Positions 1-64,000 of a stretch of 64,000 nt of DNA are shown here, in pieces. The notes under the pieces were generated by a model that searched no databases, was not told the origin of the DNA, and saw only the letters and a list, made by a program, of their open reading frames with translations. Both the position numbers and the translations under genes were made by a program. This stretch comes from Yuukianura sp. NJ FZ-2021. Lineage: Eukaryota. The stretch covers positions 11,160,001 to 11,224,000 of the forward strand of contig CM102290.1 of assembly GCA_046563655.1 (NCBI GenBank), given 5' to 3'. Positions within the stretch are counted from its first letter, which is position 1. Each line of letters opens with the position of its first letter.

Positions 1-3000
1 AGTTTGTGTAGTAAAGGAGCACGGTTTTCACCAGAGGCAAAGCAGGAGTGAGCGTAATGCAGCAGTAGAGTGAAAAGTGTGCGCAAAGTCGTGGCGGTTT
101 TTTTTCAAAAGTTCATTTTGAATGGAGAAAGCGTCCGCCAGCCAACTAAAGCTAAAAGGGAAAGCCTTGTCTCATTTCCACTTTCACTCCCCAACCCTAA
201 TCCTACTCATAAATTCTCAATTGCACTTGGACTACTGTCTAACCTAACCCTATCCAATGGCACGTCTTTGGCAAGTGCGCTGGCGCATGCGCACGTCCGT
301 TTTGTGCTAACTAGATACCATTCATCTGCTTTGGTATATACATGGAGATCTGTGGGGGCGGGGCACCGGCTTAATTAGCACGCTGATTAGCTTCTTAGTT
401 GTTTTTTCTTTGAAAAAAAAACATAACACTAATGGGTACAACGATTTGCTTTGAAGTCCTACGACCTTGAATTTGTTTGAAAGACTTGTTAATCATTTAA
501 TGCAAAAAAAAAAACGTTTTCTTGAAAAAGAAGAAAGTTGATTTTTCAAAAAGAATATAAACCGCTAAAGCTGTTGTCTTTTTCATTTCTTTCTTGGAAA
601 AGTTATAAATCATTTGGATCAACGTGAGACACTTTCTAATTCCGGATATTGACATTTCAGCAGTGCTCGAAGATACTGACGATTCAAAGTTCGCGGTCTT
701 ATTAAAGAATTGCAACGATTTTCAAAAATTTGCATGCGGGATATACAACGATTTTTAAAAATCGCTCGCTTCATGGAGAAGGATTTTCAAAATTTGCCGA
801 CTTTCTGGCAAAATATTTCCAGAATTTTTAGAGTTTTTGCTAAAATTCGCTTCGAAGCACGTAAAGTGTTAATGCCAAAATCGTTTTTGGGAACTACATG
901 TTTGAGAACTCACGCTTTTTTCTTGCTTTTTGTATAATCCCGCTCCTGAGTATTGGATAGAAGGAGCAATATGCTCCCAGTTTTTATGATTCAAGTTAAT
1001 CGATTAATGCAACTTCTCTCCCTGCTCTCCCAGCTACTGCATGAGCTTTTGTAGGCCTGGATACACACGATCGTCTGCCTGTAAGTATACATTCTACGTG
1101 TTTTTTTCATTGCCAACTGCAACCCCATCCCCGATTCTTTTGTCTCCCGGATCCGAAATTTCGGTTCTTTTTCACACCCTTTGGCAACCAAACGATCCAC
1201 ATCCACGCGGAAATTGTTGAAAGACTTACAACCTCAAAATTTCAAAATGAGTCTGTAAATGTTTAAAATTCCTAAAAGAATGTAAGGAGCCTTAAAATTT
1301 TAAAATAAGTTTAAACAATTTTGAAATTTTGAATTCCGAAGCTTTTACTAGGCCCAGATGATGAGTTATAAAGTGGATTGGATGTTTGGTATAAAAATTT
1401 AACGTAAACAGTATTTTGATGTTTTGATTATTGAATTTGAGTTTTAAGCTAAGTTGTTTACGTTTTTCTTTGAAAGTAAGCGCCGCTCAGTTTTGAACAG
1501 AATGTTGGATGCAGTTTAATTAGTGAAACGATTTGATCACTTTGAACAAAGTGCGTGGTTCCCTTTTAAGTCCCCCCTCTGCCTGCTGCAGCCCTTCAAC
1601 AATGACTCACACTGTGCAAATGCAAATTGCGTTTTTACTCGCACAATGATCAAAGGGCCTGGGGAGATTTTTTTTGGAGCTTCTGGTCTGAAACGAGTTC
1701 CTTGTTTTAAAAATTGATCCATACCAAACACGTTTTAAAAAAAAATCGAAATTTTTAAAAATCTGAAACAAGATAAGTTTCAAAACTTTGCTATTCTGCG
1801 TGCGTGCCACAACTGGACAACTGTCACGATGTTTAATTGAACACCTTGAGGAATTTTTTGAAAACCAAAACAAACAAAGCAAGCATTATGCTTATGTGTG
1901 AGTTGGATTTAAAAATTTTAATTTCTTTGTGGTAGGCATATGCCCCGTTAAATTTGGAACTTCCGATTTTGAATTTGAAGATCAAAAATGTTAACAATTT
2001 AAACTAGATTTGAAAAGTTTCATCGAACACGTTCTGAATTTTTGTTGAATTGGAGATTCTTAAATCTGGAAACTTTTTTGTTGCCGAAATGGGAATCAAA
2101 TCTTGGGAACCAAAGTGTAGTAACCGAAGTAATAATTTATTTAAGCAGTACGACATAACTCAAAACACACAAAATGGATTCGAAAACTAGAAAAGTTTGT
2201 AAGTTTGAAAACTTCAAAACCTCAGACTCAGACTCCAAACTCTGAGAAATAAGGGTGGAAAAGCATATTTTTTTCAAACCTGAAAAAGAAAGTTTCAAAA
2301 TGAAAGCTCTTCAAAAACAGAGGAACCTCCATATCCGTATAAAAGCAACTGAAACTAAGAAAAAAGCAGAAAAAATTAAAACCTATAATGCATTGCTTGT
2401 CACTTTTTCCCTTGCTTTCTTCTGAGAAAATTTGTCATAGGACACCAAATTCAAAATTTCCTTCGACTTGTCAAACTATATTTACTCTAACCTAATCGGC
2501 GTTATGCTAATGTCCCACCTACGACAAACTCTTTCCGGTGAAAGTTGTTGGCAAAAACCTACTTCAAGTTTTTTTTTTGTTGAGAAATATGTTGTAATAA
2601 CCGTTTTCAAAAGAAAGTAAACAAAAAATCGATTCTTATTTAGACAAAAGTAACATTTTAGAACTACTCTCGCTTTCTTTTTTCAAGTTAGCTTACGCGT
2701 GATTTAAAATAATTCAAGCTATCTAAACGTTTGTTATGGTTTTAAACTAGAAGTACATAATTGTTTCTACTTTTGAAAAACTTCGCTTTCTCCAGAGCTT
2801 TTTTTTCTTCAAAAAACCTAATAAGATGAGATTTTTTTCCGAAATATCACTTGAGAAACGTGTATTGCTATAAATAACATTAATTGAAACTGAAATGAAC
2901 AACTGAGAAATCAAAAAACTGAAGAGATTTTCAAAAAAGGAGTAGTTTAATATATAGATAGAATTTCTTAGGGAATTTGGTGAAAGTACGAGAGTGAAAG

Positions 3001-3415
3001 AATGGCAGTTACCCAGAGGAGATTCGTGGGTCCTTGGCTACTTGTTCTGCGAGTGGCGGAGAGCCCGAACCAAGGGAACAGAAGAAGTAAGGGGGTACTT
3101 GAAACTGAAAAGGGGGACTTAAGGGTATGTCTGCTGACCTTTGGAAACGGAAAGACAAAGATGAACAAAGGGAGGAAGAAAAGAAGTGAAACGTCTAAGA
3201 CTGAAAACGGACTTAAGAGAGAAACAACAACTGAACGAACGGAGAGCGGCCGAGTCACGGTGTGTGCAGGAACTAAATGACACACCACCACTCCCTCCCG
3301 GACCTCTTCTACCGTTCGACCCCAGCAAGACCCCGCCCCCGCTCCAGCCACCACCAAAGACCCACCGGCTAAACCCACCCACCAACACCACCATTCTACT
3401 CCTCCACTCTTCGAC

Positions 3416-3428
3416 GTTGCTTGGCAAC
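3416..3428. promoter_or_regulatory. Candidate RFX X-box
   Basis: GTTGCTTGGCAAC is an imperfect palindrome matching the 13-bp X-box form, upstream of a gene from a cilia-associated family. Motif match only. Confidence 0.4.
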
Positions 3429-4170
3429 AGCTTAATTCTGGGCTGAAAGTGTGACCTCCAGCCCCACGGGGGTGTGTGGACGTGACCCCTTGTGTGGAAC
3501 TACTTGCTTGGGCGTAGGGTTATGTCGCCTATGGTTAGGGTGTTCATCCGAAAGTCGGTTCTCAAAGAAGGGAGAAAATCGATTTGATCCGAAGGGGCAG
3601 TGTGCGGGAGTGCGGGGAAAGCAGGAGGAGGGAGGCTGAATGGGGAGAAAGCACGGACGAAAAATTCCCTTAAAACTTTGGGTTTCTCCTGTTGATTCAC
3701 TGTGCGCCCGATTTCCTTCTCTTTCTTTAATGCTTATGCTGCTGGTTGGGAATGTCCACAACAAAAAAACGTGAATCACAAAAACGACGCCTTTTCCGAG
3801 ACAATAGAAAATTGGTTTTTGGAAATTGCGGCTCATTTTCATAAAAAGCATTTCATTGGACAGTGACACGGTGTAGTCACGGTGGTGTTTAGGTCTAAAC
3901 AATTTTAACGCCAGAAAACGAATAAACCTGAAGGGAAAAATGAATAGTTGGATTTTGGACGTTAGACGAGGGAGAAACGCGGATGCAGATTTGGCGCAGA
4001 AAAGTGTCGTAGATCTTTGTGTTGCGGTGATTACCTGCTTAGACCAATCAGAAACTTCAGAATCAAGGTTGCTCAAACGTGCTGCATGTCGGCAACGCCG
4101 GAAGCCCATGAGGGTAAGAAGCGTTTTAACATTGGCCTTTGACCTGTCAAGGTCACCACTTAACGTTTCC

Positions 4171-4183
4171 GTTGCCTAGAAAC
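4171..4183. promoter_or_regulatory. Candidate RFX X-box
   Basis: GTTGCCTAGAAAC lies just downstream of a donor-like GTAAGA at 4114. Motif match only. Confidence 0.35.
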
Positions 4184-5288
4184 TTTGTAGAAGCCTGTAA
4201 ACTAGCAAAATTTGAAAAGACCATAAAACAATTTTTAAAATAATAATACAAAAGTTAGTTTTTTTTTTTGAAAACTAACTACACTACAAAAAGTGGAAGA
4301 AAGAAAGCAACTCCAAAGACAGAAAACTGTTGGAAACTACAAAGGAATTTTTCGAAAAAGGCGAAATGGAAAAGAAGCCACACAAATTTTCGTTTTGCTT
4401 TTTCAAGAGTACCTGTGGAATAGGAACAACAAAATTCTAAAGGTTTTTTTTTTATTGAAAAGGGACCCAAAAGTGTAAATTAATTTTTGTAGGGCTTTTT
4501 TAACAATTTTTTGTTCATAATATATATGCTGGTGGAAGCTGGAGTAAAAAGAGTGTTCTGGAAGTGACAACTTGTAGTGTTACATCCAGAACCAAAGGGA
4601 AAGGAAGCGAGAGTACTTTTGAAGTTCTTTTGAAATTTAAACACTCCCGCCCTTTTTTCTTGGGGATCATTTTCTTGAACAAGGTCTGTTCTGAACAGAT
4701 CTTGTTCTGAACATGGAGATGGTCTAAAGAATTCGTGATTGGGATATTGGATTATTTCCAAAATTGGATTTTCATTCACTCCATCATCGCACCACCGGCA
4801 AGGCAGTACAATGCCCATCTTTTCCTTCGCGGCAAATTTCAAAACCTCTCAAGATTCTCATCTTCAGCAGCATCCAGCATTCCCTGCATTTCTCCACTTT
4901 CACTATACGCTTTCTTCAATAGAACAGGAATGAGTCGTACCAAAAAACTTTGAAATCGCTCATTTAGTACCGTCACATTCCGTGCAAAACTTGGGCGCAT
5001 TTTGCATTTAGCACAGAAAAAAACTTTACTAAAACAAGAATTCAAAGTCTGAAATTAAGCTCAAAGAATACGATTATCCAAATCTAGCCTGACTCTTAAT
5101 CCACCTAATACAACACCTTGACTCTTCAAGTCTCAAAAACTTAAAAACAAAAATCAAAATCCAATTTTGGCTAAACCCCCACCACTGGGATTTTGTTTTT
5201 TAACAAAAAATAGATGAGTTTTTTTGGTATTCAGTATAATAACATGCAATTAATGGCAATCTTAAGTGACGCGTTGAATATTACTATA

Positions 5289-5462
5289 CTCTAAATTTCA
5301 TATTAAATTTCTAGCTTTTTGAAATTTGGAATTTTCCTTATATTATTCTCTAAATTTCATATTAAATTTCTAGCTTTTTGAAATTCGAAGATTTCCTTAT
5401 ATTATAACTCTAAATTTCATATTAAATTTCTAGCTTTTTGAAAGTTGAAATTTTTCTTATAA
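5289..5462. repeat. Three-copy 59/60-bp tandem repeat
   Basis: CTCTAAATTTCATATTAAATTTCTAGCTTTTTGAAA... starts at 5289, 5348 and 5408. Confidence 0.9.
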
Positions 5463-6254
5463 TATTATTTACTTATTATACTTGAATTGTTTATAATGAA
5501 CTTCCCTCGGGGAATTTGTGTCGCAACGGGTTGACCTTTGACCCTTACGGTGAAAATGTTAGGTTAGAGTCGACAGACGTGTAGGATTGATGTGAGTTAA
5601 GGTGCCAAAGGGAGCGGCAGTGTGTGGGCGTGAGGACTTGAATCCATGAATAACTCAAGCAAAAGGCAAAGAAAGTGGGGAAAAGCCTTTTCGAACTTTC
5701 CCTCTCGGCATTTTTTAAGATTAAACCTAGGAAAAGCGGCAAAAGATGTTTTCATTTCCGTTTGTAAATTCCCACCGGAGTACAAGGCGTAAGATCTATA
5801 TCGCCGGTGGGACTTTTTACTTTTCAAAATTTCCTAACCTCTGAGTCGGGTTAAATAAATTTATGGAAGCGAAGCAAATGTGTTCACATTTTTGATTTTG
5901 GGGGATTTTGCTCGTGTGATATTGATTAGTTTTTGGAAACAAGAACACTTTTCAAGAGAAGTTTTCTGTTTGATTCCAAACGAAGAGGTCACTTGGTCTT
6001 GGAACCTGATACAACCAGGCACTTCCAGTCAAACCTACCTTCGCACAGCGGCGAAAAAAAGAGGAAACTTCAGTTTCAAGCCAGTTTCGCACTGGAAAAG
6101 TCACTTTCGCTGTTTCTGAGTGTTAAGAAGTCAAATGTGACACACTTTAAGTCAAATTGCTGATGCTGCGTTGGTTCAGCGATAGTGAACCTGAACAAGG
6201 TCATTGACCTTTAATTTCCGCGTGAAGCCTTGCTTAAGTTTGACAGTTTGAGTG

Positions 6255-6318
6255 ATGGATCTAATGGAACCTTGGGATCCGCTTGACCATCCTCCTCGCA
6301 TCGAAATTAGAAGACAAG
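6255..6318 (+). CDS. Putative first coding exon of the CCP6-like gene (MDLMEPWDPLDHPPRIEIRRQ-)
   Basis: ATG at 6255 is open to the donor CAAG|GTAAAA at 6319. Its phase 1 matches the acceptor at 7341/7342. There is an in-frame stop just upstream and an acceptor-like TTTGACAG at 6239-6246. No homology support. Confidence 0.5.
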
Positions 6319-9300
6319 GTAAAATTACTCAATTGTAAATCGGCAGAACCGTCGGAGGTCAAAGTTCAAACATTTCCTCCCGGGTGGTTTTTCCCTGCTA
6401 TTGTTGATGAGTCAAAAAGTCAAACGTCATAGTTGTAGCCTATTAGCACAATCAGGGCAGCATTCAGCCTCAAGCATTACTGTACTGTATTAGCTTTATA
6501 CTTGTTTGACCTCCACCACCTTCAGGTCAATGATCAAATTTCAAAACTTGTAATAGAGCTGAATGACCTTGAAGCCTGGGCCAGTTTTCAGCATCAGTAC
6601 AACTAACGTTAGTAAATGTCAAAAATTAGCCAGTCGCCACGTTGAACTTGGAGCGTTACTTATTTGAGAGGTCAAAGGTCCTTGTGCCATGTCCTTTAAA
6701 GCCAAGGGAGGCCAGAGTAATTGAGAAGTAAGAAAAAAACTCGGACTTTTGGAAAATGAAATTTGAAACTTTTTTTAACAGTAAATAAAATCCCTATTGA
6801 TTTTCCCAGGATTGTGAGAGATCTTTTAGTGAAAGTTGTGCTTGTTCTCTTCACTTTCTTTGATCTTGGATGGATTTTGAGGTTGGAGCTAAGTAGCATC
6901 TTTAGCTCTTGGCCAAAATCTCGTTCTCTTCCGATTTTTTTTGAGAAACTAGATCCTACAGGAAATTGGATCTAATCGTCCATGTGAAGAAGCAGTTTCA
7001 AAACCAACATACTAGAAGTGAAACAGAGGAAAAGTGGTTCAAATTCAAAGCAAAATCAAACACAACATCCCATATCCTCGGAGGGAAATTCCAAATTGAA
7101 ACTCAATTTCTCGAAATTTAATGTTCACGTATCGTTCACGCATGAATCGCTTACCGCACATTTTCAAATCTAAAAAAGGATTTCAAAAACTTAATAAAAA
7201 TCGGAACTTTCCGTCTAAAAATGAAATAGAAGATTCTAAATCGAAAAAAAAGCTTTACGGATTCTTGACATGCGACTTTCTCTTTTGTGTTTTATTTTTT
7301 ATGTTGTTCATTTTGTTTGAAGGTTTTAAATTTTTTTGTAGACAGTGACGATAGTGATGCAGAAGGAGGACTGGGAAATGTTACGCGTGTTGTTCTGCGA
7401 CCTCCAGGTCATTCTGGAAAGGCTAAGCGAGGTCACCTATCATTTGACGCTTCCTTTGAAACCGGTAATCAATTGAAACCAAACCACCCTAGGTTAACCC
7501 CAAGCGTTTTTTTTTAACTCAGTTTGTGACCTTTGACCTTTGATATTTTTTCAGGAAACCTTGGGCGGGTAGATTTCATTTCAGAATTTGAGTACGACTT
7601 GTTCATACGTCCGGACACTTGCAACCCGCGTTACCGCCTTTGGTTCAACTTTGTTGTCGACAACGTCCGTGCCGACCAGCGCGTCATCTTCAACATCGTC
7701 AACCTATCCAAGCCTAGAAACTTGTTTTCTAGCGGAATGACTCCATTGGTCAAAACGACCAGTCGACCAAGATGGTTCTTTGACATGCTTAGTTAGCCTA
7801 AATTAATATCGTGAATACATTAACTTAAATTTAGATGAGATAGTTTAATCTGATTGAAATTGATAGCTAACTTAACATATTGACATTTAGGCAGCGGTTG
7901 GGAGACAAGTACGTGTACTACCATAAGTCACCGGAACATCGTAATCACTACATCCTCTCTTTTGCCTTTGTGTTTGACCGTGAAGATGACGTATACCAAT
8001 TCGCATTGACGTTCCCTTACTCCTACGCTCGACTGGATCTACACTTGACCTTTCTTCTGGAAAAGAACTTGCCTTGGCTCACCGTTCAAACTCTGGCAAA
8101 ATCACTCGTACGGTTTAGTTATCTGTGTTAACTATATACATGTATACGGAAATCTAGCCTAAAAAAATATAAAATATAGTATTTTACCATCTTTCTTGAC
8201 TTAACGTAACATTATTGTATTTCACGTATAATCTGTTGTAATACTAATGCGGAGATGTAAGTCCGCTACTGCATAGTTATCGACTGGTTTTCAAGGGAGG
8301 GATATGAGGGGAGATCCGTCCCATCAACACAGATTTGTTTTTCACTTTCGTCCCAACCCCGCTGAAAAAATTTTTTCACAAAAAAGAAAAAAGAATTTTT
8401 TTTGACCAAATTTTTCAAAAAATTTAGTTCTTCCTTCTCACTGTTTCAAATTTTATAAATGTTATAACACTGTCCTAATCATACCTTTGTCTTAATTTTT
8501 AGCAAAGTCGTGAGGTTCGAATTTACACAATTTGTAACCCGAGTATTCTGGATAAGAAACCGAAAACAGTCGTTCTTATGAGTAGGATTCATGCAGGAGA
8601 TTCACCTACGTCATATGTTGTTCAAGGTAAGTTATACAAAGTATACTCCATCAAATTATATATAAATTAATACAATAATATAAAAAGTTAATTCTTTTTG
8701 TAACTACAAAATGGAAAGGACTCATAGACTTTCTGCTGAGTAGTCACCCCATGTCGGGCGTCATACGAGACCATGTTGTCATCAAGATAATTCCAATGGT
8801 CAATCCAGATGGCGTCTTCATTGGAAATCAGCGGTAATTTTAATTTTCAGAACTTTAACTCTCACATTGCATTTTTTTCTTACATTATTTGTTGATTTCA
8901 GAACTTCACTAATGGGATACGACCTTAACCGACACTGGAATCAAATATCGCCTTTCGCTCATCCCGTCCTTCATTCGCTCAAAAACTACTTCCAAGAATT
9001 AGATCGGGATAAGGTTATTATGTCAAAAAAATTGTTTTAAAATTTAAAAAATTTCCGAAAAATCAAATTTTATTTTTTTAGACAATTGAATTAGATATGA
9101 TATTTGACCTTCATGCTGATACCGGCCTCCTTGGAACATTCATCTACGGCAATTCCTACGAAGACGTTTATCGGTGGACATAAAAACCAAAATATTTAAC
9201 ATCTTTGTTTTTGGAGTTTTGATTTTTGTTCAAAATCTGGAATTGGGTGTGTTTTTTTAGATTTGAAAGACACATTTTGTTTCCAAAACTCTTGGCTCAC

Positions 9301-11862
9301 AATACGGAAGACTACAACGTCAACTACACAATGTACAATCGTGATCCTCACAAAGCTGCTACAGCTCGGCGTTACCTCTGCGACAACCTTCGAAGTGGCG
9401 TTAACATCTACACGCTGCAAATTTCAATCTACGGCTACATCCAACAGGTCAACGGAGTCAGCCACACTGTTCCATACAACGAAGACTCATGTAAGTAATA
9501 CCAACATAAGGTTAAGCTTTGACCCTACCGTCAAGGTTCCTTGACAACGAAATGTTAATTTTCTTTAGCAGGCTGAGTACTACCTCGCTTGTTGACAAAA
9601 AAATGAAAAAAAAAGTGGTACCAATTCGTATGGAAATTTTTTGTTAAATTTGGCTGTATTATCATGACTACGATGCACTGAAATGAAAAGTTGCAAAATC
9701 GAAATAGCCATAAGAGGTAGAAAGGCCAAAGGGTGGAGAAAAGTGTTTATGAATACTTTCTCTTCCCCTCAGCTCCCCCCCCTCTCCGATGTTTATCGGC
9801 CTCACAGTTTCGCCGAAGCCGTGAGATTTGGATAGTGGGGTTTTCAGTGGGGTGACCGCTGGTATAGCTTAGGTGTAATGTTGAGTGATTTCTCTTCCCG
9901 CCATCACCGGATATATGGTGATATACGGACTCAGACTCGTACGATTTGATTGGCGGTTGGATTCAGACTCATAGAGCCTGATTGGTTCCATATCTAAACC
10001 TATTCATAAAAACTCTATGACGTGGGGGTGCATTAGTTTGGCCTTTCTACCTCTTATGGCTATTCTTTGAAAAGTTGCAAAATCGAAATAACATGAAGTA
10101 TTACCAGAGGCGCAAAACATATTTTCTTACATATTACATATTTTTATATTTTTAAAAAATATTTCTTGAAAAATAATACAAAAAATACTTAGCAAAATAT
10201 TCTAAGATTTTGCCAAAAAAGTGGCATTTTTGCAACATTTTAGTCACATTTGTCATGCACAAATCGTTTACAAAGGGTCCATGTAGTGTTGGGATAATTT
10301 TTCTTTATATAATTTTCAAAAATAGTCACAACGTAGCCACAACATAGTCACAACATAGCCACAACATAGTCACAATATAGCCACAACATAGTCACAATAT
10401 AGCCACAACATAGTCACAACATAGCCACAACATAGTCACAACATAGTCACAACATAGCCACAACATAGTCACAATATAGCCACAACATAGTCACAACATA
10501 GCCACAACATAGTCACAACATAGCCACAACATAGTCACAACATAGCCACAACATAGTCACAACATAGTCACAACATAGCCACAACATAGTCACAATATAG
10601 CCACAACATAGTCACAACATTTTTACTACATATTTACATACATATTTCACCGGTTCTAACAACATATGTTTTGCGCCTCTGGGTATTACCCAACCTGATG
10701 AAGAAAAGCAAAGTCAACAAACCTTGCCTACGGTTAACTTTTGACCTCAAAGCGTTAGAAACTGACCCTGACTTGGTATATCTTTGTAGATTTCCGACTT
10801 GGCCGAAATTTGGCTCGAACTTTTGCCGAATACTACCGAGTCACGGGTATTATTCCACCGAAAACATATATTGCAGCTATGCCTACACAATTGGGTCCAG
10901 ACGAAGATGCTCAAAAGAAACGAATAGTTCGGAGATCAAGGTCAAGGTCTAAACCCCGAACTCTGCCGAAACAGAAACCTGAAGAACCAAAGGAGGACGA
11001 AGATGATGCTGATGCCACTCGGGTTCTGAAACTGTCCAATCATAAAGCAGAGTTATCCGATAGTTCTAGTGAGAGTATTTACGACTCGGGATCCGAAAAT
11101 GAACGATTCAGTAATCCTGGATCACTCAATCAAGATTTTGGTGAAACCGAAGAGTTCATTTTAACGGAAGCCGTCGCGGAATCTGAAGATGAACGCATGC
11201 GTGAACAAGCAGTGATTCTGGCAAGTCCACAAGGGCTCACGAGTTACAAGCACCAATCAGAAGCTCCCAAGCGACCGACGTTCACCACCTTTGATTTTAG
11301 TGCTCTGACGACAAACAAAGGTCAAATGTTGACGAATTTTGAATTTGCAAGTGGAAGCGAGAAAGGAAGAAAAGTTGGAGGCGGTGGATTTCTGGGAAAA
11401 CACAGTCGAAAATCTACGAACAAAGCTGAGTCCAAATTTTTAATCAGCCAGCCAGAAGAATTTCCAAACTCCCCGTTTCTGACAATAATCGACTTCAATC
11501 AGCTAATCAGAATGGGAGAGGAACAAAAACGTTATGAAACGAACCCAACAACTCATCAACGTAGAGATAAACACAATAATGTACGTATTCGTCGTCAGAG
11601 GTTACGAAGGGTCAAAGGTCAAAGGTCAGTGACAACTGATGGGTCAGGATGGGACGATACGTCTTCTGACTCTGAAGGTGAGAGACAGTTCTTAATCAAC
11701 TACGGTCAGCAGTCTTCGATGATGCAAAATTCCAGCGTAGGCGTAAATCATCACAAAATGAATCTAAATCCAAGGGAGAAAAGACGTAGAGAACGGCGTG
11801 CCCGGCAGGAAGAAATAACTGAACGTAAACTAGGAAATCATGTCACATTTTTAATGAATTAA
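6255..11862 (+). CDS. AGBL4: Cytosolic carboxypeptidase 6-like (M14D, CCP6/AGBL4 family) with substituted catalytic residues; ~789 aa, 10 exons
   Basis: Hand-spliced join(6255..6318,7342..7464,7555..7774,7891..8107,8503..8626,8719..8833,8902..9013,9082..9173,9261..9490,10790..11862). All introns are GT-AG, phases are consistent, total 2370 nt. CCP motifs: PPGHSGKAKRGHLSFDASFETGNLGR, EYDLFIRPDTCNPRYRLWFNF, FPYSY, IIPMVNPDGV, DLNRHW, DLH, FIYGN, YFRLGRNLARTF. Exons 2-10 are well supported; exon 1 is tentative. Confidence 0.9.
9703..10064. mobile_element. MITE-like non-autonomous element with 28-bp perfect terminal inverted repeats, in intron 9 of CCP6-like gene
   Basis: AATAGCCATAAGAGGTAGAAAGGCCAAA (9703-9730) is the exact reverse complement of 10037-10064. 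No internal ORF; the interior is GC-richer than the rest of the intron. Confidence 0.8.
10105..10681. mobile_element. hAT-like MITE (18-bp TIRs starting CAG, near-perfect 8-bp TSD)
   Basis: CAGAGGCGCAAAACATAT (10105-10122) pairs with ATATGTTTTGCGCCTCTG (10664-10681). Flanks are AGTATTAC (10097-10104) and GGTATTAC (10682-10689), a 7/8 match. CAG-start TIRs and 8-bp TSDs are typical of hAT elements. Confidence 0.8.
10322..10620. repeat. 11-bp minisatellite (CACAAYATAGY)n, ~27 copies, inside the hAT-like MITE
   Basis: Directly visible; CACAACATAGT and CACAACATAGC units mostly alternate. Confidence 0.95.
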
Positions 11863-12543
11863 TACTATAAACTATTTATTAAAAATTACTGACGTGAATT
11901 AAAAAAAAACTTTCAAAAAAATCAAGTCCACGTTTTTTTTTTGTGAGGAAATCTGCTAGGAATTTGGACGGCAAACCACCTTGATTGCAAAGTCGTATAG
12001 AACAAACCACCTTGGTTGCGAAGTTGCAAAAGAAAGTTTGCGCTGTACAGAAGCAGAGAAATACAAGTTCAGTTGCACATATAATTTATTGAATTGCCAG
12101 ATTCTAACCATGGTTAAGTTTAATGTGTGTATCAAAATATCGGTTAGGAATAGTAGGATATGATTTTAGCATTCACTTTCTCCGTCCGTTGTAACATGAC
12201 TCTACCTCTTCTTCTGCCTTCCGTTGAGGAGGGACTGACTAAACTTAGTTTCTATTAGGACGGAACAAAGTCTCCAGCAGTTTTAAGTAACACAATTCCG
12301 TTTGATAAGGCGTTTATTTCGTAGGTACAGGTTGAATTAATCATGAAAGGTCAAAGGTCACGGGCTAGCTTATGCTCAACGATAGTCTGCCATTTCTTGG
12401 TCTGACAGAACGACAAAATGTCAATCTGAAAACAAATGAAAAGCGATCAAAAGGTTTTTCTTTTCACATCTTGGATTCTTCGAAATTTTGGCTTAATTTT
12501 TTATGATTTCTTTGAAAATTGTTGAGAACTTACACTTTAGGAA

Positions 12544-15500
12544 TTAAGCGATGAGTGGTTTAGTATTTTTGGGGGCCGGGGAGACAGAGCGTGTAGTCTT
12601 CTTCCGCGTCGCTGTGCGTCCATTGGTGGGACTATAAGTTAGGTTAGTTAAACATGTAAATTTAATTGGAATTAAATTACTTTTATTTAAATGTTAAGGT
12701 CAAAGGTCACACGACGTACCCCGGTATGACTTTAGTCCCTTGGACGGGAGGGAGTGATTCGGCTGATCCACCGGACTTTAGACTGCCACCGGAACTGTCT
12801 CTGGATCCCACCTTGTCCCACGACTGCGTTTTGCGATGAGTCTTGGCTGCTGAATCTCCCACTCCATTACTAAAAGTAGTAAAAAGTTTTTAAATACTGA
12901 AATTTTGTTCAAAAATTAAAAAAAAATGAAGCTGAAATAATTACGGTTTTCCAATACGACGCTTCTCCAGTTCTCGGCTAATGGAATCTGGTATGTGCTG
13001 CGGCGGAGAGACGGATTTGACTTTCGCGGGGGTTTGAGGCTGCAAAAAATATATTAAAAAATTATATGAGTTTTAATTATAAAAACTAATTAAATGAGTT
13101 ATATTATACTATTAATGTGTAAAAACTAATTAATTTTACTTTAATCCTAGATTCTTCAGCGTCAAACATATCTTCAGCCTCCTCTCTTCCTCTGCCCGCC
13201 ACAAGCTCGTCGTCCGACTGTGACTTGACGATTCTATCTGCCGAATAGGATGGCCGCGCTGGGGCAATGGGAGACCGACACACTGCAGAGTTAACATCTT
13301 CGAGTTTGCGCAGAAGTCTTTCATTTTCTCGACAAACCAACTCCTGATCTCGAATGAGCAAATCTCGAACAGCAATTAGTTCCCAGTTCTCCTGACGCAG
13401 TGAGGCATTTTCAGCTAGGAACTGATGCACTGTTTCCACAAGTTGCGTTTGTTCCATCTCCTCAACTTTTTCTTTGTCCAGTGTTGATGCAACACCGTTC
13501 GGATTCACGACGCCCCAGTTCGAGTCTCCGCTGCTGTCACTGTCAACGTGCAGCAGTTGACGCAATTGCGTATTTTCATCACGAAGCGACGATAGTTCAC
13601 GTTTCAAGCTCATTATCAGAGCCTCTCGTGGATCCTAGAAATTACAAAATCAAATTCGTCAAGAAAGTTCCACCAGGTAAACAATGTAAAAAAGTCAAAA
13701 TGAGTGGAAAAAGACTAAGTTTAGGCAGTTGCACCTAACAAGGTTTGTGAACTTTGATTTCCTTTAATAGGTTGAGTAATACTTCATGTTTTTTTCGATT
13801 TTGCAAAAAAGAGTGTTTTTCATTTCATGGTATCGTAGGCATAACAACACTGCTGAATTTTCTAAATTTTATATACGAATTGGTACAATGTTTTGGACTG
13901 GTACCAAATTGCTACCAATGTTTGTTTGTTTTTCATTCTTTTGTCAACAATGCGAGCAATAGTACGAACAATAGCACTCAACCTATTAAAGAAAATTCAT
14001 TTTTCGTTTCCAAGGAACCTTGGCACCTACCATGACTACGACAGGTTTGGTCCGTATTCTTTTGGCTCTAGCGGCATACCGAAGTGTATTGAGCGTTTCG
14101 CTCATGTTTGATCTTGCTGGGGAAATACATGCAATCTACAAAAACAAAATCATTCGGTACAAGTTTCAACCCAAATTTTCAAAATTCCAAAAGCCAAACT
14201 TTGTTTTTTACCATCAGAGTTACTCCGTTTCCGGCAAGACTGTCAGCCAGAAGCTTCGTCAATTTGCTGTCTCTGTAAGGAATGTGTCCACTTTTTCGTT
14301 TTGAATCGCTTAAAGAAGCAATACAGTAACCCAGCACCATTAGACTTTTGTTGATATTGTTCGCTTCTTCCAGCGTCTTCCCTTCACTATGTGTTTTCTT
14401 AGTCATTTCACTTCCCGCGAGATCAACGAAATTCAATTTCCCATGTCGACTGATGAACACGCCCTGCTCAGAGGCCTTCTGCTCCGAAGTAATATGCACA
14501 GTCAGAATGGTGTGACTTCGACTTGAGTACTCGTTCATGTTATGTTTACCAACAGCTCGATTGCGCATGCCTACAAAGATGATGAATTCGTGTTACTAAT
14601 TGTACAAAAGTTTAAAAAAAAAGTAGTCTTTGCATTTACAATAGGTCATTGTAGCTAAAATGAAAGTCGCGAATTCAAATAAGCGCGAAAGAAAATGGAA
14701 TGTCAACATTTGATTTGTGTTAGCCTAATTTCACAGTTGGTTTCCTATTTCTGCTATGTTAGATTATGTAGATTACGCTGTTTACGATTTTCGTTGCTTT
14801 CGACTACTAGTTTTGCTCTAATGGGTTCTAATAGTTTCGATTTTCTAAAAATGTGCTACAAGGTGGTTCATTTTCTAAAAATTTGGTTCAAATTGACTCA
14901 TTTTGAAAAACTAAGCGACTGACCTTCTTCCAAAACGGCCAGCAGATCATCGAATTCTTCACACTCAACCATGAAGAGGTTCTCGACGAAGAACCCACGT
15001 GACTTTTTGGACCACCGAACAGCGAGTGGCTTCCGAGCAGTTCCCGGGTTGAGGAGGTCAATGACCTGCGTTTAAAGTTCATACTTGAAGTTTTGGACAG
15101 TTATACTTCCCTAACATCATCGTTGCATTGCATGTGTGAACTTAAAGCTGGAAGTGTAAGTGGATCGATTCAAAGCGACACCAAATAATGCATGAGTCAG
15201 GCATAAACAGCGGGAGGGAAGTTTGGACAGAGGAGTTGGCATGACGACATGAGAAAAAACAACAACAAATGAAAAAAAATCAAATGTAACCTTTTCATTG
15301 TAGATTTCAAGAAATGAGGCTTTCAGGATGAAGTGGAAGTCATTACGGTTTTGAATTTGATCAAAAAGATACAAAAACGAACGAAAGACTAGACCGTGGT
15401 CCACTGCAAACGGATCCGGATTTTTTTCAAACTGAAATTGCAAAGGTCAAAATTTTAAATTTTCATGAAGTCAAAGCTTCCAAGAGAAATCAAAACCAAA

Positions 15501-17757
15501 AGTAAAATTTTTCAAAAAATTAAAAATCAAAACTTTTCGGTTGCATACCAAATGCGGTGGTCCAGTGAGCGTATGAGTTTTACCAGATCCTGAAAAATGA
15601 ATTTGAATTTGAATTTGAAAAGTTGTCCAAATTTTTTTTTCCATTTTTTAAAATTTTGTCTTTCAAACCATACCGGTTTGACCGTAGCAAAACACAGTGC
15701 ATGAAAATCCGTCAATTGCCATTTCAATGAGTCGTTTGACGCCTGAATGGTTGAGGACGTCCTCTTGCGTCGCTTCCGGTTCAAAAACGACGTTGTACGT
15801 AAACGATTTCGGTTTCTCTTTTGCCGTTGAACTTTCGAGCCAAATTTGACCTCCGCCGGGAAAATGCGTCACGTTCGAATCCCGGGTCAGTTCTTTTCCA
15901 TTAAGTGGACGAACTCTGTCAGGTCAAAATCAAAGGTCAAATTTCAAGAGGTCAAGAAACAATTTTCTTGGCTACACAGCAAAGCGAATTTCTTTTTTCT
16001 GCCGCGTGGCTTTCTAAGACCTTCGATTGTAAGAAAAACTCTAAATAATTGGAATGGCCCACCAATTAATTTTTAAACTCAGTTTGGATTCTTAAATTTT
16101 GAAAAATTCGTTTCCTTCTTACGTACACACCCAATGTATATTTAATAAATGTCAAGGTTGTAGACGCTTTTTAGAAAATTGGCTTTTGTTCTAAACTGTG
16201 ATCAAACAAACTTATGAAAAACTGACGTAAAGCTGGAACTTTCAAATGCTGACGTTTGATGCTCTTTTACTTTTCCTATTGACGTTTAGTTTTACGAACA
16301 GTTGAATTTCCAATTGTTATTTACACAAACTTATTTGTTTCTATATTTGAACATGTTGAAACTGTTTTTCAGATTTCCTGCTACACGTGCTTTGTTTCAA
16401 AAACGTTACGTTCCACTTTGTTACATTTTCTGAGAAACGGAACAAGTTTCAATTTCAGTTTGAACTGAAATTGGATTTCCCAATTTCCTCGTGTGTTAAA
16501 CTGTCGACGCGTGTTAAATTAACAGAACTGTGTCGCCAGTGTCGGAAATCATGTCCAATCACTTTCTTAACTTTGAAAAATTTGAATTTTTTTGAAAAAT
16601 AAAAAAGTTTGTTCAAAATGAAAACTTACCTTACGACGACGTTGATGTTGTTCTTGTCCTGGAGTTCCATGTCCAAATCAGCGGCATCCAACGTAAGTAG
16701 CGAGCTGGCGCTTCCCAGTCCAGAACTCATACTTCACAGCGTTCAATTAAAAAAACGAAAACCCAGTGAAAAAGAACAGAAAAGAAAAGGAGACATTAAA
16801 TGAGAAATGAGCTGCCATGAATTCTTGATTTGTTCAATGTCGAAAGTTGTCAAACAGGGTTCGGCTATTTCAAAAAAATTCGTTTCGGGAGGTTTCCTTT
16901 TTAAATTGCCGCTAATTTTTGTTTTCCAAGTTTCGAAATTTATTTGCCATTAAACAATAATAACGATCCTTTAAAGTTGACATTGCTATTCTCGGATCGC
17001 CACAAAAAGAAAAAACTTGAATTTTTAAATGTTTTTTTTTACCTTGAGCTTGTGAATGACATTGACAAGGCGAAACATTTTTGTTCAATTGCTTCAATAA
17101 CTTGAACTTAATTAGCCAATGGCTAAAAAATCCACTTAGACCTAAGTGAGTAATCATCGATTTTGTAAACTGCTTTTAGAATTCCGTAAACTGCGTATGC
17201 GCTCAGACGTGAAATTGTGACGGTATAATTTGACCTTAAATTTTCCTGTGACGCCATAAAACGTTCGAATTGAGCAGAAGAAATTTTATCCAATTCCCTA
17301 TCATTAAATACTGAATTTGAGCAAAATGCCATCAAAATCCGGTATGGGAGTCAGATTTTTAAAAAATGGAAAAAAAAATGTTACGGTATCCCATTAGTAA
17401 ATGCTTGAGGTTTTTTGAAATGCTAAATTCTAATTTTTCAATATCTTGTCATTGATATCGTAAATTTGACTGTCGTAGGTTTGTAAGTTTGAAATGGTAT
17501 AAAAACGTTCTTCTGAACTGCTGGTTTTTGAACAATTCCACTTTCTTCGAAATTGTTTAAAATTTGTTTAAAATTTCGACATGGGTTTTCAAAAACAAGT
17601 GACAAGCACAGAGAATTATGTACCTGTTATGTGTGAATGTCGCGATGGATGAATTTGTTGAAGGGCGCTGAAACATAAACGTTGTTGGAGGCGGGAGTTG
17701 TGAAGAGCCTGGACTTCGTGCTGACTGGAGCCCTTTGACATCTGAGGAACTAACCAT
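12544..17757 (-). CDS. KIF12: Kinesin-like protein, KIF12 (kinesin-16) type; ~697 aa, 12 exons
   Basis: Hand-spliced complement(join(12544..12631,12720..12869,12945..13039,13140..13634,14031..14135,14212..14570,14924..15065,15291..15431,15549..15589,15674..15915,16630..16731,17624..17757)). Phases are consistent, total 2094 nt. Motor motifs are intact: NINVVVRVRP, P-loop [19 protein letters not shown], switch I NEYSSRSH, switch [34 protein letters not shown]12-type segments [10 protein letters not shown] and [13 protein letters not shown] are followed by coiled coil. The terminal exons are less certain. Confidence 0.88.
17624..17757 (-). CDS. Putative first coding exon of KIF12-like gene ([24 protein letters not shown]...)
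   Basis: ATG in a strong ACCATGG context. The donor AACAG|GTACAT is phase 2, which fits the AAG acceptor before 16731 (preceded by a pyrimidine-rich tract). An alternative start at ATG 16730 is possible. Confidence 0.6.
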
Positions 17758-19190
17758 GGTCACAAGTCAGTGTCCAGACGCCTCTACTCATTCCATGGAT
17801 ACTTCCGCGGGATGCTGGACAAGCTACAAGAAACTTCGGTGACGGTAAACGTTTATGAACACTATTAGTTTCTGATTGGTTGAACTGAGGTGCGTTATGA
17901 TTGGTCAGAGTTCCAAGTACTTTCACTTGTGAAAAGAAAGTAAAGTGACGGTGGTTGACACGACTTCACAGGTCCACCCGCAAATGGGAACTGTGCAGAG
18001 AACAATCGATTCGAGTGGTTTGGTTCCTTTGAGGAAACGTAACCTATTCTTGGGTGGTTGGTGGTGGACTTACCATACTCCAAAAACTTCTGGATAGAAA
18101 ACCACTTTAGAAAAGAAAGAATTAACTAATCATTAGCCAAACACGTACGTAGGAGGGTTCCTTTGAGGTATGCCAAACGCCATTCACAACTGCAACACAA
18201 ACCTACGAGTCCATCCTCCAACTCCAAAACACTCAATTCTGGTCACTTTTAATCACTTCCAATTCTAATCGGTTAATTTGAGCCTCCGTAAAACGTAAAT
18301 CCGTTAAATCAATTTTCTGAAGAATACCCTTTATATTACAAGAATTGTATTCGTTTGGAAACTACGTACATTGATTGATTTTAAATTTAGTATGCAATTA
18401 AGGCTTTTAAATCCTGTTTTCTAACTTTCACCTCAAACTTGCTATCATTCGGAACATCTACAGACCCACGTGCAATATTTCTTGTGTAGCATCTTTTACT
18501 ACGTCAATCAATTAGTTAATTAATAACTCGTCGCAGTTATTCAATAAACCTAAAAATATTGTTAAGCTTAATAATATTAAGCGGAACAACTGACTATACG
18601 TGAGAAGTACAGCTAGAAGTTATACAATTTGCGCGCTTACCGCGATTGCAAGAAAATTTTCTAAATATTACTCACAAGTAATCCATGGCGTGTATTATTC
18701 TATTTACCTTGGGTGTGTAGTTAACATAGTTTTAAAAATAATGACGATATATTTTATTTTAAAGTTTGTACCTAATTTAACATGCGTATGCAAAATATCA
18801 AAATATTGTTTTAAATATTACCCCATACATGTGATATTATTATACAGTACGTGTATTGATTCCGTTGTTCTGGGACAACATTAGTATAGGGGTCCATAAA
18901 AAGGCTGCAACGCTTTCACCGTTTCACCGGAAGTTGATTTTTAAATAGTGCTTTCACAGGTACTGGACAGCAAAACTTTCACATCTAATATACTACCCGA
19001 AGCTGCTTCGTCATCAACTTCTGGAGAAAGAGTTGAATCCTTTTTATGGGTACCTGTAAGTACAGCGTGTCACACTTTAAACTGAACACCTTCAGCGTCA
19101 AACAACTTATTAATTTTTTAAACCATGAGGGGATTTCTGAGTCAATTTCTGAATTATTGAAAAAGTTTGACAACTTATTGTTATTAATGA

Positions 19191-19293
19191 AAACAAGCTT
19201 TGCTGCGCAAAGCTTGCTGGGGCTTCGCCCTAGACCCGTTCGATCGTGCAAATCACATATTAGGGTACCATTATTTATAATAGCTTAATCATA
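19191..19293 (+). mobile_element. Possible Helentron/DINE-1-like terminus abutting the satellite
   Basis: AAACAAG start, a perfect 10-bp-stem hairpin CAAGCTTTGC-TGC-GCAAAGCTTG (19194-19216) and a GGGGCTTCGCCC mini-hairpin, ~80 bp before the array. Confidence 0.35.
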
Positions 19294-22200
19294 ATAATTC
19301 CAAATTCCAAAAAGTTAAAAGTTTAGTAGGACAATCACTCTTTCTAAATAGCATAATTCCAAATTCCAAAAAGTTAAAAGTTTAGTAGGAAAATCACTCC
19401 TTCTAAACAGCATAATTCCAAATTCCAAAAAGTTAAAACTTTAGTAGGAAAATCACTCTTTCTAAATAGCATAATTCCAAATTCCAAAAAGTTAAAAGTT
19501 TAGTAGGAAAATCACTCTTTCTAAATGACATAATTCCAAATTCCAAAAAGTTAAAAGTTTAGTAGGAAAATCACTCTCTCTAAATAGCATAATTCCAAAT
19601 TCCAAAAAGTTAAAAGTTTAGTAGGAAAATCACTCTTTCTAAATAGCATAATTCCAAATTCCAAAAAGTTCAAAGTTTAGTAGGAAAATCACTCTTTCTA
19701 AATGACATAATTCCAAATTCCAAAAAGTTAAAAGTTTAGTAGGAAAATCACTCTTTCTAAATAGCATAACTCCAAATTCCAAAAAGTTAAAAGTTTAGTA
19801 GGAAAATCACTCCTTCTAAACAGCATAATTCCAAATTCCAAAAAGTTAAAAGTTTAGTAGGAAAATCACTCTTTCTAAATAGCATAATTCCAAATTCCAA
19901 AAAGTTAAAACTTTAGTAGGAAAATCACTCTTTCTAAATGACATAATTCCAAATTCCAAAAAGTTAAAAGTTTAGTAGGAAAATCACTCTTTCTAAATAG
20001 CATAACTCCAAATTCCAAAAAGTTAAAAGTTTAGTAGGAAAATCACTCCTTCTAAACAGCATAATTCCAAATTCCAAAAAGTTAAAAGTTTAGTAGGAAA
20101 ATCACTCTTTCTAAATAGCATAATTCCAAATTCCAAAAAGTTAAAAGTTTATTAGGAAAATCACTCTTTCTAAATAGCATAATTCCAAAAAGTTAAAAGT
20201 TTAGTAGGAAAATCACTCTTTCTAAATAGCATAATTCCAAAAAGTTAAAAGTTTAGTAGGAAAATCCCTCTTTCTAAATAGCATAATTCCAAATTCCAAA
20301 AAGTTAAAAGTTTAGTAGGAAAATCACTCTTTCTAAATAGCATAATTCCAAATTCCAAAAAGTTAAAACTTTAGTAGGAAAATCACTCTTTCTAAATGAC
20401 ATAATTCCAAATTCCAAAAAGTTAAAAGTTTAGTAGGAAAATCACTCTTTCTAAATAGCATAACTCCAAATTCCAAAAAGTTAAAAGTTTAGTAGGAAAA
20501 TCACTCCTTCTAAACAGCATAATTCCAAATTCCAAAAAGTTAAAAGTTTAGTAGGAAAATCACTCTTTCTAAATAGCATAATTCCAAATTCCAAAAAGTT
20601 AAAAGTTTATTAGGAAAATCACTCTTTCTAAATAGCATAATTCCAAAAAGTTAAAAGTTTAGTAGGAAAATCACTCTTTCTAAATAGCATAATTCCAAAA
20701 AGTTAAAAGTTTAGTAGGAAAATCCCTCTTTCTAAATAGCATAATTCCAAATTCCAAAAAGTTAAAAGTTTAGTAGGAAAATCACTCCTTCTAAACAGCA
20801 TAATTCCAAATTCCAAAGAGTTAAAAGTTTAGTAGGAAAATCACTCTTTCTAAATAGCATAATTCCAAATTCCAAAAAGTTAAAAGTTTAGTAGGAAAAT
20901 CACTCTTTCTAAATAGCATAATTCCAAATTCCAAAAAGTTAAAAGTTTAGTAGGAAAATCACTCTTTCTAAACAGCATAATTCCAAATTCCAAAAAGTTA
21001 AAACTTTAGTAGGAAAATCACTCTTTCTAAACAGCATAATTCCAAATTCCAAAAAGTTAAAAGTTTAGTAGGAAAATCACTCTTTCTAAATGACATAATT
21101 CCAAATTCCAAAAAGTTAAAAGTTTAGTAGGAAAATCACTCTTTCTAAATAGCATAATTCCAAATTCCAAAAAGTTAAAAGTTTAGTAGGAAAATCACTC
21201 CTTCTAAACAGCATAATTCCAAATTCCAAAAAGTTAAAAGTTTAGTAGGAAAATCACTCTTTCTAAATAGCATAATTCCAAATTCCAAAAAGTTAAAAGT
21301 TTAGTAGGAAAATCACTCCTTCTAAACAGCATAATTCCAAATTCCAAAAAGTTAAAAGTTTAGTAGGAAAATCACTCTTTCTAAACAGCATAATTCCAAA
21401 TTCCAAAAAGTTAAAAGTTTAGTAGGAAAATCACTCTTTCTAAATAGCATAATTCCAAATTCCAAAAAGTTAAAAGTTTAGTAGGAAAATCACTCCTTCT
21501 AAACAGCATAATTCCAAATTCCAAAAAGTTAAAACTTTAGTAGGAAAATCACTCTTTCTAAATAGCATAATTCCAAATTCCAAAAAGTTAAAAGTTTAGT
21601 AGGAAAATCACTCCTTCTAAACAGCATAATTCCAAATTCCAAAAAGTTAAAAGTTTAGTAGGAAAATCACTCTTTCTAAACAGCATAATTCCAAATTCCA
21701 AAAAGTTAAAAGTTTAGTAGGAAAATCACTCTTTCTAAATAGCATAATTCCAAATTCCAAAAAGTTAAAAGTTTAGTAGGAAAATCACTCCTTCTAAACA
21801 GCATAATTCCAAATTCCAAAAAGTTAAAAGTTTAGTAGGAAAATCACTCTTTCTAAATAGCATAATTCCAAATTCCAAAAAGTTAAAAGTTTAGTAGGAA
21901 AATCACTCTTTCTAAATGACATAATTCCAAATTCCAAAAAGTTAAAAGTTTAGTAGGAAAATCACTCTTTCTAAATAGCATAATTCCAAATTCCAAAAAG
22001 TTAAAAGTTTAGTAGGAAAATCACTCTTTCTAAATAGCATAATTCCAAATTCCAAAAAGTTAAAAGTTTAGTAGGAAAATCACTCTTTCTAAATAGCATA
22101 ATTCCAAATTCCAAAAAGTTAAAAGTTTAGTAGGAAAATCACTCTTTCTAAATGACATAATTCCAAATTCCAAAAAGTTAAAAGTTTAGTAGGAAAATCA

Positions 22201-25200
22201 CTCTTTCTAAATAGCATAATTCCAAATTCCAAAAAGTTAAAAGTTTAGTAGGAAAATCACTCTTTCTAAACAGCATAATTCCAAATTCCAAAAAGTTAAA
22301 AGTTTAGTAGGAAAATCACTCTTTCTAAATAGCATAATTCCAAATTCCAAAAAGTTAAAAGTTTAGTAGGAAAATCACTCTTTCTAAATAGCATAATTCC
22401 AAAAAGTTAAAAGTTTAGTAGGAAAATCACTCTTTCTAAACAGCATAATTCCAAATTCCAAAAAGTTAAAACTTTAGTAGGAAAATCACTCTTTCTAAAC
22501 AGCATAATTCCAAATTCCAAAAAGTTAAAAGTTTAGTAGGAAAATCACTCTTTCTAAATGACATAATTCCAAATTCCAAAAAGTTAAAAGTTTAGTAGGA
22601 AAATCACTCTTTCTAAATAGCATAATTCCAAATTCCAAAAAGTTAAAAGTTTAGTAGGAAAATCACTCCTTCTAAACAGCATAATTCCAAATTCCAAAAA
22701 GTTAAAAGTTTAGTAGGAAAATCACTCTTTCTAAATAGCATAATTCCAAATTCCAAAAAGTTAAAAGTTTAGTAGGAAAATCACTCTTTCTAAACAGCAT
22801 AATTCCAAATTCCAAAAAGTTAAAAGTTTAGTAGGAAAATCACTCTTTCTAAACAGCATAATTCCAAATTCCAAAAAGTTAAAAGTTTAGTAGGAAAATC
22901 ACTCTTTCTAAATAGCATAATTCCAAATTCCAAAAAGTTAAAAGTTTAGTAGGAAAATCACTCCTTCTAAACAGCATAATTCCAAATTCCAAAAAGTTAA
23001 AAGTTTAGTAGGAAAATCACTCTTTCTAAATAGCATAATTCCAAATTCCAAAAAGTTAAAAGTTTAGTAGGAAAATCACTCTTTCTAAATGACATAATTC
23101 CAAATTCCAAAAAGTTAAAAGTTTAGTAGGAAAATCACTCTTTCTAAATAGCATAATTCCAAATTCCAAAAAGTTAAAAGTTTAGTAGGAAAATCACTCC
23201 TTCTAAACAGCATAATTCCAAATTCCAAAAAGTTAAAAGTTTAGTAGGAAAATCACTCTTTCTAAATAGCATAATTCCAAATTCCAAAAAGTTAAAAGTT
23301 TAGTAGGAAAATCACTCTTTCTAAATAGCATAATTCCAAATTCCAAAAAGTTAAAAGTTTAGTAGGAAAATCACTCTTTCTAAATAGCATAATTCCAAAT
23401 TCCAAAAAGTTAAAAGTTTAGTAGGAAAATCACTCTTTCTAAATAGCATAATTCCAAATTCCAAAAAGTTAAAAGTTTAGTAGGAAAATCACTCTTTCTA
23501 AACAGCATAATTCCAAATTCCAAAAAGTTAAAAGTTTAGTAGGAAAATCACTCTTTCTAAATAGCATAATTCCAAATTCCAAAAAGTTAAAAGTTTAGTA
23601 GGAAAATCACTCTTTCTAAATAGCATAATTCCAAATTCCAAAAAGTTAAAAGTTTAGTAGGAAAATCACTCTTTCTAAATAGCATAATTCCAAATTCCAA
23701 AAAGTTAAAAGTTTAGTAGGAAAATCACTCTTTCTAAACAGCATAATTCCAAATTCCAAAAAGTTAAAAGTTTAGTAGGAAAATCACTCTTTCTAAACAG
23801 CATAATTCCAAATTCCAAAAAGTTAAAAGTTTAGTAGGAAAATCACTCTTTCTAAATGACATAATTCCAAATTCCAAAAAGTTAAAAGTTTAGTAGGAAA
23901 ATCACTCTTTCTAAATAGCATAATTCCAAATTCCAAAAAGTTAAAAGTTTAGTAGGAAAATCACTCTTTCTAAACAGCATAATTCCAAATTCCAAAAAGT
24001 TAAAAGTTTAGTAGGAAAATCACTCTTTCTAAATAGCATAATTCCAAATTCCAAAAAGTTAAAAGTTTAGTAGGAAAATCACTCTTTCTAAACAGCATAA
24101 TTCCAAATTCCAAAAAGTTAAAAGTTTAGTAGGAAAATCACTCTTTCTAAACAGCATAATTCCAAATTCCAAAAAGTTAAAAGTTTAGTAGGAAAATCAC
24201 TCTTTCTAAATAGCATAATTCCAAATTCCAAAAAGTTAAAAGTTTAGTAGGAAAATCACTCTTTCTAAACAGCATAATTCCAAATTCCAAAAAGTTAAAA
24301 GTTTAGTAGGAAAATCACTCTTTCTAAATAGCATAATTCCAAATTCCAAAAAGTTAAAAGTTTAGTAGGAAAATCACTCTTTCTAAATAGCATAATTCCA
24401 AATTCCAAAAAGTTAAAAGTTTAGTAGGAAAATCACTCTTTCTAAATAGCATAATTCCAAATTCCAAAAAGTTAAAAGTTTAGTAGGAAAATCACTCTTT
24501 CTAAATAGCATAATTCCAAATTCCAAAAAGTTAAAAGTTTAGTAGGAAAATCACTCTTTCTAAATAGCATAATTCCAAATTCCAAAAAGTTAAAAGTTTA
24601 GTAGGAAAATCACTCTTTCTAAACAGCATAATTCCAAATTCCAAAAAGTTAAAAGTTTAGTAGGAAAATCACTCTTTCTAAATAGCATAATTCCAAATTC
24701 CAAAAAGTTAAAAGTTTAGTAGGAAAATCACTCTTTCTAAATAGCATAATTCCAAATTCCAAAAAGTTAAAAGTTTAGTAGGAAAATCACTCTTTCTAAA
24801 CAGCATAATTCCAAATTCCAAAAAGTTAAAAGTTTAGTAGGAAAATCACTCTTTCTAAACAGCATAATTCCAAATTCCAAAAAGTTAAAAGTTTAGTAGG
24901 AAAATCACTCTTTCTAAACAGCATAATTCCAAATTCCAAAAAGTTAAAAGTTTAGTAGGAAAATCACTCTTTCTAAACAGCATAATTCCAAATTCCAAAA
25001 AGTTAAAAGTTTAGTAGGAAAATCACTCTTTCTAAATAGCATAATTCCAAATTCCAAAAAGTTAAAAGTTTAGTAGGAAAATCACTCTTTCTAAATAGCA
25101 TAATTCCAAATTCCAAAAAGTTAAAAGTTTAGTAGGAAAATCACTCTTTCTAAACAGCATAATTCCAAATTCCAAAAAGTTAAAAGTTTAGTAGGAAAAT

Positions 25201-28200
25201 CACTCTTTCTAAATAGCATAATTCCAAATTCCAAAAAGTTAAAAGTTTAGTAGGAAAATCACTCTTTCTAAACAGCATAATTCCAAATTCCAAAAAGTTA
25301 AAAGTTTAGTAGGAAAATCACTCTTTCTAAATAGCATAATTCCAAATTCCAAAAAGTTAAAAGTTTAGTAGGAAAATCACTCTTTCTAAATAGCATAATT
25401 CCAAATTCCAAAAAGTTAAAAGTTTAGTAGGAAAATCACTCTTTCTAAATAGCATAATTCCAAATTCCAAAAAGTTAAAAGTTTAGTAGGAAAATCACTC
25501 TTTCTAAATAGCATAATTCCAAATTCCAAAAAGTTAAAAGTTTAGTAGGAAAATCACTCTTTCTAAATAGCATAATTCCAAATTCCAAAAAGTTAAAAGT
25601 TTAGTAGGAAAATCACTCTTTCTAAATAGCATAATTCCAAATTCCAAAAAGTTAAAAGTTTAGTAGGAAAATCACTCTTTCTAAATAGCATAATTCCAAA
25701 TTCCAAAAAGTTAAAAGTTTAGTAGGAAAATCACTCTTTCTAAATAGCATAATTCCAAATTCCAAAAAGTTAAAAGTTTAGTAGGAAAATCACTCTTTCT
25801 AAATAGCATAATTCCAAATTCCAAAAAGTTAAAAGTTTAGTAGGAAAATCACTCTTTCTAAATAGCATAATTCCAAATTCCAAAAAGTTAAAAGTTTAGT
25901 AGGAAAATCACTCTTTCTAAATAGCATAATTCCAAATTCCAAAAAGTTAAAAGTTTAGTAGGAAAATCACTCTTTCTAAATAGCATAATTCCAAATTCCA
26001 AAAAGTTAAAAGTTTAGTAGGAAAATCACTCTTTCTAAATAGCATAATTCCAAATTCCAAAAAGTTAAAAGTTTAGTAGGAAAATCACTCTTTCTAAACA
26101 GCATAATTCCAAATTCCAAAAAGTTAAAAGTTTAGTAGGAAAATCACTCTTTCTAAATAGCATAATTCCAAATTCCAAAAAGTTAAAAGTTTAGTAGGAA
26201 AATCACTCTTTCTAAATAGCATAATTCCAAATTCCAAAAAGTTAAAAGTTTAGTAGGAAAATCACTCTTTCTAAACAGCATAATTCCAAATTCCAAAAAG
26301 TTAAAAGTTTAGTAGGAAAATCACTCTTTCTAAATAGCATAATTCCAAATTCCAAAAAGTTAAAAGTTTAGTAGGAAAATCACTCTTTCTAAATAGCATA
26401 ATTCCAAATTCCAAAAAGTTAAAAGTTTAGTAGGAAAATCACTCTTTCTAAACAGCATAATTCCAAATTCCAAAAAGTTAAAAGTTTAGTAGGAAAATCA
26501 CTCTTTCTAAATAGCATAATTCCAAATTCCAAAAAGTTAAAAGTTTAGTAGGAAAATCACTCTTTCTAAATAGCATAATTCCAAATTCCAAAAAGTTAAA
26601 AGTTTAGTAGGAAAATCACTCTTTCTAAATAGCATAATTCCAAATTCCAAAAAGTTAAAAGTTTAGTAGGAAAATCACTCTTTCTAAATAGCATAATTCC
26701 AAATTCCAAAAAGTTAAAAGTTTAGTAGGAAAATCACTCTTTCTAAATAGCATAATTCCAAATTCCAAAAAGTTAAAAGTTTAGTAGGAAAATCACTCTT
26801 TCTAAATAGCATAATTCCAAATTCCAAAAAGTTAAAAGTTTAGTAGGAAAATCACTCTTTCTAAATAGCATAATTCCAAATTCCAAAAAGTTAAAAGTTT
26901 AGTAGGAAAATCACTCTTTCTAAATAGCATAATTCCAAATTCCAAAAAGTTAAAAGTTTAGTAGGAAAATCACTCTTTCTAAATAGCATAATTCCAAATT
27001 CCAAAAAGTTAAAAGTTTAGTAGGAAAATCACTCTTTCTAAATAGCATAATTCCAAATTCCAAAAAGTTAAAAGTTTAGTAGGAAAATCACTCTTTCTAA
27101 ATAGCATAATTCCAAATTCCAAAAAGTTAAAAGTTTAGTAGGAAAATCACTCTTTCTAAATAGCATAATTCCAAATTCCAAAAAGTTAAAAGTTTAGTAG
27201 GAAAATCACTCTTTCTAAATAGCATAATTCCAAATTCCAAAAAGTTAAAAGTTTAGTAGGAAAATCACTCTTTCTAAATAGCATAATTCCAAATTCCAAA
27301 AAGTTAAAAGTTTAGTAGGAAAATCACTCTTTCTAAATAGCATAATTCCAAATTCCAAAAAGTTAAAAGTTTAGTAGGAAAATCACTCTTTCTAAATAGC
27401 ATAATTCCAAATTCCAAAAAGTTAAAAGTTTAGTAGGAAAATCACTCTTTCTAAATAGCATAATTCCAAATTCCAAAAAGTTAAAAGTTTAGTAGGAAAA
27501 TCACTCTTTCTAAATAGCATAATTCCAAATTCCAAAAAGTTAAAAGTTTAGTAGGAAAATCACTCTTTCTAAATAGCATAATTCCAAATTCCAAAAAGTT
27601 AAAAGTTTAGTAGGAAAATCACTCTTTCTAAATAGCATAATTCCAAATTCCAAAAAGTTAAAAGTTTAGTAGGAAAATCACTCTTTCTAAATAGCATAAT
27701 TCCAAATTCCAAAAAGTTAAAAGTTTAGTAGGAAAATCACTCTTTCTAAATAGCATAATTCCAAATTCCAAAAAGTTAAAAGTTTAGTAGGAAAATCACT
27801 CTTTCTAAATAGCATAATTCCAAATTCCAAAAAGTTAAAAGTTTAGTAGGAAAATCACTCTTTCTAAATAGCATAATTCCAAATTCCAAAAAGTTAAAAG
27901 TTTAGTAGGAAAATCACTCTTTCTAAATAGCATAATTCCAAATTCCAAAAAGTTAAAAGTTTAGTAGGAAAATCACTCTTTCTAAATAGCATAATTCCAA
28001 ATTCCAAAAAGTTAAAAGTTTAGTAGGAAAATCACTCTTTCTAAATAGCATAATTCCAAATTCCAAAAAGTTAAAAGTTTAGTAGGAAAATCACTCTTTC
28101 TAAACAGCATAATTCCAAATTCCAAAAAGTTAAAAGTTTAGTAGGAAAATCACTCTTTCTAAATAGCATAATTCCAAATTCCAAAAAGTTAAAAGTTTAG

Positions 28201-31200
28201 TAGGAAAATCACTCTTTCTAAATAGCATAATTCCAAATTCCAAAAAGTTAAAAGTTTAGTAGGAAAATCACTCTTTCTAAATAGCATAATTCCAAATTCC
28301 AAAAAGTTAAAAGTTTAGTAGGAAAATCACTCTTTCTAAATAGCATAATTCCAAATTCCAAAAAGTTAAAAGTTTAGTAGGAAAATCACTCTTTCTAAAT
28401 AGCATAATTCCAAATTCCAAAAAGTTAAAAGTTTAGTAGGAAAATCACTCTTTCTAAATAGCATAATTCCAAATTCCAAAAAGTTAAAAGTTTAGTAGGA
28501 AAATCACTCTTTCTAAACAGCATAATTCCAAATTCCAAAAAGTTAAAAGTTTAGTAGGAAAATCACTCTTTCTAAATAGCATAATTCCAAATTCCAAAAA
28601 GTTAAAAGTTTAGTAGGAAAATCACTCTTTCTAAATAGCATAATTCCAAATTCCAAAAAGTTAAAAGTTTAGTAGGAAAATCACTCTTTCTAAACAGCAT
28701 AATTCCAAATTCCAAAAAGTTAAAAGTTTAGTAGGAAAATCACTCTTTCTAAATAGCATAATTCCAAATTCCAAAAAGTTAAAAGTTTAGTAGGAAAATC
28801 ACTCTTTCTAAACAGCATAATTCCAAATTCCAAAAAGTTAAAAGTTTAGTAGGAAAATCACTCTTTCTAAATAGCATAATTCCAAATTCCAAAAAGTTAA
28901 AAGTTTAGTAGGAAAATCACTCTTTCTAAATAGCATAATTCCAAATTCCAAAAAGTTAAAAGTTTAGTAGGAAAATCACTCTTTCTAAATAGCATAATTC
29001 CAAATTCCAAAAAGTTAAAAGTTTAGTAGGAAAATCACTCTTTCTAAATAGCATAATTCCAAATTCCAAAAAGTTAAAAGTTTAGTAGGAAAATCACTCT
29101 TTCTAAACAGCATAATTCCAAATTCCAAAAAGTTAAAAGTTTAGTAGGAAAATCACTCTTTCTAAACAGCATAATTCCAAATTCCAAAAAGTTAAAAGTT
29201 TAGTAGGAAAATCACTCTTTCTAAACAGCATAATTCCAAATTCCAAAAAGTTAAAAGTTTAGTAGGAAAATCACTCTTTCTAAACAGCATAATTCCAAAT
29301 TCCAAAAAGTTAAAAGTTTAGTAGGAAAATCACTCTTTCTAAATAGCATAATTCCAAATTCCAAAAAGTTAAAAGTTTAGTAGGAAAATCACTCTTTCTA
29401 AATAGCATAATTCCAAATTCCAAAAAGTTAAAAGTTTAGTAGGAAAATCACTCTTTCTAAATAGCATAATTCCAAATTCCAAAAAGTTAAAAGTTTAGTA
29501 GGAAAATCACTCTTTCTAAATAGCATAATTCCAAATTCCAAAAAGTTAAAAGTTTAGTAGGAAAATCACTCTTTCTAAATAGCATAATTCCAAATTCCAA
29601 AAAGTTAAAAGTTTAGTAGGAAAATCACTCTTTCTAAATAGCATAATTCCAAATTCCAAAAAGTTAAAAGTTTAGTAGGAAAATCACTCTTTCTAAATAG
29701 CATAATTCCAAATTCCAAAAAGTTAAAAGTTTAGTAGGAAAATCACTCTTTCTAAACAGCATAATTCCAAATTCCAAAAAGTTAAAAGTTTAGTAGGAAA
29801 ATCACTCTTTCTAAACAGCATAATTCCAAATTCCAAAAAGTTAAAAGTTTAGTAGGAAAATCACTCTTTCTAAACAGCATAATTCCAAATTCCAAAAAGT
29901 TAAAAGTTTAGTAGGAAAATCACTCTTTCTAAATAGCATAATTCCAAATTCCAAAAAGTTAAAAGTTTAGTAGGAAAATCACTCTTTCTAAACAGCATAA
30001 TTCCAAATTCCAAAAAGTTAAAAGTTTAGTAGGAAAATCACTCTTTCTAAATAGCATAATTCCAAATTCCAAAAAGTTAAAAGTTTAGTAGGAAAATCAC
30101 TCTTTCTAAACAGCATAATTCCAAATTCCAAAAAGTTAAAAGTTTAGTAGGAAAATCACTCTTTCTAAATAGCATAATTCCAAATTCCAAAAAGTTAAAA
30201 GTTTAGTAGGAAAATCACTCTTTCTAAATAGCATAATTCCAAATTCCAAAAAGTTAAAAGTTTAGTAGGAAAATCACTCTTTCTAAATAGCATAATTCCA
30301 AATTCCAAAAAGTTAAAAGTTTAGTAGGAAAATCACTCTTTCTAAATAGCATAATTCCAAATTCCAAAAAGTTAAAAGTTTAGTAGGAAAATCACTCTTT
30401 CTAAATAGCATAATTCCAAATTCCAAAAAGTTAAAAGTTTAGTAGGAAAATCACTCTTTCTAAATAGCATAATTCCAAATTCCAAAAAGTTAAAAGTTTA
30501 GTAGGAAAATCACTCTTTCTAAATAGCATAATTCCAAATTCCAAAAAGTTAAAAGTTTAGTAGGAAAATCACTCTTTCTAAATAGCATAATTCCAAATTC
30601 CAAAAAGTTAAAAGTTTAGTAGGAAAATCACTCTTTCTAAATAGCATAATTCCAAATTCCAAAAAGTTAAAAGTTTAGTAGGAAAATCACTCTTTCTAAA
30701 TAGCATAATTCCAAATTCCAAAAAGTTAAAAGTTTAGTAGGAAAATCACTCTTTCTAAATAGCATAATTCCAAATTCCAAAAAGTTAAAAGTTTAGTAGG
30801 AAAATCACTCTTTCTAAATAGCATAATTCCAAATTCCAAAAAGTTAAAAGTTTAGTAGGAAAATCACTCTTTCTAAATAGCATAATTCCAAATTCCAAAA
30901 AGTTAAAAGTTTAGTAGGAAAATCACTCTTTCTAAATAGCATAATTCCAAATTCCAAAAAGTTAAAAGTTTAGTAGGAAAATCACTCTTTCTAAACAGCA
31001 TAATTCCAAATTCCAAAAAGTTAAAAGTTTAGTAGGAAAATCACTCTTTCTAAATAGCATAATTCCAAATTCCAAAAAGTTAAAAGTTTAGTAGGAAAAT
31101 CACTCTTTCTAAACAGCATAATTCCAAATTCCAAAAAGTTAAAAGTTTAGTAGGAAAATCACTCTTTCTAAATAGCATAATTCCAAATTCCAAAAAGTTA

Positions 31201-34200
31201 AAAGTTTAGTAGGAAAATCACTCTTTCTAAATAGCATAATTCCAAATTCCAAAAAGTTAAAAGTTTAGTAGGAAAATCACTCTTTCTAAATAGCATAATT
31301 CCAAATTCCAAAAAGTTAAAAGTTTAGTAGGAAAATCACTCTTTCTAAATAGCATAATTCCAAATTCCAAAAAGTTAAAAGTTTAGTAGGAAAATCACTC
31401 TTTCTAAATAGCATAATTCCAAATTCCAAAAAGTTAAAAGTTTAGTAGGAAAATCACTCTTTCTAAATAGCATAATTCCAAATTCCAAAAAGTTAAAAGT
31501 TTAGTAGGAAAATCACTCTTTCTAAATAGCATAATTCCAAATTCCAAAAAGTTAAAAGTTTAGTAGGAAAATCACTCTTTCTAAATAGCATAATTCCAAA
31601 TTCCAAAAAGTTAAAAGTTTAGTAGGAAAATCACTCTTTCTAAACAGCATAATTCCAAATTCCAAAAAGTTAAAAGTTTAGTAGGAAAATCACTCTTTCT
31701 AAATAGCATAATTCCAAATTCCAAAAAGTTAAAAGTTTAGTAGGAAAATCACTCTTTCTAAATAGCATAATTCCAAATTCCAAAAAGTTAAAAGTTTAGT
31801 AGGAAAATCACTCTTTCTAAACAGCATAATTCCAAATTCCAAAAAGTTAAAAGTTTAGTAGGAAAATCACTCTTTCTAAATAGCATAATTCCAAATTCCA
31901 AAAAGTTAAAAGTTTAGTAGGAAAATCACTCTTTCTAAATAGCATAATTCCAAATTCCAAAAAGTTAAAAGTTTAGTAGGAAAATCACTCTTTCTAAATA
32001 GCATAATTCCAAATTCCAAAAAGTTAAAAGTTTAGTAGGAAAATCACTCTTTCTAAATAGCATAATTCCAAATTCCAAAAAGTTAAAAGTTTAGTAGGAA
32101 AATCACTCTTTCTAAACAGCATAATTCCAAATTCCAAAAAGTTAAAAGTTTAGTAGGAAAATCACTCTTTCTAAATAGCATAATTCCAAATTCCAAAAAG
32201 TTAAAAGTTTAGTAGGAAAATCACTCTTTCTAAATAGCATAATTCCAAATTCCAAAAAGTTAAAAGTTTAGTAGGAAAATCACTCTTTCTAAATAGCATA
32301 ATTCCAAATTCCAAAAAGTTAAAAGTTTAGTAGGAAAATCACTCTTTCTAAATAGCATAATTCCAAATTCCAAAAAGTTAAAAGTTTAGTAGGAAAATCA
32401 CTCTTTCTAAATAGCATAATTCCAAATTCCAAAAAGTTAAAAGTTTAGTAGGAAAATCACTCTTTCTAAACAGCATAATTCCAAATTCCAAAAAGTTAAA
32501 AGTTTAGTAGGAAAATCACTCTTTCTAAATAGCATAATTCCAAATTCCAAAAAGTTAAAAGTTTAGTAGGAAAATCACTCTTTCTAAATAGCATAATTCC
32601 AAATTCCAAAAAGTTAAAAGTTTAGTAGGAAAATCACTCTTTCTAAACAGCATAATTCCAAATTCCAAAAAGTTAAAAGTTTAGTAGGAAAATCACTCTT
32701 TCTAAATAGCATAATTCCAAATTCCAAAAAGTTAAAAGTTTAGTAGGAAAATCACTCTTTCTAAATAGCATAATTCCAAATTCCAAAAAGTTAAAAGTTT
32801 AGTAGGAAAATCACTCTTTCTAAATAGCATAATTCCAAATTCCAAAAAGTTAAAAGTTTAGTAGGAAAATCACTCTTTCTAAATAGCATAATTCCAAATT
32901 CCAAAAAGTTAAAAGTTTAGTAGGAAAATCACTCTTTCTAAATAGCATAATTCCAAATTCCAAAAAGTTAAAAGTTTAGTAGGAAAATCACTCTTTCTAA
33001 ATAGCATAATTCCAAATTCCAAAAAGTTAAAAGTTTAGTAGGAAAATCACTCTTTCTAAATAGCATAATTCCAAATTCCAAAAAGTTAAAAGTTTAGTAG
33101 GAAAATCACTCTTTCTAAATAGCATAATTCCAAATTCCAAAAAGTTAAAAGTTTAGTAGGAAAATCACTCTTTCTAAATAGCATAATTCCAAATTCCAAA
33201 AAGTTAAAAGTTTAGTAGGAAAATCACTCTTTCTAAATAGCATAATTCCAAATTCCAAAAAGTTAAAAGTTTAGTAGGAAAATCACTCTTTCTAAATAGC
33301 ATAATTCCAAATTCCAAAAAGTTAAAAGTTTAGTAGGAAAATCACTCTTTCTAAATAGCATAATTCCAAATTCCAAAAAGTTAAAAGTTTAGTAGGAAAA
33401 TCACTCTTTCTAAATAGCATAATTCCAAATTCCAAAAAGTTAAAAGTTTAGTAGGAAAATCACTCTTTCTAAATAGCATAATTCCAAATTCCAAAAAGTT
33501 AAAAGTTTAGTAGGAAAATCACTCTTTCTAAATAGCATAATTCCAAATTCCAAAAAGTTAAAAGTTTAGTAGGAAAATCACTCTTTCTAAATAGCATAAT
33601 TCCAAATTCCAAAAAGTTAAAAGTTTAGTAGGAAAATCACTCTTTCTAAACAGCATAATTCCAAATTCCAAAAAGTTAAAAGTTTAGTAGGAAAATCACT
33701 CTTTCTAAATAGCATAATTCCAAATTCCAAAAAGTTAAAAGTTTAGTAGGAAAATCACTCTTTCTAAATAGCATAATTCCAAATTCCAAAAAGTTAAAAG
33801 TTTAGTAGGAAAATCACTCTTTCTAAACAGCATAATTCCAAATTCCAAAAAGTTAAAAGTTTAGTAGGAAAATCACTCTTTCTAAATAGCATAATTCCAA
33901 ATTCCAAAAAGTTAAAAGTTTAGTAGGAAAATCACTCTTTCTAAATAGCATAATTCCAAATTCCAAAAAGTTAAAAGTTTAGTAGGAAAATCACTCTTTC
34001 TAAATAGCATAATTCCAAATTCCAAAAAGTTAAAAGTTTAGTAGGAAAATCACTCTTTCTAAATAGCATAATTCCAAATTCCAAAAAGTTAAAAGTTTAG
34101 TAGGAAAATCACTCTTTCTAAACAGCATAATTCCAAATTCCAAAAAGTTAAAAGTTTAGTAGGAAAATCACTCTTTCTAAATAGCATAATTCCAAATTCC

Positions 34201-37200
34201 AAAAAGTTAAAAGTTTAGTAGGAAAATCACTCTTTCTAAATAGCATAATTCCAAATTCCAAAAAGTTAAAAGTTTAGTAGGAAAATCACTCTTTCTAAAC
34301 AGCATAATTCCAAATTCCAAAAAGTTAAAAGTTTAGTAGGAAAATCACTCTTTCTAAATAGCATAATTCCAAATTCCAAAAAGTTAAAAGTTTAGTAGGA
34401 AAATCACTCTTTCTAAACAGCATAATTCCAAATTCCAAAAAGTTAAAAGTTTAGTAGGAAAATCACTCTTTCTAAATAGCATAATTCCAAATTCCAAAAA
34501 GTTAAAAGTTTAGTAGGAAAATCACTCTTTCTAAATAGCATAATTCCAAATTCCAAAAAGTTAAAAGTTTAGTAGGAAAATCACTCTTTCTAAATAGCAT
34601 AATTCCAAATTCCAAAAAGTTAAAAGTTTAGTAGGAAAATCACTCTTTCTAAATAGCATAATTCCAAATTCCAAAAAGTTAAAAGTTTAGTAGGAAAATC
34701 ACTCTTTCTAAATAGCATAATTCCAAATTCCAAAAAGTTAAAAGTTTAGTAGGAAAATCACTCTTTCTAAACAGCATAATTCCAAATTCCAAAAAGTTAA
34801 AAGTTTAGTAGGAAAATCACTCTTTCTAAATAGCATAATTCCAAATTCCAAAAAGTTAAAAGTTTAGTAGGAAAATCACTCTTTCTAAATAGCATAATTC
34901 CAAATTCCAAAAAGTTAAAAGTTTAGTAGGAAAATCACTCTTTCTAAACAGCATAATTCCAAATTCCAAAAAGTTAAAAGTTTAGTAGGAAAATCACTCT
35001 TTCTAAATAGCATAATTCCAAATTCCAAAAAGTTAAAAGTTTAGTAGGAAAATCACTCTTTCTAAATAGCATAATTCCAAATTCCAAAAAGTTAAAAGTT
35101 TAGTAGGAAAATCACTCTTTCTAAATAGCATAATTCCAAATTCCAAAAAGTTAAAAGTTTAGTAGGAAAATCACTCTTTCTAAATAGCATAATTCCAAAT
35201 TCCAAAAAGTTAAAAGTTTAGTAGGAAAATCACTCTTTCTAAACAGCATAATTCCAAATTCCAAAAAGTTAAAAGTTTAGTAGGAAAATCACTCTTTCTA
35301 AATAGCATAATTCCAAATTCCAAAAAGTTAAAAGTTTAGTAGGAAAATCACTCTTTCTAAATAGCATAATTCCAAATTCCAAAAAGTTAAAAGTTTAGTA
35401 GGAAAATCACTCTTTCTAAATAGCATAATTCCAAATTCCAAAAAGTTAAAAGTTTAGTAGGAAAATCACTCTTTCTAAATAGCATAATTCCAAATTCCAA
35501 AAAGTTAAAAGTTTAGTAGGAAAATCACTCTTTCTAAATAGCATAATTCCAAATTCCAAAAAGTTAAAAGTTTAGTAGGAAAATCACTCTTTCTAAACAG
35601 CATAATTCCAAATTCCAAAAAGTTAAAAGTTTAGTAGGAAAATCACTCTTTCTAAACAGCATAATTCCAAATTCCAAAAAGTTAAAAGTTTAGTAGGAAA
35701 ATCACTCTTTCTAAATAGCATAATTCCAAATTCCAAAAAGTTAAAAGTTTAGTAGGAAAATCACTCTTTCTAAACAGCATAATTCCAAATTCCAAAAAGT
35801 TAAAAGTTTAGTAGGAAAATCACTCTTTCTAAACAGCATAATTCCAAATTCCAAAAAGTTAAAAGTTTAGTAGGAAAATCACTCTTTCTAAATAGCATAA
35901 TTCCAAATTCCAAAAAGTTAAAAGTTTAGTAGGAAAATCACTCTTTCTAAATAGCATAATTCCAAATTCCAAAAAGTTAAAAGTTTAGTAGGAAAATCAC
36001 TCTTTCTAAATAGCATAATTCCAAATTCCAAAAAGTTAAAAGTTTAGTAGGAAAATCACTCTTTCTAAATAGCATAATTCCAAATTCCAAAAAGTTAAAA
36101 GTTTAGTAGGAAAATCACTCTTTCTAAACAGCATAATTCCAAATTCCAAAAAGTTAAAAGTTTAGTAGGAAAATCACTCTTTCTAAATAGCATAATTCCA
36201 AATTCCAAAAAGTTAAAAGTTTAGTAGGAAAATCACTCTTTCTAAATAGCATAATTCCAAATTCCAAAAAGTTAAAAGTTTAGTAGGAAAATCACTCTTT
36301 CTAAATAGCATAATTCCAAATTCCAAAAAGTTAAAAGTTTAGTAGGAAAATCACTCTTTCTAAATAGCATAATTCCAAATTCCAAAAAGTTAAAAGTTTA
36401 GTAGGAAAATCACTCTTTCTAAATAGCATAATTCCAAATTCCAAAAAGTTAAAAGTTTAGTAGGAAAATCACTCTTTCTAAATAGCATAATTCCAAATTC
36501 CAAAAAGTTAAAAGTTTAGTAGGAAAATCACTCTTTCTAAACAGCATAATTCCAAATTCCAAAAAGTTAAAAGTTTAGTAGGAAAATCACTCTTTCTAAA
36601 TAGCATAATTCCAAATTCCAAAAAGTTAAAAGTTTAGTAGGAAAATCACTCTTTCTAAATAGCATAATTCCAAATTCCAAAAAGTTAAAAGTTTAGTAGG
36701 AAAATCACTCTTTCTAAACAGCATAATTCCAAATTCCAAAAAGTTAAAAGTTTAGTAGGAAAATCACTCTTTCTAAATAGCATAATTCCAAATTCCAAAA
36801 AGTTAAAAGTTTAGTAGGAAAATCACTCTTTCTAAATAGCATAATTCCAAATTCCAAAAAGTTAAAAGTTTAGTAGGAAAATCACTCTTTCTAAATAGCA
36901 TAATTCCAAATTCCAAAAAGTTAAAAGTTTAGTAGGAAAATCACTCTTTCTAAACAGCATAATTCCAAATTCCAAAAAGTTAAAAGTTTAGTAGGAAAAT
37001 CACTCTTTCTAAATAGCATAATTCCAAATTCCAAAAAGTTAAAAGTTTAGTAGGAAAATCACTCTTTCTAAACAGCATAATTCCAAATTCCAAAAAGTTA
37101 AAAGTTTAGTAGGAAAATCACTCTTTCTAAATAGCATAATTCCAAATTCCAAAAAGTTAAAAGTTTAGTAGGAAAATCACTCTTTCTAAATAGCATAATT

Positions 37201-40200
37201 CCAAATTCCAAAAAGTTAAAAGTTTAGTAGGAAAATCACTCTTTCTAAACAGCATAATTCCAAATTCCAAAAAGTTAAAAGTTTAGTAGGAAAATCACTC
37301 TTTCTAAACAGCATAATTCCAAATTCCAAAAAGTTAAAAGTTTAGTAGGAAAATCACTCTTTCTAAATAGCATAATTCCAAATTCCAAAAAGTTAAAAGT
37401 TTAGTAGGAAAATCACTCTTTCTAAATAGCATAATTCCAAATTCCAAAAAGTTAAAAGTTTAGTAGGAAAATCACTCTTTCTAAACAGCATAATTCCAAA
37501 TTCCAAAAAGTTAAAAGTTTAGTAGGAAAATCACTCTTTCTAAATAGCATAATTCCAAATTCCAAAAAGTTAAAAGTTTAGTAGGAAAATCACTCTTTCT
37601 AAATAGCATAATTCCAAATTCCAAAAAGTTAAAAGTTTAGTAGGAAAATCACTCTTTCTAAATAGCATAATTCCAAATTCCAAAAAGTTAAAAGTTTAGT
37701 AGGAAAATCACTCTTTCTAAATAGCATAATTCCAAATTCCAAAAAGTTAAAAGTTTAGTAGGAAAATCACTCTTTCTAAATAGCATAATTCCAAATTCCA
37801 AAAAGTTAAAAGTTTAGTAGGAAAATCACTCTTTCTAAACAGCATAATTCCAAATTCCAAAAAGTTAAAAGTTTAGTAGGAAAATCACTCTTTCTAAATA
37901 GCATAATTCCAAATTCCAAAAAGTTAAAAGTTTAGTAGGAAAATCACTCTTTCTAAATAGCATAATTCCAAATTCCAAAAAGTTAAAAGTTTAGTAGGAA
38001 AATCACTCTTTCTAAACAGCATAATTCCAAATTCCAAAAAGTTAAAAGTTTAGTAGGAAAATCACTCTTTCTAAACAGCATAATTCCAAATTCCAAAAAG
38101 TTAAAAGTTTAGTAGGAAAATCACTCTTTCTAAATAGCATAATTCCAAATTCCAAAAAGTTAAAAGTTTAGTAGGAAAATCACTCTTTCTAAATAGCATA
38201 ATTCCAAATTCCAAAAAGTTAAAAGTTTAGTAGGAAAATCACTCTTTCTAAATAGCATAATTCCAAATTCCAAAAAGTTAAAAGTTTAGTAGGAAAATCA
38301 CTCTTTCTAAATAGCATAATTCCAAATTCCAAAAAGTTAAAAGTTTAGTAGGAAAATCACTCTTTCTAAATAGCATAATTCCAAATTCCAAAAAGTTAAA
38401 AGTTTAGTAGGAAAATCACTCTTTCTAAATAGCATAATTCCAAATTCCAAAAAGTTAAAAGTTTAGTAGGAAAATCACTCTTTCTAAATAGCATAATTCC
38501 AAATTCCAAAAAGTTAAAAGTTTAGTAGGAAAATCACTCTTTCTAAATAGCATAATTCCAAATTCCAAAAAGTTAAAAGTTTAGTAGGAAAATCACTCTT
38601 TCTAAATAGCATAATTCCAAATTCCAAAAAGTTAAAAGTTTAGTAGGAAAATCACTCTTTCTAAATAGCATAATTCCAAATTCCAAAAAGTTAAAAGTTT
38701 AGTAGGAAAATCACTCTTTCTAAATAGCATAATTCCAAATTCCAAAAAGTTAAAAGTTTAGTAGGAAAATCACTCTTTCTAAATAGCATAATTCCAAATT
38801 CCAAAAAGTTAAAAGTTTAGTAGGAAAATCACTCTTTCTAAATAGCATAATTCCAAATTCCAAAAAGTTAAAAGTTTAGTAGGAAAATCACTCTTTCTAA
38901 ATAGCATAATTCCAAATTCCAAAAAGTTAAAAGTTTAGTAGGAAAATCACTCTTTCTAAATAGCATAATTCCAAATTCCAAAAAGTTAAAAGTTTAGTAG
39001 GAAAATCACTCTTTCTAAATAGCATAATTCCAAATTCCAAAAAGTTAAAAGTTTAGTAGGAAAATCACTCTTTCTAAATAGCATAATTCCAAATTCCAAA
39101 AAGTTAAAAGTTTAGTAGGAAAATCACTCTTTCTAAACAGCATAATTCCAAATTCCAAAAAGTTAAAAGTTTAGTAGGAAAATCACTCTTTCTAAATAGC
39201 ATAATTCCAAATTCCAAAAAGTTAAAAGTTTAGTAGGAAAATCACTCTTTCTAAATAGCATAATTCCAAATTCCAAAAAGTTAAAAGTTTAGTAGGAAAA
39301 TCACTCTTTCTAAATAGCATAATTCCAAATTCCAAAAAGTTAAAAGTTTAGTAGGAAAATCACTCTTTCTAAATAGCATAATTCCAAATTCCAAAAAGTT
39401 AAAAGTTTAGTAGGAAAATCACTCTTTCTAAATAGCATAATTCCAAATTCCAAAAAGTTAAAAGTTTAGTAGGAAAATCACTCTTTCTAAATAGCATAAT
39501 TCCAAATTCCAAAAAGTTAAAAGTTTAGTAGGAAAATCACTCTTTCTAAATAGCATAATTCCAAATTCCAAAAAGTTAAAAGTTTAGTAGGAAAATCACT
39601 CTTTCTAAATAGCATAATTCCAAATTCCAAAAAGTTAAAAGTTTAGTAGGAAAATCACTCTTTCTAAACAGCATAATTCCAAATTCCAAAAAGTTAAAAG
39701 TTTAGTAGGAAAATCACTCTTTCTAAATAGCATAATTCCAAATTCCAAAAAGTTAAAAGTTTAGTAGGAAAATCACTCTTTCTAAATAGCATAATTCCAA
39801 ATTCCAAAAAGTTAAAAGTTTAGTAGGAAAATCACTCTTTCTAAATAGCATAATTCCAAATTCCAAAAAGTTAAAAGTTTAGTAGGAAAATCACTCTTTC
39901 TAAACAGCATAATTCCAAATTCCAAAAAGTTAAAAGTTTAGTAGGAAAATCACTCTTTCTAAATAGCATAATTCCAAATTCCAAAAAGTTAAAAGTTTAG
40001 TAGGAAAATCACTCTTTCTAAATAGCATAATTCCAAATTCCAAAAAGTTAAAAGTTTAGTAGGAAAATCACTCTTTCTAAATAGCATAATTCCAAATTCC
40101 AAAAAGTTAAAAGTTTAGTAGGAAAATCACTCTTTCTAAATAGCATAATTCCAAATTCCAAAAAGTTAAAAGTTTAGTAGGAAAATCACTCTTTCTAAAT

Positions 40201-43200
40201 AGCATAATTCCAAATTCCAAAAAGTTAAAAGTTTAGTAGGAAAATCACTCTTTCTAAATAGCATAATTCCAAATTCCAAAAAGTTAAAAGTTTAGTAGGA
40301 AAATCACTCTTTCTAAATAGCATAATTCCAAATTCCAAAAAGTTAAAAGTTTAGTAGGAAAATCACTCTTTCTAAATAGCATAATTCCAAATTCCAAAAA
40401 GTTAAAAGTTTAGTAGGAAAATCACTCTTTCTAAATAGCATAATTCCAAATTCCAAAAAGTTAAAAGTTTAGTAGGAAAATCACTCTTTCTAAATAGCAT
40501 AATTCCAAATTCCAAAAAGTTAAAAGTTTAGTAGGAAAATCACTCTTTCTAAATAGCATAATTCCAAATTCCAAAAAGTTAAAAGTTTAGTAGGAAAATC
40601 ACTCTTTCTAAATAGCATAATTCCAAATTCCAAAAAGTTAAAAGTTTAGTAGGAAAATCACTCTTTCTAAATAGCATAATTCCAAATTCCAAAAAGTTAA
40701 AAGTTTAGTAGGAAAATCACTCTTTCTAAATAGCATAATTCCAAATTCCAAAAAGTTAAAAGTTTAGTAGGAAAATCACTCTTTCTAAATAGCATAATTC
40801 CAAATTCCAAAAAGTTAAAAGTTTAGTAGGAAAATCACTCTTTCTAAATAGCATAATTCCAAATTCCAAAAAGTTAAAAGTTTAGTAGGAAAATCACTCT
40901 TTCTAAATAGCATAATTCCAAATTCCAAAAAGTTAAAAGTTTAGTAGGAAAATCACTCTTTCTAAACAGCATAATTCCAAATTCCAAAAAGTTAAAAGTT
41001 TAGTAGGAAAATCACTCTTTCTAAACAGCATAATTCCAAATTCCAAAAAGTTAAAAGTTTAGTAGGAAAATCACTCTTTCTAAATAGCATAATTCCAAAT
41101 TCCAAAAAGTTAAAAGTTTAGTAGGAAAATCACTCTTTCTAAATAGCATAATTCCAAATTCCAAAAAGTTAAAAGTTTAGTAGGAAAATCACTCTTTCTA
41201 AATAGCATAATTCCAAATTCCAAAAAGTTAAAAGTTTAGTAGGAAAATCACTCTTTCTAAATAGCATAATTCCAAATTCCAAAAAGTTAAAAGTTTAGTA
41301 GGAAAATCACTCTTTCTAAATAGCATAATTCCAAATTCCAAAAAGTTAAAAGTTTAGTAGGAAAATCACTCTTTCTAAATAGCATAATTCCAAATTCCAA
41401 AAAGTTAAAAGTTTAGTAGGAAAATCACTCTTTCTAAATAGCATAATTCCAAATTCCAAAAAGTTAAAAGTTTAGTAGGAAAATCACTCTTTCTAAATAG
41501 CATAATTCCAAATTCCAAAAAGTTAAAAGTTTAGTAGGAAAATCACTCTTTCTAAATAGCATAATTCCAAATTCCAAAAAGTTAAAAGTTTAGTAGGAAA
41601 ATCACTCTTTCTAAATAGCATAATTCCAAATTCCAAAAAGTTAAAAGTTTAGTAGGAAAATCACTCTTTCTAAATAGCATAATTCCAAATTCCAAAAAGT
41701 TAAAAGTTTAGTAGGAAAATCACTCTTTCTAAATAGCATAATTCCAAATTCCAAAAAGTTAAAAGTTTAGTAGGAAAATCACTCTTTCTAAATAGCATAA
41801 TTCCAAATTCCAAAAAGTTAAAAGTTTAGTAGGAAAATCACTCTTTCTAAATAGCATAATTCCAAATTCCAAAAAGTTAAAAGTTTAGTAGGAAAATCAC
41901 TCTTTCTAAATAGCATAATTCCAAATTCCAAAAAGTTAAAAGTTTAGTAGGAAAATCACTCTTTCTAAATAGCATAATTCCAAATTCCAAAAAGTTAAAA
42001 GTTTAGTAGGAAAATCACTCTTTCTAAATAGCATAATTCCAAATTCCAAAAAGTTAAAAGTTTAGTAGGAAAATCACTCTTTCTAAATAGCATAATTCCA
42101 AATTCCAAAAAGTTAAAAGTTTAGTAGGAAAATCACTCTTTCTAAATAGCATAATTCCAAATTCCAAAAAGTTAAAAGTTTAGTAGGAAAATCACTCTTT
42201 CTAAATAGCATAATTCCAAATTCCAAAAAGTTAAAAGTTTAGTAGGAAAATCACTCTTTCTAAATAGCATAATTCCAAATTCCAAAAAGTTAAAAGTTTA
42301 GTAGGAAAATCACTCTTTCTAAATAGCATAATTCCAAATTCCAAAAAGTTAAAAGTTTAGTAGGAAAATCACTCTTTCTAAATAGCATAATTCCAAATTC
42401 CAAAAAGTTAAAAGTTTAGTAGGAAAATCACTCTTTCTAAATAGCATAATTCCAAATTCCAAAAAGTTAAAAGTTTAGTAGGAAAATCACTCTTTCTAAA
42501 TAGCATAATTCCAAATTCCAAAAAGTTAAAAGTTTAGTAGGAAAATCACTCTTTCTAAATAGCATAATTCCAAATTCCAAAAAGTTAAAAGTTTAGTAGG
42601 AAAATCACTCTTTCTAAATAGCATAATTCCAAATTCCAAAAAGTTAAAAGTTTAGTAGGAAAATCACTCTTTCTAAATAGCATAATTCCAAATTCCAAAA
42701 AGTTAAAAGTTTAGTAGGAAAATCACTCTTTCTAAATAGCATAATTCCAAATTCCAAAAAGTTAAAAGTTTAGTAGGAAAATCACTCTTTCTAAATAGCA
42801 TAATTCCAAATTCCAAAAAGTTAAAAGTTTAGTAGGAAAATCACTCTTTCTAAATAGCATAATTCCAAATTCCAAAAAGTTAAAAGTTTAGTAGGAAAAT
42901 CACTCTTTCTAAATAGCATAATTCCAAATTCCAAAAAGTTAAAAGTTTAGTAGGAAAATCACTCTTTCTAAATAGCATAATTCCAAATTCCAAAAAGTTA
43001 AAAGTTTAGTAGGAAAATCACTCTTTCTAAATAGCATAATTCCAAATTCCAAAAAGTTAAAAGTTTAGTAGGAAAATCACTCTTTCTAAATAGCATAATT
43101 CCAAATTCCAAAAAGTTAAAAGTTTAGTAGGAAAATCACTCTTTCTAAATAGCATAATTCCAAATTCCAAAAAGTTAAAAGTTTAGTAGGAAAATCACTC

Positions 43201-46200
43201 TTTCTAAATAGCATAATTCCAAATTCCAAAAAGTTAAAAGTTTAGTAGGAAAATCACTCTTTCTAAATAGCATAATTCCAAATTCCAAAAAGTTAAAAGT
43301 TTAGTAGGAAAATCACTCTTTCTAAATAGCATAATTCCAAATTCCAAAAAGTTAAAAGTTTAGTAGGAAAATCACTCTTTCTAAATAGCATAATTCCAAA
43401 TTCCAAAAAGTTAAAAGTTTAGTAGGAAAATCACTCTTTCTAAATAGCATAATTCCAAATTCCAAAAAGTTAAAAGTTTAGTAGGAAAATCACTCTTTCT
43501 AAATAGCATAATTCCAAATTCCAAAAAGTTAAAAGTTTAGTAGGAAAATCACTCTTTCTAAATAGCATAATTCCAAATTCCAAAAAGTTAAAAGTTTAGT
43601 AGGAAAATCACTCTTTCTAAATAGCATAATTCCAAATTCCAAAAAGTTAAAAGTTTAGTAGGAAAATCACTCTTTCTAAACAGCATAATTCCAAATTCCA
43701 AAAAGTTAAAAGTTTAGTAGGAAAATCACTCTTTCTAAATAGCATAATTCCAAATTCCAAAAAGTTAAAAGTTTAGTAGGAAAATCACTCTTTCTAAATA
43801 GCATAATTCCAAATTCCAAAAAGTTAAAAGTTTAGTAGGAAAATCACTCTTTCTAAATAGCATAATTCCAAATTCCAAAAAGTTAAAAGTTTAGTAGGAA
43901 AATCACTCTTTCTAAATAGCATAATTCCAAATTCCAAAAAGTTAAAAGTTTAGTAGGAAAATCACTCTTTCTAAATAGCATAATTCCAAATTCCAAAAAG
44001 TTAAAAGTTTAGTAGGAAAATCACTCTTTCTAAATAGCATAATTCCAAATTCCAAAAAGTTAAAAGTTTAGTAGGAAAATCACTCTTTCTAAATAGCATA
44101 ATTCCAAATTCCAAAAAGTTAAAAGTTTAGTAGGAAAATCACTCTTTCTAAATAGCATAATTCCAAATTCCAAAAAGTTAAAAGTTTAGTAGGAAAATCA
44201 CTCTTTCTAAACAGCATAATTCCAAATTCCAAAAAGTTAAAAGTTTAGTAGGAAAATCACTCTTTCTAAATAGCATAATTCCAAATTCCAAAAAGTTAAA
44301 AGTTTAGTAGGAAAATCACTCTTTCTAAATAGCATAATTCCAAATTCCAAAAAGTTAAAAGTTTAGTAGGAAAATCACTCTTTCTAAATAGCATAATTCC
44401 AAATTCCAAAAAGTTAAAAGTTTAGTAGGAAAATCACTCTTTCTAAATAGCATAATTCCAAATTCCAAAAAGTTAAAAGTTTAGTAGGAAAATCACTCTT
44501 TCTAAATAGCATAATTCCAAATTCCAAAAAGTTAAAAGTTTAGTAGGAAAATCACTCTTTCTAAATAGCATAATTCCAAATTCCAAAAAGTTAAAAGTTT
44601 AGTAGGAAAATCACTCTTTCTAAATAGCATAATTCCAAATTCCAAAAAGTTAAAAGTTTAGTAGGAAAATCACTCTTTCTAAATAGCATAATTCCAAATT
44701 CCAAAAAGTTAAAAGTTTAGTAGGAAAATCACTCTTTCTAAATAGCATAATTCCAAATTCCAAAAAGTTAAAAGTTTAGTAGGAAAATCACTCTTTCTAA
44801 ATAGCATAATTCCAAATTCCAAAAAGTTAAAAGTTTAGTAGGAAAATCACTCTTTCTAAATAGCATAATTCCAAATTCCAAAAAGTTAAAAGTTTAGTAG
44901 GAAAATCACTCTTTCTAAATAGCATAATTCCAAATTCCAAAAAGTTAAAAGTTTAGTAGGAAAATCACTCTTTCTAAATAGCATAATTCCAAATTCCAAA
45001 AAGTTAAAAGTTTAGTAGGAAAATCACTCTTTCTAAATAGCATAATTCCAAATTCCAAAAAGTTAAAAGTTTAGTAGGAAAATCACTCTTTCTAAATAGC
45101 ATAATTCCAAATTCCAAAAAGTTAAAAGTTTAGTAGGAAAATCACTCTTTCTAAATAGCATAATTCCAAATTCCAAAAAGTTAAAAGTTTAGTAGGAAAA
45201 TCACTCTTTCTAAATAGCATAATTCCAAATTCCAAAAAGTTAAAAGTTTAGTAGGAAAATCACTCTTTCTAAATAGCATAATTCCAAATTCCAAAAAGTT
45301 AAAAGTTTAGTAGGAAAATCACTCTTTCTAAACAGCATAATTCCAAATTCCAAAAAGTTAAAAGTTTAGTAGGAAAATCACTCTTTCTAAATAGCATAAT
45401 TCCAAATTCCAAAAAGTTAAAAGTTTAGTAGGAAAATCACTCTTTCTAAATAGCATAATTCCAAATTCCAAAAAGTTAAAAGTTTAGTAGGAAAATCACT
45501 CTTTCTAAATAGCATAATTCCAAATTCCAAAAAGTTAAAAGTTTAGTAGGAAAATCACTCTTTCTAAATAGCATAATTCCAAATTCCAAAAAGTTAAAAG
45601 TTTAGTAGGAAAATCACTCTTTCTAAATAGCATAATTCCAAATTCCAAAAAGTTAAAAGTTTAGTAGGAAAATCACTCTTTCTAAATAGCATAATTCCAA
45701 ATTCCAAAAAGTTAAAAGTTTAGTAGGAAAATCACTCTTTCTAAATAGCATAATTCCAAATTCCAAAAAGTTAAAAGTTTAGTAGGAAAATCACTCTTTC
45801 TAAATAGCATAATTCCAAATTCCAAAAAGTTAAAAGTTTAGTAGGAAAATCACTCTTTCTAAATAGCATAATTCCAAATTCCAAAAAGTTAAAAGTTTAG
45901 TAGGAAAATCACTCTTTCTAAATAGCATAATTCCAAATTCCAAAAAGTTAAAAGTTTAGTAGGAAAATCACTCTTTCTAAATAGCATAATTCCAAATTCC
46001 AAAAAGTTAAAAGTTTAGTAGGAAAATCACTCTTTCTAAATAGCATAATTCCAAATTCCAAAAAGTTAAAAGTTTAGTAGGAAAATCACTCTTTCTAAAT
46101 AGCATAATTCCAAATTCCAAAAAGTTAAAAGTTTAGTAGGAAAATCACTCTTTCTAAACAGCATAATTCCAAATTCCAAAAAGTTAAAAGTTTAGTAGGA

Positions 46201-49200
46201 AAATCACTCTTTCTAAATAGCATAATTCCAAATTCCAAAAAGTTAAAAGTTTAGTAGGAAAATCACTCTTTCTAAATAGCATAATTCCAAATTCCAAAAA
46301 GTTAAAAGTTTAGTAGGAAAATCACTCTTTCTAAATAGCATAATTCCAAATTCCAAAAAGTTAAAAGTTTAGTAGGAAAATCACTCTTTCTAAATAGCAT
46401 AATTCCAAATTCCAAAAAGTTAAAAGTTTAGTAGGAAAATCACTCTTTCTAAATAGCATAATTCCAAATTCCAAAAAGTTAAAAGTTTAGTAGGAAAATC
46501 ACTCTTTCTAAATAGCATAATTCCAAATTCCAAAAAGTTAAAAGTTTAGTAGGAAAATCACTCTTTCTAAATAGCATAATTCCAAATTCCAAAAAGTTAA
46601 AAGTTTAGTAGGAAAATCACTCTTTCTAAATAGCATAATTCCAAATTCCAAAAAGTTAAAAGTTTAGTAGGAAAATCACTCTTTCTAAATAGCATAATTC
46701 CAAATTCCAAAAAGTTAAAAGTTTAGTAGGAAAATCACTCTTTCTAAATAGCATAATTCCAAATTCCAAAAAGTTAAAAGTTTAGTAGGAAAATCACTCT
46801 TTCTAAATAGCATAATTCCAAATTCCAAAAAGTTAAAAGTTTAGTAGGAAAATCACTCTTTCTAAATAGCATAATTCCAAATTCCAAAAAGTTAAAAGTT
46901 TAGTAGGAAAATCACTCTTTCTAAATAGCATAATTCCAAATTCCAAAAAGTTAAAAGTTTAGTAGGAAAATCACTCTTTCTAAATAGCATAATTCCAAAT
47001 TCCAAAAAGTTAAAAGTTTAGTAGGAAAATCACTCTTTCTAAATAGCATAATTCCAAATTCCAAAAAGTTAAAAGTTTAGTAGGAAAATCACTCTTTCTA
47101 AATAGCATAATTCCAAATTCCAAAAAGTTAAAAGTTTAGTAGGAAAATCACTCTTTCTAAATAGCATAATTCCAAATTCCAAAAAGTTAAAAGTTTAGTA
47201 GGAAAATCACTCTTTCTAAATAGCATAATTCCAAATTCCAAAAAGTTAAAAGTTTAGTAGGAAAATCACTCTTTCTAAATAGCATAATTCCAAATTCCAA
47301 AAAGTTAAAAGTTTAGTAGGAAAATCACTCTTTCTAAATAGCATAATTCCAAATTCCAAAAAGTTAAAAGTTTAGTAGGAAAATCACTCTTTCTAAATAG
47401 CATAATTCCAAATTCCAAAAAGTTAAAAGTTTAGTAGGAAAATCACTCTTTCTAAATAGCATAATTCCAAATTCCAAAAAGTTAAAAGTTTAGTAGGAAA
47501 ATCACTCTTTCTAAATAGCATAATTCCAAATTCCAAAAAGTTAAAAGTTTAGTAGGAAAATCACTCTTTCTAAATAGCATAATTCCAAATTCCAAAAAGT
47601 TAAAAGTTTAGTAGGAAAATCACTCTTTCTAAATAGCATAATTCCAAATTCCAAAAAGTTAAAAGTTTAGTAGGAAAATCACTCTTTCTAAATAGCATAA
47701 TTCCAAATTCCAAAAAGTTAAAAGTTTAGTAGGAAAATCACTCTTTCTAAATAGCATAATTCCAAATTCCAAAAAGTTAAAAGTTTAGTAGGAAAATCAC
47801 TCTTTCTAAATAGCATAATTCCAAATTCCAAAAAGTTAAAAGTTTAGTAGGAAAATCACTCTTTCTAAATAGCATAATTCCAAATTCCAAAAAGTTAAAA
47901 GTTTAGTAGGAAAATCACTCTTTCTAAATAGCATAATTCCAAATTCCAAAAAGTTAAAAGTTTAGTAGGAAAATCACTCTTTCTAAATAGCATAATTCCA
48001 AATTCCAAAAAGTTAAAAGTTTAGTAGGAAAATCACTCTTTCTAAATAGCATAATTCCAAATTCCAAAAAGTTAAAAGTTTAGTAGGAAAATCACTCTTT
48101 CTAAATAGCATAATTCCAAATTCCAAAAAGTTAAAAGTTTAGTAGGAAAATCACTCTTTCTAAATAGCATAATTCCAAATTCCAAAAAGTTAAAAGTTTA
48201 GTAGGAAAATCACTCTTTCTAAATAGCATAATTCCAAATTCCAAAAAGTTAAAAGTTTAGTAGGAAAATCACTCTTTCTAAATAGCATAATTCCAAATTC
48301 CAAAAAGTTAAAAGTTTAGTAGGAAAATCACTCTTTCTAAATAGCATAATTCCAAATTCCAAAAAGTTAAAAGTTTAGTAGGAAAATCACTCTTTCTAAA
48401 TAGCATAATTCCAAATTCCAAAAAGTTAAAAGTTTAGTAGGAAAATCACTCTTTCTAAATAGCATAATTCCAAATTCCAAAAAGTTAAAAGTTTAGTAGG
48501 AAAATCACTCTTTCTAAATAGCATAATTCCAAATTCCAAAAAGTTAAAAGTTTAGTAGGAAAATCACTCTTTCTAAATAGCATAATTCCAAATTCCAAAA
48601 AGTTAAAAGTTTAGTAGGAAAATCACTCTTTCTAAATAGCATAATTCCAAATTCCAAAAAGTTAAAAGTTTAGTAGGAAAATCACTCTTTCTAAATAGCA
48701 TAATTCCAAATTCCAAAAAGTTAAAAGTTTAGTAGGAAAATCACTCTTTCTAAATAGCATAATTCCAAATTCCAAAAAGTTAAAAGTTTAGTAGGAAAAT
48801 CACTCTTTCTAAATAGCATAATTCCAAATTCCAAAAAGTTAAAAGTTTAGTAGGAAAATCACTCTTTCTAAATAGCATAATTCCAAATTCCAAAAAGTTA
48901 AAAGTTTAGTAGGAAAATCACTCTTTCTAAATAGCATAATTCCAAATTCCAAAAAGTTAAAAGTTTAGTAGGAAAATCACTCTTTCTAAATAGCATAATT
49001 CCAAATTCCAAAAAGTTAAAAGTTTAGTAGGAAAATCACTCTTTCTAAATAGCATAATTCCAAATTCCAAAAAGTTAAAAGTTTAGTAGGAAAATCACTC
49101 TTTCTAAATAGCATAATTCCAAATTCCAAAAAGTTAAAAGTTTAGTAGGAAAATCACTCTTTCTAAATAGCATAATTCCAAATTCCAAAAAGTTAAAAGT

Positions 49201-52200
49201 TTAGTAGGAAAATCACTCTTTCTAAATAGCATAATTCCAAATTCCAAAAAGTTAAAAGTTTAGTAGGAAAATCACTCTTTCTAAACAGCATAATTCCAAA
49301 TTCCAAAAAGTTAAAAGTTTAGTAGGAAAATCACTCTTTCTAAATAGCATAATTCCAAATTCCAAAAAGTTAAAAGTTTAGTAGGAAAATCACTCTTTCT
49401 AAATAGCATAATTCCAAATTCCAAAAAGTTAAAAGTTTAGTAGGAAAATCACTCTTTCTAAATAGCATAATTCCAAATTCCAAAAAGTTAAAAGTTTAGT
49501 AGGAAAATCACTCTTTCTAAATAGCATAATTCCAAATTCCAAAAAGTTAAAAGTTTAGTAGGAAAATCACTCTTTCTAAATAGCATAATTCCAAATTCCA
49601 AAAAGTTAAAAGTTTAGTAGGAAAATCACTCTTTCTAAATAGCATAATTCCAAATTCCAAAAAGTTAAAAGTTTAGTAGGAAAATCACTCTTTCTAAATA
49701 GCATAATTCCAAATTCCAAAAAGTTAAAAGTTTAGTAGGAAAATCACTCTTTCTAAATAGCATAATTCCAAATTCCAAAAAGTTAAAAGTTTAGTAGGAA
49801 AATCACTCTTTCTAAATAGCATAATTCCAAATTCCAAAAAGTTAAAAGTTTAGTAGGAAAATCACTCTTTCTAAATAGCATAATTCCAAATTCCAAAAAG
49901 TTAAAAGTTTAGTAGGAAAATCACTCTTTCTAAATAGCATAATTCCAAATTCCAAAAAGTTAAAAGTTTAGTAGGAAAATCACTCTTTCTAAATAGCATA
50001 ATTCCAAATTCCAAAAAGTTAAAAGTTTAGTAGGAAAATCACTCTTTCTAAATAGCATAATTCCAAATTCCAAAAAGTTAAAAGTTTAGTAGGAAAATCA
50101 CTCTTTCTAAATAGCATAATTCCAAATTCCAAAAAGTTAAAAGTTTAGTAGGAAAATCACTCTTTCTAAATAGCATAATTCCAAATTCCAAAAAGTTAAA
50201 AGTTTAGTAGGAAAATCACTCTTTCTAAATAGCATAATTCCAAATTCCAAAAAGTTAAAAGTTTAGTAGGAAAATCACTCTTTCTAAATAGCATAATTCC
50301 AAATTCCAAAAAGTTAAAAGTTTAGTAGGAAAATCACTCTTTCTAAATAGCATAATTCCAAATTCCAAAAAGTTAAAAGTTTAGTAGGAAAATCACTCTT
50401 TCTAAATAGCATAATTCCAAATTCCAAAAAGTTAAAAGTTTAGTAGGAAAATCACTCTTTCTAAATAGCATAATTCCAAATTCCAAAAAGTTAAAAGTTT
50501 AGTAGGAAAATCACTCTTTCTAAATAGCATAATTCCAAATTCCAAAAAGTTAAAAGTTTAGTAGGAAAATCACTCTTTCTAAATAGCATAATTCCAAATT
50601 CCAAAAAGTTAAAAGTTTAGTAGGAAAATCACTCTTTCTAAATAGCATAATTCCAAATTCCAAAAAGTTAAAAGTTTAGTAGGAAAATCACTCTTTCTAA
50701 ATAGCATAATTCCAAATTCCAAAAAGTTAAAAGTTTAGTAGGAAAATCACTCTTTCTAAATAGCATAATTCCAAATTCCAAAAAGTTAAAAGTTTAGTAG
50801 GAAAATCACTCTTTCTAAACAGCATAATTCCAAATTCCAAAAAGTTAAAAGTTTAGTAGGAAAATCACTCTTTCTAAATAGCATAATTCCAAATTCCAAA
50901 AAGTTAAAAGTTTAGTAGGAAAATCACTCTTTCTAAATAGCATAATTCCAAATTCCAAAAAGTTAAAAGTTTAGTAGGAAAATCACTCTTTCTAAATAGC
51001 ATAATTCCAAATTCCAAAAAGTTAAAAGTTTAGTAGGAAAATCACTCTTTCTAAATAGCATAATTCCAAATTCCAAAAAGTTAAAAGTTTAGTAGGAAAA
51101 TCACTCTTTCTAAATAGCATAATTCCAAATTCCAAAAAGTTAAAAGTTTAGTAGGAAAATCACTCTTTCTAAATAGCATAATTCCAAATTCCAAAAAGTT
51201 AAAAGTTTAGTAGGAAAATCACTCTTTCTAAATAGCATAATTCCAAATTCCAAAAAGTTAAAAGTTTAGTAGGAAAATCACTCTTTCTAAATAGCATAAT
51301 TCCAAATTCCAAAAAGTTAAAAGTTTAGTAGGAAAATCACTCTTTCTAAATAGCATAATTCCAAATTCCAAAAAGTTAAAAGTTTAGTAGGAAAATCACT
51401 CTTTCTAAATAGCATAATTCCAAATTCCAAAAAGTTAAAAGTTTAGTAGGAAAATCACTCTTTCTAAATAGCATAATTCCAAATTCCAAAAAGTTAAAAG
51501 TTTAGTAGGAAAATCACTCTTTCTAAATAGCATAATTCCAAATTCCAAAAAGTTAAAAGTTTAGTAGGAAAATCACTCTTTCTAAATAGCATAATTCCAA
51601 ATTCCAAAAAGTTAAAAGTTTAGTAGGAAAATCACTCTTTCTAAATAGCATAATTCCAAATTCCAAAAAGTTAAAAGTTTAGTAGGAAAATCACTCTTTC
51701 TAAATAGCATAATTCCAAATTCCAAAAAGTTAAAAGTTTAGTAGGAAAATCACTCTTTCTAAATAGCATAATTCCAAATTCCAAAAAGTTAAAAGTTTAG
51801 TAGGAAAATCACTCTTTCTAAATAGCATAATTCCAAATTCCAAAAAGTTAAAAGTTTAGTAGGAAAATCACTCTTTCTAAACAGCATAATTCCAAATTCC
51901 AAAAAGTTAAAAGTTTAGTAGGAAAATCACTCTTTCTAAATAGCATAATTCCAAATTCCAAAAAGTTAAAAGTTTAGTAGGAAAATCACTCTTTCTAAAT
52001 AGCATAATTCCAAATTCCAAAAAGTTAAAAGTTTAGTAGGAAAATCACTCTTTCTAAATAGCATAATTCCAAATTCCAAAAAGTTAAAAGTTTAGTAGGA
52101 AAATCACTCTTTCTAAATAGCATAATTCCAAATTCCAAAAAGTTAAAAGTTTAGTAGGAAAATCACTCTTTCTAAACAGCATAATTCCAAATTCCAAAAA

Positions 52201-55200
52201 GTTAAAAGTTTAGTAGGAAAATCACTCTTTCTAAATAGCATAATTCCAAATTCCAAAAAGTTAAAAGTTTAGTAGGAAAATCACTCTTTCTAAACAGCAT
52301 AATTCCAAATTCCAAAAAGTTAAAAGTTTAGTAGGAAAATCACTCTTTCTAAATAGCATAATTCCAAATTCCAAAAAGTTAAAAGTTTAGTAGGAAAATC
52401 ACTCTTTCTAAATAGCATAATTCCAAATTCCAAAAAGTTAAAAGTTTAGTAGGAAAATCACTCTTTCTAAATAGCATAATTCCAAATTCCAAAAAGTTAA
52501 AAGTTTAGTAGGAAAATCACTCTTTCTAAATAGCATAATTCCAAATTCCAAAAAGTTAAAAGTTTAGTAGGAAAATCACTCTTTCTAAATAGCATAATTC
52601 CAAATTCCAAAAAGTTAAAAGTTTAGTAGGAAAATCACTCTTTCTAAATAGCATAATTCCAAATTCCAAAAAGTTAAAAGTTTAGTAGGAAAATCACTCT
52701 TTCTAAATAGCATAATTCCAAATTCCAAAAAGTTAAAAGTTTAGTAGGAAAATCACTCTTTCTAAATAGCATAATTCCAAATTCCAAAAAGTTAAAAGTT
52801 TAGTAGGAAAATCACTCTTTCTAAATAGCATAATTCCAAATTCCAAAAAGTTAAAAGTTTAGTAGGAAAATCACTCTTTCTAAATAGCATAATTCCAAAT
52901 TCCAAAAAGTTAAAAGTTTAGTAGGAAAATCACTCTTTCTAAATAGCATAATTCCAAATTCCAAAAAGTTAAAAGTTTAGTAGGAAAATCACTCTTTCTA
53001 AATAGCATAATTCCAAATTCCAAAAAGTTAAAAGTTTAGTAGGAAAATCACTCTTTCTAAATAGCATAATTCCAAATTCCAAAAAGTTAAAAGTTTAGTA
53101 GGAAAATCACTCTTTCTAAATAGCATAATTCCAAATTCCAAAAAGTTAAAAGTTTAGTAGGAAAATCACTCTTTCTAAATAGCATAATTCCAAATTCCAA
53201 AAAGTTAAAAGTTTAGTAGGAAAATCACTCTTTCTAAATAGCATAATTCCAAATTCCAAAAAGTTAAAAGTTTAGTAGGAAAATCACTCTTTCTAAATAG
53301 CATAATTCCAAATTCCAAAAAGTTAAAAGTTTAGTAGGAAAATCACTCTTTCTAAATAGCATAATTCCAAATTCCAAAAAGTTAAAAGTTTAGTAGGAAA
53401 ATCACTCTTTCTAAATAGCATAATTCCAAATTCCAAAAAGTTAAAAGTTTAGTAGGAAAATCACTCTTTCTAAATAGCATAATTCCAAATTCCAAAAAGT
53501 TAAAAGTTTAGTAGGAAAATCACTCTTTCTAAATAGCATAATTCCAAATTCCAAAAAGTTAAAAGTTTAGTAGGAAAATCACTCTTTCTAAATAGCATAA
53601 TTCCAAATTCCAAAAAGTTAAAAGTTTAGTAGGAAAATCACTCCTTCTANNNNNNNNNNNNNNNNNNNNNNNNNNNNNNNNNNNNNNNNNNNNNNNNNNN
53701 NNNNNNNNNNNNNNNNNNNNNNNNNNNNNNNNNNNNNNNNNNNNNNNNNAAAACGTTAAAAGTTTAGTAGGAAAATCACTCTTTCTAAATGACATAATTC
53801 CAAATTCCAAAAAGTTAAAAGTTTAGTAGGAAAATCACTCTTTCTAAATAGCATAATTCCAAATTCCAAAAAGTTAAAAGTTTAGTAGGAAAATCACTCT
53901 TTCTAAATGACATAATTCCAAATTCCAAAAAGTTAAAAGTTTAGTAGGAAAATCACTCTTTCTAAATAGCATAATTCCAAATTCCAAAAAGTTAAAAGTT
54001 TAGTAGGAAAATCACTCTTTCTAAATGACATAATTCCAAATTCCAAAAAGTTAAAAGTTTAGTAGGAAAATCACTCTTTCTAAATAGCATAATTCCAAAT
54101 TCCAAAAAGTTAAAAGTTTAGTAGGAAAATCACTCTTTCTAAATAGCATAATTCCAAATTCCAAAAAGTTAAAAGTTTAGTAGGAAAATCACTCTTTCTA
54201 AATAGCATAATTCCAAATTCCAAAAAGTTAAAAGTTTAGTAGGAAAATCACTCTTTCTAAATGACATAATTCCAAATTCCAAAAAGTTAAAAGTTTAGTA
54301 GGAAAATCACTCTTTCTAAATGACATAATTCCAAATTCCAAAAAGTTAAAAGTTTAGTAGGAAAATCACTCTTTCTATATAGCATAATTCCAAATTCCAA
54401 AAAGTTAAAAGTTTAGTAGGAAAATCACTCTTTCTAAATGACATAATTCCAAATTCCAAAAAGTTAAAAGTTTAGTAGGAAAATCACTCTTTCTAAATGA
54501 CATAATTCCAAATTCCAAAAAGTTAAAAGTTTAGTAGGAAAATCACTCTTTCTATATAGCGTAATTCCGAATTCCAAAAAGTTAAAAGTTTAGTAGGAAA
54601 ATCACTCTTTCTAAATGACATAATTCCAAATTCCAAAAAGTTAAAAGTTTAGTAGGAAAATCACTCTTTCTAAATGACATAATTCCAAATTCCAAAAAGT
54701 TAAAAGTTTAGTAGGAAAATCACTCTTTCTAAATGACATAATTCCAAATTCCAAAAAGTTAAAAGTTTAGTAGGAAAATCACTCTTTCTAAATAGCATAA
54801 TTCCAAATTCCAAAAAGTTAAAAGTTTAGTAGGAAAATCACTCTTTCTAAATGACATAATTCCAAATTCCAAAAAGTTAAAAGTTTAGTAGGAAAATCAC
54901 TCTTTCTAAATGACATAATTCCAAATTCCAAAAAGTTAAAAGTTTAGTAGGAAAATCACTCTTTCTAAATAGCATAATTCCAAATTCCAAAAAGTTAAAA
55001 GTTTAGTAGGAAAATCACTCTTTCTAAATGACATAATTCCAAATTCCAAAAAGTTAAAAGTTTAGTAGGAAAATCACTCTTTCTAAATGACATAATTCCA
55101 AATTCCAAAAAGTTAAAAGTTTAGTAGGAAAATCACTCTTTCTAAATAGCATAATTCCAAATTCCAAAAAGTTAAAAGTTTAGTAGGAAAATCACTCTTT

Positions 55201-58200
55201 CTAAATAGCATAATTCCAAATTCCAAAAAGTTAAAAGTTTAGTAGGAAAATCACTCTTTCTAAAAGACATAATTCCAAATTCCAAAAAGTTAAAAGTTTA
55301 GTAGGAAAATCACTCTTTCTAAATGACATAATTCCAAATTCCAAAAAGTTAAAAGTTTAGTAGGAAAATCACTCTTTCTAAATGACATAATTCCAAATTC
55401 CAAAAAGTTAAAAGTTTAGTAGGAAAATCACTCTTTCTAAATAGCATAATTCCAAATTCCAAAAAGTTAAAAGTTTAGTAGGAAAATCACTCTTTCTAAA
55501 TGACATAATTCCAAATTCCAAAAAGTTAAAAGTTTAGTAGGAAAATCACTCTTTCTAAATAGCATAATTCCAAATTCCAAAAAGTTAAAAGTTTAGTAGG
55601 AAAATCACTCTTTCTAAATAGCATAATTCCAAATTCCAAAAAGTTAAAAGTTTAGTAGGAAAATCACTCTTTCTAAATGACATAATTCCAAATTCCAAAA
55701 AGTTAAAAGTTTAGTAGGAAAATCACTCTTTCTAAATAGCATAATTCCAAATTCCAAAAAGTTAAAAGTTTAGTAGGAAAATCACTCTTTCTAAATGACA
55801 TAATTCCAAATTCCAAAAAGTTAAAAGTTTAGTAGGAAAATCACTCTTTCTAAATGACATAATTCCAAATTCCAAAAAGTTAAAAGTTTAGTAGGAAAAT
55901 CACTCTTTCTAAATGACATAATTCCAAATTCCAAAAAGTTAAAAGTTTAGTAGGAAAATCACTCTTTCTAAATGACATAATTCCAAATTCCAAAAAGTTA
56001 AAAGTTTAGTAGGAAAATCACTCTTTCTAAATAGCATAATTCCAAATTCCAAAAAGTTAAAAGTTTAGTAGGAAAATCACTCTTTCTAAATAGCATAATT
56101 CCAAATTCCAAAAAGTTAAAAGTTTAGTAGGAAAATCACTCTTTCTAAATAGCATAATTCCAAATTCCAAAAAGTTAAAAGTTTAGTAGGAAAATCACTC
56201 TTTCTAAATAGCATAATTCCAAATTCCAAAAAGTTAAAAGTTTAGTAGGAAAATCACTCTTTCTAAATAGCATAATTCCAAATTCCAAAAAGTTAAAAGT
56301 TTAGTAGGAAAATCACTCTTTCTAAATGACATAATTCCAAATTCCAAAAAGTTAAAAGTTTAGTAGGAAAATCACTCTTTCTAAATAGCATAATTCCAAA
56401 TTCCAAAAAGTTAAAAGTTTAGTAGGAAAATCACTCTTTCTAAATAGCATAATTCCAAATTCCAAAAAGTTAAAAGTTTAGTAGGAAAATCACTCTTTCT
56501 AAATGACATAATTCCAAATTCCAAAAAGTTAAAAGTTTAGTAGGAAAATCACTCTTTCTAAATAGCATAATTCCAAATTCCAAAAAGTTAAAAGTTTAGT
56601 AGGAAAATCACTCTTTCTAAATAGCATAATTCCAAATTCCAAAAAGTTAAAAGTTTAGTAGGAAAATCACTCTTTCTAAATGACATAATTCCAAATTCCA
56701 AAAAGTTAAAAGTTTAGTAGGAAAATCACTCTTTCTAAATGACATAATTCCAAATTCCAAAAAGTTAAAAGTTTAGTAGGAAAATCACTCTTTCTAAATA
56801 GCATAATTCCAAATTCCAAAAAGTTAAAAGTTTAGTAGGAAAATCACTCTTTCTAAATAGCATAATTCCAAATTCCAAAAAGTTAAAAGTTTAGTAGGAA
56901 AATCACTCTTTCTAAATAGCATAATTCCAAATTCCAAAAAGTTAAAAGTTTAGTAGGAAAATCACTCTTTCTAAATAGCATAATTCCAAATTCCAAAAAG
57001 TTAAAAGTTTAGTAGGAAAATCACTCTTTCTAAATGACATAATTCCAAATTCCAAAAAGTTAAAAGTTTAGTAGGAAAATCACTCTTTCTAAATAGCATA
57101 ATTCCAAATTCCAAAAAGTTAAAAGTTTAGTAGGAAAATCACTCTTTCTAAATAGCATAATTCCAAATTCCAAAAAGTTAAAAGTTTAGTAGGAAAATCA
57201 CTCTTTCTAAATAGCATAATTCCAAATTCCAAAAAGTTAAAAGTTTAGTAGGAAAATCACTCTTTCTAAATGACATAATTCCAAATTCCAAAAAGTTAAA
57301 AGTTTAGTAGGAAAATCACTCTTTCTAAATAGCATAATTCCAAATTCCAAAAAGTTAAAAGTTTAGTAGGAAAATCACTCTTTCTAAATGACATAATTCC
57401 AAATTCCAAAAAGTTAAAAGTTTAGTAGGAAAATCACTCTTTCTAAATAGCATAATTCCAAATTCCAAAAAGTTAAAAGTTTAGTAGGAAAATCACTCTT
57501 TCTAAATAGCATAATTCCAAATTCCAAAAAGTTAAAAGTTTAGTAGGAAAATCACTCTTTCTAAATAGCATAATTCCAAATTCCAAAAAGTTAAAAGTTT
57601 AGTAGGAAAATCACTCTTTCTAAATAGCATAATTCCAAATTCCAAAAAGTTAAAAGTTTAGTAGGAAAATCACTCTTTCTAAATAGCATAATTCCAAATT
57701 CCAAAAAGTTAAAAGTTTAGTAGGAAAATCACTCTTTCTAAATAGCATAATTCCAAATTCCAAAAAGTTAAAAGTTTAGTAGGAAAATCACTCTTTCTAA
57801 ATAGCATAATTCCAAATTCCAAAAAGTTAAAAGTTTAGTAGGAAAATCACTCTTTCTAAATAGCATAATTCCAAATTCCAAAAAGTTAAAAGTTTAGTAG
57901 GAAAATCACTCTTTCTAAATAGCATAATTCCAAATTCCAAAAAGTTAAAAGTTTAGTAGGAAAATCACTCTTTCTAAATAGCATAATTCCAAATTCCAAA
58001 AAGTTAAAAGTTTAGTAGGAAAATCACTCTTTCTAAATAGCATAATTCCAAATTCCAAAAAGTTAAAAGTTTAGTAGGAAAATCACTCTTTCTAAATGAC
58101 ATAATTCCAAATTCCAAAAAGTTAAAAGTTTAGTAGGAAAATCACTCTTTCTAAATAGCATAATTCCAAATTCCAAAAAGTTAAAAGTTTAGTAGGAAAA

Positions 58201-61200
58201 TCACTCTTTCTAAATAGCATAATTCCAAATTCCAAAAAGTTAAAAGTTTAGTAGGAAAATCACTCTTTCTAAATAGCATAATTCCAAATTCCAAAAAGTT
58301 AAAAGTTTAGTAGGAAAATCACTCTTTCTAAATAGCATAATTCCAAATTCCAAAAAGTTAAAAGTTTAGTAGGAAAATCACTCTTTCTAAATGACATAAT
58401 TCCAAATTCCAAAAAGTTAAAAGTTTAGTAGGAAAATCACTCTTTCTAAATAGCATAATTCCAAATTCCAAAAAGTTAAAAGTTTAGTAGGAAAATCACT
58501 CTTTCTAAATAGCATAATTCCAAATTCCAAAAAGTTAAAAGTTTAGTAGGAAAATCACTCTTTCTAAATGACATAATTCCAAATTCCAAAAAGTTAAAAG
58601 TTTAGTAGGAAAATCACTCTTTCTAAATAGCATAATTCCAAATTCCAAAAAGTTAAAAGTTTAGTAGGAAAATCACTCTTTCTAAATAGCATAATTCCAA
58701 ATTCCAAAAAGTTAAAAGTTTAGTAGGAAAATCACTCTTTCTAAATAGCATAATTCCAAATTCCAAAAAGTTAAAAGTTTAGTAGGAAAATCACTCTTTC
58801 TAAATAGCATAATTCCAAATTCCAAAAAGTTAAAAGTTTAGTAGGAAAATCACTCTTTCTAAATAGCATAATTCCAAATTCCAAAAAGTTAAAAGTTTAG
58901 TAGGAAAATCACTCTTTCTAAATAGCATAATTCCAAATTCCAAAAAGTTAAAAGTTTAGTAGGAAAATCACTCTTTCTAAATAGCATAATTCCAAATTCC
59001 AAAAAGTTAAAAGTTTAGTAGGAAAATCACTCTTTCTAAATAGCATAATTCCAAATTCCAAAAAGTTAAAAGTTTAGTAGGAAAATCACTCTTTCTAAAT
59101 AGCATAATTCCAAATTCCAAAAAGTTAAAAGTTTAGTAGGAAAATCACTCTTTCTAAATAGCATAATTCCAAATTCCAAAAAGTTAAAAGTTTAGTAGGA
59201 AAATCACTCTTTCTAAATAGCATAATTCCAAATTCCAAAAAGTTAAAAGTTTAGTAGGAAAATCACTCTTTCTAAATAGCATAATTCCAAATTCCAAAAA
59301 GTTAAAAGTTTAGTAGGAAAATCACTCTTTCTAAATAGCATAATTCCAAATTCCAAAAAGTTAAAAGTTTAGTAGGAAAATCACTCTTTCTAAATAGCAT
59401 AATTCCAAATTCCAAAAAGTTAAAAGTTTAGTAGGAAAATCACTCTTTCTAAATAGCATAATTCCAAATTCCAAAAAGTTAAAAGTTTAGTAGGAAAATC
59501 ACTCTTTCTAAATAGCATAATTCCAAATTCCAAAAAGTTAAAAGTTTAGTAGGAAAATCACTCTTTCTAAATGACATAATTCCAAATTCCAAAAAGTTAA
59601 AAGTTTAGTAGGAAAATCACTCTTTCTAAATAGCATAATTCCAAATTCCAAAAAGTTAAAAGTTTAGTAGGAAAATCACTCTTTCTAAATAGCATAATTC
59701 CAAATTCCAAAAAGTTAAAAGTTTAGTAGGAAAATCACTCTTTCTAAATAGCATAATTCCAAATTCCAAAAAGTTAAAAGTTTAGTAGGAAAATCACTCT
59801 TTCTAAATAGCATAATTCCAAATTCCAAAAAGTTAAAAGTTTAGTAGGAAAATCACTCTTTCTAAATAGCATAATTCCAAATTCCAAAAAGTTAAAAGTT
59901 TAGTAGGAAAATCACTCTTTCTAAATAGCATAATTCCAAATTCCAAAAAGTTAAAAGTTTAGTAGGAAAATCACTCTTTCTAAATAGCATAATTCCAAAT
60001 TCCAAAAAGTTAAAAGTTTAGTAGGAAAATCACTCTTTCTAAATAGCATAATTCCAAATTCCAAAAAGTTAAAAGTTTAGTAGGAAAATCACTCTTTCTA
60101 AATAGCATAATTCCAAATTCCAAAAAGTTAAAAGTTTAGTAGGAAAATCACTCTTTCTAAATAGCATAATTCCAAATTCCAAAAAGTTAAAAGTTTAGTA
60201 GGAAAATCACTCTTTCTAAATAGCATAATTCCAAATTCCAAAAAGTTAAAAGTTTAGTAGGAAAATCACTCTTTCTAAATAGCATAATTCCAAATTCCAA
60301 AAAGTTAAAAGTTTAGTAGGAAAATCACTCTTTCTAAATAGCATAATTCCAAATTCCAAAAAGTTAAAAGTTTAGTAGGAAAATCACTCTTTCTAAATAG
60401 CATAATTCCAAATTCCAAAAAGTTAAAAGTTTAGTAGGAAAATCACTCTTTCTAAATAGCATAATTCCAAATTCCAAAAAGTTAAAAGTTTAGTAGGAAA
60501 ATCACTCTTTCTAAATAGCATAATTCCAAATTCCAAAAAGTTAAAAGTTTAGTAGGAAAATCACTCTTTCTAAATAGCATAATTCCAAATTCCAAAAAGT
60601 TAAAAGTTTAGTAGGAAAATCACTCTTTCTAAATAGCATAATTCCAAATTCCAAAAAGTTAAAAGTTTAGTAGGAAAATCACTCTTTCTAAATAGCATAA
60701 TTCCAAATTCCAAAAAGTTAAAAGTTTAGTAGGAAAATCACTCTTTCTAAATAGCATAATTCCAAATTCCAAAAAGTTAAAAGTTTAGTAGGAAAATCAC
60801 TCTTTCTAAATAGCATAATTCCAAATTCCAAAAAGTTAAAAGTTTAGTAGGAAAATCACTCTTTCTAAATAGCATAATTCCAAATTCCAAAAAGTTAAAA
60901 GTTTAGTAGGAAAATCACTCTTTCTAAATAGCATAATTCCAAATTCCAAAAAGTTAAAAGTTTAGTAGGAAAATCACTCTTTCTAAATAGCATAATTCCA
61001 AATTCCAAAAAGTTAAAAGTTTAGTAGGAAAATCACTCTTTCTAAATAGCATAATTCCAAATTCCAAAAAGTTAAAAGTTTAGTAGGAAAATCACTCTTT
61101 CTAAATAGCATAATTCCAAATTCCAAAAAGTTAAAAGTTTAGTAGGAAAATCACTCTTTCTAAATAGCATAATTCCAAATTCCAAAAAGTTAAAAGTTTA

Positions 61201-64000
61201 GTAGGAAAATCACTCTTTCTAAATAGCATAATTCCAAATTCCAAAAAGTTAAAAGTTTAGTAGGAAAATCACTCTTTCTAAATAGCATAATTCCAAATTC
61301 CAAAAAGTTAAAAGTTTAGTAGGAAAATCACTCTTTCTAAATAGCATAATTCCAAATTCCAAAAAGTTAAAAGTTTAGTAGGAAAATCACTCTTTCTAAA
61401 TAGCATAATTCCAAATTCCAAAAAGTTAAAAGTTTAGTAGGAAAATCACTCTTTCTAAATAGCATAATTCCAAATTCCAAAAAGTTAAAAGTTTAGTAGG
61501 AAAATCACTCTTTCTAAATAGCATAATTCCAAATTCCAAAAAGTTAAAAGTTTAGTAGGAAAATCACTCTTTCTAAATAGCATAATTCCAAATTCCAAAA
61601 AGTTAAAAGTTTAGTAGGAAAATCACTCTTTCTAAATAGCATAATTCCAAATTCCAAAAAGTTAAAAGTTTAGTAGGAAAATCACTCTTTCTAAATAGCA
61701 TAATTCCAAATTCCAAAAAGTTAAAAGTTTAGTAGGAAAATCACTCTTTCTAAATGACATAATTCCAAATTCCAAAAAGTTAAAAGTTTAGTAGGAAAAT
61801 CACTCTTTCTAAATGACATAATTCCAAATTCCAAAAAGTTAAAAGTTTAGTAGGAAAATCACTCTTTCTAAATAGCATAATTCCAAATTCCAAAAAGTTA
61901 AAAGTTTAGTAGGAAAATCACTCTTTCTAAATAGCATAATTCCAAATTCCAAAAAGTTAAAAGTTTAGTAGGAAAATCACTCTTTCTAAATAGCATAATT
62001 CCAAATTCCAAAAAGTTAAAAGTTTAGTAGGAAAATCACTCTTTCTAAATAGCATAATTCCAAATTCCAAAAAGTTAAAAGTTTAGTAGGAAAATCACTC
62101 TTTCTAAATAGCATAATTCCAAATTCCAAAAAGTTAAAAGTTTAGTAGGAAAATCACTCTTTCTAAATGACATAATTCCAAATTCCAAAAAGTTAAAAGT
62201 TTAGTAGGAAAATCACTCTTTCTAAATAGCATAATTCCAAATTCCAAAAAGTTAAAAGTTTAGTAGGAAAATCACTCTTTCTAAATAGCATAATTCCAAA
62301 TTCCAAAAAGTTAAAAGTTTAGTAGGAAAATCACTCTTTCTAAATAGCATAATTCCAAATTCCAAAAAGTTAAAAGTTTAGTAGGAAAATCACTCTTTCT
62401 AAATGACATAATTCCAAATTCCAAAAAGTTAAAAGTTTAGTAGGAAAATCACTCTTTCTAAATAGCATAATTCCAAATTCCAAAAAGTTAAAAGTTTAGT
62501 AGGAAAATCACTCTTTCTAAATAGCATAATTCCAAATTCCAAAAAGTTAAAAGTTTAGTAGGAAAATCACTCTTTCTAAATAGCATAATTCCAAATTCCA
62601 AAAAGTTAAAAGTTTAGTAGGAAAATCACTCTTTCTAAATAGCATAATTCCAAATTCCAAAAAGTTAAAAGTTTAGTAGGAAAATCACTCTTTCTAAATA
62701 GCATAATTCCAAATTCCAAAAAGTTAAAAGTTTAGTAGGAAAATCACTCTTTCTAAATAGCATAATTCCAAATTCCAAAAAGTTAAAAGTTTAGTAGGAA
62801 AATCACTCTTTCTAAATAGCATAATTCCAAATTCCAAAAAGTTAAAAGTTTAGTAGGAAAATCACTCTTTCTAAATAGCATAATTCCAAATTCCAAAAAG
62901 TTAAAAGTTTAGTAGGAAAATCACTCTTTCTAAATAGCATAATTCCAAATTCCAAAAAGTTAAAAGTTTAGTAGGAAAATCACTCTTTCTAAATAGCATA
63001 ATTCCAAATTCCAAAAAGTTAAAAGTTTAGTAGGAAAATCACTCTTTCTAAATAGCATAATTCCAAATTCCAAAAAGTTAAAAGTTTAGTAGGAAAATCA
63101 CTCTTTCTAAATAGCATAATTCCAAATTCCAAAAAGTTAAAAGTTTAGTAGGAAAATCACTCTTTCTAAATAGCATAATTCCAAATTCCAAAAAGTTAAA
63201 AGTTTAGTAGGAAAATCACTCTTTCTAAATAGCATAATTCCAAATTCCAAAAAGTTAAAAGTTTAGTAGGAAAATCACTCTTTCTAAATAGCATAATTCC
63301 AAATTCCAAAAAGTTAAAAGTTTAGTAGGAAAATCACTCTTTCTAAATAGCATAATTCCAAATTCCAAAAAGTTAAAAGTTTAGTAGGAAAATCACTCTT
63401 TCTAAATAGCATAATTCCAAATTCCAAAAAGTTAAAAGTTTAGTAGGAAAATCACTCTTTCTAAATAGCATAATTCCAAATTCCAAAAAGTTAAAAGTTT
63501 AGTAGGAAAATCACTCTTTCTAAATGACATAATTCCAAATTCCAAAAAGTTAAAAGTTTAGTAGGAAAATCACTCTTTCTAAATAGCATAATTCCAAATT
63601 CCAAAAAGTTAAAAGTTTAGTAGGAAAATCACTCTTTCTAAATGACATAATTCCAAATTCCAAAAAGTTAAAAGTTTAGTAGGAAAATCACTCTTTCTAA
63701 ATGACATAATTCCAAATTCCAAAAAGTTAAAAGTTTAGTAGGAAAATCACTCTTTCTAAATAGCATAATTCCAAATTCCAAAAAGTTAAAAGTTTAGTAG
63801 GAAAATCACTCTTTCTAAATAGCATAATTCCAAATTCCAAAAAGTTAAAAGTTTAGTAGGAAAATCACTCTTTCTAAATAGCATAATTCCAAATTCCAAA
63901 AAGTTAAAAGTTTAGTAGGAAAATCACTCTTTCTAAATGACATAATTCCAAATTCCAAAAAGTTAAAAGTTTAGTAGGAAAATCACTCTTTCTAAATAGC
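19294..64000. repeat. 59-bp AT-rich satellite DNA array (~750 monomers in window; continues past window end)
   Basis: Consensus ATAATTCCAAATTCCAAAAAGTTAAAAGTTTAGTAGGAAAATCACTCTTTCTAAATAGC (59 bp, 15 G+C, no CpG). Head-to-tail in the same orientation on both sides of the gap. Confidence 0.99.
53650..53749. other. Assembly gap (100 N)
   Basis: Exactly 100 Ns, typical of an unsized scaffold join. Confidence 0.98.

Follow-up and report, generated by a model that had tools for sequence, protein, structure and literature searches.

The tubulin glutamylation code is written by TTLL glutamylases and erased by CCPs, and to our knowledge its dedicated readers are poorly defined. If a CCP6 kept its zinc and glutamate-binding pocket and lost nothing but the general base, it would be an obvious candidate for a reader, or for a protector. 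A preliminary description of the window (the whole stretch of 64,000 nucleotides analysed here) had claimed an intact CCP6/AGBL4-like gene with an active site that looks dead. The locus raises three questions: whether this gene is real and complete, whether its product can still cut and, if it cannot, what the gene is maintained for.

The claim of an intact gene held up on splicing. The gene lies on the + strand at 6255-11862 in ten exons, giving a frame of 2370 nt and 789 codons in which all introns are GT-AG and the sole stop is terminal. Its parts are as follows.

Exon 1, 6255..6318, + strand: start codon and 21 codons; donor after 6318, phase 1
Exon 2, 7342..7464, + strand: acidic stretch, GNV..RPPGHSGKAKRGH and the start of the F-E-T-G-N-L motif, which belongs to the CCP N-domain; supported by tblastn with mayfly CCP6
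Exon 3, 7555..7774, + strand: CCP N-terminal domain; Pfam PF18027 and tblastn
Exon 4, 7891..8107, + strand: remainder of the N-domain with the VYYHK and FPYSY motifs; tblastn of mayfly CCP6
Exon 5, 8503..8626, + strand: H-A-G-D, the first zinc motif, with His69 as residue 238 and Glu72, changed to Asp, as residue 241; the X1 and X3 contigs match this exon exactly
Exon 6, 8719..8833, + strand: NPDG and GNQR; Arg127 is residue 288
Exon 7, 8902..9013, + strand: DLNR; Asn144/Arg145 are residues 297/298
Exon 8, 9082..9173, + strand: D-L-H-A-D-T-G; His196 is residue 336 (9112-9114) and His198, changed to Asp, is residue 338 (9118-9120)
Exon 9, 9261..9490, + strand: K-A-A-T-A-R-R, with Lys250 as residue 387 and Arg255 as residue 392; also Y-T-L-Q-I-S, with Glu270 changed to Gln (CAA, 9418-9420) as residue 409
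Intron 9, 9491..10789, + strand: 1299 nt, full of high-copy repeats
Exon 10, 10790..11862, + strand: end of the carboxypeptidase domain (Y-F-R-L-G-R-N-L), charged tail of ~340 residues and stop TAA at 11860-11862

Exon 1 is a putative assignment, made from its ATG, donor, phase and resemblance rather than from a transcript. It is the sole upstream ATG exon with a good donor, the right phase and a product like the N-terminus of the mayfly Cloeon protein; that product reads ..DPL..RRQ|D-SDDSD. Taken as single pieces the exons give modest Pfam scores, PF18027 on exon 3 falling below its cut-off of 23.2 (20.8 bits, E 4.5e-4) and PF00246 on exon 6 lying at the cut-off (21.6 bits).

Homology and tree position identify the gene as the CCP6/AGBL4 orthologue in a springtail-like hexapod. 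The motifs F-E-T-G-N-L, V-Y-Y-H-K and F-P-Y-S-Y in exons 2-4 are those of the CCP N-terminal domain, for which the cited passages of PMC4230590 name the motif types FESGNL, WYYY and YPYTY. The M14 carboxypeptidase domain is homologous along its whole length, as in other members of the M14D family, and the orthologues carry both PF18027 and PF00246. The best matches are all named CCP6: the spliced 430-residue core is 55.6% identical to weevil CCP6 over 439 columns (BLASTP, E 0.0), and identity reaches 64.7% over 428 columns with mayfly CCP6 and 50% with the lamprey and Ciona CCP6 rows. In trees built from CCP6 sequences only, the window's gene forms a clade with Folsomia and Orchesella CCP6 (100/100 support), and this springtail group sits in a single arthropod CCP6 clade that tracks species groups (99-100 support). 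A tblastn search with three orthologues found no second CCP6 copy or alternative exon 9 within the 64-kb window.

Direct reading of the codons bears out the three altered motifs first noticed at this locus. The first zinc motif is R-I-H-A-G-D-S-P, with Asp for Glu72 (GAT at 8599-8601); the second, at 9106-9126, keeps His196 and has Asp for His198; the general-base motif is YTLQIS. Zinc-ligand positions 69, 72 and 196 are thus His, Asp and His, and Asp72 may still serve as a ligand; of 132 long orthologues, 121 have Glu at this position. The remainder of the pocket is present as first described. GNQR, DLNR, NPDG and KAATARR can all be read in the spliced protein, and both zinc histidines and all five residues that bind the carboxylate and side chain (Arg127, Asn144, Arg145, Lys250 and Arg255) are kept.

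Sequence matches to solved CCP5 and bacterial CCP structures stop before the Glu270 region, so the assignment of position 270 rests on multiple alignments. In an alignment of 151 rows (150 library representatives and the window's protein), 14 rows are gapped at the column that holds the Gln and 121 of the other 137 have Glu; the alignment of this column is therefore beyond doubt. The general base of an active M14 metallocarboxypeptidase is accordingly replaced by Gln. Mutants engineered at this position in mouse (CCP1 Glu1094, CCP2 Glu593, CCP3 Glu540) are described in the cited passages of PMC4230590, which report those of CCP2 and CCP3 as enzymatically dead. Given the dead Glu270 mutants of CCP1-3, the window's CCP6 would be unable to hydrolyse at a normal rate. 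The same passages assign S1' specificity to residues 250/255 and the shaping of S1 to 198/201. The suggestion that the changes fall on catalysis rather than on binding is thus too simple at His198, where binding is affected too.

The codons themselves are real. Contigs from three DNA runs of one sample, runs that may be the assembly's own data and so perhaps not independent of it, carry the same three codons, at depths of ~119 to 235. Run X1 matches across 9252-9494 with no differences and across 8496-9015 with three, all away from codon 8599-8601; run X3 matches across 8428-8940 and 9343-9529 with none and across 9002-9346 with two, both at 9037/9039. Run X4, which comes from a second study, spans 9276-9428 and differs there at 3-5 unlisted positions; it leaves 8532-8993 uncovered. 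Restoration of Glu by RNA editing is ruled out, as A-to-I editing does not convert CAA to a Glu codon.

The gene is under purifying selection, in agreement with the earlier view that it is conserved rather than decaying. Among the variants listed (40 rows, with 129 further rows besides), synonymous changes make up 11 of the 14 in exons of the N-domain and carboxypeptidase domain, where a fraction of 0.228 would be expected (binomial p=1.6e-5), exon 3 of the N-domain having seven synonymous and no non-synonymous changes; in the tail 3 of the 9 listed are synonymous (p=0.31). The protein keeps 145 of 155 columns conserved at >=90%, and its 10 deviations may be set beside a median of 2.5 and a 90th percentile of 13 among 132 orthologues. 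A further sequence, P0001, is the 260-residue product of an 834-nt contig from a different organism, intron-free across five exons of the window's gene. Over exon 9 the two proteins share 70% identity, and P0001 reads Y-T-L-Q-V-S, so the Gln is common to both. Selection and this transcript-like contig together hint that the gene may be expressed. With its catalytic residue gone and the gene under purifying selection, the window's CCP6 is probably a pseudoenzyme, its inactivity being predicted from sequence.

The reading we favour is that this intact, maintained gene encodes a zinc pocket able to hold C-terminal glutamates but not to cut them, and we consider it probable. The product retains the CCP N-domain, the M14 fold and both zinc histidines, and the carboxylate clamp Arg127/Asn144/Arg145 and the acid-specific S1' residues Lys250/Arg255 would provide the grip. 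With the general base Glu270 replaced by Gln, and with Asp standing in for both Glu72 (a zinc ligand) and His198 (an S1 residue), putative binding of zinc and of C-terminal glutamate would persist, and the protein could bind glutamylated proteins, tubulin tails for example, without trimming them. It might read the mark, shield it from active CCPs, or serve at centrioles and cilia as a scaffold that depends on the pocket; the binding or shielding of polyglutamate first proposed for this gene fits the retained pocket. Against the favoured reading, continued catalysis predicts retention of the zinc site equally well, the negative charge of Asp198 in S1 should weaken binding of a polyglutamate chain, and Asp72 may loosen the binding of zinc.

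Loss of Glu270 is not peculiar to the genome of the window and recurs in arthropod CCP6 orthologues. Glu270 is absent from 67 of 149 named arthropod CCP6 representatives, present in 81 and gapped in one; none of 11 non-arthropod representatives has lost it. The form without Glu270 is the only CCP6 sampled in Lepidoptera (30/30), Hemiptera (8/8) and decapods (6/6), and is found in 14 of 22 Hymenoptera. The replacement varies by lineage, being Leu in most Lepidoptera, Ile/Leu/Asn in Hemiptera and His/Asn/Gln/Tyr in decapods. The rest of the pocket is nearly invariant in the 67 sequences, with His69, His196, Arg127, Asn144 and Arg255 retained in all and Glu72 and Arg145 in 66 each. Overall conservation is alike with and without the general base (mean majority fraction 0.717 in 38 Glu270-less rows and 0.716 in 98 Glu270 rows of an earlier alignment, set 2). 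At least ten changes between Glu and non-Glu are required on a 76-row tree. These orthologues share with the window's CCP6 the loss and the retained zinc and binding residues. They differ in that Lepidoptera have lost Lys250 and that Asp72 is rare, being found elsewhere in Cyprideis and Bactrocera. Lepidoptera have also lost His198. Asp198 occurs in all 30 Lepidoptera and in the window's gene, which implies at least two independent origins, and in none of the 92 named rows with Glu270, whether from arthropods or from other animals. The same loss across insects and crustaceans hints at a non-cutting role.

These data bear on the possibility that the protein is still a hydrolase, slow or re-specified, that uses another general base (Asp198, or the His found at 270 elsewhere) or zinc-bound hydroxide alone. 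Continued chemistry would be expected to keep the zinc ligands and substrate residues as nearly invariant as described above, and the confinement of Asp198 to sequences without Glu270 would fit a substitute base, although two origins are too few for statistics. Furthermore, ants and bees with Glu are nested in the gene tree among Gln-bearing Hymenoptera, and therefore the pocket seems to have remained capable of supporting catalysis. Yet 37 of the 67 keep His198 and have at 270 a residue (Ile, Leu, Val, Phe, Asn or Gln) that leaves them without an obvious replacement for the base, and the dead CCP2 and CCP3 mutants argue in the same direction. Such hydrolysis is, in our judgement, unlikely.

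A scaffold whose selected function is independent of the pocket, with a CP110-like partner held through the N-domain or the tail and the pocket kept for folding, seems improbable. A precedent exists in the portions of PMC10210458 cited here, where CCP5 curbs ciliogenesis without enzyme activity, even with its carboxylate-binding Arg mutated, and CCP6 likewise modulates CP110; this role in retaining CP110 and restraining ciliogenesis is known there from mutants of active mammalian enzymes, whereas the window's CCP6 is a natural arthropod sequence. The purely synonymous variants listed for exon 3 are also in keeping with a function of the N-domain. Unused pocket residues should drift, however, and Arg127, Asn144, Arg145, Arg255 and the zinc ligands are each kept in 66 or 67 of the 67. 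Drift did occur in the known M14 pseudopeptidases, nearly all of whose active-site residues are replaced according to the sections of PMC11266112 cited. That the gene is a recently disabled pseudogene, or its three substitutions errors of assembly, is close to refuted: release from selection would likewise be predicted to put three changes into a single active site, and the confirming runs have the uncertain independence noted above, but the ten-exon frame is open with every splice site intact, the synonymous excess among the listed domain variants and the retained columns are strong, P0001 from another organism has the Gln, and deep contigs agree at all three codons.

The proposed non-cutting binder may be placed beside known systems. 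Mammalian CCP6/AGBL4, an M14D deglutamylase of tubulin and other proteins, belongs to the orthologous lineage and has the same N- and carboxypeptidase domains, zinc histidines, clamp and S1' pocket; the window's protein differs in Gln270, Asp72, Asp198 and its charged tail. The engineered mouse mutants are disabled at the same position and have an otherwise unaltered pocket, whereas the change here is natural, fixed in the contigs seen, shared with P0001 and accompanied by two further changes in the pocket. The M14 pseudopeptidases described in the cited parts of PMC11266112 and PMC7706225 (CPD domain 3, AEBP1/ACLP, CPXM1, CPXM2 and yeast Ecm14) are likewise predicted to be non-catalytic and thought to work by binding. 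They are secreted or extracellular members of the N/E and A/B subfamilies, while the window's CCP6 is of the cytosolic CCP type; and CPD domain 3 and AEBP1 have had nearly all active-site residues replaced, where the window's CCP6 has lost little beyond the general base. For the cytosolic CCP branch of M14 no pseudoenzyme is given in those sections of the 2024 review of metallopeptidase pseudoenzymes (PMC11266112). A literature search, with the 2013 FASEB J CCP phylogenomics and supplements outside its scope, found no description of a CCP pseudoenzyme or of active-site loss in arthropod CCP6.

A wider proposal is more tentative, and we regard it as possible though somewhat doubtful as a whole. 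Arthropod CCP6 might be an eraser turned reader of polyglutamylation, its pocket tuned to C-terminal or branch glutamates, with cutting switched off at least ten times and back on in the ancestor of ants and bees, where the cutting residue appears from the gene tree to have been restored. The window's gene would be a natural substrate trap, and Asp198 a second-step adaptation of the dead pocket, by charge compensation or as a relocated base. If the protein is a reader or protector, annotation as a deglutamylase would mislead in, for example, silkworm, aphid-like bugs, shrimps and parasitoid wasps. Repeated loss with the apparent regain in ants and bees also offers a natural test of the time for which an inactive site remains ready for catalysis.

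The tail encoded by exon 10 matches that of Orchesella CCP6 weakly (26% identity, E 1.7e-17); its weak Pfam matches to PF11330 and PF05501 (E 0.04-0.2) were taken as chance. Intron 9, just upstream, contains two elements bounded by inverted repeats, at 9703-10064 and 10104-10682, and an 11-nt tandem repeat at 10322-10620, and its contigs are hundreds of times deeper than those of the exons.

The preliminary description had claimed an intact CCP6-like gene with a dead-looking active site. Translation in three frames, with borders set at canonical GT-AG sites, shows 8581-9426 to be part of a spliced gene on the plus strand. The spliced coding sequence comprises 789 codons (2370 nt) with its sole stop at the end. 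All three altered motifs were read again where they had been reported, and the NPDG, GNQR, DLNR and KAATARR segments quoted alongside them are all present in the gene.

Features of the CCP6 gene
6255-6318, plus strand: tenth exon, a 5' exon predicted from sequence, with a start codon, the right phase and an N-terminus resembling that of the mayfly orthologue
7342-11862, plus strand: nine exons
8599-8601, plus strand: GAT in the first zinc motif, R-I-H-A-G-D
9106-9126, plus strand: second motif, D-L-H-A-D-T-G
9418-9420, plus strand: CAA in the general-base motif, Y-T-L-Q-I-S

The stretch is matched by five DNA sequencing runs, of which X1, X2, X3 and X5 come from one sample and X4 from another study with another organism label; none is recorded as RNA. 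The preliminary description had called for the codons to be checked in reads; contigs of X1-X4 were aligned on 7300-11900. An X1 contig (8496-9015) differs from the window solely at 8526, 8941 and 8975, and an X3 contig (9002-9346) solely at 9037/9039; two further X3 contigs (8428-8940 and 9343-9529) and a second X1 contig (9252-9494) show zero differences. The same three codons are recovered, at depths of ~119-235. An X4 contig covers 9276-9428 with 3-5 differences at unlisted positions. The X1 and X3 contigs exclude a consensus slip and little beyond that, and the runs may be the data from which the window itself was assembled.

Single exon translations gave Pfam matches to the CCP N-domain (PF18027, E 4.5e-4, exon 3) and to Peptidase_M14 (PF00246, exon 6, with 21.6 bits just reaching the cut-off); of the eight pieces, five had no Pfam match, which is to be expected of fragments. 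The 430-residue spliced core shows 50-58% identity over >400 columns to proteins named cytosolic carboxypeptidase 6 from weevil, Drosophila, brine shrimp, bed bug, Ciona and lamprey, and the mayfly CCP6 is 64.7% identical to the window protein. Among 5.8 billion proteins, the exon 9 translation found two matches. The first, P0001, has 260 residues from an 834-nt contig and spans without a break what corresponds to five exons of the window gene, and so resembles a spliced transcript; over exon 9 its identity is 70%, and its motif reads Y-T-L-Q-V-S. The second, P0002, is a garbled 227-residue product from a JGI metagenome that stops just short of the Glu270 motif and is therefore uninformative on that residue. 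Its final part matches the first half of exon 9 at 86% identity and follows an unrelated low-complexity stretch; a closer relative's contig was probably translated here without splicing. A quick tree of 76 rows gives one arthropod CCP6 clade (support 99) whose inner groups match orders; it is a single orthologous lineage rather than a set of old paralogues. A careful tree of 38 rows and 195 columns, built after removal of columns 198 and 270, joins the window protein to Folsomia candida, Orchesella dallaii and P0001 at 100/100. By this placement, a springtail or something close to it is the most likely source of the window.

An exhaustive HMMER search with P0001 returned 3516 relatives, and the best 150 of these were aligned with the window protein (151 rows).

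Active-site positions (CPA numbering): residue in the window protein; usual residue among rows ungapped at that column of the 151; rows keeping the usual residue among 67 arthropod orthologues that lack Glu270
69: His, residue 238; His in 95/104; 67/67
72: Asp, residue 241; Glu in 95/104; 66/67
127: Arg, residue 288; 67/67 keep Arg
144: Asn, residue 297; 67/67 keep Asn
145: Arg, residue 298; 66/67 keep Arg
196: His, residue 336; His in 142/147; 67/67
198: Asp, residue 338; His in 131/147
250: Lys, residue 387
255: Arg, residue 392; 67/67 keep Arg
270: Gln, residue 409; Glu in 121/137

According to PMC4230590, Glu270 is the essential catalytic residue: mouse CCP2 and CCP3 mutated at its equivalents are enzymatically dead, as is CCP1 mutated at Glu1094. 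The same text names positions 250 and 255 as the main S1' determinants, defines S2 by positions 127 and 145, and has S1 shaped by positions 198 and 201. Given these roles, the earlier view that the changes are concentrated on catalysis stands for Glu270 and Glu72, which affect chemistry; the third change falls in the S1 subsite and not in a zinc motif.

The gene is not decaying. Its frame is open and its splice sites are intact. Exon variants (letters from other haplotypes or strains) were classed by codon for 40 rows, with 129 further rows beyond these, in a listing unrelated to coding effect. Among the variants listed, 11 of the 14 that fall in the N-domain or the carboxypeptidase domain are synonymous (binomial p 1.6e-5, against a synonymous fraction of sites of 0.228), as are all seven in exon 3 (7/7) and three of nine in the C-terminal tail (p=0.31). 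At 155 columns that are >=90% conserved across 132 long orthologues, the window protein deviates from the majority residue at 10, mostly conservatively (Ser/Thr, Leu/Ile, Phe/Ile); the orthologues themselves deviate at a median of 2.5 (mean 4.8, 90th percentile 13). The window gene is a CCP6 orthologue that is intact, evolves under purifying selection and has no general base.

Alignment to orthologues of other taxa, also proposed in the preliminary description, reveals that the loss of Glu270 extends well beyond the window. From the 859 proteins that a profile search gave at E<=1e-30, the best 120, nearly all of them named, were used; a further search with P0001 added 108, with partial overlap. 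Short fragments and unnamed rows (Logan, metaclust, JGI and ENA) were set aside, and 160 named cluster representatives (149 arthropod, 11 other) were aligned to the window protein. Each row stands for a cluster at 90% identity, drawn from the upper part of two rankings, so that the counts are no census and the relatives are not independent. Glu270 is present in 81 arthropod rows, replaced in 67 and gapped in 1, and His69, Glu72, His196 and Glu270 are all kept in only 71/149. The non-arthropods (molluscs, annelid, flatworm, sponge, hemichordate, tunicate and lamprey) are intact in 11/11.

Residue at position 270 in arthropod CCP6
Lepidoptera, 30 rows: Leu 26; Ile, Val, Thr and Ala 1 each
Hemiptera, 8 rows: Ile 5, Asn 2, Leu 1
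Decapoda, 6 rows: His 3; Asn, Gln and Tyr 1 each
Hymenoptera, 22 rows: Gln 10, His 3, Leu 1, Glu 8
Diptera, 40 rows: Glu 39, Asn 1
Coleoptera, 26 rows: Glu 24, Gln 1, gap 1
Polyneoptera, 5 rows: Glu 4, Gln 1
Other crustaceans, 6 rows: Glu 2; non-Glu 4 (brine shrimp Asn, two barnacle rows Val, Daphnia Phe)
Thrips, 1 row: Phe
Flea, 1 row: His

Position 270 must have switched between Glu and non-Glu at least 10 times on the 76-row tree. In all 30 lepidopteran rows Asp198 goes together with loss of Lys250 and with a residue other than Glu at 270, in most cases Leu; their branch is very long (1.21 changes per column in the careful tree of 38 rows). Within the Hymenoptera, sawflies, parasitoid wasps, a bethylid and Vespula carry Gln, His or Leu, and the gene tree nests the Glu-bearing ants and bees among Gln-bearing wasps and sawflies. 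The cheapest reading, which also depends on the order-level relationships, would be one loss and then one regain of Glu270 after a long dead phase. Other positions change too: Glu72 is Ala in four calyptrate flies that keep Glu270 (Lucilia, Cochliomyia, Musca and Glossina), His69 is Asn in Folsomia and Tyr in Apis dorsata, and the ostracod Cyprideis has HAGD, as does the window gene.

In an earlier alignment of CCP6 orthologues, the mean majority fraction over columns 30-430 was 0.717 in the 38 rows without Glu270 and 0.716 in the 98 rows with it. Known M14 pseudopeptidases differ: in carboxypeptidase D (CPD) domain 3 and in AEBP1 almost every active-site residue is replaced, according to PMC11266112. 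That the metal site and the glutamate-gripping residues are fixed over whole orders while only the base is lost argues for a pocket still in use.

An M14 enzyme without Glu270 has no useful turnover of its substrate. The window protein would still bind zinc, Asp72 being a plausible putative ligand, and would still bind a C-terminal acidic residue through Arg127, Asn144, Arg145, Lys250 and Arg255; glutamylated tails would thus be held untrimmed. Such holding could amount to reading the mark, shielding it from active CCPs or anchoring at glutamylated structures. On balance, we favour the window CCP6 as a probable non-cutting binder of glutamylated tails. The family already has a function independent of catalysis: ciliogenesis is suppressed via CP110 even by inactive CCP5 mutants, and CP110 is also modulated by CCP6 (both from PMC10210458).

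The main rival, that chemistry goes on with a substitute base, we regard as possible though rather unlikely. Asp198 adjoins the zinc site, has at least two independent origins and is confined to rows lacking Glu270, namely the Lepidoptera and the window gene, being found in 0/92 named rows that keep it; the apparent regain in ants and bees is also in favour of this reading. Against it, 37 of the 67 orthologues without Glu270 keep His198 together with an aliphatic or amide residue at 270, and an Asp in S1 would be expected to repel the glutamate chain. A scaffold that makes no use of the pocket is improbable, the frozen pocket being hard to reconcile with it. A pseudogene, one of the cases that the preliminary description had named as refuting its claim, or an artefact is highly improbable, contradicted by the intact frame and splice sites, the synonymous excess, the conserved columns and the agreement of the contigs.

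The literature searched yielded no account of a pseudoenzyme of CCP type, nor of arthropod CCP6 lacking catalytic residues, and prior notice is possible. The M14 pseudopeptidases of a 2024 review are four from vertebrates plus yeast Ecm14, with none from the cytosolic branch in the part of the text available (PMC11266112). Pseudoenzymes as such are already known; what would be new is one in the M14D branch with its pocket otherwise intact.

In the charged and otherwise fast-evolving exon 10 tail, 11410-11517 has short matches to the CCP6 tails of mayfly (44%, 43 residues) and Orchesella, and these suggest a short conserved motif. The 1.3-kb intron 9 holds two elements with inverted-repeat flanks, and its contig depth exceeds that of the exons by factors of tens to hundreds, with parts bridged by other contigs; the elements look like high-copy MITE-like insertions. 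In the window, a microtubule motor gene adjoins this gene of the tubulin code.

Surroundings of the gene
5285-5465: short second period-59 array with another consensus
9491-10789: intron 9
9703-9730 and 10037-10064: 28-nt perfect arms of its first element
10104-10129 and 10657-10682: 26-nt arms of its second element
10322-10620: 11-nt tandem repeat in intron 9, 27 copies
13104-15900, minus strand: kinesin motor-domain gene, convergent with the CCP6 gene (PF00225, E 1.2e-44 on 14179-14592; weaker piece at 15117-15446)
19294-64000: 59-nt satellite filling the final 44.7 kb of the window, with 758 copies, 98% matches, GC ~0.26 and strong skew, broken by a 100-N run at 53650-53749
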